Positions 1 through 32,000 of a DNA stretch of 32,000 nt are shown here, piece by piece. The stretch lies in assembly GCA_038889235.1 (NCBI GenBank), contig JAWAHN010000003.1, forward strand, positions 413,703-445,702, in the 5' to 3' direction. Numbering within the stretch: the stretch's first letter is position 1; each line of letters starts with the position of its first letter. The notes beneath the pieces were generated by a model. That model had not been told where the DNA came from. It made no database searches and was given only the letters and a program-made list of their open reading frames with translations. Origin of the DNA: Candidatus Jordarchaeales archaeon. Lineage in GTDB: Archaea > Asgardarchaeota > Jordiarchaeia > Jordiarchaeales > Freyrarchaeaceae. Both the position numbers and the translations under genes were made by a program.

Positions 1-355
1 CTTCTATGTCGCCGCGCCACAGCAAGAAGTTGGCGACGTTCTCGTCGTTTAAGGGGAAGACTATGCATGTGCTTTTATTAGCGTTGGCAACTAGCTCCCA
101 GAAGAATTCATCCGCAAAATCGTAGTTTGGGTCCCCTATGCTGGTGTCCTGGTTTATAACAGCTATCTTAGCGTAGTCGGCAAGTGTGAGCACCCTAAAC
201 TGGTAAGCACCAAGGCTGAAGGTGATTATCACGGGAAGGAGGATTAAAACCACTAGAGCCATCCTGTCCTTAATTATCCCCTCGAGCTCCTTTCTCACCA
301 GGGCAGATATTCGAATCAGGCTTCCGGCAAGCCTAGATAGTGCACGTGACATCAT
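1..355 (-). CDS. ABC-2 type transporter permease, N-terminal part (runs off the window start)
   Basis: Manual translation from ATG at 353-355, which overlaps the stop of the upstream ATPase: MMSRALSRLAGSLIRISALVRKELEGIIKDRMALVVLILLPVIITFSLG...KIAVINQD. This has the typical ABC-2 permease start (KE..I.RD, hydrophobic helix, then IAVVNxD). Open to the window edge. Confidence 0.85.
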   Translation of the reverse strand, partial: MMSRALSRLAGSLIRISALVRKELEGIIKDRMALVVLILLPVIITFSLGAYQFRVLTLADYAKIAVINQDTSIGDPNYDFADEFFWELVANANKSTCIVFPLNDENVANFLLWRGDIE

Positions 356-2169
356 CCGGCCCCCGCCACGTATCTGAAGTAGTCTTCAAATGTAAGCTCA
401 ATCCTTGGCTCAACCTTGTAAACCTTGAACCCCTCCGACTCCAAGCGGCTTAAAATCCTGTTCAAAACCACCCTATTATCCTTTCCTTCAACAAGTATCT
501 TGTAGTATGGTCCAACTCTGAAAACGTGAGCGACACCTTCAACGCTCTTTATTACGTCTTCCGCCCTTGGATCGTCCTCCTCCAGCACGAGGCCTATAGC
601 GTAACCGTTTCCAGGCAGCTTAGAAACGAGCTCCTTCGGTGTCCCAAAGTCCATGAGCCCCTTCCCCCTTACGAAAACAGCAACTTTGTCGCAGTACTCC
701 GCTTCGGAGGGGTAATGTGTTATTACAACGAGCGTTGTACCATATGTCTCGTTGATCTTCTCCAGGTAACTCCAGAGCTCGTGTCTTCTAACAAGGTCCA
801 AGCCGCTTGTCGGCTCATCAAGGAAGAGGATTTTCGGGTAGTGGACGAGAGCTATTGCTATGCTAACCCTTCTTTTTTCCCCACCGCTTAGCTCCTCTAC
901 TTTCATGTTTCCCTTGTGGAATATGTCTAGCTCTTTCAGGATTCGTTTTCCCCTTTTCACCAGCTCGTCTTCTGGAATCCCGTACTGTCTCCCGAAGTAG
1001 ACTATGTTCTCCATCGGAGTGAAGTTCTCATACATCCTGCTTAGGTCTTGTGGAACGTAGCCTATTAGTGGGGCGACAAACTCCTTCCTAGACGGGGGAA
1101 AACCATATATGAGGATTTCCCCAGAGTCTGGTGTTATCTCGCCTATCAGCGCCTTCATACAGGTGCTTTTCCCACTCCCAGACTCACCAACTATCCCTAG
1201 GATTTCTCCTTCCCTCAAGGAGAAAGATACGTCCCTTAAAACAGTTTTCCCGCTATATGAAACTGTGAGACCCCGCACCTTTAAAGCATACTCATTGGAG
1301 GGGACCATTTCATGTCTCGGTGTTAGGACTACCTTGCTGGCGGCGACATCAACTATTCTCGAGCTCTCAGATACCCTTAAAAGCACGGTTATTGTTTGCT
1401 CCACAATCTCCCTTACTTTTCTCCGCACCCTGGCTGCAGCCGCGCTACTCGTGACAACGCTTAGCCCGCAGCGGCTTAGCAGCAGGCGGACGTTTTCCAG
1501 CATTCTCCTAAAGTAGAAGTTAACGAGGAGTATGAGAACTTTTCTCGCCAGAAACTCAAGCTGGTATCTCAGTGACGGACGTCCAACCGACACTAAGACA
1601 CCCTTTAGCTCGCGCCCCCCTATTACGCCTTTGTTCACGGACATTACGAAGAACTTTTTTAGAGGATTGTCCTCAACCACTAGAATTTCGCCTTCACCCG
1701 TGAAGTCGGTGTTGCTGTGAAGCCACACACCTTCCACAGTGCAGTGAACTTTCATCAGTGGGGTAACTTTCCGAAGCCACTTGACAGCGTGGCTGAGCTC
1801 GCTGCCGTCAAAGAACTTAAGCTGAGAGGTGGACTTCTTCAGCCTGTTCCTGAAAACGATGTTAGCCGCCTGAACGTCGCACTTAGAGCGCGGCCCACCG
1901 ACGGTGATGACGACGCCTTTCTCGATGCGCTTACTTCCACGCACACCGTGGTCTAACATCACTACAAAAAACTTCCTGAAGGGGCGCGAGTAAACTTTCA
2001 ATACGCGGCCCGTGCCCCTAAACGATTCACCGCTCTTCCGCCAGACGCCATTAAGTACGACGTCTATGATGTTTCCTTCCCTCTCCTGGCACCATTTAAC
2101 GGCACGGGCAATCATCCTCCCAGTGAAGAAGGCTTCCTCGGAGAAGCCCTTAGACGACATGTCAACCAC
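352..2169 (-). CDS. ABC transporter ATP-binding protein (ABC-2/DrrA-like) with an N-terminal extension of two tandem TrmB C-terminal-like subdomains
   Basis: Walker A GESGSGKS, signature LSGGEKRR, Walker B ILFLDEP and a DrrA-like C-terminal domain. The first ~215 aa are two ~95-aa repeats. The start may be ATG at 2160 rather than GTG at 2169. Confidence 0.9.
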   Translation of the reverse strand: MVDMSSKGFSEEAFFTGRMIARAVKWCQEREGNIIDVVLNGVWRKSGESFRGTGRVLKVYSRPFRKFFVVMLDHGVRGSKRIEKGVVITVGGPRSKCDVQAANIVFRNRLKKSTSQLKFFDGSELSHAVKWLRKVTPLMKVHCTVEGVWLHSNTDFTGEGEILVVEDNPLKKFFVMSVNKGVIGGRELKGVLVSVGRPSLRYQLEFLARKVLILLVNFYFRRMLENVRLLLSRCGLSVVTSSAAAARVRRKVREIVEQTITVLLRVSESSRIVDVAASKVVLTPRHEMVPSNEYALKVRGLTVSYSGKTVLRDVSFSLREGEILGIVGESGSGKSTCMKALIGEITPDSGEILIYGFPPSRKEFVAPLIGYVPQDLSRMYENFTPMENIVYFGRQYGIPEDELVKRGKRILKELDIFHKGNMKVEELSGGEKRRVSIAIALVHYPKILFLDEPTSGLDLVRRHELWSYLEKINETYGTTLVVITHYPSEAEYCDKVAVFVRGKGLMDFGTPKELVSKLPGNGYAIGLVLEEDDPRAEDVIKSVEGVAHVFRVGPYYKILVEGKDNRVVLNRILSRLESEGFKVYKVEPRIELTFEDYFRYVAGAG

Positions 2170-2249
2170 ACGCCTTCAAGAACTAAACCACGACAAGCAA
2201 TTAACAGAAGAGAAGAGGAGGAAGAAAAATGTTCGGTGCAAGTTGCCCA

Positions 2250-3134
2250 TTACTGTTGCATTTTCAGCTGGGTGAATTTCCGAGCAACATAGAGAAGTAA
2301 AGCCAAAGTGATTACCGTTATCACTGCCTCGACTGTCAGGATATCTAGTACGTTTAATTGGTATAATACTGCGAACAAGTCGACCAGTATGTGCAAGCCA
2401 ACCGCTGCGAGGTAGAATTTCGCTGTTTGGTTTTTGGCGAGACCCCAGCCGACGATGCCAGTCAGTGAGCCGTGAAGCAGTACAACAACAGCCCTCTCGT
2501 AAACAGCTAAAGCAGGGAGCGAGAAGATTTGAGGAGTAAAGCAGAGCCCCACCAGGCTATAAGTGATTAAAAGTATCTTGAGGTCGACGAGCTGCAATAG
2601 GAGCTCTGGGGCTGTAAACTGCGCTATGAGCATTAACATCAACTCCTCCTGAGTCTCGGCGAAGAACAATGCTATGAACGAGGCTTCTTGTACAGCTTTC
2701 TGGATGAACGGCCTTGCATACCACAGAAGTGGGACAGTATATGTTAGAGTGGAAATCGAGAGAGAGGTGCCTGCGAGCACGAGTAAGGCTTCTCCCGACC
2801 CAAAACCTAACCCAGCCGATAGACCATAGAAGGCTCCGTTACTTGGTGTTATAGAAGCTCTCACCAGTGGGATTAGTAGCACTAGAAGTTTGGCTGCTTC
2901 TTCTATGAAGCCCGTTGCTAACAGGTCTACGCCGTAGAGTGCCAATCCTCCGAGGAAGAGGACGTACAGCTTGCGTAGGTAGGCGACATAGAACATCACC
3001 GCTGCTACTATGAATGCCACTAATACTGGTTTAAGAGACTCACCGGAGAACCTCCACCTTCGGAGTAGGAGCACCACCACTAGCGGATATAGGATACTGA
3101 AGAGCACAGCGAACGCCATGCTTAAACCATCCAT
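2250..3134 (-). CDS. PrsW-family intramembrane metalloprotease
   Basis: Multi-pass hydrophobic protein with PrsW motifs IEEAAK, GLGFGSGE, ERAVVVLLHG and LHILVD. Start placed at ATG 3132-3134, which follows a GAGGGGTGA RBS (the ORF track extends to 3323). Confidence 0.8.
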   Translation of the reverse strand: MDGLSMAFAVLFSILYPLVVVLLLRRWRFSGESLKPVLVAFIVAAVMFYVAYLRKLYVLFLGGLALYGVDLLATGFIEEAAKLLVLLIPLVRASITPSNGAFYGLSAGLGFGSGEALLVLAGTSLSISTLTYTVPLLWYARPFIQKAVQEASFIALFFAETQEELMLMLIAQFTAPELLLQLVDLKILLITYSLVGLCFTPQIFSLPALAVYERAVVVLLHGSLTGIVGWGLAKNQTAKFYLAAVGLHILVDLFAVLYQLNVLDILTVEAVITVITLALLLYVARKFTQLKMQQ

Positions 3135-3285
3135 GCACACTTCACCCCTCCCACATGTAGGGACAATAAATATTATTAATAATTTTGGTTTGAGACTGTG
3201 CGGCCGTATAGTGAACTGATTACCAAAAAGTATATGATTGAGGGATTCCATGTTTGGAAGATGTCCGCTTGAAGGGGGAGAAGTT

Positions 3286-4386
3286 ATGGCGAAGATCACC
3301 GTGTCCATAATAAAGGCGGACATAGGTTCGCTTGCAGGACACCATGTGGTTTACGATGAGTGCATCGAAGTGGCGAAGGATTGCTTGCAGAAAGGTGTAG
3401 ACGAAGGTATAATTCTAGATTACTATGTGACTAACTGCGGCGACGACTTGGAGTTAATAATGAGCCACAGGAGGGGTGAGTCAAACCCTGAAGTGCACAG
3501 GCTGGCTTGGGACACCTTCCTGAAGGCAGCTGAGGTTGCGCGTAAGTTTAAGCTGTACGCCGCCGGGCAGGATTTGCTAAAGGACACATTTTCAGGGAAC
3601 GTTAAGGGTATGGGTCCCGGTGTGGCGGAGCTCGAATTTGAGGAGAGGAGGTCGGATCCAGTAATATGCTTCATGGCGGACAAGACAGAGCCGGGAGCCT
3701 TTAACCTCCCGATGTACAAGATCTTCGCCGACCCGTTTAACACGGCTGGACTAGTGATAGACCCATCCATGCATGATGGCTTCGTTTTCGAGGTCTACGA
3801 CGTCATAGACCACCAGTACGTGAGGCTTTCGTGCCCCGAGGAACTCTATGACCTGCTCGCGATAATAGGGACGCCTGGAAGGTATGTTGTGAGGAAGGTT
3901 TACAAAAAGGATGGAACACCTGCAGCGGCCGTATCGACGACGAGGCTTAGTCTCATAGCCGGCAAATACGTAGGTAAGGATGACCCGTGCGCAATAGTAA
4001 GAGCACAACACGGGCTACCTGCAGTAGGAGAAGTTCTTGAGCCGTTTGCCCTCCCGTACCTCGTCGCCGGCTGGATGAGAGGAAGCCACCATGGGCCACT
4101 AATGCCCGTCTCGCAAAAGGATGCCAAGTGCACACGGTTCGACGGCCCACCGAGGATAGTTGCGCTAGGGTTCCAGGTTAGCGACGGTAAGCTTATAGGG
4201 CCAGCCGACCTCTTCGACGACCCAGCCTTCGACGAGGCGAGGAGAATGGCAAACCAGATAGCAGACTACATGAGAAGACATGGACCGTTCATGCCACACA
4301 GGCTTGGACCAGAAGAGATAGAATATACTACTCTGCCACAAGTTATCGAGAAGCTGAAAGACAAATTTGTAAAAGAAGAAGATTAG
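3286..4386 (+). CDS. fbp: Bifunctional fructose-1,6-bisphosphate aldolase/phosphatase (class V FBPase)
   Basis: N-terminus KITVSIIKADIGSLAGH, motifs CGDDLELIM, GNVKGMGPG, DKTEPGAFN, GKYVGKDDP (Schiff-base Lys) and GWMRGSH. ATG at 3286 follows a GGGGGAG RBS. Confidence 0.97.
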   Translation: MAKITVSIIKADIGSLAGHHVVYDECIEVAKDCLQKGVDEGIILDYYVTNCGDDLELIMSHRRGESNPEVHRLAWDTFLKAAEVARKFKLYAAGQDLLKDTFSGNVKGMGPGVAELEFEERRSDPVICFMADKTEPGAFNLPMYKIFADPFNTAGLVIDPSMHDGFVFEVYDVIDHQYVRLSCPEELYDLLAIIGTPGRYVVRKVYKKDGTPAAAVSTTRLSLIAGKYVGKDDPCAIVRAQHGLPAVGEVLEPFALPYLVAGWMRGSHHGPLMPVSQKDAKCTRFDGPPRIVALGFQVSDGKLIGPADLFDDPAFDEARRMANQIADYMRRHGPFMPHRLGPEEIEYTTLPQVIEKLKDKFVKEED

Positions 4387-4667
4387 CCCTTTTTCACCTG
4401 GACTCAGCATCCAAGAAGCAGAGAAATAAACACGCTACATACATTCCCTTTTTCTAGTTTTTATTAAAGGATCCAGTTAGTTTTATAAGTGCACGGATTC
4501 ATTAAGACCCGCTCAGGAAGCGACACGTTGACAAGAGCGTACACGTCCACGACCACGCTCCGGTAAGCTCAATTCCAAAACAATAATGTAATAAAGATAA
4601 AAGCAAGAAGAGTGCTAAGGCCGTTATAACAGCTATATGGAGAATTAATTACTGCTTTACTAACTAT

Positions 4668-4697
4668 CTGACCTCCTTCCCGCCCTAAAGGGCGAAG
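4668..4697 (-). mobile_element. IS200/IS605-family right end (subterminal hairpin ending in TCAG)
   Basis: Minus strand reads GAAAGCTTCGCCCTTTAGGGCGGGAAGGAGGTCAG. The CGCCCT/AGGGCG hairpin (4681-4694) and terminal TCAG match archaeal IS200/IS605 tnpB element ends as I recall them. Confidence 0.7.
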
Positions 4698-4977
4698 CTT
4701 TCGGATGTGTAAAAAATGGGCGCTTTATTGAGATTAAAGGAGACCTAAATTTCGTCTAATTTTCACAAACCTTCTCTTTAGGCAGACTTTGCAAGATTTT
4801 CAACTCTATTTTTCTACGCAAAGCTACGTGTGGCTTCCAATCTTCCTCCTGTCATGAGCAAATGTTCGTAGGCCTATGCGATTGAAGCAACCTATCTTAT
4901 GACGGTTTCGCATTCCATAGTGAGGCTTGGAGATGGGTCTGAGTTAAGTGGGTATGTTTAGTGGGTTGTTTTCGTTC

Positions 4978-5200
4978 CTATAACCTTTCCCTCTCGATTA
5001 ACCCTTTGAGGGCTCCTTTGGGGGGGCCAACTCCCCGCGTCTGAAGGCTCAAAACAGCTGCAACCGTCCTACCATTGCTAGTCCGCACTCTCCGTGCTTC
5101 ATCATCCTGACCGGGATATGAAGCCCCAGAGCAGACTGGGTTTTAGATGACTTAGCCGGGCTACTAGACGCCCACCAAGAACAAAGCAGTCAACCCACAC
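4978..5200 (-). pseudogene. tnpB: Degenerate tnpB C-terminal fragment (frameshifted)
   Basis: Minus-strand pieces in shifting frames: PAKSSKT...RMMKHGECGL (decayed Zn ribbon), then GRTVAAVLSLQTRGVGPPKGALKGLIERERL* (decayed RuvC-III DRDxxAxxNL and tail). Stop at 4978-4980. The 5' boundary is approximate. Confidence 0.6.
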
Positions 5201-5327
5201 TTAAACCCATATGCCCCAAAACCACTAACTACGGCGTTGTGAAGCGGTTCGTGCGACTAGATTTCCCTTTTTCGTTGTCGTGTCTCAAACTATTCACTTG
5301 TTTCTGTGTTGTGTTAGTATCACAAAT

Positions 5328-5335
5328 TTTAAATA
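5328..5335 (+). promoter_or_regulatory. TATA box of carA
   Basis: TTTAAATA about 35 nt upstream of the TTG start at 5370. Confidence 0.5.
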
Positions 5336-5369
5336 ACCATGTTGTAAAAGTCGTTGAGGGTTTTACGGG

Positions 5370-6512
5370 TTGAAACCGACGGCTCGGCAGGTCAAGAACG
5401 CCGCCTTAGTCTTGGAAGACGGCACTTTCTTTCTCGGTTATGGTTTCGGTGCTGTTGGCCGTGTTTCCGGCGAGGTTGTGTTTAACACTGGTATGGTTGG
5501 ATATGTGGAGAGTTTAACTGACCCGTCTTATCACGGGCAGATACTCACCCTGACTTACCCCCTTGTCGGCAACTACGGTGTTCCCTCGTTCAAAGTTGTT
5601 GACAAATGGGGGCTACCGGTCTACTTCGAGTCTGATGGTATTAAGGTTCAGGGGTTGGTGGTTCATGAGTGCTGCAAGACGCCAAGCCACTGGAACTCAG
5701 CTGAGAGTCTCGATGAGTGGCTTAGAAGAGAAGGAGTTCCGGGGATAGAAGGCATAGACACGAGGATGCTCACTAAGAAGTTGAGGATTAAGGGGGTCAT
5801 GTTGGGGATACTGGAAGTGTGTGAAAAGGGTGTCGAGCCGGACGTAGACGAGCTTCTCAGAGAGGTCAAGAAGGTGAGAGACCCAAACGAAAGGAAGCTT
5901 GCGTCCGAGGTTTCGTGCAGAGAGCCGGTTGTCTATGGAAATGGTGGGAGGAAACGCGTTGTCTTGATAGACTGCGGGGTTAAACTGAGCATCCTACGCC
6001 AACTACTCAAGAAGGGGCTAGAGGTGGTTAGGGTACCTTACGGGGTTACAGTTGACGAGGTACTGGATTACAGGCCTGACGGGGTTGTCGTAAGCAACGG
6101 CCCCGGGGATCCGAGGCGGGCTAACGAGGTCATTGAAACTGTTAGAGGTCTTCTAGCCGAGGAGGTGCCGGTTTTCGGTATATGTTTAGGCAACCAGATA
6201 CTGGCGTTGGCCTGCGGGGGGGACACCTATAAGCTTAAGTATGGTCACAGGTCGCAGAATCAGCCATGCGTGGACGTTAGCACAGGTAGGTGTTATATCA
6301 CCAGCCAGAACCACGGCTATGCTGTGAGCGAGGAATCGCTGGCTGGAACGGGGCTCGAAGTATCCTTCATCAACGCTAACGATAGGACTGTTGAGGGTGT
6401 TAGACACGGGAAGCTGCCAGCTTTTTCCGTTCAGTTCCACCCCGAGCACTCGCCGGGGCCTGTGGACACCGAGTGGCTTTTCGACGCCTTTGCAAAAATG
6501 ATGGGAGGTTAA
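5370..6512 (+). CDS. carA: Carbamoyl-phosphate synthase small (glutaminase) subunit
   Basis: GEVVFNTGMVGY, TDPSYHGQIL, SNGPGDP, catalytic FGICLGNQ and QFHPE. Confidence 0.97.
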   Translation: MKPTARQVKNAALVLEDGTFFLGYGFGAVGRVSGEVVFNTGMVGYVESLTDPSYHGQILTLTYPLVGNYGVPSFKVVDKWGLPVYFESDGIKVQGLVVHECCKTPSHWNSAESLDEWLRREGVPGIEGIDTRMLTKKLRIKGVMLGILEVCEKGVEPDVDELLREVKKVRDPNERKLASEVSCREPVVYGNGGRKRVVLIDCGVKLSILRQLLKKGLEVVRVPYGVTVDEVLDYRPDGVVVSNGPGDPRRANEVIETVRGLLAEEVPVFGICLGNQILALACGGDTYKLKYGHRSQNQPCVDVSTGRCYITSQNHGYAVSEESLAGTGLEVSFINANDRTVEGVRHGKLPAFSVQFHPEHSPGPVDTEWLFDAFAKMMGG

Positions 6513-9500
6513 GTGATGCCGCGCTTCGAGTGGATTAAAAAAGTCCTGATCCTCGGAAGTGGGGCCATAAGAATTGGGCAGGCGGGCGAGTTCGACTATT
6601 CCGGTAGCCAGGCGCTGAAGGCATTAAAGGAGGAAGGGATACAGACCGTACTAATCAACCCGAATGTGGCAACCATCCAGACGGATCTTAGAATGGCTGA
6701 TAAGGTCTACCTATTACCCGTGACAGTTGACTTCGTTAGGGAGGTTATTGAGCGAGAGAGGCCCGACGGAATACTACTAGGCTTCGGCGGGCAGACCGCC
6801 CTGAACTGCGGAGTCGAGCTAGCTGATAAGGGGATCTTGGAGAAGTATGGCGTTGAGGTTCTCGGAACCCCTATAGAATCGATAAAAGCTACCGAGGACA
6901 GGGAGCTGTTCAGGAGGGCGATGATAGAAGCCAAAGTACCCGTACTCGAGAGCGCGCCTGCAACGTCTGTTGAGGAGGCTCTTGAAGTAGCTGAGAGAAT
7001 AGGGTACCCTGTAATAGTGAGGGTTGCATACACCCTTGGTGGGAAAGGTTCAGGCGTAGCACGCAACCCCAATGAGCTAACTGAGATAGCCAGCAGAGGA
7101 CTTGCACAGAGCATGATTAGGCAGATTCTAATCGAGAAATATGTTGGAAAGTGGAAGGAGATCGAGTACGAGGTGGTCAGGGACTACGAAGACAACTGTA
7201 TTACAGTGTGTAACATGGAGAACATCGACCCAATGGGTGTCCACACAGGGGACTCGATAGTCGTCGCTCCAAGCCAGACCCTCACGAACAGAGAGTACCA
7301 CCTTTTAAGGGAGGCGGCAATAAAGGCGGTGAGATATCTGCGCATAGTCGGGGAGTGCAACATACAATTCGCCCTCCACCCCAAGAGCGAGGAGTTCTAC
7401 GCGATAGAGATAAACGCCAGGCTGTCGCGCTCATCAGCCCTAGCTTCAAAGGCAACCGGATATCCCTTGGCGTACATAGCCGCCAAGCTAGCGATAGGTT
7501 ACACGCTGCCCGAACTAATGAACAAGGTTACCATGATAACCACCGCATGCTTTGAGCCAGCCTTAGACTATGTAATTGTGAAGTTCCCCCGCTGGGATCT
7601 GCAGAAGTTCATCAATGTTAGCCGCAGCATAGGCCCGCAGATGAAGAGCGTCGGGGAGGTCATGGCTATAGGGCGCTGCTTCGAGGAAGCTATACAGAAA
7701 GCTGTCAGGATGCTCGATATAGGGAAGGTCGGCGTCGTAGGAAACGTCGACGAGGAAAAGCCGGAGCCTATAGAACACATAGAGTACATACTTGCTAACC
7801 CAACAGATGAACGCTTCTTCAAGATAGTCAAGGCGTTAAAGTACGGTTTGAGCGTGGAGAGAATTTACGAGCTTAGCGGAATAGACCCATGGTTCATCCA
7901 CAAGATAAAGAACATAGTGGACATGGAAAAGGAGCTTAAGGAAGCGGGGAGGAGGGGTATCGACAGGCTCAGTGAAGAGGAGCTGAGGGATTTAGTCTCG
8001 AGGGCGAAGAGGCTCGGCTTCTCAGACAAGCAGATTGCAAGCTACTTCGGTATGGATGAGCTTGAGGTTAGGAGACTGAGGAAGAGACTGGGAGTAATAC
8101 CGGTAGTTAAGCAAATTGACACGCTGGCGGCGGAGTGGCCTGCAAAGACAAACTATCTCTACTTAACTTACGGTGGTAGCGAAGACGACGTATCGTTCGA
8201 AGGCGAGGACAAGGTTATTGTTCTTGGCGCTGGGACGTACAGGATAGGAAGCTCTGTAGAGTTTGACTGGTGTTGCGTCAACACGGTTTTCGCCCTAAAG
8301 AAGAACGGCGTGAAAGAAGTTATAATCGTGAACTACAACCCTGAAACTGTATCAACAGACTACGACATAAGCGACAAACTATACTTTGAGGAGCTGACTT
8401 TTGAGAGGGTCCTCGACATATACGAGAAAGAGAACCCAAGAGGAGTAATAGTGTCAGTTGGAGGGCAGATCCCGAACAACATAGCCCACAAGCTCGCCAG
8501 GGCGGGGGTCAGAATATTCGGGACGGCGGGCGAGGACGTTGATAGGGCGGAAGACAGGGCTAAGTTTAGCGCTCTCTTAGAGAGCCTCGGCATACCGCAA
8601 CCGCCGTGGAGCAAGCTAACATCACTTGAGGAAGCAAAGGAGTTCGCGAGAAAAGTTGGGTACCCCGTCCTCGTGCGTCCCAGCTACGTCCTGTCTGGCG
8701 CCGCTATGAGAGTAGCCTATACTGAGGAGCAACTCGAGGACTTCCTCGTTTTAGCCTCATCTGTCTCGCGCGAGCACCCTGTAGTGATATCGAAGTTCAT
8801 AGAAGGAGCGAGAGAGGTTGAAGTTGACGGGGTAAGCGATGGAGAGGATACACTCATAGGAGCCATAATAGAGCACGTGGAGGACGCGGGCGTGCACTCC
8901 GGGGACGCCACAATGATCATACCGCCCTTCAGCCTCACAGAGGAAGTAATCAAGATGATAGAGGAATACACATGCAAGATAGCTTCCGCTCTTAGGATAA
9001 AGGGCCCGTTCAACATACAATACCTTGTCAAGGACGGGAAAGTGTACGTCATAGAGTGCAACCTGAGGGCGTCCCGCTCCATGCCCTATGTCAGCAAGAC
9101 GATAGGAGTCAACCTCATGGAAGTGGCCGTCCCAGTCATGCTTGGAAAGAAGCTGAGGGAGCTGAACGTTAAAGTCCCCCGCCGTCTTCCACACTACGGC
9201 GTAAAGGTACCGCAGTTCTCGTTCATGAGGCTTGACGGAGCGGACCCAGTGCTCGGCGTCGAAATGATGTCAACGGGTGAAGTGGCCTGCTTGGGCGACA
9301 CACTAGAAGAAGCGTTCCTTAAAGCCCTCTTAGCAGCAGAGTTCGAGGTCCCATTGAACAGTGGCAGAATACTGGTGACGGTTGGTGGTAAAGCGCTTAA
9401 ACAGGAGATGATCCCCATAGCTAGGAAGCTTGCCGAGATGGGGTACGAGATATATGCCACCGAGCACACTGCTGAGGCGCTCATTAATGCGGGGATAAAG

Positions 9501-9836
9501 GACGTGAAAGTGGTCTACAAGATAAGTGAGCCGCAGAGGAAGCCCAACATAAGGGACTTGATCCTCGAAAGGAAGATAGACTTGGTCATCAACATCCCGA
9601 GAACTGGGACGCTTGAAAAGTACGCTGACATGATGAAGGACGAGTATATGATAAGGAGGAAGGCGACTGAGTACAATATACCGGTCATCACGAACATAAA
9701 GATGGCTAAGAGTCTCGTCGCGGCACTTGAAAACTTGAGGAAGAGCGGAAGGAAGCTCTCGGCAAAATCCCTTAACGAGTACCTTGAAGCCCTGAAGCTT
9801 ACCGAGAAAAAGCTCGCTGTCTGTGATGGTGGATAG
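6513..9836 (+). CDS. carB: Carbamoyl-phosphate synthase large subunit
   Basis: LGSGAIRIGQAGEFDYSG, duplicated ATP-grasp halves (GVHTGDS / GVHSGDA), IEINARLSRSS, and a C-terminal MGS-like domain. Start is GTG 6513 or ATG 6516. Confidence 0.98.
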   Translation: MMPRFEWIKKVLILGSGAIRIGQAGEFDYSGSQALKALKEEGIQTVLINPNVATIQTDLRMADKVYLLPVTVDFVREVIERERPDGILLGFGGQTALNCGVELADKGILEKYGVEVLGTPIESIKATEDRELFRRAMIEAKVPVLESAPATSVEEALEVAERIGYPVIVRVAYTLGGKGSGVARNPNELTEIASRGLAQSMIRQILIEKYVGKWKEIEYEVVRDYEDNCITVCNMENIDPMGVHTGDSIVVAPSQTLTNREYHLLREAAIKAVRYLRIVGECNIQFALHPKSEEFYAIEINARLSRSSALASKATGYPLAYIAAKLAIGYTLPELMNKVTMITTACFEPALDYVIVKFPRWDLQKFINVSRSIGPQMKSVGEVMAIGRCFEEAIQKAVRMLDIGKVGVVGNVDEEKPEPIEHIEYILANPTDERFFKIVKALKYGLSVERIYELSGIDPWFIHKIKNIVDMEKELKEAGRRGIDRLSEEELRDLVSRAKRLGFSDKQIASYFGMDELEVRRLRKRLGVIPVVKQIDTLAAEWPAKTNYLYLTYGGSEDDVSFEGEDKVIVLGAGTYRIGSSVEFDWCCVNTVFALKKNGVKEVIIVNYNPETVSTDYDISDKLYFEELTFERVLDIYEKENPRGVIVSVGGQIPNNIAHKLARAGVRIFGTAGEDVDRAEDRAKFSALLESLGIPQPPWSKLTSLEEAKEFARKVGYPVLVRPSYVLSGAAMRVAYTEEQLEDFLVLASSVSREHPVVISKFIEGAREVEVDGVSDGEDTLIGAIIEHVEDAGVHSGDATMIIPPFSLTEEVIKMIEEYTCKIASALRIKGPFNIQYLVKDGKVYVIECNLRASRSMPYVSKTIGVNLMEVAVPVMLGKKLRELNVKVPRRLPHYGVKVPQFSFMRLDGADPVLGVEMMSTGEVACLGDTLEEAFLKALLAAEFEVPLNSGRILVTVGGKALKQEMIPIARKLAEMGYEIYATEHTAEALINAGIKDVKVVYKISEPQRKPNIRDLILERKIDLVINIPRTGTLEKYADMMKDEYMIRRKATEYNIPVITNIKMAKSLVAALENLRKSGRKLSAKSLNEYLEALKLTEKKLAVCDGG

Positions 9837-9848
9837 AGGTGATACCTT

Positions 9849-11249
9849 TTGAGCAGGGGTTATGGTAAGGTTGACGAGGAAGTGCTTAGCAGGCTGGTCG
9901 ATGCTTTAGGCGAAAGGAACGTTAAAACAGACGTTGTCGAAAGGTACGCTTACTCAACTGATGCGTCACTTTTCAGCTCGCTTCCAGACGTTGTGGTGAC
10001 GCCGGAGAGCTGCAGCCAAGTTGTGGAAGTAGTAAAGATAGCCTCGGAAAAACGTATCCCGGTGACGCCTAGAGGCGGCGGGACAGGGCTGTGTGGTGGA
10101 GCGGTCCCCGTTTACGGTGGGATAGTCGTCGACATGAGCAAGATGAACAGGATACTGGAGGTGGACCTTGAAAACTTCTGTGTCGTCACCGAAGCCGGGG
10201 TTACCCCTGAAAATCTCAATAAGGAGCTTGCGAAACATGGCTTCTTCTTCCCTCCTTCTCCTGGAAGCAAGAGGATGTGCACAATAGGAGGCATGATCGC
10301 AACCAACGCTGGCGGAATGCACGCGGTGAAATACGGTGTCACAAGGAACTTCGTACTCGGACTAAAGCTGGTTATCCCTCCAGGAGAAGTCTTAAACTTA
10401 GGCGGCAAGGTTCTCAAGAGGTGTCTGGGCTATGATCTGATTCAGCTTGTCGTCGGCTCTGAGGGGACCCTTGGCATAATCACCGAGGCGACGCTCAGGA
10501 TACTGCCGTTGCCCGAGGAGTCAGCGGTCGTTGTCGCCTTCTTCGACGACATTTCTACCGCAGCTAAAGTGGTTAATGCCGTGCTCAGGAGGGTTGTACC
10601 CTCGGCGATAGAAATCCTGGATAGTAGATCGATAGAGGCTGTGAACCGCTATATGCCGTCACTCAACTTGCCACAGGCGGGGGCAGCCCTGTACTTCGAG
10701 GTTGAAGGAAGCAGGCCGGAGGTTGAAAGGCAGGTGCAAGTGATAGTGGAGGCGTGTAAGGCGCATGGTGGGAGAATTGAGTGGACCACCGATCCGAAGG
10801 AGAAGGAAAAGCTCTTGGCTGGAAGGGAAGTTGTCGGAGGAGCAATAATGAACGTAGATCAGAGGAGGGTGAGGGTTTACGAAGCCGAAGACGTCTGCGT
10901 CCCCATAGCTCAGCTCCCCCGCTTCGTTGAGGAGGCACACCGCATCTCGGAAAAGTACGGGGTTCCCGTCTGCATATATGGACACGCTGGGGATGGCAAC
11001 TGTCACTCCGGCATAATGATAGACCCAACTAACAGGGAGGAGTGGGTGAAGATGCGGGCGATGGCGAAGGAGATTTACGAACTAGCTGTGAGGCTTGGTG
11101 GGAACATAAGTGGGGAGCACGGAATAGGGCTGCTGAGGGCAGGGTACATGGAGAGCATAAATGAGAGAGCACTGCAGTTGATGAGAAAAGTGAAAGAGGC
11201 GTTTGACCCCCAGGGAATTCTCAACCCGGGGAAGATGGGGCTCGACTGA
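9849..11249 (+). CDS. FAD-linked oxidase, GlcD / D-lactate dehydrogenase family
   Basis: PRGGGTGLCGGA FAD-binding motif, TIGGMIATNAGG, GHAGDGNCH, GEHGIG, DPQGILNPGK. RBS GAGGTG at 9836-9841 suggests co-transcription with carB. Confidence 0.88.
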   Translation: MSRGYGKVDEEVLSRLVDALGERNVKTDVVERYAYSTDASLFSSLPDVVVTPESCSQVVEVVKIASEKRIPVTPRGGGTGLCGGAVPVYGGIVVDMSKMNRILEVDLENFCVVTEAGVTPENLNKELAKHGFFFPPSPGSKRMCTIGGMIATNAGGMHAVKYGVTRNFVLGLKLVIPPGEVLNLGGKVLKRCLGYDLIQLVVGSEGTLGIITEATLRILPLPEESAVVVAFFDDISTAAKVVNAVLRRVVPSAIEILDSRSIEAVNRYMPSLNLPQAGAALYFEVEGSRPEVERQVQVIVEACKAHGGRIEWTTDPKEKEKLLAGREVVGGAIMNVDQRRVRVYEAEDVCVPIAQLPRFVEEAHRISEKYGVPVCIYGHAGDGNCHSGIMIDPTNREEWVKMRAMAKEIYELAVRLGGNISGEHGIGLLRAGYMESINERALQLMRKVKEAFDPQGILNPGKMGLD

Positions 11250-11355
11250 TTCTAAAAACGAGTTGAGTGAACTGACCCTCCATAAGAGGACTGTAGGTCG
11301 TGATGGTGAAATCCTTTTAAGAAGGATGTGTGAAGAGAAGAGGGGGTGTGATTTC

Positions 11356-12249
11356 TTGAGCGGTGAACGAGTCGAGGGGGAAGCTAAGCTGTTAACGGGT
11401 GAGGAGTTAAAGAGGGAGGTCAGAGCTCTCAGGAGGGCGAGCGTCTGGTTTGCTGTCAGACACAACCTTTTCCTGCTGGCGCCTGCAGTACTAACCTTCA
11501 TCACCGTAGCACTCCTGATATTCGCTTCACTTAAGGCGGTTCAATGGATGCTGGACTCGTTCTACATAGGCAACCCCAGTCTCTGGTGGCTTCTCGGAGC
11601 CCCAACGCTGACTTTGACGGGCTTAAGCGTACCATTGACCCCGGCGTCACTTGCTCTAGCCCTCGCAGCGATACCAGTGATACACGTAGTAGCCAAGTTC
11701 GTGTACTTCCTCTACCTGCTCGTCTTCGCCAAAATCCTTGTCAAGCCGATACCCGAAGGCTACTACCCCTACACGCCTGCAAATCCCATCGTGAGGCAGT
11801 TCTTACTGAACGCCACGATAACTGGAACATTCCTGAGCTTCTTCGGTGAAGGACCATGGGCCCGAGCCGAGCTTAGCAGGTTAATGTACAAGGCTTTGGG
11901 GGCGAAGCTTGGGAAGGGAGTGTTCCCCGCGACTATATTGGACCCGTGGATGGTTGAAGTGGGAGATGGAACCATTATGGGGGCCTACAGCTGTATAGCG
12001 GGACACGCGATAGAAGGGGACAAGATAATGTTCGCCCGCGCTAAGGTGGGGAAAAACTGCGTGCTTGGCTTCCGCTCCCTCGTGTGGCCTGGAGCTGAGC
12101 TCGGCGACAACGTAATCATAGGGACTTACTCCATGGTTCCGAAGGGGGCTAAGCTTCCAAGCAACACCGTGTGGGTTGGAATACCGGTGAAGCTTGTCAA
12201 GAAAATAGGGGGAAGCGAGACACGCGAGGGTGATGCCGCCGGGAGCTGA
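11356..12249 (+). CDS. Membrane-anchored left-handed beta-helix (hexapeptide repeat) acyltransferase-like protein
   Basis: N-terminal transmembrane segments followed by hexapeptide repeats (VEVGDG, VGKNCVLG, LGDNVIIG) and a terminal WVGIPVK. Start placed at TTG 11356 after a GGGGGTG RBS and a CTTTTAAG TATA-like box near 11314. Confidence 0.7.
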   Translation: MSGERVEGEAKLLTGEELKREVRALRRASVWFAVRHNLFLLAPAVLTFITVALLIFASLKAVQWMLDSFYIGNPSLWWLLGAPTLTLTGLSVPLTPASLALALAAIPVIHVVAKFVYFLYLLVFAKILVKPIPEGYYPYTPANPIVRQFLLNATITGTFLSFFGEGPWARAELSRLMYKALGAKLGKGVFPATILDPWMVEVGDGTIMGAYSCIAGHAIEGDKIMFARAKVGKNCVLGFRSLVWPGAELGDNVIIGTYSMVPKGAKLPSNTVWVGIPVKLVKKIGGSETREGDAAGS

Positions 12250-12255
12250 AGGGTG

Positions 12256-12290
12256 CCCCTTTCCCAGGGGTTCCTCTTTTTTCTGTTTTT
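12256..12290 (+). terminator. Hairpin plus oligo-T tract after the acyltransferase gene
   Basis: CCCCT-ttccc-AGGGG followed by TTTTTT and TTTTT runs. Confidence 0.4.
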
Positions 12291-12425
12291 AAGGCCTCCG
12301 GCTTCCCAGCTCACTTTTGCAGGTCCCTTTTTCTAGGGGGAAAACCTTTATTTGAAAATGTTTTCATGTGAATTTTCTGGTCAAGCGTTAATCACACTGA
12401 AAGACTCTGATTGTGGTGTCTCCCA

Positions 12426-13106
12426 TTGAGTGATGCTGTCACCCTTATTGCGCGTGCCGTTGGAGGAGTTGAAGCCCGCCTCATAATACTTAGAGAGCTT
12501 TTAAGTGGGCCGAAGACCGGGGTGGAGTTGAGGTATGCCCTCGCCAGGAGACTGGGTGTCCCCCCTAGGGCGATCTCGGATGCGAAGATATACTTCAACC
12601 TTCAGGCCTTAGAGAACAGCGGAATCATAGTACGCTATAGGGATTGGAAGAACAAGTACGCTGAAATAAACCCGAAAATGCTTCAAGCCGTGAGGAAGTA
12701 TTTGAACATCACTGCTCCTGTTATGTGCCTCGCAGCCCTAGACTCTGAGCCCCTCCTTACAAAAGAGATAGGGTGGCGTTTAAGGGAGCAAGAAGGAATA
12801 TCGCCTAGCAGGTACATTTTCATAGCGGAGGACAAAATGAGGGGGAAAATCGGGGGGTTGACGGGGGAAGCGGAAGTGCTGTGGGTTGACGACGAGACGC
12901 TCCACGACTACGAGAGGGTTTACGAAATCGCCGAGGAAGCCCTCAAGAAAGCTATCTCTAAATATGAACCCATAATCGATGTGACGGACGGGACGAGGGT
13001 GACGGTCGCAGCCTTCCAGCAGCTCGCGTGGGAGTATGGGCTCCGCGTCTTCTACCTCAAGGGGAAGCCTTACGAGAAGAGAAGGGTGGTCTGGATTAGG
13101 GGCTAG
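12426..13106 (+). CDS. Winged-HTH (ArsR/PadR-like) regulator with a C-terminal CARF-like domain
   Basis: N-terminal RLIILRELLSGPKTGVEL...IYFNLQALENSGII wHTH. C-terminal Rossmann-like domain with IIDVTDGTRVTVAAF...LAWEYGLRVFYL, resembling the CARF D-x-T-x-G-x-K/R motif. Start placed at TTG 12426 (GGTG RBS). The stop overlaps the comB stop (CTAG, 13103-13106). Confidence 0.65.
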   Translation: MSDAVTLIARAVGGVEARLIILRELLSGPKTGVELRYALARRLGVPPRAISDAKIYFNLQALENSGIIVRYRDWKNKYAEINPKMLQAVRKYLNITAPVMCLAALDSEPLLTKEIGWRLREQEGISPSRYIFIAEDKMRGKIGGLTGEAEVLWVDDETLHDYERVYEIAEEALKKAISKYEPIIDVTDGTRVTVAAFQQLAWEYGLRVFYLKGKPYEKRRVVWIRG

Positions 13107-13786
13107 TACTCGACGAACATGCCGCCTTTAATCACAGGCACCACGCTGCTCGCGTTTAGCTGGGAGCAGTACTCGACATCCCTCCAGAGTCCTATGGAGG
13201 CGAGTTCTTTGGCGCTCGGCGAGTTCAAGACGCACTCTTTGTAGTCCGGTGGCTCCCTTCCTTCGACAAAGCACTTTATAACGCACGCCGTCACATAGTC
13301 CTCCGGGCTAAACTCCCCTCTCCTCCCGACGTGGACCACAGTGAGCTTCCTCCCAGTCTTAGTAGCCTCACTTCCAGCTGCTTCAGCCACAGCAGAAGCG
13401 TTCCTCAGGCAGCCTGCAAATACGGCTGGAGCCCCCATCGCCTGGCAGACCGCTTGCGTGAAGTTAGTGGTGGTCAAGACTACTATCTTTCCCTCAACGA
13501 CGTCACGGGTAAACTCCAATGGGGAGTTGCCGAAATCGAAGCCGGGGATCTTCAGCCCTCGCCTCTCGCCCGCCAGCAGGACGCCAACCCCTCGAGTCCT
13601 CAAAAGCTCCCTCGCCTTTCCTACAGCTTCTTCAATAGTGAGCGCTGGGACGACGCCCACGCCTCCATTTTCTAGTATTGTTGTAACTGTGGTACTGGCT
13701 CTCAGCGTGTCCACTACAACCAATATGTGCCCCTTCAATGCGGCTCTTAGAGCGCCTTCGGCGCCGAATGCCAACCTAACTATCAT
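13103..13786 (-). CDS. comB: 2-phosphosulfolactate phosphatase
   Basis: VVDTLRASTT, LAGERRG, FDFGNSP, LTTTNFT, GCLRNASAVA, EDYVTA. ATGA overlap with comA. Confidence 0.92.
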   Translation of the reverse strand: MIVRLAFGAEGALRAALKGHILVVVDTLRASTTVTTILENGGVGVVPALTIEEAVGKARELLRTRGVGVLLAGERRGLKIPGFDFGNSPLEFTRDVVEGKIVVLTTTNFTQAVCQAMGAPAVFAGCLRNASAVAEAAGSEATKTGRKLTVVHVGRRGEFSPEDYVTACVIKCFVEGREPPDYKECVLNSPSAKELASIGLWRDVEYCSQLNASSVVPVIKGGMFVEY

Positions 13787-14580
13787 TTCAACCCCTTTAA
13801 GAGGAGGTCTGGCATCGTATCCCCTCTGAGCCCGAGACGCAACGTTTCGAGCGACACCACGTCCTCCGGGTGAATGTTACCAAGGTTAACGTCTGGACCA
13901 AACCTCTTAATCAGCCACACTTGTTGAGACCTTAGTGGAGCCTCCCATATGATCTTCTCGTGTGGAACGGCTTGCACGATTGACTCGACAAAGTCCTTCT
14001 TCACGTCCCCCTTCGCGTCATAGGGCCCTATTCCGATGCCGCTCTCCCTTGCTTCGACAACAACGTAGTCAGCCCCGGCTTCGAGTTCACGCTTCATCAG
14101 CTCAACTCTTTCCGTGAGGGGGATGGATGCGTCCTCCTCTGGCTTCTTCTTTCCAACCTCGGTGATCACAGGGTTAAAGCCAAACCTTTTAGCCAGCCTT
14201 AGCAGTCCAAGCTTTTCTTCAACATTCATTCTAACAATTCCGTTCGAGATTTCAAGCGAGGAAAAACCTAACTCGCGCAGGAAAGAAAGAAACTCCTCAA
14301 CCTTATCTCTGGCGTAGGCAGCCTCCACGCTCGATCCGCCTGGGAGCGCCATCACCCCAAACTCCTCACAAAGCTTAATCTTCTCCTTCACAACATTCAG
14401 GGGCATGATGAGCCAAGTGCACCAGCCAAACTTCCAAAGGTCAACGTACTCGCCCGCAGCCTCCAAAACACTACGCATTTCCGACACACCAATACCACGG
14501 TCGATTACCAAAGTTAAACCGCGCGACCTAGGTTTTGAGCACCGCTTCACGAGGGAGAGCTCAAACAACTGGGGACACAT
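13783..14580 (-). CDS. comA: Phosphosulfolactate synthase
   Basis: KPRSRGLTLVIDRG, VDLWKFGWCT, LEISNG, EVGKK, VVVEARESG, IIWEAP, VNLGNI, LETLRLGLRGDT. RBS GGTGGT. Confidence 0.95.
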   Translation of the reverse strand: MCPQLFELSLVKRCSKPRSRGLTLVIDRGIGVSEMRSVLEAAGEYVDLWKFGWCTWLIMPLNVVKEKIKLCEEFGVMALPGGSSVEAAYARDKVEEFLSFLRELGFSSLEISNGIVRMNVEEKLGLLRLAKRFGFNPVITEVGKKKPEEDASIPLTERVELMKRELEAGADYVVVEARESGIGIGPYDAKGDVKKDFVESIVQAVPHEKIIWEAPLRSQQVWLIKRFGPDVNLGNIHPEDVVSLETLRLGLRGDTMPDLLLKGLK

Positions 14581-14644
14581 AGCACCACCCGACCCATACT
14601 ACCAAAAAAATCGCCATTAAAATCTAGCGCGAAAGAAGGAAGGG

Positions 14645-14728
14645 AAAGGGCATCCCCCTGCTAGGGGGCGGTCCCCACCCCCGCTGGACCTTTCAGGGGA
14701 TGAGTCATCCCCAGCCCGGGAACCCTTT
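14645..14728 (-). promoter_or_regulatory. SECIS element (eukaryote-type core) in the 3' UTR of vhuU
   Basis: Minus strand: GCTGGGG-ATGA-CTCATCCCCTG-AAA-GGTCCAGC-GGGGGTGGG-GA-CCGCC-CCCTAGC. AUGA at 14705-14708, AAA at 14691-14693 (11 nt after the core), GA at 14672-14673, 9-bp upper helix, and lower helices GCTGGGG/CCCTAGC, TCCC/GGGA and AAAGGG/CCCTTT. Confidence 0.75.
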
Positions 14729-14876
14729 AAGACTCGCTCAGCTCAATAGTCTTCTCAGCGATTTTCTCGCCCTTGTGGTTGACGACAACCAGGTGGGCGG
14801 CACAACCAAGTCAGCAGTCGTAAGCCCGCATGATAACCTCAATCAAGTTTAAGAGTTTAGGATCCAACTCCACCAT
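14727..14876 (-). CDS. vhuU: [NiFeSe]-hydrogenase small selenopeptide subunit VhuU (49 aa, Sec at codon 22)
   Basis: Manual translation MVELDPKLLNLIEVIMRAYDC-U(TGA 14811-14813)-LGCAAHLVVVNHKGEKIAEKTIELSES*. This matches the hydrogenase L2 motif (RAYDPxxxCxxH). GGAGGT RBS at 14886-14891. The upstream large subunit lacks this motif. Confidence 0.92.
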
Positions 14877-14895
14877 AAGGTTCAAACCTCCCTAA

Positions 14896-16218
14896 CTACT
14901 TAAACCAAGGCTCCGGGAACTTAAGCTTCTCGTGAATTCTTTCCTCCAGAACCTGCTTAGCTGCGACCAACATCGACTTTTCAACCGCGGCGATGTTGTT
15001 GTTAGTCGCCACGATAAGGTTCGCCTTCCTTATTACACCTTCATCGTCAGTCCAATAGTTGTATATCAATGTTCCACGTGGCGCCTCGACGATAGCTACA
15101 CCGTTACCCTCCCTTGGACGCACGTCGGCACGCTTAACATCGGAGCTAACTATCTCAGGGTCTTCTAGGAGCTTCCTGGCTTTCTCTATGGCTTCCATTA
15201 GCTCGACTATCCTAGCCCAGTTGTAAGCCAGCGTTGCGTGGCATGGCCTCCCAACAGCGTCCCTGAACTCCTTAAGCAGCTCCTGAGCTCTGGGAGTCTC
15301 CATCTTGTCAGCTACGTTGAGCCTAGCTAGTGGGCCGGCTCGCCATATACCTTCGGGGTACCCTGCAGGCTTGAAGAATATGTGTGTCGCGTAGGAGTGA
15401 GGAGCAACGTGCTCGCCAACATACTGCAAGTAGTCTTTCTTCGGGAAGTCTGCCACAATCTTACCTTCAGGGTCCATAACCCTGACGGTTGCTTTCCTGT
15501 CGTAAATTGTGTGAACACCGTTAACATTCAGCCCAACATAGTAGGTTGGAACTACGCCAAGCTTCGTGATCACGTCCAAGTAGCCTTCAACAACTTTCCT
15601 CGCAACTTCAATAGTGAAGTCCATAAGTCCCTCTGCTTCGTCGATGAGCTTTAGCAGCCTGTCCCGCTCCTCCTCAGTAAGCCTTTTCGCTTGACCGCCC
15701 GGAACACCAGTCACCGGGTGAACTGAGCGGCCTCCGATGGTCTTAACAATCTCTTGGCCAATCCTCATCAGAGCGATGGCTTTCTTGACAGCGTCGGGCA
15801 TATGCTTGAAAACACCTACAAGGTTTCTAATCGACGGGTCGGCGAACGGTCCAGCGAGGAAGTCCGGGGCGGCTAGAGCGTAGAAGTGTAGAGCGTGACT
15901 TGAAATCTGCTTACCTTGCATCATCAGGTCTCTAAGCTTCACGGCAGCGCTGGGCGGTTCAACATCCCATGCTGCTTCAACAGCCTCAACCGAGCAGACG
16001 TGGTGGGGCACGGGGCATATGCCGCAGATACGTGGCGTCAGTATTGGTGCTTCTTCAGCAAGCCTGCCCTCAAGGAACTTTTCGAACATACGTGTCAGCG
16101 TAACACAGAACTTAAGGTCCTTTACTCCGCCTTTCTCGTCCAGCTCGATTACCACATTCGCGTGTCCTTCAAGCCTTGTCGCAGGCTCGATAACAACAGT
16201 CTTTTCCTTCTTGCTCAT
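14896..16218 (-). CDS. mvhA: F420-non-reducing (group 3c) hydrogenase large subunit, split type lacking the C-terminal L2 motif (VhuA/MvhA)
   Basis: EPATRLEGH, L1 motif PRICGICPVPHH, GPLARLN, VEAPRGTL, ATNNN. The protein ends at ...FPEPWFK without DPCxxC. Confidence 0.93.
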   Translation of the reverse strand: MSKKEKTVVIEPATRLEGHANVVIELDEKGGVKDLKFCVTLTRMFEKFLEGRLAEEAPILTPRICGICPVPHHVCSVEAVEAAWDVEPPSAAVKLRDLMMQGKQISSHALHFYALAAPDFLAGPFADPSIRNLVGVFKHMPDAVKKAIALMRIGQEIVKTIGGRSVHPVTGVPGGQAKRLTEEERDRLLKLIDEAEGLMDFTIEVARKVVEGYLDVITKLGVVPTYYVGLNVNGVHTIYDRKATVRVMDPEGKIVADFPKKDYLQYVGEHVAPHSYATHIFFKPAGYPEGIWRAGPLARLNVADKMETPRAQELLKEFRDAVGRPCHATLAYNWARIVELMEAIEKARKLLEDPEIVSSDVKRADVRPREGNGVAIVEAPRGTLIYNYWTDDEGVIRKANLIVATNNNIAAVEKSMLVAAKQVLEERIHEKLKFPEPWFK

Positions 16219-16232
16219 CTACCAACACCCAC

Positions 16233-17144
16233 CTACTTCTTTTTAGACACGGCTTTCGGTATTATCGAGGACGGTAAGGTAAACTTTGAGAACGTACCCA
16301 CAACGTCTTTGACTGATTGAACAAGCTCCTCTGGGCTAACCGACTCGTAGTCCACTATGCTCGCTAAGGCGCTGAGCATCTTTGCTCCCTGGTCTAAAAC
16401 GTTTGGTCCGGGGCCCATGCAGCCTCTGCACGGCACCCCCGCCCTCGTGCAAACGGCTCCACACCCCTCCCTGGTCGCTGGCCCCATGCATATGTAGCCC
16501 TGCTCTAAGAGGCATTTTTCGGGGTCAGGTATGCCTTCAAACGCCCTCTTAACCTTCTTTATGGTTATGACTTCCGATTTGACGCGTGGGCATTCGTCAC
16601 AAAGCGTCCTTTCCTTGAGCTTTGGCATTTCTCCTCTTAGTAAGCTGGTGACCACTTCAGCTATCAGGGGCGGCTCGGGCGGGCATCCCGGAAGGAAGAG
16701 GTCGTATTTAACGTACTCGCGGTTTGGCTTAACGTACTCGAGCATCTTGGGGACATGCATGTCCGGGATTTTCTTGTCGACAACGCTTTCGGCTTCCATG
16801 AACTTCCGCTTTAAGCCTTCATCTATCTGGTAGAGGTTTAGCAGCGCTGGGCTTCCGCCGTAAGTCGAACAGGTGCCGTATGATACGAGCAGCTTGCACT
16901 TCTGCCTTGCAAGTTTCAACAAGTATAAGTCTTCTTCCGTCCTACAGAAGCCCTCGGTGAACCCTACGTCGACCGAGCCGTCGGGGAGCTTTTCAACGTC
17001 ATGCAACTTGTAGTCTACTACGGTGTGCCAGTATACTATTTCAAGTTGAGGTAGGACGTCGGCGAGGGTTTCATGTAAGTCTACGAGACTCTGGTGGCAC
17101 CCCCAACAAGAGGCGAGTTGTACAAACATAACCTTTACAGGCAT
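16233..17144 (-). CDS. mvhG: F420-non-reducing hydrogenase small (Fe-S) subunit
   Basis: LASCWGCH, TEGFCR, GTCSTYGG, PGCPP, LCDECPR, CLLEQGYICMGPATREGCGAVC...PCRGCMGP. Confidence 0.93.
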   Translation of the reverse strand: MPVKVMFVQLASCWGCHQSLVDLHETLADVLPQLEIVYWHTVVDYKLHDVEKLPDGSVDVGFTEGFCRTEEDLYLLKLARQKCKLLVSYGTCSTYGGSPALLNLYQIDEGLKRKFMEAESVVDKKIPDMHVPKMLEYVKPNREYVKYDLFLPGCPPEPPLIAEVVTSLLRGEMPKLKERTLCDECPRVKSEVITIKKVKRAFEGIPDPEKCLLEQGYICMGPATREGCGAVCTRAGVPCRGCMGPGPNVLDQGAKMLSALASIVDYESVSPEELVQSVKDVVGTFSKFTLPSSIIPKAVSKKK

Positions 17145-17155
17145 ACGTCGCCCTC

Positions 17156-17575
17156 CTACTTAGCTTTTCGGAGCGGGCTTGGTCCGAGCTCCTTTAAAAT
17201 GTTAACGAACTCCTCAACGGTTTTCACAAGCTCTGCGCCCTCACTAGCTGAAATCCACCTTAACATAAGTCTTTCCGGCTCAATCCCTAACTGTTTAAGC
17301 ATCTCCCTTAGCAACGCTATTCTACGCTCAGCCCTGTAATTTCCTTTCACGTAGTGGCAGTCTCCGGGGTGGCAGCCCGCAACTAGGACGCCGTCAGCAC
17401 CCAGCTCGAAAGCCTTGAGCACGAATTGAGGGTCAACCCTACCGCTGCAGAGCACTCTAATAATTCTCACGTTTGGGGGGTACTGCATTCTACTAGTCCC
17501 AGCCATGTCGGCGCCAGCGTACGAGCACCAATTGCAAAATATGCCTAGTATTTTGGGTTCAAAGTCGTCTGACAA
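17156..17575 (-). CDS. mvhD: Hydrogenase/Hdr [2Fe-2S] delta subunit
   Basis: [40 protein letters not shown]. All Cys codons, no in-frame TGA. Confidence 0.96.
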
Positions 17576-17766
17576 TTTTTCATCTCCCTACTTTTTCGAG
17601 GGCGCTGAACTAAAATTTCGTATTCACGAAGAGCCTTTTAATATTTTAAGCTTTTGGGAGAATTCAACTTCCAGTTTTTACTCAAAGAGCTCAGGCTGGA
17701 AACAAAAAGATATTTATTTTTGACGATATGTTTGATTGGCTGATATAGCTTCGGGAAGGGGTTTCC
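17576..17766. promoter_or_regulatory. Divergent promoter region between mvhD and hdrA
   Basis: AT-rich intergenic region with TATA-like CTTTTAATATTTTAAG near 17635-17650 and AAAAGATATTTATTTT near 17704-17720. Confidence 0.5.
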
Positions 17767-19728
17767 ATGAGTGATAAGAAAGGCGCCGAGAACGTCCGCA
17801 TAGGAGTTTTCGTGTGCCATTGTGGTACCAATATTGCTGGGGTCATAAACGTCGAGGAGCTCGTCAAATACGCTTCCAAGCTTCCGGGGGTTGTTGTCGC
17901 TAAGGATTACCGTTTCATGTGTTCCGACCCGGGCCAGAACATGATTAAGGAGGCCATAAGAGACTATAAGCTTAACAGGGTTGTGGTCGCAGCCTGCAGC
18001 CCGAGGCTTCACGAGGAAACCTTTAGGAAAGCCGTGGAGGCTGCTGGTTTAAACCCGTTCCTATTCGAGATGGCGAACATTAGAGAGCACTCAAGCTGGG
18101 TTCACATGAGGAGGCCTAAGGAAGCGCTAGAAAAGGCTAAAGACTTGATTAGAATGGCTGTCGCGAAAGTTAGGGTCTCAGAGCCGTTGGAAGTTAAAAT
18201 GGTGCCTGTCAAGGGAACGTGCGTCATTATAGGTGGCGGCGTTGCCGGAATTTCGGCTGCACTCGACTTAGCTGACGCGGGCTTCAAAGTACATCTTGTT
18301 GAGTCGTCACCTTCAATCGGTGGGCGGATGGCACAGCTGGACAAGACTTTTCCAACCATGGACTGCTCCGCCTGCATACTGACACCGTTAATGGTGATGG
18401 TTGCCCGCCATCCGAACATTACGCTTCACGCTTACAGTGAGGTCGTGAGTGTTGACGGGTACGTGGGGAACTTCAAGGTAAAGATAAGAGAGAAGTCGAG
18501 GTACGTGAAGAAGGAAGCGTGCACAGGGTGCGGTCTCTGTACTGACGTCTGCCCAGTACATGTGCCAAACGAGTTCGAGCTGGGGCTCGGCGTGAGAAAA
18601 GCAATATACGTTCCCTTCCCCCAGGCGGTCCCCAACACTTACACTATAGATAGGGATAAGTGCATAGAGTGCGAGTTGTGCACCAAGGTCTGCGAGGCCA
18701 AAGCAATAGACTTCAACATGCAGGACAAGGAGATCGAGATTGAAGCCGGAACGATAATAGTGGCGACTGGATATGACATCTTCCAGCCCTACGAAATGTA
18801 CCAGTACGGCTATGGCAGGTACGAGAACGTGATAACTTCTCTCCACATGGAGAGGCTCCTCAGCGCATCTGGGCCAACTGGAGGAAAGGTGATTGTCCCG
18901 TCGAGTGGTGAGAAGCCCAAGCGCGTAGCTTTCGTTCAGTGTGTGGGCTCAAGGGACGAGCACTACTTCCCCTACTGCTCGAGGGTTTGTTGCATGTACA
19001 GCTTGAAACACGCGAGACAGATAAAGGAGAAGTACCCTGACACCGAAGTGTACATCTTCTTCATAGACGTGAGAGCTTTCGGCAAGGGTTACGAGGAGTT
19101 CTACGAGATGGCTGCCAGAGAGTACGATGTGAAGATAGTAAGGGGCAAAGTGGCTGAGATATACGAGGACCCGAAGACCAAGAAATTACTCGTTAGGGCT
19201 GAAGACAGCCTTGTAGGCGAGCCCATAGAAATGGAGTTCGACATGGTTGTTCTCGCCACAGCAGTCAAGCCAAGTGCGGGAGCTGAAAAGATACAGCAGA
19301 TACTGAAGCTCTCTAGAAGCGCGGACGGATTCTTCCTAGAAGCCCACCCCAAGCTGAGACCAGTAGACACGTTCACTGACGGAGTATTTGTGGCAGGTAT
19401 GGCCCAAGGTCCGAAGGATATACCGGACACCGTGGCGCAGGCTAAGGGTGCGGCTGCGAGGGCTGCAGCTCTCATGGGCAAGGGAGAGGTCGCGATAGAG
19501 CCGTACTACGCCGTGGTCAACGAGGAAATATGCTCCGGGTGCAAGACGTGCTCCGGGATCTGCCCATACGGGGCAATAAGCTACAACGAGGACGGCAGAG
19601 CAGTAATAAACAGCGCTCTATGCAAGGGCTGCGGTGCATGCGCGGCAGCATGCCCATCAAACGCGATAGAGCCAAACCACTTCAAGTTCCGCCAGATCAT
19701 GGAACAGATACTGGCGGCGTTCGAGTAA
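17767..19728 (+). CDS. hdrA: Heterodisulfide reductase subunit A (electron-bifurcating flavoprotein)
   Basis: GVFVCHCG, AACSPRLHE, GGGVAG, LDKTFPTMDCSACIL, CTGCGLCTDVCP, QCVGSRD...YCSRVCC, GPKDIP, and a C-terminal double ferredoxin. Confidence 0.97.
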   Translation: MSDKKGAENVRIGVFVCHCGTNIAGVINVEELVKYASKLPGVVVAKDYRFMCSDPGQNMIKEAIRDYKLNRVVVAACSPRLHEETFRKAVEAAGLNPFLFEMANIREHSSWVHMRRPKEALEKAKDLIRMAVAKVRVSEPLEVKMVPVKGTCVIIGGGVAGISAALDLADAGFKVHLVESSPSIGGRMAQLDKTFPTMDCSACILTPLMVMVARHPNITLHAYSEVVSVDGYVGNFKVKIREKSRYVKKEACTGCGLCTDVCPVHVPNEFELGLGVRKAIYVPFPQAVPNTYTIDRDKCIECELCTKVCEAKAIDFNMQDKEIEIEAGTIIVATGYDIFQPYEMYQYGYGRYENVITSLHMERLLSASGPTGGKVIVPSSGEKPKRVAFVQCVGSRDEHYFPYCSRVCCMYSLKHARQIKEKYPDTEVYIFFIDVRAFGKGYEEFYEMAAREYDVKIVRGKVAEIYEDPKTKKLLVRAEDSLVGEPIEMEFDMVVLATAVKPSAGAEKIQQILKLSRSADGFFLEAHPKLRPVDTFTDGVFVAGMAQGPKDIPDTVAQAKGAAARAAALMGKGEVAIEPYYAVVNEEICSGCKTCSGICPYGAISYNEDGRAVINSALCKGCGACAAACPSNAIEPNHFKFRQIMEQILAAFE

Positions 19729-19956
19729 CGCGAACACCCAACTGCACCTCTTATACCTCCCTTTCTTTTCTCTGCTCGAGCCGCACACTTCTTCGACACG
19801 TTTCTTCCTTAAGTTGCTGACCCTGTGATCGCCACGTTTTTCGCCTAATCAAACCTGTAACGTTTTAACAAAGCCCTAGACAAATAGAGGAAACTTTTTT
19901 ATAGAATGCGCTCGAAGGTAGAGGTGAATGCTGACCAAGCGCTTAAGGTGATTGAT

Positions 19957-20511
19957 TTGTCAACTACACAGCTCATCAAAAAGTTTGACACCGACTTCAC
20001 GCAAGAAGTCATAGAGTATGCTTCCAAGTTCTTCGAAAACGTGGAAAACGTGAAGAGCTGCATTCAATGCGCAACATGCACCGGGTCTTGCCCCAGCGGA
20101 CGCGAAACCGCCTGGCGAGTGAGAAAACTGATAAGGCAGATCCAGCTTGGACTTAAAAACGCAGCAATAAGAAACGACGTTTTATGGGATTGCACTACAT
20201 GCTACACCTGCCAGGAGAGGTGTCCCAGGCTTATCCCGATAACGGATATCGTTCGAGCCGTGAGAAACATTGCTGTCCGTAACGGGTTCATGCTACCCAG
20301 ACACGTCCAGGTAGCTGGCCTCATGATCAAGCACGGCCATGCTGTTCCGATCAATGATGAGGTGAAGGCGGTGAGGAAGGAGATAGGGTTAAGCGAGCTT
20401 CCACCCACCGTCCACTCATACCCCGACGCGCTGGGGGAGGTTAAAAAGCTGCTTGACGAGACTGGATTCACTAAGTTAGTGGAGGAAGCGTCTAAGGGGG
20501 TTCAGAAATGA
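19957..20511 (+). CDS. hdrC: Heterodisulfide reductase subunit C
   Basis: CIQCATCTGSCPSG and WDCTTCYTCQERCPR. Start placed at TTG 19957 (GGTGA RBS; a TATA-like TTTTTATA near 19895 overlaps the longer ORF start at 19906). Confidence 0.93.
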   Translation: MSTTQLIKKFDTDFTQEVIEYASKFFENVENVKSCIQCATCTGSCPSGRETAWRVRKLIRQIQLGLKNAAIRNDVLWDCTTCYTCQERCPRLIPITDIVRAVRNIAVRNGFMLPRHVQVAGLMIKHGHAVPINDEVKAVRKEIGLSELPPTVHSYPDALGEVKKLLDETGFTKLVEEASKGVQK

Positions 20512-21398
20512 GCAAGTACGCTTATTTCTTAGGTTGTTTAACCCCAAACAGGTATCCGGGTATTGAGGCGGCGACTATTGATCTTTTGAGGATGTTTGAC
20601 ATCGAACTTGACTACATGAAGGGTACTTCTTGCTGTCCTGCTCCGGGGGTTTTCGGTAGCTTCGACCTTGAAACTTGGCTCACTGTGGCGGCTAGGAACA
20701 TTTCGATTGCCGAGGAAATGGGGAGGGATATCACGCTGACTTGTAACGGTTGCTTTGCCACTCTCCAAGAAGCAGACCACATGCTTAAGGGTAACAGGGA
20801 GCTTGTGAAGCTTATTAACAACCACCTGTCGAAGGTTGGTAGGCAGTATAAGGGGACGGTCAACGTAGTCCACGTGATAGAAATACTCTACAACGAAATA
20901 GGGCCGGAGAAGATAAGGGATAGGGTTGTCCAGCCGCTTGACGGAATCAAAGTTGCCTGTCATTACGGCTGCCACTTCCTTAAGCCGAGCTCTGTGAGGC
21001 AGAAGGGCAACCCGGAGAACCCGACTATGCTTGAGGAGCTCGTTGAAGCCGTAGGTGCAACACCAGTAGAATACAAGGATAAGAAGATGTGCTGCGGGGC
21101 AGGAGGAGGGGTCAGAGCTGGGAAGATAGATGTAGCATTAGAGATGACGCGGAAGAAGCTCGACGCCATGATCGAGGCGGGAGCAGACTGCATAACTACT
21201 CCATGCGTTTTCTGCCAGTTCCAGTTTGACCAGGGTCAGACAGAGATCAACAACAAGCTTGGGGTTGAGAAGTACAAGGTGCCAGTTGTCTTCATAACGC
21301 AACTTATTGGGTTAGCGCTGGGCATATCGCCGAGAAGGATGGGACTACACCGCCACAGAATACCAGTCAAACCCGTGCTTGATAAGATTTTCCACTAG
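20508..21398 (+). CDS. hdrB: Heterodisulfide reductase subunit B
   Basis: Two CCG domains: YFLGC, SCCPAPG, TCNGCF, HYGCHFL, MCCGAGGG, TPCVFCQFQFD. Confidence 0.95.
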   Translation: MSKYAYFLGCLTPNRYPGIEAATIDLLRMFDIELDYMKGTSCCPAPGVFGSFDLETWLTVAARNISIAEEMGRDITLTCNGCFATLQEADHMLKGNRELVKLINNHLSKVGRQYKGTVNVVHVIEILYNEIGPEKIRDRVVQPLDGIKVACHYGCHFLKPSSVRQKGNPENPTMLEELVEAVGATPVEYKDKKMCCGAGGGVRAGKIDVALEMTRKKLDAMIEAGADCITTPCVFCQFQFDQGQTEINNKLGVEKYKVPVVFITQLIGLALGISPRRMGLHRHRIPVKPVLDKIFH

Positions 21399-21695
21399 CA
21401 GCCTCTTTCAGGCCACTCTTTTTCTCCTTCAAAAAATCCTCAACTTGAGAGCTTTTTGAAAAATGCGCGCACGCAGGTTTAGCGTTCACTTCTTCTTGTA
21501 GTCCCTTGTACACTTTATTCTTCCACGCCATATGTTTTCCAGCTTGAAGTTTTACCTGCCGCATTTTGATGCGGCTTCCATCATTCTTCGTTTTAGCTTA
21601 ATGGGATTGGTGGCTCAGCGCTTTAGCCTCATGTCGCTGATTCGGCAGCCGGGTTCCCAACTGTTGAACGACGAAAAATGTTGTGTAGGGAGGCT

Positions 21696-21721
21696 TTTAT
21701 TAGAACACGTGTTCTAATAAA
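21696..21721. repeat. 26-bp perfect palindrome
   Basis: TTTATTAGAACAC|GTGTTCTAATAAA, 13+13 bp with no spacer. Confidence 0.95.
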
Positions 21722-22053
21722 GAGTCAACCGTTTACGAAGCCATCACTTCTCCACTATTTTCAAGGTTGGACCGTTGAAGTTTACTTTGGTGGTCTTGCA
21801 GTTGACGGCTGCGTGATAACCAACTCTCTGGATTTGTAGAGTTACGTGACCTTGCCTGTGTACATGATTTGGGTGCCTCTGGGGGGCTTAGTTTTACTTA
21901 ACTATGGCTGTGAAAAACTGGGGCAGTGGTCCTTGGTAAGTTAAAAGGAGGGAGTGGTTTTGGTTTTGTTTGACGTTCTCTTTTTGGCAAATTTTGTCGG
22001 TATTTTGGTGATTTTTGTTTTTCGCGCCTTTAACTTTTCCCTTCGTGGGGGTT

Positions 22054-23178
22054 TTACTTTAGGCTTTCTATTTTTCTGGCGATGGCGTCTCCGACTTCGC
22101 TTGTCTTGCTTGGCTTGACGTTGGCGTATCTTCCCTTGCAGAGGTCTGCTGTCCTCACTTTTCCTTCTGCAAGTACTTCTGCCACCCCGCGCTCTATTAG
22201 TTGTGCCGCTCTCCTGCAGGATTCATCGCTGTGTCTTTGGGCAAGCCAGTCGAGCATCATTTTCGCCGACAGTATCGAGCCTATGGGGTTTGCCATGTTT
22301 TTTCCCGCTATGTCTGGGGCTGTCCCGTGTACTGGTTCGAACATGGCGTGCCTGTCTCCTATGTTCCCGCTTGGAGCCATCCCCATGCCTCCTATGAGCA
22401 CGGATGAGAGGTCTGAAAGAATGTCGCCGAACATGTTCGTGGTCACTATAACATCGTAGTGTTCCGGTGCCCTTATCATCCACTGAGTCATCGCATCCAC
22501 GTACACGTACTCGCGTTCAACCCCCGGGTACCTAGCGGCAACCTCATCGAAAATCTTCCTGAAGAATTTGCACCCGTCAAGCACGTTGCTCTTGTCCACG
22601 CAAGTCACCCTGCGCCTTCCATCAACTGGAGCCCCGTTCCTCGACAAACAAAGCTTGAAAGCGTAGTCTATGATCCTCTCGCACCCTTTCCTTGTCAGGA
22701 TTCTCACGTCTACGGCTGCCTCCTCAACTTCACCCCTGCTAAGGAATCCCTTAATCTGGGCGTAAAGGTCCTCGGTGTTCTCACGCACTATCACGAAGTC
22801 CACCTTGTCTTTTCCAGGGGCGAGAGGCTCAACACCACTGTAAAGGCGGGCGGGCCTAACGTTTGCATAAAGATCTAAGCCGAACCTTATGTCGAGGAGT
22901 ATCCTTATCCCTGCAAGCTGACCGTTCGGGAGAACGGCTTCGGGCCATCCGACCGCGCCGAAGAGTATGGCGTCAGCCTTCTTGCAAATGTCGAAAGCGT
23001 CTTCAGGCCACTCTCGTCCGGTTTCCAAGTAGTACATTCCACCGCACGGGACCTCTACGTAGTCAAGGTCGAAGCCACCGGCAACGCTTGCAGCAGTGTC
23101 CAAAACCTTGACTGCTTCGGGGACAACCTCCCGGCCGACACCGTCCCCTGGAAGGACAGCAATCTCGTAGCGCCTCAA
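22054..23178 (-). CDS. Isocitrate/isopropylmalate/tartrate dehydrogenase family beta-decarboxylating dehydrogenase
   Basis: LPGDGVG, LDLYANVRP, VRENTEDLY, VDKSNV, NMFGDILSD, FEPVHGTAPDIAGK, ANP. GAVGWP resembles tartrate/D-malate dehydrogenases. Confidence 0.9.
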   Translation of the reverse strand: MRRYEIAVLPGDGVGREVVPEAVKVLDTAASVAGGFDLDYVEVPCGGMYYLETGREWPEDAFDICKKADAILFGAVGWPEAVLPNGQLAGIRILLDIRFGLDLYANVRPARLYSGVEPLAPGKDKVDFVIVRENTEDLYAQIKGFLSRGEVEEAAVDVRILTRKGCERIIDYAFKLCLSRNGAPVDGRRRVTCVDKSNVLDGCKFFRKIFDEVAARYPGVEREYVYVDAMTQWMIRAPEHYDVIVTTNMFGDILSDLSSVLIGGMGMAPSGNIGDRHAMFEPVHGTAPDIAGKNMANPIGSILSAKMMLDWLAQRHSDESCRRAAQLIERGVAEVLAEGKVRTADLCKGRYANVKPSKTSEVGDAIARKIESLK

Positions 23179-23298
23179 CCATAAACACCTCTAAGGCGAT
23201 CCTAAGACCAAGAAACGAGAAACGCCAACTTAAAAGGTTCGCGCGAGAAAAAGCCGAAAGAACGATGAGAAGATAAAAGAGATGGAAATGTTGAGAGA

Positions 23299-24579
23299 TT
23301 AAACCAGCTGGTTGAGCAACTCTAGTAGTTCTACTACTTCGATTTTTGACCCGCTAGCGTTGACGGCGTCTCTCAGGTTCCTGACGCAGAACGGGCAGGA
23401 AGTCACTATGGCTTGGGCGCCTGTAGCCTCTGCTTCTTTAACTCTCTCTATGCCAGTCCACAGCGCGAGGTCGGGGAACTGGGTCTTAACTCCACCACCC
23501 GCTCCACAGCACCATGCGTCTTCCTTTATTCTGTACATTTCGACTAGTTGTAGGCCAGGTATTGCCTTGAGTATTTTCCTCGGAATCTCATACCACTCTT
23601 CTTTCTTCCTCTTGATCTCCCTCTCGTCGAGGAACCAGTTCGTGGACTTGGCTAGCTCCTCGCGTTCAAGATCGAGGGCTATGTGTCTCATGAGGTGGCA
23701 TGGGTCGTGCCAGGTTACCTTCTTGTTGTAGCTTCCCTTGAACTTTATCTTGCCCTGACCTATCAGGTCTGCTACCAGCTCGATAGTGTGCTTCGGAGTG
23801 AACGGCAGCTTGGATTTACTGTACTTGGGGTAGTCTACCTTGAATGTCCTGTAGCACCCGGCGCAGCTGAACACGAGCGTATCATAGTCCTTGAACGTCT
23901 TAAGGTTCTCGTTCATAACTCTCTTAGCCTCACTCCGCTGCCCCGTTCTGAAGAGCGGGGAGCCGCAGCAGACCTCGTCTTCGAGCACCGCGAACTCTAT
24001 TCCAAGCTTGTTCAAAAGTTCAGCGGTCGCCTTAGCGACCTGCTTCTCTCTGTATGAAGCGGTGCAACCGACGAAGTATGCGACTTTGGCATCCTTCTTG
24101 GGCTTGACCTTTGTTCCTTCAAGCCACTTAGTTCTATCCTCGTGTTTTTCAGCGTACGGGTTGTTAACCTGACTTATGTTCTTGCCTAGAGCAGCGGTCT
24201 TGGGCAGTAATGGGATGCCCGCCTCGACACAGGCCGCCCTCGCAGCCTCAATAAGCTCGACGGTGGGCAGCTTGTTCTCGCACTGCGCCTGGCAGTTGCC
24301 GCATGTAGTGCAGGGGTAAATTAGGTCTCTCACACTTTCACTTGGTACAAGGCTTCCTTCAAGCATCGACCTGATAATCCACATTCTTCCACTGTTTAGG
24401 TAGCCTTCCCAAAGCTTGTAGTAAGATCCAGAGGGGCACCCTTCTATCATTCCTTCGTAAAGCGTGCCTTTGTACTCTCCGATGCCCTCCCTGTCTGGTT
24501 CTCCTGAGTAGGAGAACATGCATGCTTTGCAGTGTATGCACCTGAACAGTTCCTTCTTTAATGCTAGTAGGTCTTCCAT
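23299..24579 (-). CDS. HdrD/GlcF-like Fe-S oxidoreductase (2x[4Fe-4S] plus two CCG domains)
   Basis: CIHCKAC...CP, CTTCGNCQAQC, YFVGC, VCCGSP, FSCAGC, WHDPCH, CCGAGGG, TSCPFC. Start placed at ATG 24579. TATA-like AAAAAGTTTAAAAA lies upstream. Confidence 0.85.
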   Translation of the reverse strand: MEDLLALKKELFRCIHCKACMFSYSGEPDREGIGEYKGTLYEGMIEGCPSGSYYKLWEGYLNSGRMWIIRSMLEGSLVPSESVRDLIYPCTTCGNCQAQCENKLPTVELIEAARAACVEAGIPLLPKTAALGKNISQVNNPYAEKHEDRTKWLEGTKVKPKKDAKVAYFVGCTASYREKQVAKATAELLNKLGIEFAVLEDEVCCGSPLFRTGQRSEAKRVMNENLKTFKDYDTLVFSCAGCYRTFKVDYPKYSKSKLPFTPKHTIELVADLIGQGKIKFKGSYNKKVTWHDPCHLMRHIALDLEREELAKSTNWFLDEREIKRKKEEWYEIPRKILKAIPGLQLVEMYRIKEDAWCCGAGGGVKTQFPDLALWTGIERVKEAEATGAQAIVTSCPFCVRNLRDAVNASGSKIEVVELLELLNQLV

Positions 24580-24953
24580 TTCGCCATCCCCACGATACAT
24601 TAATTTAGTTTATTTTTTAAACTTTTTGTTCCGCACAGAGGGGGTTTTCGTCTCTCCATCGAAGAGTACTGGATATAAATTTTGTGTCGCAACCCCCTTG
24701 CAGGCAGCTTCTTCGAACATATTAACCCTAAAAACGTGGACACTACTCCACTCTAACCCAGCCCTCTTTAAGAACCACCTGCTGGTTTTTCACCCAGTCG
24801 CTTCGCGTCAGCCGTTGAGGGCGCTGCCGTTTGCCGCTCCCGCCGCCACATGTTTTTCTCTACAAGTTCTCCGTTTTAGCCTGCATCGACTTGAAAAAGC
24901 GCAGCCCTAACTTGCCTCTGCGACACTATACTATGCGGGGCTTGTGTATCTCG

Positions 24954-26522
24954 TCATCCTAGGCACTTTCTTATTTTTGCCGCTTCGTAGAGGTATCTTC
25001 GCGCTTCCCCGTTGTTTTCTTCCAGGTAGGATATGAGGAAGTTGTTTATGGTGTTCGCGTGCTTTCTCTGGGTGAGGCTCCTAGGCCCCACTTTTACTTG
25101 CAGGTAGTTTTGGGCTACTTCTATGTCTTCGAGTATCTTTGTTATGGCGAGGGCTAGCTTTTCCTCTTGTGCCCCGACTTTTCTAGCTATTTTCGAGCAT
25201 GCCCCGCTGATGGCGTTTATGTTTTCGTATGATAGGTGTTCCGCGGCTGTTTGTACATCGTGTTTAAGGTTGACGTAGTACATGTTTAGCGTGTCCCATT
25301 CTTCCTCGTTCAGGTTTTCCAGCGCCCTTAACCCTATGAGTTCGGGAGGTATTCCTAGCGTGTAGAGTGCTGCCGCGAAAGGTATGGCTCTTGGTAACGT
25401 AACGCCGCCTAAGCTTCTACTGTAGCCGAAAAGCCCTATGTGAAGTTTTCTAGACCTTCTCTTTGGGACAAGAGATGCAACGTCGTTTATGAGTGATGCT
25501 AAGTTTGTTACAACCTCCTGGTAGCTTGCCTTGAGTTTTTGTATCACGCTAATCAAAATTTCTTCTTCGTGTGGTTCTATGACCTGCTGCTTGCCGTAAG
25601 GTAGTAGGGTGTTGAGCGATTTCACGGTTTTCTTGACCTCTTCCAACGGGTGGTCGTATTTTAGCGCCGACTGTATTGTTACGGTGCAGACCCCCTTATA
25701 CTCTTCGAGAAAGTTTTTGATGTTGTTAGGCGAGAGGTGCCCCCTGAAAGGCAGTGTTCCAACGCCTATTATGGGGTATATCGGTGTCCCCGTCTCCTCC
25801 TCCACTCTCGCAAGCATTGAAAGAGCTATCTTGGAGAGAAGGACTGCTGGTATGATGCCATAGTTCAAGGCTGGATCGGACCTTGCGAGGAACGTTCTGA
25901 GGTAAGGCGGGTGAACCACGTTGATGTATTCGGCAACTATCTTGTCGGCTCTCAGGAGGCTTTCCATGTCCTCTATTAAGGGGATAACCTCTATGGTCGG
26001 GGGTTTGAAGCATCCAAGCCAGTCCACCACCTTCACTGAGTCGTCGAGTTCTATTTCCTGTATTCCGGCGACTGCTCTTCTATAGTAGTTGTAGAGCCAG
26101 AGTAGTTCTCTACCATTCGTGGTGAAGGGAAGTATGACCTCGAATATCGGTGTTACCTCCACGTTGTAGAATTTTGATGAGACATCGAAATTTACGGGTA
26201 TGCTCGCAAGGCTCTCAACTATGATCTTCTTTTCGGCTTCTTCGACCCTCGGGTTTGGAAGCCTGTAGGTAAGGAAGATGTCCCTTCCGATCACGTTTTC
26301 CCTGAAGTACTCTCCGTAGTTGAGGAGGAGTTTTCTCATCACATGGGTGTCGACGTCCTTTCCCTCAGCGTCCCACATGACCTCCTGGCATCCAAGCTCG
26401 CTGAAGGCGAAGAAGGCTTCGTAGACTTCGTCCTCTCCCTCGAGCACCTCGCCTTTACACCACTGGGGGACAGTAGCATTGTCCGGGTGCTGGGTTGACA
26501 TTGTACGAGGTATAACTCTCAA
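24954..26522 (-). CDS. ppcA: Archaeal-type phosphoenolpyruvate carboxylase
   Basis: IPRTMSTQHPDN, EVMWDAEGK, FEVILPFTT, IEVIPLIED, FLARSDPALNYG, GTLPFRG, LHIGLFGYSR, LPRAIPF. Start probably TTG 26522 (the ORF extends to 26555). Confidence 0.95.
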   Translation of the reverse strand: MRVIPRTMSTQHPDNATVPQWCKGEVLEGEDEVYEAFFAFSELGCQEVMWDAEGKDVDTHVMRKLLLNYGEYFRENVIGRDIFLTYRLPNPRVEEAEKKIIVESLASIPVNFDVSSKFYNVEVTPIFEVILPFTTNGRELLWLYNYYRRAVAGIQEIELDDSVKVVDWLGCFKPPTIEVIPLIEDMESLLRADKIVAEYINVVHPPYLRTFLARSDPALNYGIIPAVLLSKIALSMLARVEEETGTPIYPIIGVGTLPFRGHLSPNNIKNFLEEYKGVCTVTIQSALKYDHPLEEVKKTVKSLNTLLPYGKQQVIEPHEEEILISVIQKLKASYQEVVTNLASLINDVASLVPKRRSRKLHIGLFGYSRSLGGVTLPRAIPFAAALYTLGIPPELIGLRALENLNEEEWDTLNMYYVNLKHDVQTAAEHLSYENINAISGACSKIARKVGAQEEKLALAITKILEDIEVAQNYLQVKVGPRSLTQRKHANTINNFLISYLEENNGEARRYLYEAAKIRKCLG

Positions 26523-26658
26523 CTTGACAAACACCAACTTAACTTTTACCTTCACTGAAAAATTGGGGCAATATAAACCTTATTATGTAAAATGATTGTT
26601 GGGCAAAAACAACATAAAATTTTACAAATGTAAATATTCAGCTGCAACCTGCCGAGTA

Positions 26659-27978
26659 CTACCGCGCAGTCTTTCTTAGAAGCTCGACCGCCTCGCTGAG
26701 GGGTATTTGTTCGTAGCGCTTTTTTTCATCCCTCAGGTAGACTGTCACGGTTCCAGTTGACTCCTCTTTCTCCCCGACGAATACCAGGGCGCGTATCCCC
26801 TTCTTCTCCGAGTACTCAAGCTGCTTCTTGTGGCTTCTCCTCATAAGGTCCACTTGAGTCTTCAATCCCTCCTTTCGCATCTCTTCAGCAACTTTGCGAG
26901 CGTAGCCTTTACACTTCTCATCCAAAGATATGACGAAAACCTGTGTACACGTTTTCTTTTCGAGGCTGAAAAGCCCCAACTCCAGCCCGGCGTCTATGAT
27001 CCTCTCAAGCCCTATGCTCACACCCGTCGAGGGAGTCTTAGGACCGCCGTAGCGCTCTATGAGGTCATCGTATCTTCCTCCTCCCGCCAGTGCGCCTATC
27101 CTAGGCTCGTCCACGTAGACTTCAAGTATTGGCCCGGTGTAATAATCTAGCCCCCTCACCATGCTTAGGTCGAGCACTATGTTGTTCTTGTGACTAGAAA
27201 GGTCCATTAGTTCACGCAAGTGTCCGACCGCTGTCCTAACGTTGGCGTTACGCCCAAATTTGTCCTCCAGCTCGTCGAGCGACTTTTCCGGGTTTCCCGA
27301 AACCCCCACGGTCTCCATTATCTTTTCGACCTCAGCTTCCCCCAGCCCTGCCTTGAGTAGCTCGCCTCTCACCCCACTCTCCCCTATCTTCTCGAGCTTG
27401 TCTATAGCTCTGAACACCTCTAAGACTTTCCCTTCACCATAGCGGGAAATGTTGAACTCCTCCTCGAATATACCTTTCAAGAGGCGTCTGTCGTTCAGTC
27501 TTACTCTGAACTCCTTGTAGCCGAGTGATTCCATCACGTCACACACGACATCGACTATCTCAGCGTCAGCTTCAGGGTAGGGTGATCCGACTATGTCCGC
27601 ATCACACTGCCAGAACTCCCTGTAGCGCCCCTTCTGGGGCCTTTCATGTCTCCAGACGCGGCCAATGTGGTACCTTTTGAATGGCAGCGTTGGAGGGTTG
27701 CTGGCGACAAACCTGGCAAGGGGCACTGTGAGGTCGTATCTGAGGGCAAGCCACTCGCCGCTCCACGGGTCCTGGAAGCGGTAGAGAAGCTTGGATTCAA
27801 CCTCCTCCCCATACTTGCCCTTCAACGTCTCCCAGTACTCTATTGCGGGTGTCTCCAAAGGGTCGAACCCGTAGCGTTCAAAGACGTCCTCGATCACACT
27901 TATAACTCTCTTCCTTAAGAGGAGGACTTCTGGGGGGAAGTCTCTGAAGCCGCGGGGAATACTATACCTGGTCGACAC
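26659..27978 (-). CDS. hisS: Histidyl-tRNA synthetase
   Basis: PRGFRDFPP, LRYDLTVPLAR, WRHERPQKGRYREFWQCDAD, RGLDYYTG, GGGRYDDL, GVSIGLERI. GTG start at 27978 follows a GGAGGTG RBS; the longer ORF runs into the tRNA. Confidence 0.97.
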   Translation of the reverse strand: MSTRYSIPRGFRDFPPEVLLLRKRVISVIEDVFERYGFDPLETPAIEYWETLKGKYGEEVESKLLYRFQDPWSGEWLALRYDLTVPLARFVASNPPTLPFKRYHIGRVWRHERPQKGRYREFWQCDADIVGSPYPEADAEIVDVVCDVMESLGYKEFRVRLNDRRLLKGIFEEEFNISRYGEGKVLEVFRAIDKLEKIGESGVRGELLKAGLGEAEVEKIMETVGVSGNPEKSLDELEDKFGRNANVRTAVGHLRELMDLSSHKNNIVLDLSMVRGLDYYTGPILEVYVDEPRIGALAGGGRYDDLIERYGGPKTPSTGVSIGLERIIDAGLELGLFSLEKKTCTQVFVISLDEKCKGYARKVAEEMRKEGLKTQVDLMRRSHKKQLEYSEKKGIRALVFVGEKEESTGTVTVYLRDEKKRYEQIPLSEAVELLRKTAR

Positions 27979-28048
27979 GGACACCTCCGCACTGACCAGC
28001 AGTTTACCGCCTGGAGAACGAGGCGGACTAGTGGAAGTGAAGTATGAG

Positions 28049-28197
28049 GGTGCCGGGCGGGATTCTCGTGGATTGTATCCAAGTCGAACCCGCGACCTCG
28101 GGACTGCATGCACACGTGCTTTGCTGCCCCGACCTGGGTCCACAGTCCCGCGCTGGTGGGGCTTCCTACAGCTCTCCCAGGCTGAGCTACCGGCACC
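28049..28197 (-). tRNA. tRNA-His(GUG) with introns at 22/23, in the anticodon loop (35 nt) and at 59/60
   Basis: Exons assemble to G(-1)-GTGCCGG TA GCTC AGCCTGGGA GAGC G CGGGA CTGTGGA TCCCG AGGTC GCGGG TTCGACT CCCGC CCGGCAC C (74 nt plus G-1). G-1:C73 is the His identity element. Inserts at 28155-28173, 28104-28139 and 28063-28082. CCA is not encoded. Confidence 0.88.
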
Positions 28198-28220
28198 TCA
28201 ACAAAGAGATAGTCACTTAG

Positions 28221-28235
28221 TTTTTAAAGGTTTTC
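28221..28235 (-). promoter_or_regulatory. BRE-TATA promoter of tRNA-His (and probably hisS)
   Basis: Minus strand GAAAAC-CTTTAAAAA about 25 nt upstream of the tRNA 5' end. Confidence 0.7.
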
Positions 28236-28271
28236 TGCTCTTCGGCGGCTCTGAGAATGGTCCTGGGAAGC

Positions 28272-28685
28272 TTACGTCCCGTTTTCACGCTTTTCTTTTG
28301 AGTTGCCTAGTATGCTCCTAACTTTCTTGACTGTCCCCCTAAGCTTCTGGAGCATTAGCCCAAGCTGGTGTTCGGGTATCCCTGCGGCGACCAGTATCAC
28401 TTGACCAGCTTCCATGGCGATGATGAAGCCCTTGGTCCCGTGTACTATACACTCTGTCACATCACCCTGGATGAACGCTTTAGAAATAAGGTTGCATGCG
28501 GAAAAAAGGCTGAAAGCGCTCTCTAGGGCCTTCTCCGGGTCAGAGTACTTGAGCCTTTCAACTACCATGTTCCCCGAGAGGTCCAACACTAGGATGTCGA
28601 CATTTCCTGGGTAGTTCTCGTTCTTCAGGAGAGTATTCAATTTCTCTGCAATCTCCCTACTTATGGGACTAGCGCGCTCTATCAA
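28272..28685 (-). CDS. Roadblock/LC7 (LAMTOR2-like) domain protein
   Basis: Helix, ILVLDLSGNMV, helix with AFSLFSAC, ECIVHGTKGFIIAMEAG, ILVAAG, and QLGLMLQKLR match the roadblock fold pattern. Start probably TTG 28685. Confidence 0.75.
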   Translation of the reverse strand: MIERASPISREIAEKLNTLLKNENYPGNVDILVLDLSGNMVVERLKYSDPEKALESAFSLFSACNLISKAFIQGDVTECIVHGTKGFIIAMEAGQVILVAAGIPEHQLGLMLQKLRGTVKKVRSILGNSKEKRENGT

Positions 28686-28881
28686 GGTTTCCTCGCCTCG
28701 GAAAAAGAAGGGGCTACAAGAACACCACACACTGAGAAGCGGTGAAATATAAAGATTCTAGTTAAGACATACATTTCTTCAGCTTTGGAGCCCAAGGGGG
28801 TTCCATGCTTCTTCACGGAGGAGGAAAAAGAAATATTGAGGATAGCGCGATGTATCAGCAAGAGGCACGGAGGAGAGCGAT

Positions 28882-29370
28882 TTGGGTGCATTCGCTCCCG
28901 GTGGTCTCGAAAGCGCGGCAACGCTTCCGAAAAATATCTTGAAATACTGCATGCAGTGCTCGCTGTGCTCGAGCGTCTGCCCCACAGCCCGCCTCGTCAA
29001 AGAGTTTAACCCTAGACGCATAGTTTGGGGAGCGATCCTGGGTCTCGAGGATGACGCTGTGGAAAACGGCAGCGTGTGGTTCTGCCTTAGTTGCCACCTC
29101 TGCTCCGAGGTATGCCCCATGAAGGTGAAGGTTTCAAGCCTGATGACGTTCTTCAAAAACCTGCTCGCTGAAAGGGGGAAAATCCCAGAGGGGGTCCTAC
29201 AGGAGGCGAGCATGATTTTCAAGACTGGGAGAGGGGTGCCATACTCGCCCGCCGTCGAGAAGAGGAGGGCTTCTCTATCGCTTCCCCCACTTCCACCCGT
29301 TGACATCGAGGAGATTAAAAAGCTGCTGGGCAGGCTGAAGCTACCGATCGAGGGAGGAGAGGGGAAATGA
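28882..29370 (+). CDS. hdrC: Heterodisulfide reductase subunit C paralogue
   Basis: CMQCSLCSSVCP and WFCLSCHLCSEVCPM. TTG start follows a GGAGG RBS. ATGA overlap with the next gene. Confidence 0.88.
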   Translation: MGAFAPGGLESAATLPKNILKYCMQCSLCSSVCPTARLVKEFNPRRIVWGAILGLEDDAVENGSVWFCLSCHLCSEVCPMKVKVSSLMTFFKNLLAERGKIPEGVLQEASMIFKTGRGVPYSPAVEKRRASLSLPPLPPVDIEEIKKLLGRLKLPIEGGEGK

Positions 29371-30239
29371 CGGATTATTCGCTCTTCTTGGGGTGCATTA
29401 TCCCCTTACGGTTCCCCTTCCTTGAAGCGTCCTCGAGGAAAGTGCTTGACCTTCTGGGCGTGAGGTGTGAAACGCTTAAGGGTGCAAGTTGCTGCCCCGA
29501 CCCTGTTGGCGTCCAGTCTGTTAGCTTCAAGGCGTGGCTTTACATTGCTGCTAGGAACCTAGCGCTCGCCGAGGAGGAGGGGAGGGACGTTTTGACTCTT
29601 TGCAGCGGGTGCTTTGAGACCCTTAAGACCGCCAGGGAGATTCTGCTGCAGAGCCCCGAGCTCATGGAGGAGGTGAACGAGGCCCTAAAGAGCATAGATA
29701 GGGAGTTTAAGGGGGAGGTAGACGTCGTGCACCTAGTCGAAGCTATATACAGAGTTGGGCCCGGAAAGGTGAGAAACATGGTTGTGAGGGAGCTAGACGC
29801 CGGGGTGGCGGTTCACTACGGGTGCCACTTGTTGAGGCCAAGCGAGCACCTTAGGTTCGACGACCCGGAGAACCCGAGGAAGCTGGATGAGCTCGTCGAG
29901 GCGCTCGGTGCCCGGAGCGTTGAGTACGAGTACAAGCACCTGTGCTGCGGGGCGACTGTGGGCAACGTCAAGAGGGATTTAGCCCACGAGTACGTTAAGT
30001 GGAAGCTTAAGTTTATCGCTAGATCGGGGGCGGAGTGCATGGTTGTAGCCTGCCCCTTCTGCTTTGCGCAGTACGACCTTGGACAGGTAGAGCTCAGTAG
30101 GAGGGGGGAGAGGTTCAACCTGCCAGTCTTCTACTACCCTGAAATGCTCGGCCTAGCTTTAGGTTGCAGCTATAGGGAGCTTGGGCTACACATGCACAGG
30201 ACGAGCGTGGAGCCCTTCCTGAGAAAACACATACTTTAA
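29367..30239 (+). CDS. hdrB: Heterodisulfide reductase subunit B paralogue
   Basis: LFLGC, SCCPDP, LCSGCF, HYGCHLL, LCCGA, ACPFCFAQYD. Confidence 0.92.
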   Translation: MTDYSLFLGCIIPLRFPFLEASSRKVLDLLGVRCETLKGASCCPDPVGVQSVSFKAWLYIAARNLALAEEEGRDVLTLCSGCFETLKTAREILLQSPELMEEVNEALKSIDREFKGEVDVVHLVEAIYRVGPGKVRNMVVRELDAGVAVHYGCHLLRPSEHLRFDDPENPRKLDELVEALGARSVEYEYKHLCCGATVGNVKRDLAHEYVKWKLKFIARSGAECMVVACPFCFAQYDLGQVELSRRGERFNLPVFYYPEMLGLALGCSYRELGLHMHRTSVEPFLRKHIL

Positions 30240-30246
30240 CTCGTTC

Positions 30247-30438
30247 TCAGTAGCTTTCGCCCATCTCCCGCAGAGTTTTCTTGAGCTGGCTGATCGTTCT
30301 AGCCAAGTTGTTCAGTATGATAAGGTCGTCCCGCGTTTTGTGCTCTTTCCCCCTAAGATACTCCCTGTAAACTCTTTGAAGCTCCTCGAGGAACGCTTTC
30401 ACGTCCTCCTTGCTCATCTTCACGTGAAACTCTAACAC
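30247..30438 (-). CDS. Small helical hypothetical protein (63 aa)
   Basis: Charged amphipathic composition like the real genes in this window, GTG start with GAGGG upstream, and it fills an otherwise empty gap. Confidence 0.5.
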   Translation of the reverse strand: MLEFHVKMSKEDVKAFLEELQRVYREYLRGKEHKTRDDLIILNNLARTISQLKKTLREMGESY

Positions 30439-30579
30439 CCAGGAGCCCTCCGCAGACGAGATGAAGAGTCTAGTTGAGGGAGACTAGAAGGGAAAAATAA
30501 AGACGCGTAATAGTGAGAAAATACCGAGGCGGCATCCAGGCGCCGGGACTAAAAAGTAGCTTTCCAGCTCCAAGACTTG

Positions 30580-31167
30580 TTAGAACGCGAGCTGCAACAC
30601 GTTGTAGTACACTACGTCCCCTTGCCTGTTTACTAAAGCCATCGTGAGCTGCTTCCTCGTGCTAACTGCGAGCTTGGTGACGCGGTCGAGCTCCTTAAGG
30701 TCTATGGGGGTTCCCTCGGTAACAATGTATATGAGGTTCTTCGCCACTTCCTCTCCAGCCTTGCAACCCCTCGGGTATAACCTGAAGTCTATTCCGCCGC
30801 CGAAGCCCTGCTTGACAACATACCCTCTGCTCCTCAAGTCCCTGTAGACGAGGTACCGCACCCAGACTTTTGGATCCCTTTTACTGAAGTGCTTCACAAG
30901 GTCGCGGAACGCGTACTCCCTCCCTTCTTCGTCCTTAACTATGAGTCTTCCACGCTCCACAAGTAGCAGGGCTTCAACCGGTGTTAGGTGGAGCTTGCCG
31001 TCGCCTTCAAACTCGCCGTAGCTACCTTTCTCGTATATCTTTCTGCCCTCCTCTTCGCTTACGACAACCTCGTCGTCTCTCAGCAGGCCGGAGAAGACCT
31101 CTAGTTCTTCCTCTCCTTCCTCTTTGAAGAATAACCCCTCTTGCTGCTCTTCCCTTTCTTCCTCCAT
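30580..31167 (-). CDS. endA: tRNA-splicing endonuclease subunit, probably a structural (beta-type) paralogue
   Basis: LTPVEALLLVERG, YLVYRDLRSRGYVVK, DFRLY, STRKQLTMALV...GDVVYY. The position of the catalytic His is Val. Confidence 0.88.
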   Translation of the reverse strand: MEEEREEQQEGLFFKEEGEEELEVFSGLLRDDEVVVSEEEGRKIYEKGSYGEFEGDGKLHLTPVEALLLVERGRLIVKDEEGREYAFRDLVKHFSKRDPKVWVRYLVYRDLRSRGYVVKQGFGGGIDFRLYPRGCKAGEEVAKNLIYIVTEGTPIDLKELDRVTKLAVSTRKQLTMALVNRQGDVVYYNVLQLAF

Positions 31168-31246
31168 TTAACGCCACCAGAACTTTGTTATATGGGGAAG
31201 TGTTTTAAAGTTTCCCTGCACCGAAGGGAGAAGTGGTGACCTGAAG

Positions 31247-31762
31247 TTGCTTGCCGGCAAACTGAGGGAGTTGCTTAAGGGGGCACGTAGGGTCGCAGTG
31301 ATAGGCGTGGGGAGCAGGTTTAGGGGGGATGACGCGCTAGGTCTGGAAGTAGCCAGGAGGCTTAAAGGAGCCGGGCTGAGGGGCGTGCTGGTGGTGGAGG
31401 CTGAAACCGTGCCTGAGAACTTCACAGGCGAGCTTAGAAGGTTCCACCCAAGCCACGTCTTGCTCGTGGACGCAGCGCACTTTGGAGGTAAACCGGGGGA
31501 TGTCGTCGTAGCGTCCGGCTCCTCATCCATGCGCGGAGTTTCTTTCTCGACGCACCACATGCCGCTTTCCATGTTCGCAAGATTCGTTGAGGCATCAATA
31601 GGCTCAACGGTCGTCCTGGTTGGGGTCCAGCCGGGTAGCCTCCACGGGGAGGGGCTCTCACCCGAGGTGGAAGACGCGGTGTCAATTCTCACAAAGATTT
31701 TAAGCGAAGTCCTTTCAGAATTACCGGGCTTAGAGGCGGTGTCCGAAATTGGAGAGAATTAG
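31247..31762 (+). CDS. hycI: Hydrogenase maturation endopeptidase (HycI-like)
   Basis: VIGVGSRFRGDDALG, ETVPENFT, LVDAAHFG, STHHMPL, VGVQP...EGLSPEV. Confidence 0.9.
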   Translation: MLAGKLRELLKGARRVAVIGVGSRFRGDDALGLEVARRLKGAGLRGVLVVEAETVPENFTGELRRFHPSHVLLVDAAHFGGKPGDVVVASGSSSMRGVSFSTHHMPLSMFARFVEASIGSTVVLVGVQPGSLHGEGLSPEVEDAVSILTKILSEVLSELPGLEAVSEIGEN

Positions 31763-32000
31763 GGCTTTCATAGCGGTGGACGTCCAGGATCCGGGCGTTC
31801 TCGAAATGGTTAGGCGGATACAAGAAGATCTTTCGCGCCACGTGAAAGCTAAGTTCGTCGAGCTTGAGAACATCCACTTCACATTGAAGTTTCTGGGGGA
31901 GATAAGCGAGGAAGCAGTGGAGGAAGTTCACGGGGTCATGAAGGAGCTGAAGTTTGAGCCATTCGAGCTGAGGCTGTGCGGGGTAGGCTGCTTCCCCGAC
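31749..32000 (+). CDS. thpR: RNA 2',3'-cyclic phosphodiesterase / 2'-5' RNA ligase (2H family), N-terminal part
   Basis: Manual translation from TTG 31749: MERIRAFIAVDVQDP...ENIHFTLKFLGEI...FEPFELRLCGVGCFP, with the first HxT motif. Runs off the window end. Confidence 0.92.
   Translation, partial: MERIRAFIAVDVQDPGVLEMVRRIQEDLSRHVKAKFVELENIHFTLKFLGEISEEAVEEVHGVMKELKFEPFELRLCGVGCFPD

Follow-up and report, generated by a model that had tools for sequence, protein, structure and literature searches.

A CARF_m5 winged-helix regulator whose orthologues are paired with actin genes in Asgard archaea, encoded apart from actin in one lineage

A gene in the window, the whole 32-kb stretch of DNA that was analysed, encodes a protein that combines an N-terminal winged helix-turn-helix (wHTH) with a C-terminal CARF domain (12426..13106, plus strand; 226 aa). 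It almost certainly belongs to the catalogued family CARF_m5, and its orthologues in many other Asgard archaea are encoded head-to-head with actin. We consider it probable that the protein is a ligand-gated transcription factor of this family and the orthologue of the actin-paired regulator, uncoupled from actin in the lineage of the window. To our knowledge, nothing is known about the regulation of eukaryote-like actin in Asgard archaea; a single-copy, phylum-wide DNA-binding sensor protein encoded head-to-head with actin provides a concrete candidate for an actin regulator.

Domain structure and predicted dimer

An AlphaFold2 (AF2) model of the regulator, built with nine homologues, has a mean pLDDT of 84 and a pTM of 0.78. 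The N-terminal wHTH, delimited by the AF2 secondary structure, comprises residues 8–98 of the 231-aa frame (12432..12704, plus strand), with the recognition helix around S-D-A-K-I-Y-F-N-L-Q-A-L-E. Residues 19–99 superimpose on the winged helix of hsRosR (VIA-align Z 9.7, rmsd 1.8 over 70 residues), and a profile of 25 family members matches ArsR (3f6v; E 4.9e-6) and a PadR-like protein (1xma; E 1.8e-5) in the PDB. On the CARF side, the same profile retrieves Cdn1 (2e-4) and Card1 (1.4e-3). Scans of the regulator itself against Pfam and NCBIfam returned no match above threshold, with the Pfam models PadR (0.018) and HTH_3 (0.0013) each below the cut-off; among the 25 family members, Pfam detects CARF_Card1 in five (best 3e-8), Cas_APE2256 in two, and Csa3_N in two.

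The C-terminal domain, as delimited by VIA and Foldseek matches, comprises residues 101–231 of the same frame (12711..13103, plus strand). AF2 models it as a six-stranded alpha/beta domain (residues 104–230), and residues 101–231 display the fold that characterizes the CARF superfamily, a Rossmann-like alpha/beta arrangement of six strands in which strands 5 and 6 form a hairpin. In VIA-align, this segment matches solved CARF domains with Z 10.2–14.2 and an rmsd of 2.0–2.9 over 114–127 residues. The individual Z values are 14.2 for VC1899, 14.1 for Can2, 13.6 for Cdn1, 13.2 for Cam1, 13.0 each for Cad1 and Csm6, 12.9 for Sis0455, 12.1 for Sso2081, and 10.2–10.5 for Csa3; altogether, more than 40 solved CARF entries align at Z 10–14. 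The top matches of a Foldseek search against the PDB are Csm6, Can2, Cdn1, Cam1, Card1, and Sso2081 (E 3e-6 to 1e-4, probability 1.00). As published (PMC4012209), the CARF signature combines the motif [DN]x[ST]xxx[RK], which directly follows strand 4, with a residue behind strand 1 that is polar or alcoholic. Both elements are present in the regulator: the loop D-V-T-D-G-T-R, read from the sequence at 12978..12998 (plus strand), follows strand 4, and L-D-S-E-P follows strand 1. By fold, profile, and signature, the C-terminal domain is therefore a CARF domain. The sequence-only reading had proposed both domains and a comparison by Foldseek or AlphaFold; the model, the RosR fold match, and the ArsR profile match bear out the winged helix, and the C-terminal domain matches solved CARF folds, including those of Csm6 and Csa3.

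When two copies of the protein were co-folded, the ipSAE was 0.51 (0.51, 0.51, and 0.48 in the individual runs), whereas the highest of three controls gave 0.00. Of the proteins used for calibration, 20 of the 30 with structures of same-chain pairs reach the ipSAE mark, as does 1 of the 23 with single-chain structures; these counts apply only approximately because a custom alignment was used. The runs have at least 94% of their contacts in common, and the partner pLDDT is 89. The predicted interface is confined to the CARF domain (residues 160–163, 186–199, 202, 208–213, 222, and 224 in the 226-aa numbering) and comprises the strand-4 loop, the next helix, and strands 5–6, with R191 opposite R191 on the two-fold axis. 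As modelled, the pair is a canonical CARF dimer; because CARF dimers are already among the solved structures, passing the mark expresses likeness rather than proof. Dimerization through the C-terminal domain had been set beforehand as one of the points on which the CARF assignment should stand or fall, and the prediction agrees with it in silico. Taken as a whole, the protein is very probably a dimeric regulator that binds DNA.

Family assignment

Decisive for the assignment is the PADLOC-DB profile PDLC01987 ("CARF_m5--CARF"; 159.6 bits, E 2.3e-47), which aligns residues 15–224 of the regulator with profile positions 9–195 of 195. This profile spans the winged helix as well as the CARF domain, so that a wHTH followed by CARF is the architecture of a catalogued minor CARF family and not a new one. 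The reversed domain order that had attracted attention in the sequence-only reading is thus real, with the winged helix at residues 8–98 and the CARF domain at 104–230, but its novelty is not. The CARF_m5 profile recovers three copies in this genome, of which the regulator is the best match, and none in 14 control genomes. CARF_m5 is reportedly a minor family in the 2020 CARF-superfamily census. A literature search, whose scope did not include that census, retrieved no mention of wHTH-CARF or CARF_m5 and no relevant link between Asgard archaea, CARF, and actin. The regulator is an ordinary member of a catalogued family; its association with actin is previously unreported.

Gene boundaries, promoter, and expression

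The open reading frame extends from 12411 to 13106 (plus strand) and comprises 231 aa when counted from the first TTG. Translation likely starts at the in-frame TTG at 12426, because the closest homologues have the N-terminus M-S-D-A-V at this position, because a Shine-Dalgarno-like GGTG is located 8 nt upstream (12415–12418), and because the reading frame of the upstream word ATTGTGGTGTC, although the word itself is conserved, is not maintained across relatives. The alternative start at 12411 was rejected on the same grounds. The start at 12426 had already been chosen from the sequence, and the stretch IIDVTDGTRVTVAAFQQLAWEYGLRVFYL that was quoted with it is present in the translation. Full-length homologues in 149 of 400 Asgard genomes and the bias of substitutions towards codon position 3 establish that the reading frame is a genuine gene and not a chance occurrence.

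Upstream, a hexapeptide-repeat gene extends to 12249; between it and the regulator lies a hairpin that, with its T-run, resembles a terminator (12255..12281, plus strand). The BRE/TATA-like element GAAAACCTTTATTTGAAAA (12340..12358, plus strand) is a putative element of the regulator's own promoter; it is kept as AAAAAGTTTATTTTA in four genomes of family f1, to which the window belongs, about 70–85 nt upstream of the start. On the other side, the regulator is convergent with comB (13103..13786, minus strand), a member of the 2-phosphosulfolactate phosphatase family (Pfam PF04029, E 9e-52), and the two genes overlap by 4 nt at their stop codons. The minus strand continues beyond comB with comA, mvhA, mvhG, and mvhD, from which an hdrA-like gene diverges. 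The regulator thus abuts comB at the end of the mvh/com run, as had been described, and its convergent orientation argues against co-transcription with comB. The remainder of the window carries genes of central metabolism and translation.

DNA of the window was found in hot-spring metagenomes of two studies. A third study provides a sediment metatranscriptome in which a 745-nt assembled contig of a 96.5%-identical relative covers positions 12431–13175, almost the regulator gene alone, with 26 differences; among the 20 in-ORF differences listed, 15 are at the third codon position when the frame is read from 12426. The word depth was 40.6 for the regulator contig versus 13.3 for the contig of the hexapeptide gene (11357–12243) and 8–9 for comB, and positions 12244–12430 and comA were not covered by contigs from the RNA libraries, all of which are assembled from a relative, carry no strand information or transcript ends, and may include contaminating DNA. 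They provide a hint that the regulator gene is monocistronic and expressed. About 3% of the raw RNA reads of run X5 were sampled and gave no hit on the stretch, a sample too small to serve as a test.

Conserved association with actin

The arrangement that emerged first on metagenome contigs was an actin gene diverging from the regulator, which in turn converges with a ComB-like gene followed by genes for a CDP-alcohol transferase and an NTP transferase. When about 10 kb around the regulator gene were taken from 36 genomes and the neighbours located by tblastn, 30 of the 36 loci, in at least 14 GTDB families, proved to carry actin head-to-head with the regulator gene, 150–620 bp away from it. 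The paired actins are 75–100% identical to the Asgard actin queries, and the same arrangement occurs on independent metagenome contigs, among them Baldr- and Hermod-named ones. The exceptions are the window and a genome of the same family (G115), both with a hexapeptide-repeat gene upstream instead, a genome in which actin is 3.3 kb away (G127), two loci listed as G125 and G122 (other orientation), and one that lies at a contig end (G124).

In the genome of the window, the actin gene is located on contig C1 (C1:1005559-1006692), flanked by radical-SAM and Dus-like genes; its product is 89% identical to f2-type actin. In a maximum-likelihood tree, the window groups with G115, its family mate, and the sister group of these two consists of the genomes of family f2, in which actin adjoins the regulator (SH-aLRT 100). 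Because of this position, the lack of adjacency is a derived trait, which means that the Freyarchaeia-like lineage of the window has secondarily lost it.

The downstream context is less uniform. In families f1, f2, f4, and f16 and on Loki- and Hermod-named contigs, the regulator gene meets a ComB-like gene tail-to-tail, and the stop codons often overlap; loci of the Baldr, f27, and Thor types have no such neighbour. The comA gene joins comB in f1 and f2 only, and mvh genes adjoin the regulator exclusively in the lineage of the window. The link to energy metabolism that the sequence-only reading had drawn from the mvh run is therefore not supported, and a functional tie between the mvh genes and the regulator was rejected; the neighbourhood survey that it had suggested identifies actin, not the mvh genes, as the conserved partner, with the ComB-like gene as a further neighbour that is conserved in one subclade. 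A conserved divergent pair that contains a regulator commonly means that the regulator controls its partner. A longer block of genes (ComB-like, CDP-alcohol transferase, NTP transferase, Sua5, and Cgi121) is also partly conserved, and the conserved adjacency could reflect inherited synteny instead of regulation.

Distribution and phylogeny

Clustered at 50% identity, the family has only 23 representatives among 1.8 billion proteins. Their source names include Freyarchaeota, Jordarchaeaceae, Hodarchaeota, Lokiarchaeota/Promethearchaeota, Baldrarchaeia, Hermodarchaeota, Thorarchaeota, and others; weaker, paralogue-type relatives are present in Nezhaarchaeales, Thermosphaera, and Thermofilum. The 149 matches in the profile search of 400 genomes from the phylum of the window (Asgard archaea) are strong, full-length, and mostly single-copy in families f1–f6, f14–f17, f26, f27, and f30 and in the Thor-type families (79 of 89 genomes). 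In the same set of 400 genomes, the profile found no match in f8 (0/31) and f13 (0/12) and only weak partial matches in f19 and f20, and when the DNA upstream of actin in f19, f8, and f11, two closed genomes included, was searched with hmmsearch --max for an orthologue that might have been missed, none was detected. Several of the large Asgard families do not have the regulator–actin pair; two of the genomes concerned are closed (4.4 and 6.0 Mb).

The tree of 56 family members places 37 orthologues apart from 19 paralogues, although the branch that separates them is weakly supported (SH-aLRT 69). The most conserved positions of the orthologues are in the winged helix, where R18, L22, G28, G32, Y56, N58, L62, and R90 are each conserved at 100%, a pattern that points to purifying selection on this domain. 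Among the orthologues of clade A, which includes the protein of the window, the signature loop takes the form D-x-[ST]-x-G-x-[RK], with the aspartate, the glycine, and the basic residue kept across deep divergence. In the Thor-type clade, the basic signature residue is replaced (D-L-S-x-G-P-P and similar), which argues against ligand gating in every member of the family.

Relationship to CRISPR-Cas loci

There is no cas gene and no CRISPR array in the window. The absence of CRISPR context that had been claimed for the regulator is correct for these 32 kb but not for the genome, which has cas genes of types I-A and III-B and several arrays. Contig C4 (22.7 kb) carries the type I-A genes for Csa5, Cas7, Cas5, the Cas3 helicase, and Cas3 HD, a true Csa3 (CARF followed by a winged helix; Csa3_N 4e-29), an RNA ligase, Csm6 (CARF-6H-HEPN), a CARF_m5 paralogue, a CARF7 protein, and a Cmr2-type Cas10 (III-B). 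The Cas10 protein (1152 aa) has retained both the GGDD motif (residue 819) and the HD motif (residue 23), so that cyclic oligoadenylate is plausibly made in this organism. Arrays are located at C1:12-1564, C2:110-3876, C2:459061-460298, and C5:28-1249, and also on the contig of the window itself (C3:466354-470008), about 20.6 kb past the end of the window. Type III-ancillary proteins are recognized by genes that lie within a cas10 locus or beside one. This applies to the CARF_m5 paralogue (C4:16385-17053), which lies inside the cas locus together with Cas10, and not to the regulator, which is encoded on a different contig from Cas10.

At the level of the phylum, only 69 of the 400 genomes have the Cas10 palm2 domain, whose distribution does not track that of the regulator. 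In family f4, which includes two closed genomes, the regulator is present in all three genomes and Cas10 palm2 in none; the respective counts are 13 and 0 of 19 in f14, 7 and 0 of 7 in f15–f17, 2 and 0 of 3 in f26, and 79 and 12 of 89 in the Thor-type families. Paralogue-type matches are found on a Cas10-bearing contig in nine genomes, including that of the window. Because most of the genomes that carry the regulator lack Cas10, cyclic oligoadenylate is not the general ligand of the family, and its ancestral ligand was probably another compound.

Search for an operator

The actin promoters of family f1 (G000 C1:1006807, L088, and L089) share the palindrome RTCAWC-N6-GWTGAY, which precedes the TATA-like AAAATTAAAATAG by about 35 bp. 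The G000 copy reads GTCAAC-AATATA-GTTGAT (C1:1006807) and lies in an actin promoter region (C1 about 1006700-1007200) that includes GTCAACAATATAGTTGAT; at the corresponding place in f2, the intergenic region contains ATCAAC-N6-GATGAT. The degenerate palindrome has four matches in the genome, of which the other three are within ORFs, and none in the window. In other families, with spacers of 0–14, it is no more frequent than in shuffled sequences, and no 6- to 8-mers are shared across lineages beyond AT-rich, TATA-like words. Being absent from the window and not general, the 6-6-6 palindrome is not supported as the operator of the regulator and is kept only as a lead.

A proposed ligand-gated regulator and its alternatives

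In the explanation that we favour, the ArsR/PadR-like winged helix would bind DNA, and the CARF domain would pair two chains, with the D-V-T-D-G-T-R loop lining a pocket that forms on the two-fold axis; a nucleotide or oligonucleotide in this pocket would reposition both winged helices. On balance, we lean towards a regulator that is still ligand-gated, and the type III-B Cas10 of this genome could supply cyclic oligoadenylate. Actin itself is a possible target, albeit a doubtful one, and the regulator may act on its own promoter, together with the actin promoter or instead of it. A rearrangement in the Freyarchaeia-like lineage has split the regulator from the actin gene and, since the two genes are separated, any control of actin here would have to operate in trans.

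Among the alternatives, a role as a CRISPR-ancillary, Csa3-like regulator that senses cyclic oligoadenylate from the III-B Cas10 and tunes host transcription during infection, away from the cas locus, would be in line with the Cas10 of this genome, with its intact GGDD and HD motifs, and its several arrays, with the full CARF signature of the regulator, with the co-occurrence of family paralogues and Cas10 on the same contig in nine genomes, and with the fact that the nearest solved folds are cA4/cA6 receptors. It is nevertheless unlikely, because orthologues are present where Cas10 was not found (f4, f14, f15–f17, f26, and most of the Thor-type genomes), the cas locus of this genome already has a separate paralogue, and the orthologues group apart from the Cas10-linked paralogues with their canonical T-K loop. 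Control of the adjacent com or mvh genes in response to a nucleotide cue, which would connect the regulator to sulfolactate/coenzyme-M-type chemistry or energy metabolism, draws on the tail-to-tail ComB-like gene of f1, f2, f4, f16, and the Loki- and Hermod-named contigs. We regard it as very unlikely, given that the convergent orientation precludes a common promoter, that Baldr-, Thor-, and f27-type loci have no adjacent ComB, and that the association of comA with comB and the adjacency of mvh genes are restricted to f1/f2 and to the lineage of the window, respectively.

It is also conceivable that the CARF domain is now a mere dimerization module, with DNA binding that is constitutive or otherwise controlled, and that the adjacency to actin is an inherited gene order of no regulatory meaning. 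The Thor-type clade has indeed lost the basic signature residue while its winged helix is invariant, the operator searches found none, and the pairing broke in the lineage of the window with no visible decay of the gene. This explanation is improbable in view of the retention of D-x-[ST]-x-G-x-[RK] in the protein of the window and throughout clade A, despite deep divergence, and of an actin pairing that persists where every other neighbour differs, which is unusual for gene order at the depth of a phylum.

In a speculative extension, to which we attach little probability, a CARF transcription factor recruited from CRISPR-type signalling and gated by a nucleotide or oligonucleotide controls Asgard actin. 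If true, expression of the cytoskeleton would answer a second messenger, possibly the cyclic oligoadenylate of antiviral defence in lineages with Cas10, such as that of the window, and another ligand elsewhere, and a CARF sensor would have moved from antiviral defence to housekeeping control. The window would then represent a natural case of uncoupling, with the regulator working in trans. The question of the ligand is sharpened by the lack of Cas10 in most carriers. The main message of the window is a corrective one: the architecture is catalogued, the genome is rich in CRISPR elements, and the conserved context is a different one from mvh/com. What the window contributes is the assignment to CARF_m5, a lineage in which regulator and actin are uncoupled, a clade of cas-linked paralogues, the mismatch between regulator and Cas10, and the degenerate loop of the Thor-type clade.

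Comparison with other CARF systems

A precedent for CARF domains that gate transcription outside CRISPR immunity is RtcR (CARF-AAA+-HTH), the activator of an RNA repair operon (PMC4012209). RtcR differs from the regulator in being bacterial and in having an AAA+ sigma-54 activator module, and no sequence match between the two was seen.

Csa3 (Csa3a/Csa3b) proteins are the CRISPR-associated CARF-wHTH transcription factors of Sulfolobales. They consist of the same two modules as the regulator and form a CARF dimer with an on-axis pocket like the one predicted for it; the CARF domains superimpose with Z 10.2–10.5 and an rmsd of 2.8–2.9 over 118–120 residues, and in both a ligand presumably alters DNA binding. 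By contrast, the order of the modules is opposite, with the CARF domain at the N-terminus and the wHTH at the C-terminus of Csa3. The true Csa3 of this genome scores 4e-29 (Csa3_N) and 2e-40, whereas the regulator has no match to a Csa3 profile; in the PADLOC search (E <= 0.01), it matched no Csa3 model and CARF3 only weakly (4e-4 over 50 residues). The regulator is also encoded outside the cas locus, and its orthologues are frequent in genomes without Cas10.

The wHTH-CARF paralogues that are linked to Cas10, encoded in type III loci of Asgard archaea and represented also by relatives in Thermoproteota, resemble the regulator in architecture and length and match the same CARF_m5 profile of PADLOC (8e-17 and 5e-22). 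They differ from it in having the canonical loop D/E-x-T-G-x-T-K-P and another recognition helix, in their location beside genes for Cas10, Csm6, or CARF7, and in their placement on the opposite side of the tree.

Actin-associated site and loss of the regulator–actin pair

The TATA-like element of the actin gene is preceded, at a distance of about 35 bp, by an 18-bp palindrome, RTCAWC-N6-GWTGAY. This palindrome occurs in the genome that holds the window (G000) on contig C1 (1006807-1006824; approximately 2749-2766 in DNA stretch L085) and also in stretches L088, L089, L049, and L084. The palindrome is conserved between the window's own family (f1) and the actin-adjacent sister family (f2), not beyond them, and is a candidate activator site. 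In the window, the place that actin holds in the sister family is taken by genes for a hexapeptide-repeat (LbH) protein (11203-12249, + strand), whose N-terminal half is long and hydrophobic, a carbamoyl-phosphate synthase, and an FAD-oxidase; this block marks the rearrangement that uncoupled the regulator–actin pair. Elsewhere in the window, four open reading frames of 152-357 aa had no Pfam match, one at E <= 1e-5 (2250-3323, - strand) and three at E <= 1e-3 (28272-28730, 28779-29306, and 31168-31692, all - strand).

Divergence among regulator homologs

The Thor-type clade of orthologues (L056-L066, L073, L074, and L079-L082) comprises proteins of about 260 aa whose genes still adjoin actin. 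Their CARF signature reads D-L-S-x-G-P-P/T, with the basic residue replaced, and the recognition helix is altered to V-T-D-P-K-L-Y-F-N-T-K-H-L-E; the sensor of these regulators may be degenerate or retuned. The third CARF_m5 copy of G000 (C1:94643-95236, - strand; L002 1498-2091; 197 aa; PADLOC, 5e-22) carries A-P-R where the G-T-K/R loop is expected. It is flanked by genes for a formyltransferase and an MFS transporter, distant from cas and actin alike.

CRISPR arrays and defence island

CRISPR arrays of G000 are positioned at contig ends (C1:12-1564, C2:110-3876, C5:28-1249, C2:459061-460298, and C3:466354-470008, the last about 20.6 kb past the window's end); a second repeat type occurs at C2:459061. 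One repeat type of this genome contains CCCCACAAATGGGGATTGAAAG-like words, with copies numbering up to at least 49. Outside the window, contig C4 (L086 7060-20000 and L087) harbors a compact defence island in which type I-A cas genes are joined by genes for a true Csa3, an RNA ligase, Csm6 (CARF-6H-HEPN), a wHTH-CARF paralogue of family CARF_m5, a CARF7 (Cas_APE2256) protein, and a Cmr2-type Cas10 (1152 aa) that has both the GGDD and the HD motif, bringing together four different CARF proteins inside 5 kb.

Context of ComB-like phosphatases

The comA-comB genes of the window (13103-14580, - strand) belong to a Freyarchaeia-like lineage; the window showed no mcr gene. In the sister family f2, a split pair of sulfopyruvate-decarboxylase-like TPP enzymes is added downstream (L008 6038-8984). 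Several Asgard lineages possess a ComB-like phosphatase (PF04029) without ComA, in a run that also includes a CDP-alcohol phosphatidyltransferase and an NTP transferase (L013 2742-5152, L015 6650-9762, L017 6662-8793, L050, L051, L068, and L077). This run looks like a set of cytidylyltransferase, synthase, and phosphatase that would make a solute or lipid head group of the inositol-phosphate type and not coenzyme M.

Follow-up and report, generated by a model that had tools for sequence, protein, structure and literature searches.

The window analysed here (a stretch of 32,000 nucleotides) belongs to a Jordarchaeales Asgard archaeon (Jordarchaeia) and contains mvhD, mvhG, mvhA, vhuU with its SECIS element, comA and comB in one run on the minus strand, divergent from the methanogen-type hdrA-hdrC-hdrB genes on the plus strand. 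All genes of this run were found at the positions given in the first-pass annotation. The intergenic gaps from mvhD through mvhG and mvhA to vhuU are of 11-19 nt, and the gap between vhuU and comA is of 146 nt. Since the vhuU-comA layout recurs in other assemblies and in three other species of the genus, misassembly was rejected. The locus is composed of the following features:

12411-13106, plus strand: winged-helix and CARF-like gene, convergent with comB, adjoining comAB in 11/11 genomes
13103-13786, minus strand: comB, 2-phosphosulfolactate phosphatase family, 227 aa, 4-nt overlap with comA
13783-14580, minus strand: comA, phosphosulfolactate synthase, 265 aa (TIGR03849 archaeal equivalog, 288.6 > 280)
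14581-14668, minus strand: inversion junction, with a leader shorter than in relatives
14610-14604, minus strand: T7 run in the junction
14622-14615, minus strand: weak TATA-like TTTTAATG in the junction
14650-14632, minus strand: pyrimidine tract in the junction
14668-14654, minus strand: short GC hairpin in the junction
14670-14708, minus strand: eukaryote-like type I SECIS for vhuU (AUGA, 9-bp stem, AAA loop, GA)
14727-14876, minus strand: vhuU, selenopeptide of 49 aa that supplies the missing part of the split [NiFeSe] large subunit (TGA at codon 22)
14896-16218, minus strand: mvhA/vhuA, N-terminal part of group 3c hydrogenase large subunit, 440 aa (PF00374)
16233-17144, minus strand: mvhG, hydrogenase small subunit (PF01058; best NCBIfam VhuG)
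17156-17575, minus strand: mvhD, [2Fe-2S] adaptor, Cys form (PF02662, 194 bits)
17767-19728, plus strand: hdrA, bifurcating flavoprotein, Cys form, 653 aa (NF040770, 960.7 bits)
19906-20511, plus strand: hdrC (TIGR03290, 216.1 > 160)
20508-21398, plus strand: hdrB (TIGR03288, 434.1 > 345.15; contact residues)

ComA aligns over its full length with ComA of M. jannaschii (1QWG; E 3e-62) and keeps the positions D40, K43, E103, E133, K137, R170 and E171, which we take to be the catalytic residues of ComA. The gene was found in all 11 genomes of the order and forms a single Jordarchaeales clade (support 98/96); the tree, which was inspected for a possible donor, is unrooted and contains no supported sister of this clade. 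ComB matches its Pfam family (PF04029, 175.9 > 26.4) and PDB 1VR0 (E 2.4e-35) and stays below the equivalog cut-off (TIGR00298, 121 vs 175). It is coupled to comA in 11/11 genomes, with dN/dS of ~0.07-0.13 where dS is unsaturated, and the com genes are under purifying selection. The winged-helix/CARF-like gene is the constant neighbour of comAB across the order and marks the block that moved (see below); atlas leads for it point to HFX_2341, Csa3 and CARF families with scores <0.8, to be taken as a lead only.

The first-pass annotation had seen no mcr, comC or comDE in the window, which was borne out; comDE lie ~138 kb away on the same contig. Searched for in the genome, as had been proposed there, comD (TIGR03845, 172.2 > 147.95) and comE (TIGR03846, 250.5 > 221.5) were both recovered above curated cut-offs, together with the gene of MMP16/ComF (TIGR03287, 502.8 > 363.95; genome C3:66420-67682), and the parallel searches for comC and cysteate synthase returned neither. 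Like comA and comB, comD and comE are kept across the order, and MMP16 passes its cut-off in four of five genomes of the source family and in 1/6 genomes of family 2; in G005 it lies inside the com cluster. In Methanosarcina, MMP16 is the main CoM synthase (PMC12068725). It is likely, judging by these curated cut-offs and by the positions kept in the adjacent HdrB (see below), that the host has a CoM pathway; genes for four of its five steps appear to be encoded, the activities and the missing step being predicted. Genes for a nucleotidyltransferase and a CDP-alcohol phosphatidyltransferase precede comDE in the source genome, and glycosylation-like genes surround comDE and cysteate synthase in other Asgard families.

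The missing step is that of ComC. ComC-family (Ldh_2) genes are present in 0/5 genomes of the source family and in 6/6 genomes of the other family, where the Ldh_2 proteins all score below the NF040650 cut-off, and a custom ComC profile used at maximum sensitivity gave no match. As for substitutes, Ldh_1 is absent from the source genome and LUD/LutC is absent as well. An FMN_dh match was rejected, since both its sequence and its context identify it as a type II IPP isomerase. The glcD-like gene at 9849-11249 does not stand out as a candidate, being of a D-specific family and having orthologues also in ComC-containing genomes. LarA-family genes occur in the two families alike, in no case close to com genes. 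What may still be considered, as an unproven candidate for the third step, is a LarA-family racemase (four copies) acting with a D-specific Dld/HdrD or an NAD-linked 2-hydroxyacid dehydrogenase. Cysteate synthase (TIGR03844), the mark of the type 2 CoM pathway, was found in 0/11 genomes of the order at E 1e-40; the relatives' thrC-like gene was rejected for this function (63 vs cut-off 324.9), and it is frameshifted in G004, missing from the G006 cluster and without orthologue in the source genome. ATP sulfurylase is present in 0/4 genomes of the genus, which leaves the sulfite supply unexplained. Concerning CoB, four LeuA-family, two HacA-family and two IPMDH-family genes are indistinguishable from leucine/lysine paralogues, and none is assignable to Aks by cut-off. 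The set resembles the type 1 CoM pathway of class I methanogens (ComA, ComB, ComC, ComDE, MMP16/ComF), in that ComA, ComD, ComE and MMP16 pass here and the closest named ComA relatives outside the order are those of Methanobacteriales (43-47%); it differs in that the source genome has no ComC-family gene and no Mcr, and ComB is under the equivalog cut-off.

The methanogen-type subunits of MvhADG(U)-HdrABC are all present, with HdrB and HdrC above their cut-offs, and the predicted role of HdrABC is the reduction of CoM-S-S-CoB by flavin-based bifurcation. MvhA, which scores best with NCBIfam VhuA (513.9, under the cut-off of 800), lacks the C-terminal Ni motif, which is supplied by vhuU (RAYDCULGCAAH); the motif reads D-C-U in the source genome vs D-P-U in Methanococcales. 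The TGA at codon 22 is kept in the window and in all 7 orthologous loci checked. The SECIS core consists of AUGA (14708-14705), a 9-bp stem, a 13-nt loop and GA (14673-14672), which fits the published Asgard type I model (AUGA_[G/A]A core, 7-15 bp stem, 8-20 nt loop, 3' of the UGA-Sec gene; PMC11227280). When 5 distinct sequences are compared, pairing is kept in 97.8% of cells, vs 56-63% in slid controls, and 2 pairs are changed on both sides. The element is not the minimum-energy fold (z -0.57), an Rfam search gave no match for it, and ARAGORN predicted no tRNA-Sec in a run without intron mode, which is hence uninformative. The same subunits, including the split large subunit and the Sec peptide, constitute MvhAGD-HdrABC/VhuAUGD-HdrABC of Methanococcales (5ODC/5ODR, 9SFI), the best PDB matches of HdrB having E 5e-112 and 5e-110 with contact residues kept. 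The source locus differs by its eukaryote-like SECIS and the lack of a polyferredoxin gene in the run, and the host has no Mcr to make the disulfide.

Among five hdrB-like genes examined in the genome, hdrB of this locus is the sole one to pass the CoB-CoM cut-off (TIGR03288 scores of the paralogues: 342.5, 315.8, 222.4 and 208.8). Of the 8 positions that serve contact or catalysis in the methanogen enzyme (PMC13261682; PMC13518236) it keeps 7, i.e., R14, G46, E87, H154, G198, R201 and F233 of 5ODR. Position 240 is Q in the source genome and Arg in no Jordarchaeales sequence; since it varies among methanogens too (V in another solved methanogen HdrB), R240Q was rejected as a sign of a new thiol. 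The residues were equally rejected as proof of CoM use, since Asgard family f7 has the same HdrB signature, with methanogen-type HdrB in 58/60 genomes and comA, comE or cysteate synthase in 0/60.

The first-pass annotation had also proposed that a TATA-like box allows separate transcription of comA. In intergenic DNA of the genome a TTTAA core turns up at a rate of 0.43 per 100 bases, so that TTTTAATG is weak evidence, and it does not line up with TTTTAAAG, the box that relatives conserve upstream of comA. Separate transcription is favoured, in relatives, by this conserved promoter block, with which the box of the first-pass annotation cannot be clearly equated. In the other three genomes of the genus the SECIS is still followed by a pyrimidine tract and the TATA block is complete; in the source genome the block looks eroded or shortened, and for this reason some read-through from mvh is possible. 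The sigma-70 scan does not extend to archaeal promoters.

The comAB-mvh junction was found in 4/4 genomes of the genus (G000, G001, G002, G003) and in 0/7 outside, and the reciprocal junction of comE with gene Y, placed at C3 ~288,850 in the source genome, was seen in G000, G002 and G003. In the sister genus and the other family comDE-(thrC-like)-comAB is intact and gene Y follows vhuU. The com genes stand together in G004 and five family-2 genomes (in the sixth the contig begins just ahead of comA), the order vhuU-(GTPase)-Y was seen in G004, G006 and G008, and in the closed genome G006 mvhA and comA are ~635 kb apart. In moving, comA and Y each took their own promoter block along. Since both reciprocal junctions, vhuU-comA and comE-Y, occur in the genus, one inversion of ~25 kb explains them; this would have been a single event, with its direction taken from the outgroup. 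A conserved mvh-com operon was rejected, the synteny being confined to one genus, and a functional meaning of the adjacency is unsupported, as the site is an inversion breakpoint. Gene order in the genus is generally conserved, hence persistence of the junction needs no selection. One Wukongarchaeia-like genome has cysteate synthase-comDE-MMP16 directly behind mvhGA-hycI, which was dismissed as a second mvh-com case: it is a single-genome insertion, and 7 other contigs of that MvhA cluster have no com cassette.

The best explanation, to which we assign a probability of roughly 0.6, is that an inversion brought together, at its breakpoint, two units with transcription of their own, and that CoM is made and serves as redox thiol for Hdr. 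According to this model comA-comB would be the order-wide pair of a PEP-dependent (type 1) CoM pathway, and a ~25 kb inversion in the genus ancestor would have broken comD-comE-(thrC-like)-comA-comB, placing comAB, along with the promoter belonging to it, after the vhuU SECIS and gene Y after comE. ComA would add sulfite to PEP, ComB would take off the phosphate, a non-ComC enzyme would oxidise L-sulfolactate, ComDE would decarboxylate the product and MMP16 would add the thiol, giving CoM. Together with CoB or a CoB-like thiol, CoM would form the disulfide turned over by MvhADGU-HdrABC and linked to HdrD-type dehydrogenases, in the direction of either H2 uptake or H2 release. A redox thiol is the most likely role of CoM, because neither Mcr nor a zinc-type CoM methyltransferase was found. 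It is proposed more tentatively, with the odds against it, that the type 1 route has an undescribed non-ComC third step and that CoM acts only as Hdr redox thiol, with neither Mcr nor zinc-type CoM methyltransferase.

The Mcr/Acr-type metabolism suggested by the first-pass annotation is hardly credible, even though MMP16 and com genes usually accompany Mcr (PMC12068725) and the source genome has an MtrAH fusion. Both mcrA and mcrB are found in 0/11 genomes of the order, including one 95% complete and one closed, by a search sensitive enough to detect a divergent mcrA match in one other Asgard genome, and both PMC9723677 and PMC11291895 report Mcr absent from the class. The best MtaA-like protein (C3:54363-55385) is below the family cut-offs and has S-x-P and S for the zinc ligands H-x-C and C (vs 4AY7), which favours CoM as redox thiol for Hdr over a methyl carrier; a motif scan of four other URO-D-family genes found the full zinc-ligand set absent. 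Another sulfonate-derived thiol, a CoM analogue preferred by HdrB, might be proposed from the gap at ComC, from the consistent lack of Arg240 and from the acceptance by methanogen Hdr of some analogues, e.g., with carboxylate for sulfonate (PMC13261682); this is very unlikely, since ComDE and MMP16 acting after sulfopyruvate lead, by known chemistry, to CoM itself, the glycines on the CoM side of HdrB are conserved and position 240 varies in methanogens as well.

More weight, within the range of the improbable, is given to sulfolactate as the end product of ComAB, or as precursor of some other sulfonate (solute, lipid or glycan decoration), with the CoM route broken in the family and the Hdr thiol scavenged or unrelated. 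ComC, Ldh_1 and cysteate synthase are all missing from the genome, the neighbourhood of comDE here and the glycosylation-like one in other Asgard families point the same way, and Hdr of f7 works without com genes; against this, comA, comB, comD and comE are kept order-wide under purifying selection, MMP16 is retained in most of the source family, and the ancestral layout has the com genes in a cluster, which in one case includes MMP16. Somewhat less probable still is a functional operon extension, in which read-through would tie the supply of CoM to Mvh-Hdr expression and the inversion would have been kept for that reason. The two units share a strand and are 146 nt apart, the junction is kept in 4/4 genomes with near-saturated synonymous sites, the comA promoter block is shortened in the source genome and the Wukongarchaeia-like genome independently has a com cassette behind mvhGA-hycI, but the tract and full TATA block of the other three genomes, the generally conserved gene order, the 7 Wukong contigs without cassette and the fact that the same inversion parted comAB from comDE all argue against such coupling.

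The CoM/CoB genes and an Hdr-Mvh model were described for Jordarchaeia/Freyarchaeia by Sun et al. (2021; PMC9723677) and Valentin-Alvarado et al. (2024; PMC11291895), who reported comA, comB, comDE, MtrAH and no Mcr, as well as Mvh-HdrABC with VhuU, Dld-HdrD pairs and a proposed CoM/CoB cycle. With the CoM genes of the lineage already published, the finding is mostly ordinary; what is new is the inversion, MMP16 and the ComC gap. The published model, in the parts available, counts ComC among the enzymes found and gives no identity for the last one, whereas in the source family ComC was not found and MMP16 is present; those parts do not mention the comAB-mvh junction and its origin, and the lack of zinc ligands in the best MtaA-like protein is seen here. 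The comAB-mvh adjacency itself, being a breakpoint, adds little and should not be cited as evidence for CoM as Hdr substrate. The Hdr substrate of Mcr-less archaea was termed an unidentified heterodisulfide in PMC11291895, and Jordarchaeales are a good test case, since genes for four of five CoM steps appear to be present, among them that of MMP16, a synthase confirmed only recently. Were CoM to be found there, the gap at ComC would indicate a new enzyme, and a methanogen cofactor would prove to serve relatives of eukaryotes as a general redox carrier.

All nine genes of the window's mvhD-G-A-vhuU-comA-comB run (minus strand) and of the divergent hdrA-hdrC-hdrB (plus strand) were found by profile searches where the first-pass annotation had placed them, and the layout recurs in independent assemblies, so that the mvh-vhuU-SECIS-com run beside hdrACB is borne out in this 2.14 Mb, 95% complete genome. 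ComA passes the archaeal equivalog cut-off and gives a full-length alignment to the structure from M. jannaschii, ComB plainly belongs to its family yet scores under its equivalog cut-off, and HdrB and HdrC both exceed the CoB-CoM cut-offs. Window features accompanying the run are:

12411-13106 (+): gene for a winged-helix protein that has a CARF-like domain at its C-terminus, convergent to comB throughout the order (11/11 genomes)
14654-14668 (-): second short GC hairpin directly 3' of the SECIS, conserved behind vhuU in both families
14727-14876 (-): VhuU, with D-C-U at the nickel motif and an extra Cys beside the selenocysteine in all Jordarchaeales checked
22054-24600 (-) and 28882-30239 (+): isopropylmalate/tartrate dehydrogenase-family gene convergent with hdrB, HdrD-like gene and second hdrC-hdrB pair

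The winged-helix gene matched no Pfam or NCBIfam family; its atlas clusters are archaeal hypotheticals, the Csa3, HFX_2341 and CARF leads are weak, and a paralogue lies at C1:94643-95188. The C-terminus of MvhA lacks the nickel motif, which is provided by the 49-residue vhuU, whose in-frame TGA is kept in every orthologue checked. The AUGA/GA hairpin 3' of vhuU has a 9-bp stem with covariation over five sequences, consistent with the published Asgard type I SECIS model (PMC11227280); the second hairpin is a candidate lower SECIS helix or terminator.

The vhuU-SECIS-comA junction is present in 4/4 genomes of the window's genus (the G003 contig begins inside vhuU), and no synteny of com with the hydrogenase/hdr locus was found in relatives beyond it. 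In G004, which represents the sister genus, and in the order's second family, comAB follows comD-comE, usually with a thrC-like gene in between, and an unrelated gene, here called Y, follows vhuU, with a small GTPase gene intervening in the second family; in the window's genus Y adjoins comE downstream. This outgroup layout suggests that the genus's arrangement is derived, and we infer that a single inversion, of a segment at ~35.4-60.5 kb on the G004 contig, created both the vhuU-comA and the comE-Y junctions. In this genome a later rearrangement has set the two junctions ~139 kb apart. The hdr locus, too, is often rearranged: several kb of unrelated genes split hdrA from hdrC in G004 (L064, C5 65.9-72.4 kb) and G006 (L066), and hdrA is reversed in G006 and G008. 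The divergent threonine-synthase-like PLP gene of the ancestral com cluster (L021 8104-9378 (+); L020 7600-8872 (+)) is frameshifted in G004 and missing from the G006 com cluster and from this genome; as cysteate synthase it scored far under the cut-off.

A GTAAG-TTTTAAAG block stands ~50 nt before comA in G001-G004 irrespective of the upstream gene, and Y retains its own block after relocation, hence the promoters moved along with their genes and comAB is most plausibly a transcription unit in its own right. Separate transcription of comA had been proposed from a TATA-like box, TTTTAATG; in relatives the conserved block speaks for the proposal, but the cited box aligns with a less conserved element, its TTTAA core is common in intergenic DNA of this genome, and the comA leader here is ~45 nt shorter.

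ComA occurs in 11/11 genomes of the order versus 3/240 other Asgard genomes searched, and is 74-76% identical on contigs labelled Jordarchaeales or Jordarchaeia; the sequence clusters of relatives carry the label Freyarchaeota. The order's sequences form a single clade (98/96) that branches along the family and genus split; the closest named relatives outside are Methanobacteriales (43-47% identity), and the tree gives no supported donor. Other Asgard families carry com genes in other settings. In G012, which the labels of its MvhA cluster place in Wukongarchaeia, genes for cysteate synthase, a ComDE fusion and MMP16 come immediately downstream of mvhG-mvhA-hycI (L094 6231-12899 (-)) and make up the full type 2 CoM set; the cassette is missing from seven further contigs in that MvhA cluster, and methanogen-type HdrB was not found in G012. 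Family f9 (e.g., L087-L092, L098, L099, L102, L103) has comDE in 31/54 genomes and MMP16, in many genomes without comA or cysteate synthase, which leaves the sulfopyruvate source unexplained. In families f12 and f21 (L113, L114, L115) a gene resembling PAPS reductase lies together with cysteate synthase and fused comDE among glycosylation-like genes, possibly as a sulfonate source for glycans and not for CoM.

This genome encodes most of the downstream pathway: comD and comE (C3 ~289 kb) and MMP16 (C3:66420-67682) exceed curated cut-offs, and MMP16, the main CoM synthase of Methanosarcina (PMC12068725), lies inside the com cluster of G005. All com genes tested have dN/dS of ~0.04-0.13, with dS near saturation. 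The exception is the third step, since Ldh_2, the ComC family, was found in 0/5 genomes of the window's family versus 6/6 of the second, a gap confirmed with a custom profile against six frames. Ldh_1 was likewise not found, so that this 95% complete genome shows neither malate/lactate dehydrogenase family; among candidate substitutes examined none stands out. Cysteate synthase was not found in the order's 11 genomes, nor ATP sulfurylase in the window's genus, which suggests that sulfite comes from outside or by another route. CoB synthesis is possible, its candidate genes not being separable from paralogues.

What CoM would serve was weighed between Mcr/Acr-type metabolism, methyl transfer and Hdr. 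The first, raised in the first-pass annotation, loses ground, as neither mcrA nor mcrB was found in the order. For methyl transfer, an MtrAH fusion is present; in the alignment the nearest MtaA homologue retains none of the three zinc ligands of the M. mazei enzyme, and the other four family members lack the full set. The window's HdrB retains 7/8 of the positions described as contacts or as catalytic in 5ODR, the methanogen Mvh-Hdr structure, and four paralogues in this genome have lost most of them; the HdrB of the second hdrC-hdrB pair has lost most CoM/CoB contact residues. Together, the mcr result, the zinc-less homologue and the retained positions favour CoM as one half of a disulfide that Mvh-Hdr and HdrD-linked dehydrogenases would turn over. 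The signature is no proof of CoM use, since Asgard family f7 shows it in genomes without com genes.

The biology behind the finding is already published: Sun et al. (2021; PMC9723677) describe Sif- and Jordarchaeia as carrying comA, comB, comC and comDE but no Mcr, with a CoM/CoB cycle that connects Dld-HdrD to Hdr-Mvh, and Valentin-Alvarado et al. (2024; PMC11291895) describe VhuU, SECIS elements and CoM genes from Freyarchaeia. What the present analysis adds is the inversion, the presence of MMP16, the ComC gap across the family and an MtaA homologue without zinc ligands. The first-pass observation is thus confirmed and its interpretation partly supported; it had staked the latter on synteny in relatives, which is absent beyond the genus, and on a downstream pathway, which is largely there. 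An undescribed third-step enzyme combined with CoM as a redox-only thiol is a tentative joint reading, with a probability of roughly 0.3.

Follow-up and report, generated by a model that had tools for sequence, protein, structure and literature searches.

Here we report that a gene of 49 codons, vhuU, follows the hydrogenase large subunit gene in a window of DNA from a hot-spring Candidatus Jordarchaeales archaeon (the whole stretch of 32,000 nucleotides that was analysed), and that its single in-frame UGA is very probably read as selenocysteine (Sec) in a functional peptide. The best explanation of the locus is that VhuU supplies the C-terminal nickel ligands, Sec22 and Cys25, to a naturally split group 3c [NiFeSe] hydrogenase, MvhD-VhuG-VhuA-VhuU. 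The gene and its conserved UGA are accompanied by a covarying SECIS element and by a complete Sec machinery in the genome, and the peptide and the large subunit are homologous to both split and unsplit enzymes of solved structure.

The vhuU gene and its peptide

The gene lies at 14727-14876 (-), from an ATG at 14876-14874 to a TAA at 14729-14727, and starts 20 nt past the vhuA stop codon (TAG, 14898-14896). A ribosome-binding site, GGGAGGT (14886-14892 (-)), was read directly 9 nt before the ATG. A small ORF with its own ribosome-binding site at this distance from the large subunit had been proposed in an earlier note on this DNA, and direct reading bears out both its coordinates and its peptide. 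Read with table 11, the frame ends at codon 21; with its only in-frame TGA (14811-14813 (-)) read as U it runs MVELDPK...RAYD-C-U-LGCAAH. The predicted selenocysteine, residue 22, thus occupies the first-Cys position of the C-terminal Ni-binding motif, here D20-C21-U22-L-G-C25-A-A-H28, and a C-terminal extension of 21 residues follows His28.

A search of the readthrough peptide against the C-termini of VhuU and MvhA proteins, as the earlier note had recommended, gave matches of both kinds. The top NCBIfam match is VhuU (NF041786), at 57.4 bits and E 9e-16 with U entered as C, against an equivalog cut-off of 70; this model and the corresponding VhuA model, NF041785, appear to be built on Methanococcales. 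The peptide also aligns to residues 422-450 of the unsplit MvhA (PDB 9sw2_F, E 1.8e-6; also 5odc_F), where U falls on the leading Cys of DPCLSCATH, and to the 27-aa chain 9sfi_M (E 1.2e-4), with U in the column of the Sec of that chain, written X. All three alignments (9sw2_F, 5odc_F and 9sfi_M) place the TGA where the earlier note had put it, on the first Cys of a DPCxxCxxH motif; the proline of that motif did not stand, the residue preceding Sec being Cys (D-C-U). A genome search for a second VhuU-like C-terminus returned one match, vhuU itself.

The split hydrogenase operon and its neighbours

Upstream of vhuU, and on the same strand, lie vhuA (14896-16218 (-)), which encodes a [NiFe(Se)] hydrogenase large subunit of 440 aa, vhuG/mvhG (16233-17144 (-); Pfam Oxidored_q6, NCBIfam VhuG 289 bits), which encodes the small subunit, and mvhD/vhuD (17156-17575 (-); Pfam FlpD, E 9e-58), which encodes the delta subunit. 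The operon order is therefore mvhD-vhuG-vhuA-vhuU, and it is divergent from hdrA (17767-19728 (+)), hdrC (19906-20511 (+)) and hdrB (20508-21398 (+)), identified by Pfam matches and, for hdrA, by translation. This arrangement supports the assignment to group 3c made in the earlier note. All of vhuA, vhuG, mvhD and hdrABC are intact; MvhD (with CNWC and GCHPGDC) and HdrA are both all-cysteine forms, and translation of the mvhD gene of the cluster revealed no in-frame TGA.

VhuA has the N-terminal ligand motif R63-I-C65-G-I-C68 and lacks the C-terminal D-P-C-x-x-C-x-x-H, as had been noticed before; direct reading and the Pfam NiFeSe_Hases model, which matches the N-terminal part only, agree on this. 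Its best solved relative is 9sfi_g, the 418-aa alpha chain of 9sfi/9t1s (E 2.7e-141, residues 8-423 onto 4-416), followed by the unsplit MvhA (5odc_F, E 1.5e-114; also 9sw2). VhuA covers residues 5-417 of MvhA and VhuU residues 422-450, and the two proteins therefore tile the unsplit enzyme. The top NCBIfam match of vhuA is VhuA (NF041785; 513.9 bits, E 2e-154, against an equivalog cut-off of 800) and that of mvhD is VhuD (142 bits). VhuU, VhuA, VhuG and VhuD are thus each the top match of their gene, and all four score below curated equivalog cut-offs that appear to be tuned to Methanococcales. Together with 9sfi as the closest solved relative, these matches uphold the proposal of a split VhuA with a separate Sec peptide.

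Several neighbouring genes deserve mention in their own right. Directly downstream of vhuU lie comA (phosphosulfolactate synthase) and comB (2-phosphosulfolactate phosphatase), together at 13103-14580 (-), so that coenzyme M biosynthesis genes have been kept beside Mvh/Hdr in an Asgard archaeon without a methanogenesis context, an arrangement consistent with the CoM/CoB heterodisulfide that Sun et al. 2021 proposed. The Hdr/Vhu cluster is also flanked by a FAD-linked oxidase resembling D-lactate dehydrogenase (9849-11249 (+)) and by an HdrD-like protein with CCG and Fer4_8 domains (23299-24600 (-)), a pair that matches the Dld-HdrD pairing described for Jordarchaeia.

The SECIS element

A eukaryote-like SECIS element occupies 14648-14717 (-) in the vhuU 3' UTR, as defined by an RNAalifold consensus, a covariance model and pair counts. 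It begins 10 nt past the TAA, with its core ~103 nt past the UGA. The lower stem pairs GGGC (14717-14714) with GCCC (14651-14648) and continues as GG/CC beside the core, which is made up of AUGA (14708-14705) and GA (14673-14672). Above the core, an upper helix of 9 bp (14704-14696 with 14682-14674) carries an apical loop of 13 nt, UGAAAGG... (14695-14683), and a side hairpin, CCCCC/GGGGG (14668-14664 with 14658-14654), completes the structure. This layout is that of the lokiSECIS, or eSECIS-like type I, element of Mariotti et al. 2016 and of Huang et al. 2024.

The 3' UTRs of seven sequences share the lower stem, an (A/C/U)UGA, the 9-bp helix and a GA or AA, with AUGA_AA, CUGA_GA or UUGA_GA as core variants in the relatives and, at the start of the apical loop, an AAA that is invariant (7/7). 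A covariance model built from four of them finds the three untrained Freyarchaeia/Jordarchaeum elements with E values of 1e-10 to 1e-4. Counted on the model-guided alignment, which is biased in favour of the structure, 94.9% of cells are paired; sliding the partners lowers this to 47-64%. Compensatory changes occur in 5 of the 9 upper-helix pairs. That alignment was chosen because the first MAFFT alignment of the seven UTRs was one column off for the Freyarchaeia group. Since the side hairpin never varies, the covariation supports the main helix only. When the 3' UTR was folded alone, the single-sequence minimum free energy structure (MFE; z-score -1.8) differed from the SECIS fold, which emerged only from the alignment, and an Rfam scan (release 15, E<=10) of 14400-15000 gave two chance matches and no SECIS family. 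The covariance model, R1, includes the side hairpin and is too specific to vhuU to list the other SECIS elements of the genome, in which it yields one extra match.

The main SECIS helix covaries freely while the side-hairpin sequence, CCCCC-N5-GGGGG between the GA and the lower stem, stays invariant across the Jordarchaeia/Freyarchaeia set (the window and six loci, L022-L027); the hairpin might bind a protein, belong to a terminator or simply act as a structural brace.

The selenocysteine machinery

The genome examined (2.14 Mb in 8 contigs, 95% complete) encodes each component of the Sec pathway that was sought, namely tRNA-Sec, SelD, PSTK, SepSecS and SelB. SepSecS (497.6 bits) and SelB (306 bits) are adjacent genes and score above their cut-offs, as does SelD (151.6 bits), which has an in-frame UGA of its own in KLHG-U-ACKLP; PSTK is present with E 8e-57, at 192 bits against an equivalog cut-off of 290. 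The tRNA-Sec(UCA) gene lies at C1:335995-336137 (-) and is 143 nt long, with putative introns of 20 nt in the D-loop, 12 nt at 37/38 and 18 nt in the T-loop. The predicted spliced form of 93 nt is called tRNA-SeC(tca) by ARAGORN, and its MFE structure is a 9/4 cloverleaf with a 9-bp acceptor, a 7-bp D-stem, a 6-bp anticodon stem and a 4-bp T-stem. With this set of genes and the covarying SECIS, the suggestion in the earlier note that the organism decodes UGA as Sec is supported.

Because three introns interrupt it, the tRNA-Sec gene is invisible to standard finders: ARAGORN did not find it in the unspliced genome with or without intron mode, and the Rfam model RF01852 missed it in this genome and in 12 relatives, where the best matches were to tRNA-Leu, tRNA-Arg, tRNA-Met and tRNA-Ser. 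Four descriptor scans allowing at most one intron did not find it either. The ARAGORN and descriptor scans of the genome revealed no other tRNA candidate with a UCA anticodon.

Besides its Sec UGA, selD (C1:553126-554240 (+)) has a +1 frame break near 553441-553471, where 31 nt containing a CACAGCC/GGCTGTG hairpin lie between ...SDVY and AKGATEIVGFLAVLGVP.... Judged by its sequence, this insert looks like a tRNA-type (bulge-helix-bulge) intron in a protein-coding mRNA rather than a frameshift.

Another candidate selenoprotein

At C1:85197-85611 (+) (L038:1165-1579) an ORF of 112 codons carries one in-frame TGA (...EEVYS-U-RGSRIEV...) and, at its stop codon, a SECIS-like element that combines AUGA and GA with a stem of 9 bp, a loop reading AUAAAG and a side hairpin; this element is the second-best match of the vhuU SECIS model. 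The best family match of the ORF is a weak one, to NCBIfam NF041239, 'CC/Se motif family (seleno)protein', with E 1e-4 and a score under the cut-off. Homologues with down to 30% identity occur in 9 of 61 sampled Asgard genomes, each with exactly one TGA. The seven families of Asgard selenoproteins in Huang et al. 2024 (PMC11227280) do not include this one.

Decoding of the UGA codon

A search of 201 Asgard genomes produced 103 strong VhuU matches (E<=5e-7), all of them in open frames of 42-85 codons; the weaker matches were the C-termini of unsplit subunits of 400-515 aa. Exactly one TGA is present in 101 of the strong matches, and the two without a TGA indicate that Cys forms of the split peptide exist. 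These two Cys forms lend something to the view that UGA is here read as an amino acid other than Sec (Cys or Trp, for example, by near-cognate or suppressor decoding), with an ordinary [NiFe] enzyme made from split genes as the outcome, and so do the Cys that adjoins the UGA in D-C-U, which leaves a thiol available nearby, and the fact that the Sec call comes from sequence and not from selenium chemistry. We nevertheless consider such decoding improbable, for the Sec pathway is full and intact with its tRNA-Sec(UCA), a covarying SECIS stands at the expected place, the solved VhuU of Methanococcus has Sec at this very codon, and the scans offered no other UCA-anticodon tRNA that could read the codon.

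The relatives of VhuA in public genomes are those of Candidatus Jordarchaeum/Jordarchaeia and Freyarchaeota metagenome-assembled genomes (MAGs), at 68-89% identity. The split, the 49-codon vhuU and its TGA are kept in all six Jordarchaeia/Freyarchaeia relatives that were fetched, whose motif reads Y-D-C-U-L-[GSA]-C-[GSA]-A-H and whose frame is preserved before and after the TGA. An unsplit homologue, with DPC, occurs in Bathyarchaeia. In four of the six relatives vhuU ends at a second UGA, which doubles as the UGA of the SECIS core (L023:4514-4516, L024:4482-4484, L025:4485-4487 and L026:1731-1733), and the same gene therefore has UGA for Sec at one position and for termination 28 codons later. 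The occurrence of the same ORF, TGA and downstream structure in six relatives and ~100 Asgard genomes goes far beyond chance.

A contig assembled from a metatranscriptome (X4), from a strain 95-99% identical, spans 14642-14978 and so includes the SECIS, vhuU and the 3' end of vhuA. Inside vhuU it differs at three positions (14757, 14841 and 14856), all synonymous third positions, two before the UGA and one after, which argues for selection on the whole vhuU frame. The RNA contig stops at 14642, just past the SECIS, and DNA contigs continue beyond that point, an observation from the contigs of one study. As the RNA data are assembled contigs from a single metatranscriptome of a related strain, with DNA carry-over possible, expression of vhuU is suggested and not proven.

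That UGA is a true stop, with vhuU a decaying remnant and the hydrogenase either inactive or completed by another gene, agrees with the table 11 frame and with the omission of the ORF from public gene calls. It is hard to reconcile with the protein-level conservation of the post-UGA sequence in relatives as little as 50% identical, with a co-occurring strain that differs after the UGA only by a synonymous change, with a TGA kept in ~100 genomes, with the lack of a second VhuU-like C-terminus in the genome and with intact vhuA, vhuG, mvhD and hdrABC genes, and we hold it to be very improbable.

Nothing was found in favour of the TGA being an error of sequencing or assembly, or a nonsense change from TGC/TGT confined to one strain, and the chance that this view is correct is negligible: the identical TGA occurs in an independent hot-spring metagenome from a different study (X2, with 14550-17650 in one contig and two changes, both away from the TGA, of which one, at 14694, falls within the apical loop of the SECIS), in another sample (X3), in the RNA-library contig X4 and in six separately assembled relatives. 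The absence of any difference at 14811-14813 in X2 and X4 excludes a sequencing error, and the relatives refute the nonsense reading, both being eventualities that the earlier note had itself raised.

A model for the split enzyme

Decoding of the UGA as Sec in a working VhuU suggests the following course of events. Transcription of the operon would run through vhuU and end just past the SECIS in its 3' UTR. tRNA-Sec would be made via SerRS, PSTK and SepSecS, with selenophosphate derived from SelD, and delivered by SelB/EFSec; Sec would then be inserted at the UGA (14813-14811) under the direction of the SECIS, whose AUGA/GA kink-turn lies ~100 nt downstream. Once Ni-Fe has been inserted, the tail of ~21 residues following His28 would be cut off by a HycI-type protease, and the short mature peptide would pack against VhuA in the manner of the solved enzyme from Methanococcus, the assembled MvhD-VhuG-VhuA-VhuU working with the adjacent HdrABC. 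The actual insertion of Sec, the site at which the tail is cleaved and the direction of catalysis are points that we infer. A gene in the window for a HycI-family hydrogenase maturation endopeptidase (31247-31762 (+); PF01750 53.5 bits, NCBIfam hydrog_prot 93.5 bits and above cut-off) is a candidate for removing the VhuU extension, and a second gene of this family lies at C2:186261-186641.

Annotation of vhuU

On a practical level, a public record with an identical VhuA (GCA_038822405.1, JAWBDI010000012.1) lacks a called gene in the interval from vhuA to comA, just as the earlier note had foreseen of gene callers in general. The vhuU gene and its SECIS have already been published for Asgard archaea, Jordarchaeia included (PMC4989117; supplement of PMC11227280); the value of the present analysis lies in annotation repair. 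With vhuU uncalled and tRNA-Sec hidden, automated pipelines would score this genome as having neither a functional hydrogenase large subunit nor the Sec trait, and metabolic reconstructions of hot-spring Jordarchaeia, in which H2 is cycled through Mvh-Hdr, depend on recognising vhuU.

Comparison with known systems

The Lokiarchaeota VhuU, a Sec peptide of ~50 aa, and its SECIS were described in 2016 (Mariotti et al., PMC4989117), where a stop UGA that forms part of the AUGA core is already recorded for Loki VhuU.1. In Huang et al. 2024 (PMC11227280), FrhA/MvhA/VhuU is a widespread Asgard selenoprotein family, and the supplement holds 116 YDCX and 66 FDCX peptides, including Jordarchaeia_GCA_019056875_U. 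A 2021 study (PMC9723677) found Sec machinery and tRNA-Sec in Jordarchaeia and listed only HdrA, Prx and MvhD as selenoproteins. The present gene resembles the published Asgard VhuU genes in its length of ~50 codons, its one Sec where the motif has its first Cys, its D-C-U dyad, its place directly after a truncated vhuA and an intron-interrupted tRNA-Sec; the SECIS likewise lies near the stop, with AUGA and GA (or AA) flanking a stem of 9 bp and with adenines in the apical loop. It differs in coming from another species, with a VhuA 89% identical to that of a named Jordarchaeum MAG, in having an apical loop of 13 nt where 11 nt are reported for Loki (PMC4989117), and in the invariant hairpin that the Jordarchaeia/Freyarchaeia set carries between GA and lower stem.

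With the Methanococcales VhuA/VhuU (NF041785/NF041786; PDB 9sfi/9t1s, chains g and M) the locus shares the split point, with Sec aligned on Sec, and with the F420-non-reducing [NiFeSe] hydrogenase of that order it shares the gene order D-G-A-U. The earlier note had named Methanococcales and Lokiarchaeia as encoding the split VhuA/VhuU, in agreement with PDB 9sfi and PMC4989117. In contrast to the methanococcal operon, there is no vhuB polyferredoxin gene after vhuU, its place being taken by comA and comB, and the SECIS is of the eukaryote-like AUGA/GA type instead of the methanococcal GAA_A type.

A further difference is that Sec is preceded by Cys here and by Pro in Methanococcales: the peptides in the supplement of Huang et al. 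2024 have D-C-U in all Asgard VhuU (116 YDCX, 66 FDCX) and D-P-U in Methanococcales (17 YDPX), and Cys-type enzymes carry D-P-C at this position. No discussion of this difference was found in the accessible text of that paper (PMC11227280). It is conceivable, and in our estimation unlikely, that the D-C-U dyad, the invariant side hairpin or both point to a mechanism unlike that of the methanococcal enzyme and signal. On such a reading of the sequences, a selenenylsulfide formed within the Cys-Sec dyad could protect or gate the Sec that ligates Ni, and the side hairpin could be an extra docking site for an Asgard SECIS-binding factor; published surveys of Asgard archaea found no SBP2.

Unsplit relatives complete the comparison. 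Like the Cys-type MvhA of the Mvh-Hdr complexes (PDB 5odc and 9sw2), the enzyme belongs to group 3c and has MvhD, MvhG and HdrABC as partners, whereas MvhA there is one polypeptide with Cys in place of Sec. Homologues in deltaproteobacterial MAGs (L029-L031) have a large subunit 45% identical and a UGA at the same motif position (RAYD-P-U-LSCATH), but are unsplit with Pro before Sec; as these are bacterial, a SECIS within the coding region and SelA/SelB are to be expected there. The locus described here confirms the published picture that Jordarchaeia, like other Asgard archaea, make a split, Sec-containing Mvh/Vhu hydrogenase and decode UGA via a eukaryote-like SECIS.

Follow-up and report, generated by a model that had tools for sequence, protein, structure and literature searches.

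The window, a 32,000-nt stretch of DNA (positions 413703-445702 of contig C3 in genome G000), belongs to a hot-spring member of the Jordarchaeia whose genome amounts to 2.14 Mb in 8 contigs and is 95% complete. On its minus strand lie in turn an all-Cys mvhD/vhuD (17575-17159; PF02662), vhuG (17144-16236; PF01058), vhuA (16218-14899; PF00374) and vhuU (14876-14727), the 49-codon selenoprotein subunit of [NiFeSe] hydrogenase. VhuA shows 89% identity with its counterpart in Ca. Jordarchaeum sp. LHC_1308, 83% with those in ‘Jordarchaeia archaeon QC4’ and in the Thermoproteota-labelled record S9B3_HD70, 70% with that in Ca. Jordarchaeum madagascariense and 68% with that in a complete Freyarchaeia chromosome, and the matches to Ca. 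Jordarchaeum and Freyarchaeia identify the host as an Asgard archaeon of the class Jordarchaeia. The public metagenome-assembled genome ‘Thermoproteota archaeon S9B3_HD70’ (JAPDJY010000006.1) has a vhuA-vhuU-SECIS locus too, and its genome (G004) is placed in the same family as the present one; its ‘Thermoproteota’ label is probably wrong.

The best family match of vhuU is to NCBIfam NF041786, VhuU (E 9e-16), with 57.4 bits lying under the 70-bit cut-off. Its translation runs to a TAA at 14729-14727 and, when the TGA at 14813-14811 is read as Sec, contains ...YDCULGCAAH..., i.e. the motif D-C-U-L-G-C-A-A-H. A single in-frame TGA at the Ni-ligand position of vhuU was found in 19 Asgard genomes, 41 related genomes having been searched. 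The D-C-U-L itself (14811-14822), with Cys beside Sec where D-P-U is usual, occurs in 18/18 Asgard VhuU sequences examined; it is a trait of the family and no peculiarity of this gene. Within the coding region, some 15-50 nt past the Sec UGA, there is another hairpin (14800-14765, minus strand) that recurs in most Asgard orthologues, many of which have shuffle z values reaching -2 to -5, and that shows one apparent compensatory change within the genus (GGUUG/CAACC versus GGUCG/CGACC).

Past the stop codon the transcript has the parts of a selenocysteine insertion element (SECIS), all on the minus strand. The AUGA of the 5' side of the core (14708-14705), which the original prediction had put about 20 nt past the vhuU stop, stands 18 nt past it. 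It is followed by the 5' strand of the upper helix P2, CUCAUCCCC (14704-14696), by a 13-nt apical loop, UGAAAGGUCCAGC (14695-14683), that starts UGAAA and whose unpaired AAA (14693-14691) begins 11 nt after the core, by the 3' strand of P2, GGGGGUGGG (14682-14674), and by the 3' side of the core, GA (14673-14672) with C14671. P2 thus has 9 bp, two of them G-U, and no mismatch. The predicted upper helix, adenines and opposing GA are all where they had been said to be, and RNAduplex of the flanks gives the lower helices too, as GGGC/GCCC and AAGGG/CCCUU. The distance from stop to core is a trait of the genus: its vhuU genes end in UAA 18 nt upstream of the core, unlike those of every other lineage sampled, in which the UGA of the core is itself the vhuU stop codon.

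The original prediction had staked itself beforehand on conservation of the core among orthologues, and when 18 Asgard vhuU 3' ends are aligned with MAFFT, all 18 have the core UGA (the base before it being A, C or U), and the 3' side of the core is GAC or AAC, again in 18/18. The C that follows is invariant; the invariant MAFFT column falls at 14670 in the present sequence because the Freyarchaeia stem is 1 bp longer. The proposed covariation check has an equally clear outcome, with compensatory changes at 7/7 scored P2 pairs across the 18 loci and 90.5% of cells paired. When P2 is taken together with P3, the hairpin that follows it (see below), 90.9% of cells are paired, none of 500 shuffles reaches the observed covariation score, and slid controls drop that score from 0.759 to 0.30 or lower. 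The changes can be followed even among close relatives, from CUCAUCCCC/GGGGGUGGG here to CUCGCCUCC/GGAGGCGGG in sister genome G001 and CCCGCCUUC/GGAGGCGGG in the other sister genome, both of which have AA as their 3' core. RNAalifold on the vhuU alignment recovers P2 and P3. An independent family, 16 elements behind mvhD, has compensatory changes at 9/9 P2 pairs. The core would probably form the tandem sheared G-A pairs of a k-turn, and a kinked geometry and the binding of a factor are what these conserved bases would suggest.

What kind of SECIS is this? The published description of Asgard type I elements has a GA_[G/A]A core, a stem of 7-15 bp, a loop of 8-20 nt and a location near the 3' end of a selenoprotein gene (PMC11227280; PMC4989117). 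The present element has the core (5'-GA_[G/A]A-3', usually AUGA_GA; here AUGA at 14708-14705 and GA at 14673-14672), a 9-bp stem with no mismatch and two G-U pairs where up to two mismatches are allowed, a 13-nt loop (UGAAAGGUCCAGC) that lacks a ministem and whose adenines near the start are unpaired, and a position 18 nt past the vhuU stop where -30 to +600 nt from the 3' end of a Sec-UGA gene is allowed. (In Freyarchaeia the orthologues form a CCC/GGG ministem and are hence type II-like.) By the stricter lokiSECIS definition (Mariotti 2016), with a 9-bp stem, an 11-nt loop and an ultraconserved last G, it falls outside, since its loop has 13 nt and ends in C14683; that of G001 has 11 nt and ends in U, and the Loki-like relatives G037, G027 and G017 fit the strict definition exactly. 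Taken with the Asgard host, the covariation and an empty search for the methanogen alternative, these features bear out the call of a eukaryote-type AUGA_AA_GA SECIS rather than the GAA_A kind of methanogens, and of a further instance of the kind described from Lokiarchaeota, with a jordarchaeal host. The apical GAAA to which attention had also been drawn is indeed there; it is the conserved loop start, kept as [U/C]GAAA or AAAA in the vhuU alignment (the AAR motif), and no vestige of a methanogen GAA_A bulge. Since Sec use with eukaryote-like SECIS elements has already been reported for Jordarchaeia and Freyarchaeia (PMC9723677, PMC11227280, PMC11291895), PMC11227280 covering the frhA/VhuU family and PMC11291895 VhuU in Freyarchaeia, its occurrence in an archaeon is no surprise: the element is a true SECIS, its kind is a known one and to be expected in this lineage, and the call was right but is not new.

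A search for the same motif behind other TGA-containing genes had been suggested, and a hand-written pattern search combined with reading of the upstream frames yields five further elements, so that the design is found behind every UGA-containing gene detected in the genome: vhuU, hdrA, two mvhD, selD and a CC/Se-like open reading frame. On contig C1 the cores lie at C1:748701, 16 nt past an hdrA with two UGA; at C1:749303, 25 nt past an mvhD with two UGA; and at C1:85548, 15 nt past the stop of the CC/Se-like frame, which has one UGA; one element, at C1:441637, overlaps the end of another hdrA-mvhD pair and is shared by both genes, and a further one (C1:554238) follows the Sec-containing selD. 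Behind the Cys forms of hdrA and mvhD that lie in the window this design is missing. When the 18 vhuU elements were made into a covariance model, it matched nothing but its own query in this genome, being too gene-specific to reach other SECIS elements, and the link to the other five therefore rests on the pattern search.

Several of these genes are of interest on their own account. The two Sec hdrA-mvhD pairs (G000:C1:746705-749400 and C1:439245-441700), with two UGA codons in each gene, differ in arrangement: in the first each gene has its own SECIS, while in the second a single element, overlapping the mvhD end, is common to the two abutting genes, the shared form being the only one reported from Lokiarchaeota. 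The CC/Se-like frame is an unannotated ORF of 112 codons (G000:C1:85197-85535; MRFVLTEKA...VYSURGSRIEV...) with one in-frame UGA and, behind it, a SECIS and second hairpin; its match to NCBIfam NF041239, CC/Se motif family (seleno)protein, is weak (E 1e-4, under the cut-off), and that family is absent from the Asgard selenoproteins named in the accessible text of the Asgard Sec literature. In selD (HGUACK; G000:C1:553189-554101) a 31-nt insert comes directly after ...NATSDVY, with AKGATEIVGF... continuing in another frame. Sister genomes have inserts of 34 nt and of 30 nt, the latter with an in-frame TAA, and compensatory changes preserve an inner hairpin of the insert (ACACAGCC/GGCUGUGU versus GCGCAGCC/GGCUGCGU). 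The C-terminal open frame of selD is 251 aa in most of the Jordarchaeia and Freyarchaeia genomes searched (256 aa in G002, 191 aa in G001) and 323-330 aa in other full-length Asgard matches. The insert is a candidate small intron of a protein-coding gene, or else another recoding event.

The conserved unit extends beyond the hairpin. Immediately past GA-C there is a second hairpin, P3 (CCCCCU/AGC/AGGGGG, 14668-14654), seen by alignment, RNAalifold and covariation, and both are enclosed by the lower helix P1, with P1a formed by AAGGG (14727-14723) and CCCUU (14644-14640) and P1b by GGGC (14717-14714) and GCCC (14651-14648). The last pair of P1b is C-G in the present genome, U-A in G002 and U-G in G001. 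All told, alignment, folding, covariation and duplex energies delimit an RNA unit at 14727-14640 that is larger than the hairpin, and P1 and P3 are predicted to make of it, with P2, a three-way junction of k-junction topology. P3 is seen in 18/18 vhuU elements, with the GC of its loop invariant throughout and stems as varied as CCCCC/GGGGG, GGCGU/ACGCC, CCUUU/AAAGG, GGCCC/GGGCC and ACCU/AGGU. Under a strict definition (a stem of at least 5 bp and GC[AG] in the loop) it accompanies 6/6 elements of the genome, as against 7.1% of random genome positions and 16/345 other pattern matches, examples being CUGGCU-AGC-GGCCAG, UGGCCC-...AGCG...-GGGCCA, CCCCAC-AGCA-GUGGGG and UGGCGGU-AAUGC-ACCGCCA. Across Asgard relatives the strict count is 35/49 (mvhD 13/16, hdrA 6/6, selD 5/9, vhuU 11/18), most of the remaining elements departing from the definition by a stem of 4 bp or a loop with GCC/GCU. 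Main texts on Asgard SECIS models (PMC4989117, PMC11227280 and a 2026 review) describe core, upper stem and loop, with neither a junction nor a following hairpin.

Variable spacing led MAFFT to misalign, and RNAalifold run on its alignments missed P3 in the mvhD set and P1 in an extended vhuU set; P1 was therefore tested by comparing the duplex energy of each 5' strand with its own 3' strand to that with strands of other lineages. The self duplexes average -12.98 kcal/mol versus -7.28 kcal/mol for the cross-lineage ones, and 0/5000 permutations were as low. In the lineages with the core UGA as stop, the 5' strand of P1 is coding and the 3' strand matches it, with GAUUGG/CCAAUC in one case and GAUCGG/CCGAUC in another.

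Beyond the unit come a TTTTAAT box (14622-14616) and a T7 tract (14610-14604), the latter possibly an archaeal termination signal, and then, on the same strand, comA (14580-13783; phosphosulfolactate synthase, PF02679, E 2e-88) and comB (13786-13103; 2-phosphosulfolactate phosphatase, PF04029, E 9e-52). The comA-comB pair stands behind vhuU only in the three genomes of the present genus in which vhuU was found, and neither in the sister genus nor in Freyarchaeia, synteny holding within the genus only. From gene order, vhuU and comAB may share one polycistronic mRNA.

Could P2 alone be the SECIS, with P3 and P1 unrelated features of the 3' end, transcript-stabilising or termination-associated, or a by-product of codon constraints on the 5' strand? 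For the published Asgard models (PMC11227280, PMC4989117) a core, an upper stem and a loop suffice. Within vhuU the two C-G pairs at the centre of P3 are all but invariant and so offer little covariation, T-rich tracts do lie behind the element, and RNAalifold missed P1 or P3 where MAFFT had misaligned. However, P3 is placed 0-7 nt past GA-C behind vhuU, mvhD, hdrA, selD and the CC/Se-like ORF, its stems unrelated from one family to the next and its GC loop recurring, its frequency among the elements of the genome is far above that at random positions, and the 3' strand of P1 co-varies with a 5' strand that is coding. Nor is archaeal termination known to require hairpins. An explanation by P2 alone consequently seems to us rather unlikely. 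That the whole might be a methanogen-type SECIS that merely contains AUGA is scarcely credible: the apical loop does contain a GAAA, and an operon with vhu, hdr and comAB looks methanogen-like, but the host is an Asgard archaeon, the GAAA is a conserved loop start, and a model of the methanogen element (eaSECIS-like: lower stem, GAA bulge, 3-6-bp upper stem, loop, A bulge) gave 0 matches on the minus strand in 14560-14760, by which pattern test this candidate is refuted.

Single-sequence folding, proposed as a check, lends the SECIS no support. The RNAfold minimum free energy structure of 14630-14730 is another one, with an unremarkable z of -0.78: at 37 C it has -45.2 kcal/mol compared with -36.8 for the SECIS fold (hairpin and next hairpin forced), a difference of 8.4 kcal/mol, and, with AUGA sequestered in it, it keeps its lead at 60 and 75 C. 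Its hairpins, GGGGAUG/CAUCCCC and GGGGGUGG/CCGCCCCC (14711-14664, minus strand), occur in the present genome only and are not kept in sister genomes. Such stability might be taken as the mark of a conformational switch, an AUGA-hiding fold competing with the SECIS fold and tuning Sec insertion or read-through into comAB, yet for G001, G002 and most other relatives the minimum is the SECIS shape, the energy models leave out G-A pairs and protein binding, and no observation suggests a ligand or signal; a switch is distinctly improbable. More improbable still is a functionless chance match in G+C-rich intergenic DNA. The unremarkable z would fit it, as would the 350 matches in the 2.14-Mb genome to a loose AUGA-stem-AA-GA pattern (17 with a score of at least 8) and a high-scoring match in the window (~1977-2030, plus strand; G000:C3:415679; UGA, 12-bp stem, AA) with no selenoprotein gene upstream and no second hairpin, which is just such a chance match and serves as negative control. 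Against it stand the covariation and invariant core bases across 18 genomes, the exclusive tie of the element to UGA-containing genes, 4 of the 17 best genome-wide matches lying over the ends of such genes or within about 25 nt after them, and the co-occurrence of P3. The support for a SECIS is comparative, with none coming from the folding of a single sequence. Rfam gave nothing relevant and no SECIS_1, whether for the whole window at gathering score or for 14500-14900 at E up to 10.

Is there machinery to read the signal? Most of it is encoded. SelB/EFSec (306 bits, above cut-off; open frame 487 aa) lies at G000:C1:350598 with SepSecS (412 bits, above cut-off) adjoining it, there is a PSTK-like gene (192 bits, under the curated cut-off), and selD is present, above cut-off, and itself contains Sec. 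A tRNASec was not found in this 95% complete genome by Rfam RF01852, ARAGORN or a hand pattern. The best RF01852 match, at 30.7 bits, is a tRNA-Leu, and in this genome plus five relatives (G001-G004, G006) the model gave sub-threshold matches only, to tRNA-Leu, tRNA-Met and another tRNA with anticodon CCU. ARAGORN at default settings reports 14 tRNAs in the 2.14 Mb, and at low stringency noise; the small number fits heavily intron-split tRNA genes. SBP2 was not seen, the PF01248 (L7Ae-family) matches being just two, in ORFs of 127 and 110 aa, so that L7Ae itself or EFSec would be the candidates for reader. The lack of SBP2 agrees with reports on Asgard archaea (PMC4989117, PMC9723677).

The reading that we prefer, and hold to be very likely correct, is that the minus-strand RNA of 14727-14640 serves vhuU as its SECIS, of the Asgard eSECIS-like type I, read by the Sec machinery and forming a junction unit larger than the hairpin. 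On this account the folded junction would stand on the mRNA some 105 nt downstream of the UGA at 14813-14811, where its G-A/A-G core and apical adenines would most likely be recognised by EFSec-GTP-Sec-tRNASec or by an adaptor. EFSec loaded with Sec-tRNASec would be recruited directly or via a SECIS-binding protein, and the complex would bring Sec to the ribosome at that UGA, which would then be read as Sec and not as stop. P3 and P1, for their part, may brace the kink or add contact surface.

A wider reading is more tentative, and we would sooner wager somewhat against it than for it, without thinking it far-fetched: that the functional Asgard Sec signal is not a simple AUGA hairpin but a k-junction-like three-way junction, in which P1 is often made partly of the last codons and the P3 loop carries a near-invariant G-C-(R); that P3 is a docking site or brace for the SECIS reader, be it EFSec or an adaptor; and that the loss of P3 toward eukaryotes marks the takeover by SBP2. 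On its own the element adds another to the Asgard SECIS elements, supporting the reading of UGA as Sec in vhuU of a Jordarchaeia genome, and it helps to correct annotation since vhuU and other UGA genes are easily missed. We know of no binding protein of an archaeal SECIS, and a junction found across the phylum with an invariant loop motif behind vhuU, mvhD, hdrA and selD offers a concrete RNA target for finding the reader. It is this junction architecture, which would sharpen the view of the origin of the eukaryotic SECIS, that is the part worth following.

The closest known relatives are the Asgard eSECIS-like type I and lokiSECIS elements of vhuU/frhA (Huang et al. 2024, PMC11227280; Mariotti et al. 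2016, PMC4989117), with which the present one shares the AUGA_GA core, the 9-bp upper stem, the adenines early in the apical loop, the location right behind a selenoprotein gene and a setting devoid of SBP2. The replacement of GA by AA reported for Loki VhuU recurs here in the sister genomes, and the frhA ‘lower stem’ [U/C]GG_C[C/U][A/G] has its counterpart in the GG before the core and the C after GA. It departs from lokiSECIS in the length of its loop and in having C for the ‘ultraconserved’ last G, and from the texts of the lokiSECIS papers in that the unit includes P3 and P1. The order of P2 3' strand, GA-C, P3 and P1 3' strand is that of a k-junction as known from the TPP riboswitch (Wang, Daldrop, Huang and Lilley 2014, PMC4005666), P3 being the extra helix between GA-C and the 3' strand of P1; the likeness is one of secondary-structure topology only, between a recoding signal and a riboswitch whose junction linker lengths differ. 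Eukaryotic SECIS elements (RF00031, SECIS_1) have the same AUGA ... AA(R) ... GA order 3' of the coding region and the same archaeal/eukaryotic-type Sec machinery (EFSec, PSTK, SepSecS), but the upper helix is shorter here, a third helix separates the 3' core from the lower helix, SBP2 is lacking and Rfam gives no match even at E up to 10. Unlike the SECIS of Methanococcales and Methanopyrus (eaSECIS; Peiter et al. 2025, PMC11881835), the present element is without the GAA_A bulge and the 3-bp G-C upper stem; the two kinds have in common a 3' UTR location and the families VhuU, VhuD, HdrA and SelD, and methanogen VhuD elements likewise carry AUGA and GAC/AAC (PMC4989117).

Follow-up and report, generated by a model that had tools for sequence, protein, structure and literature searches.

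A probable tRNA-His gene with bulge-helix-bulge introns at three sites in a Jordarchaeia archaeon, and a possible one-nucleotide exon within its anticodon insert

The window analysed here is a stretch of 32,000 nucleotides taken from a 470-kb contig (C3) of a hot-spring Asgard archaeon of the class Jordarchaeia. It contains, on its minus strand, a tRNA-His(GUG) gene that runs from position 28197 down to 28049 and is followed by hisS, the gene of histidine--tRNA ligase. Half of the tRNA gene is made of inserts: its 149 nt comprise 75 exon nt and 74 insert nt, the latter distributed among the D-arm (19 nt), the anticodon loop (35 nt), and the T-loop (20 nt). A preliminary description of this DNA, made from its sequence, had counted 74 insert nt in a gene of 148 nt and a mature form of 74 nt; the insert count stands, whereas the gene measures 149 nt and its exons sum to 75 nt in silico. 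The features of the locus are the following, where BHB stands for bulge-helix-bulge, H for the central helix of the motif (H* for its intron strand), h for the outer helix, h' for the inner helix, and ^ for a cut:

28049-28197, minus strand: whole tRNA-His(GUG) gene, from G-1 to C73, delimited by in silico splicing, ARAGORN, and exons that are nearly invariant in nine variants
28174-28197, minus strand: exon 1, with G-1, the acceptor 5' strand, U8 A9, the D stem 5' strand, the D loop with G18 G19, and G22
28155-28173, minus strand: intron 1, in the D-arm at 22/23, 19 nt, BHB of HBh' type (H UGGG/CCCA, bulges AG^A and CC^A, h' GCU/AGC)
28140-28154, minus strand: exon 2, with A23-C25, G26, the anticodon stem 5' strand CGGGA, and loop bases C32 U33 G34 U35 G36 G37
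28122-28139, minus strand: intron 2a, at the canonical 37/38 site, 18 nt, BHB (H CUGU, bases 32-35, with GCAG; bulges GG^A and CA^A; h' CCC/GGG)
28121-28121, minus strand: A38, a proposed one-nucleotide exon and the third base of the CA^A bulge, placed from the register of the BHB
28104-28120, minus strand: insert 2b, at 38/39, 17 nt, which must also be removed; its motif is poor here (CAGC/AUGC, one of four central pairs, h' 3, h 3)
28083-28103, minus strand: exon 3, with U39-G43, the variable loop AGGUC, the T stem 5' strand GCGGG, and T loop bases U54 U55 C56 G57 A58 C59
28063-28082, minus strand: intron 3, in the T-loop at 59/60, 20 nt, strict hBHBh' (H UUCG/CGAG, bulges AC^U and AA^U, h' UGGAU/AUCCA)
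28049-28062, minus strand: exon 4, with U60, the T stem 3' strand CCCGC, the acceptor 3' strand CCGGCAC, and C73
28221-28228, minus strand: TATA-like box UUUAAAAA, read from the sequence, its centre about 27 nt upstream of G-1
26659-27978, minus strand: hisS, histidine--tRNA ligase, 439 aa (TIGR00442, 384 bits); the public gene call gives an identical product

Read on the minus strand, the gene begins with GGUGCCGG-UA-GCUC and ends with CCCGC-CCGGCAC-C. C73 is followed by CC-U, so that the CCA end is incompletely encoded. Once the inserts were taken out in silico, ARAGORN folded the remaining 75 nt into a perfect tRNA-His(gtg) cloverleaf, with a 7-bp acceptor stem (GUGCCGG/CCGGCAC), U8, a D stem GCUC/GAGC, G18G19, an anticodon stem CGGGA/UCCCG, a T stem GCGGG/CCCGC, and a T loop UUCGACU. 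An additional G-1:C73 pair is the hallmark of tRNA-His; here, G-1 (28197) lies opposite C73 (28049), and a GC pair is found at this place in six of six aligned sequences. The GUG anticodon sits in a seven-nucleotide loop, CUGUGGA, which contains U33 and does not vary among the nine variants. The two main claims of the preliminary description, a His identity deduced from G-1:C73 and the GUG anticodon and an interruption of the gene by BHB-type inserts in the D-arm, the anticodon loop, and the T-loop, are thus both borne out by the spliced fold and the motifs. The TATA-like box UUUAAAAA is likely the archaeal promoter of the gene, judging from the spacing usual for such promoters.

These nine variants are distinct versions of the gene, belonging to two genera, which were obtained from four related genomes, from metagenome and genome scans, and from contigs reached through hisS homologs. 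The nearest public records with the same gene are Candidatus Jordarchaeia archaeon QC4, Candidatus Jordarchaeum sp. LHC_1308, and Candidatus Jordarchaeales archaeon JZ-1, and a record from the sister genus was deposited as "Thermoproteota archaeon S9B3_HD70." In all public contigs with an identical hisS, which are DNA, the introns are present. Once spliced, the variants differ from one another at only about 6 of 75 positions, while the inserts diverge in sequence as well as in length (0-19 nt in the D-arm, 34-46 nt in the anticodon loop, and 17-24 nt in the T-loop). The 28:42 pair of the anticodon stem is compensated, being G:C in this genome and A:U elsewhere. In an alignment of six sequences, the helices named above were paired in 96.8% of cells, compared with 40-53% when the partners were slid by one to three columns.

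Each variant that carries a D-arm or a T-loop insert has a BHB motif at its boundaries. In this genome, the central helices of the D-arm, T-loop, and first anticodon motifs are all complete (4/4 pairs), and the three motifs outscored all of the ~115 other placements of the same length in the pre-tRNA. Their flanking helices are less uniform. The T-loop motif has five pairs on both sides, its outer helix being the T stem itself; the D-arm motif has three inner pairs and a single outer one; the first anticodon motif has three inner pairs and no outer one. The T-loop motif keeps its four central pairs and h = 5 in 9/9 variants, and double, compensatory changes are found at two pairs of its inner helix. 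The central helix of the D-arm motif is paired in all seven carriers, with five different intron strands. In the six-sequence alignment, both central helices are 100% paired and their changes affect the intron strand only (U-A to U-G and G-C to G-U). That pairing is kept while the intron side changes supports the view, already published, that inserts survive at places open to the action of the endonuclease. The sequence would allow any D-arm junction between 22/23 and 25/26, since both ends carry the repeat AGC, and the register of the BHB alone fixes it at 22/23; likewise, a repeated U lets the T-loop junction fall at 59/60 or 60/61. The helices and bulges that had been drawn for the 22/23 and 59/60 introns were all recovered. 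From these motifs, their conservation and covariation, and that of the exons, we infer that the inserts are spliced out, and we regard it as very likely that 28049-28197 is a genuine tRNA-His gene, interrupted at three sites by BHB introns.

The two variants from the S9B3_HD70-type genus (G004 and L046) have no D-arm insert, and the gap opened by MAFFT falls exactly at the predicted 22/23 junction. Judged by its sequence, this insert-free allele would be the nearest DNA equivalent of a natural "spliced" allele, and the nine variants together offer a clean natural example of a single D-arm site with and without an intron. In the sister family Freyarchaeaceae, tRNA-His was not located: none lies upstream of hisS, and exon and anticodon-arm patterns matched only tRNA-Leu and coding sequence. 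The D-arm insert is therefore not polarized as a gain or a loss. A phylum-wide search with the pattern CUGUGGA...GCAGYAA matched this gene only in four members of the family, the other matches being coding DNA at the level of a reversed-pattern control.

The anticodon insert is of a different build. Its 35 nt lie within 28104-28139, a span that includes A38 at 28121, in a composite arrangement of 18 nt, A38, and 17 nt. Loop bases C32 to U35 pair with a GCAG located in the middle of the insert, immediately after a small CCC/GGG hairpin. This 37/38 motif has four of four central pairs in all nine variants; its H* strand is GCAG in eight of them and ACGG in the ninth (L090), both of which pair with CUGU, and its inner hairpin covaries (CCC/GGG, CC/GG, CUG/CAG, or CCCC/GGGG). 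Moreover, all nine inserts, divergent in other respects, retain the string GCAG-Y-A-A (ACGG-C-A-A in L090). The motif is without an outer helix because 17 further nt follow A38. The three interrupted positions of the preliminary description hold, whereas its treatment of the 35-nt anticodon insert as one canonical intron does not, as the conserved BHB takes out only 18 nt. In the same genome, tRNA-Tyr has an ordinary 37/38 BHB, in which the H* strand abuts the anticodon stem, unlike that of tRNA-His. In this tRNA-Tyr(GUA) gene (C1:1059724-1059891, minus strand), a canonical 37/38 intron of 46 nt (H CUGU/ACAG, h = 5) is accompanied by a further insert of ~50 nt after the anticodon stem, and ARAGORN merges the two into one 96-nt intron.

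The remaining 17 nt, at 38/39, have no convincing BHB in this genome, in which only one of four central pairs forms and 12% of random placements score as well; the nearest variant is in the same situation (1/4, 11-12%). In the other genus (G004, L046), the 38/39 motif has a complete central helix (CAGU/GCUG, 4/4) and an outer helix CAGG/CCUG (h = 4-5), and in four Jordarchaeum variants (G001, L086, G002, L090) it has three of four central pairs (CAGU/GCUC or CGGC/GCUC) together with a covarying 4-bp hairpin. In those six of the nine variants, it beats 98-100% of other placements. In the relatives, the 3' end of the 37/38 intron provides the 5' strand of the 38/39 motif. Consequently, only one of the two motifs can form at a time, and removal of the 38/39 piece would have to come first.

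That the anticodon insert consists of two introns around a one-base exon, A38, is in our estimate close to an even chance, if on the lower side. A fuller version of this reading, which we hold somewhat more tentatively, is that the two introns abut on this single nucleotide and that the relatives form their 38/39 BHB with the 3' end of the 37/38 intron in the role of the anticodon stem's 5' strand; removal of the 38/39 intron would then have to come first, giving the 37/38 motif its outer helix. The tRNA-His gene may accordingly have four introns. To our knowledge, a one-nucleotide A38 exon, if real, would be the shortest tRNA exon known. With an enforced order of splicing, it would widen the known range of the archaeal endonuclease-ligase system, and the 37/38 intron would act as a splicing guide for its neighbor.

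The alternative is that the anticodon insert is a single 35-nt intron, at 37/38 or 38/39, in which the conserved CUGU/GCAG helix sets the 5' cut only, the 3' cut is made beside U39 at a separate, relaxed bulge-helix site, and the internal CA^A cut is unused or irrelevant. We consider this a possible, rather doubtful, explanation. It agrees with the poor 38/39 motif of this genome and its closest variant, and a 3-nt bulge AG^U39 can be drawn for the 3' site alone between CGGG/CCCG and GCA/UGC. Broad-specificity (alpha-beta)2 enzymes also accept relaxed hBH and HBh' motifs (PMC4090602), and we found no precedent for a one-base exon in the literature on archaeal and multi-BHB tRNA introns. On the other hand, a 5' cut at G37^A combined with a 3' cut before U39 leaves an anticodon loop devoid of nucleotide 38. 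A 3' cut shifted earlier by one base restores this nucleotide, but its identity among close relatives would then be G, A, A, C, or A, and no helix would support the cut. Nor does a single intron explain why the Y-A-A that follows H* does not vary among nine inserts that differ in other respects, or why the 38/39 motif is canonical or nearly so in six of nine variants and stands above 98-100% of placements. Single-intron registers with one regular motif (37/38 ending in CA^N38, 38/39 starting with GA^C, and the mirror geometry) were searched by hand and by scan, and none had a paired central helix. A slipped 38/39 register in this genome (GCA/UGC) was also rejected as a working solution, since it shifts the cut by one base and would yield a 6-nt loop. 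The reading with two introns and a one-base exon remains the one followed below.

The gene is poorly visible to standard tools, as had been anticipated. ARAGORN found no tRNA in the entire 32-kb window, and Rfam had no match there that reached the gathering score; in the local 450 nt, even a threshold of E ≤ 10 gave none. With its intron option, ARAGORN called Asp(gtc) when the D-arm and T-loop introns had been removed, and Cys(gca), Met, or Ala(tgc) after other partial removals. The difficulty extends to the whole assembly (2.14 Mb in eight contigs, 95% complete), in which ARAGORN with introns recovered 13 tRNAs and RF00005 12 above threshold, none of them on C3. Given the completeness of the genome, such a small number of matches indicates that most tRNA genes are hidden. 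Taken together, ARAGORN and Rfam recover 13-16 of ~46 expected tRNAs, and the essential tRNA-His is either invisible to both or misidentified by ARAGORN. We also searched for the other tRNA-His that the preliminary description had proposed to look for. None of the 13-27 genome-wide matches of ARAGORN and RF00005 was a tRNA-His, and BLAST with the mature sequence returned this locus only, as its own four exon blocks. A catalog restricted to candidates with a GUG loop (YUGUGR loops on 5-bp stems, with hints of D- and T-arms) contained 14 loci, and removal of up to two BHB candidates followed by ARAGORN with introns yielded a tRNA at this locus only. tRNA-His is thus apparently single-copy, with room for a divergent, more split copy or for a copy in the missing 5% of the genome.

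The invisibility of the locus to ARAGORN and Rfam might suggest a decaying, unprocessed pseudogene that has accumulated insertions, as might the part of the anticodon insert that has no good motif in this genome; a three-intron tRNA-His of Atabeyarchaeia-1 was indeed flagged "possible pseudo" by tRNAscan-SE in a published table. We find this very improbable. The exons are almost invariant in nine variants from two genera while the inserts diverge, stem changes are accompanied by compensating ones, and all changes in the intron strands of the BHB helices preserve pairing. In addition, a TATA-like box lies at the right distance, and the genome, 95% complete and with HisRS encoded next to the locus, has no other detected tRNA-His. 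The gene is therefore best regarded as very probably functional, as far as its sequence allows us to judge. That it encodes instead a tRNA-Asp (GUC), tRNA-Cys (GCA), or tRNA-Ala (UGC) with one long intron placed elsewhere in the anticodon loop, as the ARAGORN calls on partly spliced versions would have it, is hardly credible, because the junctions implied have no BHB and draw on non-conserved intron bases (the 3' end of the insert is UGCAG, UGCAA, CUCAA, CUCAC, or CUGAA), whereas G-1:C73 marks a tRNA-His, C32 U33 G34 U35 G36 G37 is invariant in nine variants, and a conserved BHB cut directly follows G37.

The genome encodes the enzymes that splicing of such a gene requires, that is, a splicing endonuclease, in the form of two EndA paralogs (PF01974), and the ligase RtcB (600 bits). 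One of the paralogs lies in the window, 2.4 kb upstream of the split tRNA-His:

30580-31167, minus strand: EndA paralog, 195 aa (PF01974 and PF02778), aligned to Methanocaldococcus jannaschii EndA (1A79)

In this protein (FRLY...EEVAK...STRKQ), the catalytic Tyr and Lys are kept and a Val occupies the position of the catalytic His of 1A79, so that one catalytic residue is missing. The second paralog, on contig C1 (L050:1192-1782), has the complete Tyr-His-Lys triad (FSVY...GIDHAP...SVRKK). Its best match is Aeropyrum pernix chain 3P1Z_B, and it also matches Pyrobaculum aerophilum 2ZYZ_B, both of which we take to be catalytic alpha subunits; the similarity includes the segment that aligns with the Crenarchaea-specific loop. 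The paralog of the window is likely a structural, beta-like subunit, and the splicing endonuclease is probably an (alpha-beta)2 heteromer made of the catalytic C1 protein and this His-less protein. Enzymes of this type accept non-canonical and relaxed motifs, according to PMC5829648 and PMC4090602.

The pathway that we envisage would start with transcription from the gene's own TATA-like promoter, possibly jointly with hisS. The precursor would then be cut at its BHB motifs by the archaeal splicing endonuclease, and the exon pieces joined by RtcB. In the anticodon loop, the 37/38 BHB would remove 18 nt (28139-28122), making A38 the first base of the 3' exon and leaving 17 nt (28120-28104) in front of U39. 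We infer from the relatives' motifs that this 17-nt piece would go first, its removal providing the outer helix that the 37/38 motif lacks.

That a pre-tRNA with several BHB motifs is processed in a set order was reportedly described by Tocchini-Valentini and colleagues in PNAS in 2009. In Cyanidioschyzon merolae, precursors also contain several BHB motifs, whose removal follows a preferred order that ends with the anticodon-arm motif (Soma et al. 2013, PMC3728597). However, each C. merolae motif can fold alone and the order depends on stability or position, whereas the relatives' 38/39 motif described here would need sequence from the neighboring intron, and a single base would lie between the two introns. 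Another parallel is provided by the Thermoproteales (Sugahara et al. 2007/2008; Marck and Grosjean 2003), for which the tRNA intron passages of PMC4090602 and PMC3978253 report up to three BHB introns per tRNA, with 59/60 among the sites, as well as relaxed hBH and HBh' motifs and a broad-specificity (alpha-beta)2 endonuclease. The alpha subunit found here has its closest matches, as noted, in the EndA chains of A. pernix and P. aerophilum. Nevertheless, Thermoproteales belong to the phylum Thermoproteota and not to the Asgard archaea, and their intron load is 1.54 per tRNA gene versus 2.0-2.4 in Jordarchaeia (10.64898/2026.10.13.758758).

The closest comparison is with the tRNAs of the host's own class, Jordarchaeia (also called Freyarchaeia or Jordiarchaeia), and of Atabeyarchaeia. 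The intron passages of Valentin-Alvarado et al. (2024, PMC11291895) indicate that 92-95% of tRNA genes in Atabeyarchaeia and Freyarchaeia have introns, more than half of them several, often at non-canonical sites. Jordiarchaeaceae and Freyrarchaeaceae have 2.0-2.4 intervening sequences per tRNA gene, with a maximum of five (Goswami et al., bioRxiv 10.64898/2026.10.13.758758); in the same preprint, D-arm inserts are those that tRNAscan-SE misses, and many gains are recent. The present gene resembles these tRNAs in its short introns at the D-arm, T-arm, and 37/38, with BHB motifs at their boundaries, in its class and family, in a D-arm intron of the kind that is missed, in recent lineage-specific gains or losses, and in the two EndA paralogs of its genome; a three-intron tRNA-His has even been tabulated for Atabeyarchaeia-1. 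Such a gene had been thought unusual for an archaeon of this kind; its close relatives are Jordarchaeum and other Jordarchaeia, for which intron-crowded tRNAs are already published (PMC11291895; 10.64898/2026.10.13.758758), and its intron load is typical of the class. According to the 2026 preprint, no Asgard insert has so far been demonstrated to undergo splicing in cells (10.64898/2026.10.13.758758). This particular tRNA-His gene is not described in the tRNA passages of PMC11291895 or in the main text of 10.64898/2026.10.13.758758, nor do these parts of the two sources mention abutting introns, a one-base exon, or an imposed splicing order. The composite anticodon insert might be the only new point of the gene.

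The gene also fills an annotation gap. The published table of the sister family's complete genome has no tRNA-His. This table, for Freyarchaeum, lists 38 tRNAs, with none for His, Cys, Phe, or Glu (PMC11291895 Supplementary Data 4). These four tRNA genes are probably hidden by heavy interruption; our own pattern searches of G006, which the coordinates of its tRNA-Leu(CAA) identify with this complete Freyarchaeum genome, did not find the one for His.

As had been stated, hisS lies 70 nt downstream of C73 on the same strand. It matches TIGR00442 and starts with GTG at 27978, with GGAGGU 4 nt upstream of this codon. No T-run separates the two genes in this genome, and T-runs occur at this place in some relatives. 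In all members of the family in which it was found, from both genera, the tRNA-His gene lies upstream of hisS on the same strand, at a distance of 68-84 nt where measured. This pairing is absent in Freyarchaeaceae and upstream of the nearest outside hisS homologs (59% identity, Thermoproteota-labeled). Co-transcription of the two genes, or a regulatory link between them, is possible in view of this arrangement. The HisRS of Jordarchaeaceae has 59% identity to HisRS labeled Thermoproteota/Desulfurococcales versus 33-35% to those of the sister family Freyarchaeaceae, a pattern that may reflect gene displacement or transfer.

Upstream of tRNA-His, a 152-aa ORF (28272-28730, minus strand) has a weak Roadblock/LC7 match (E = 0.0026; 17.9 bits, below the Pfam cut-off of 23), and the label "Roadblock-encoding" that had been given to this archaeon is insecure on the basis of this ORF alone. 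Two ORFs, 28779-29306 (minus strand, 175 aa) and 31168-31692 (minus strand, 174 aa), the latter abutting the EndA paralog, have no Pfam or NCBIfam match. An archaeal-type PEP carboxylase (TIGR02751) comes directly after hisS, and HdrB/TfrB-like CCG-domain proteins flank the locus on both sides, the ORFs of this PEP carboxylase and HdrB/TfrB-like CCG-domain group being:

24954-26555, minus strand
23299-24600, minus strand
29367-30239, plus strand
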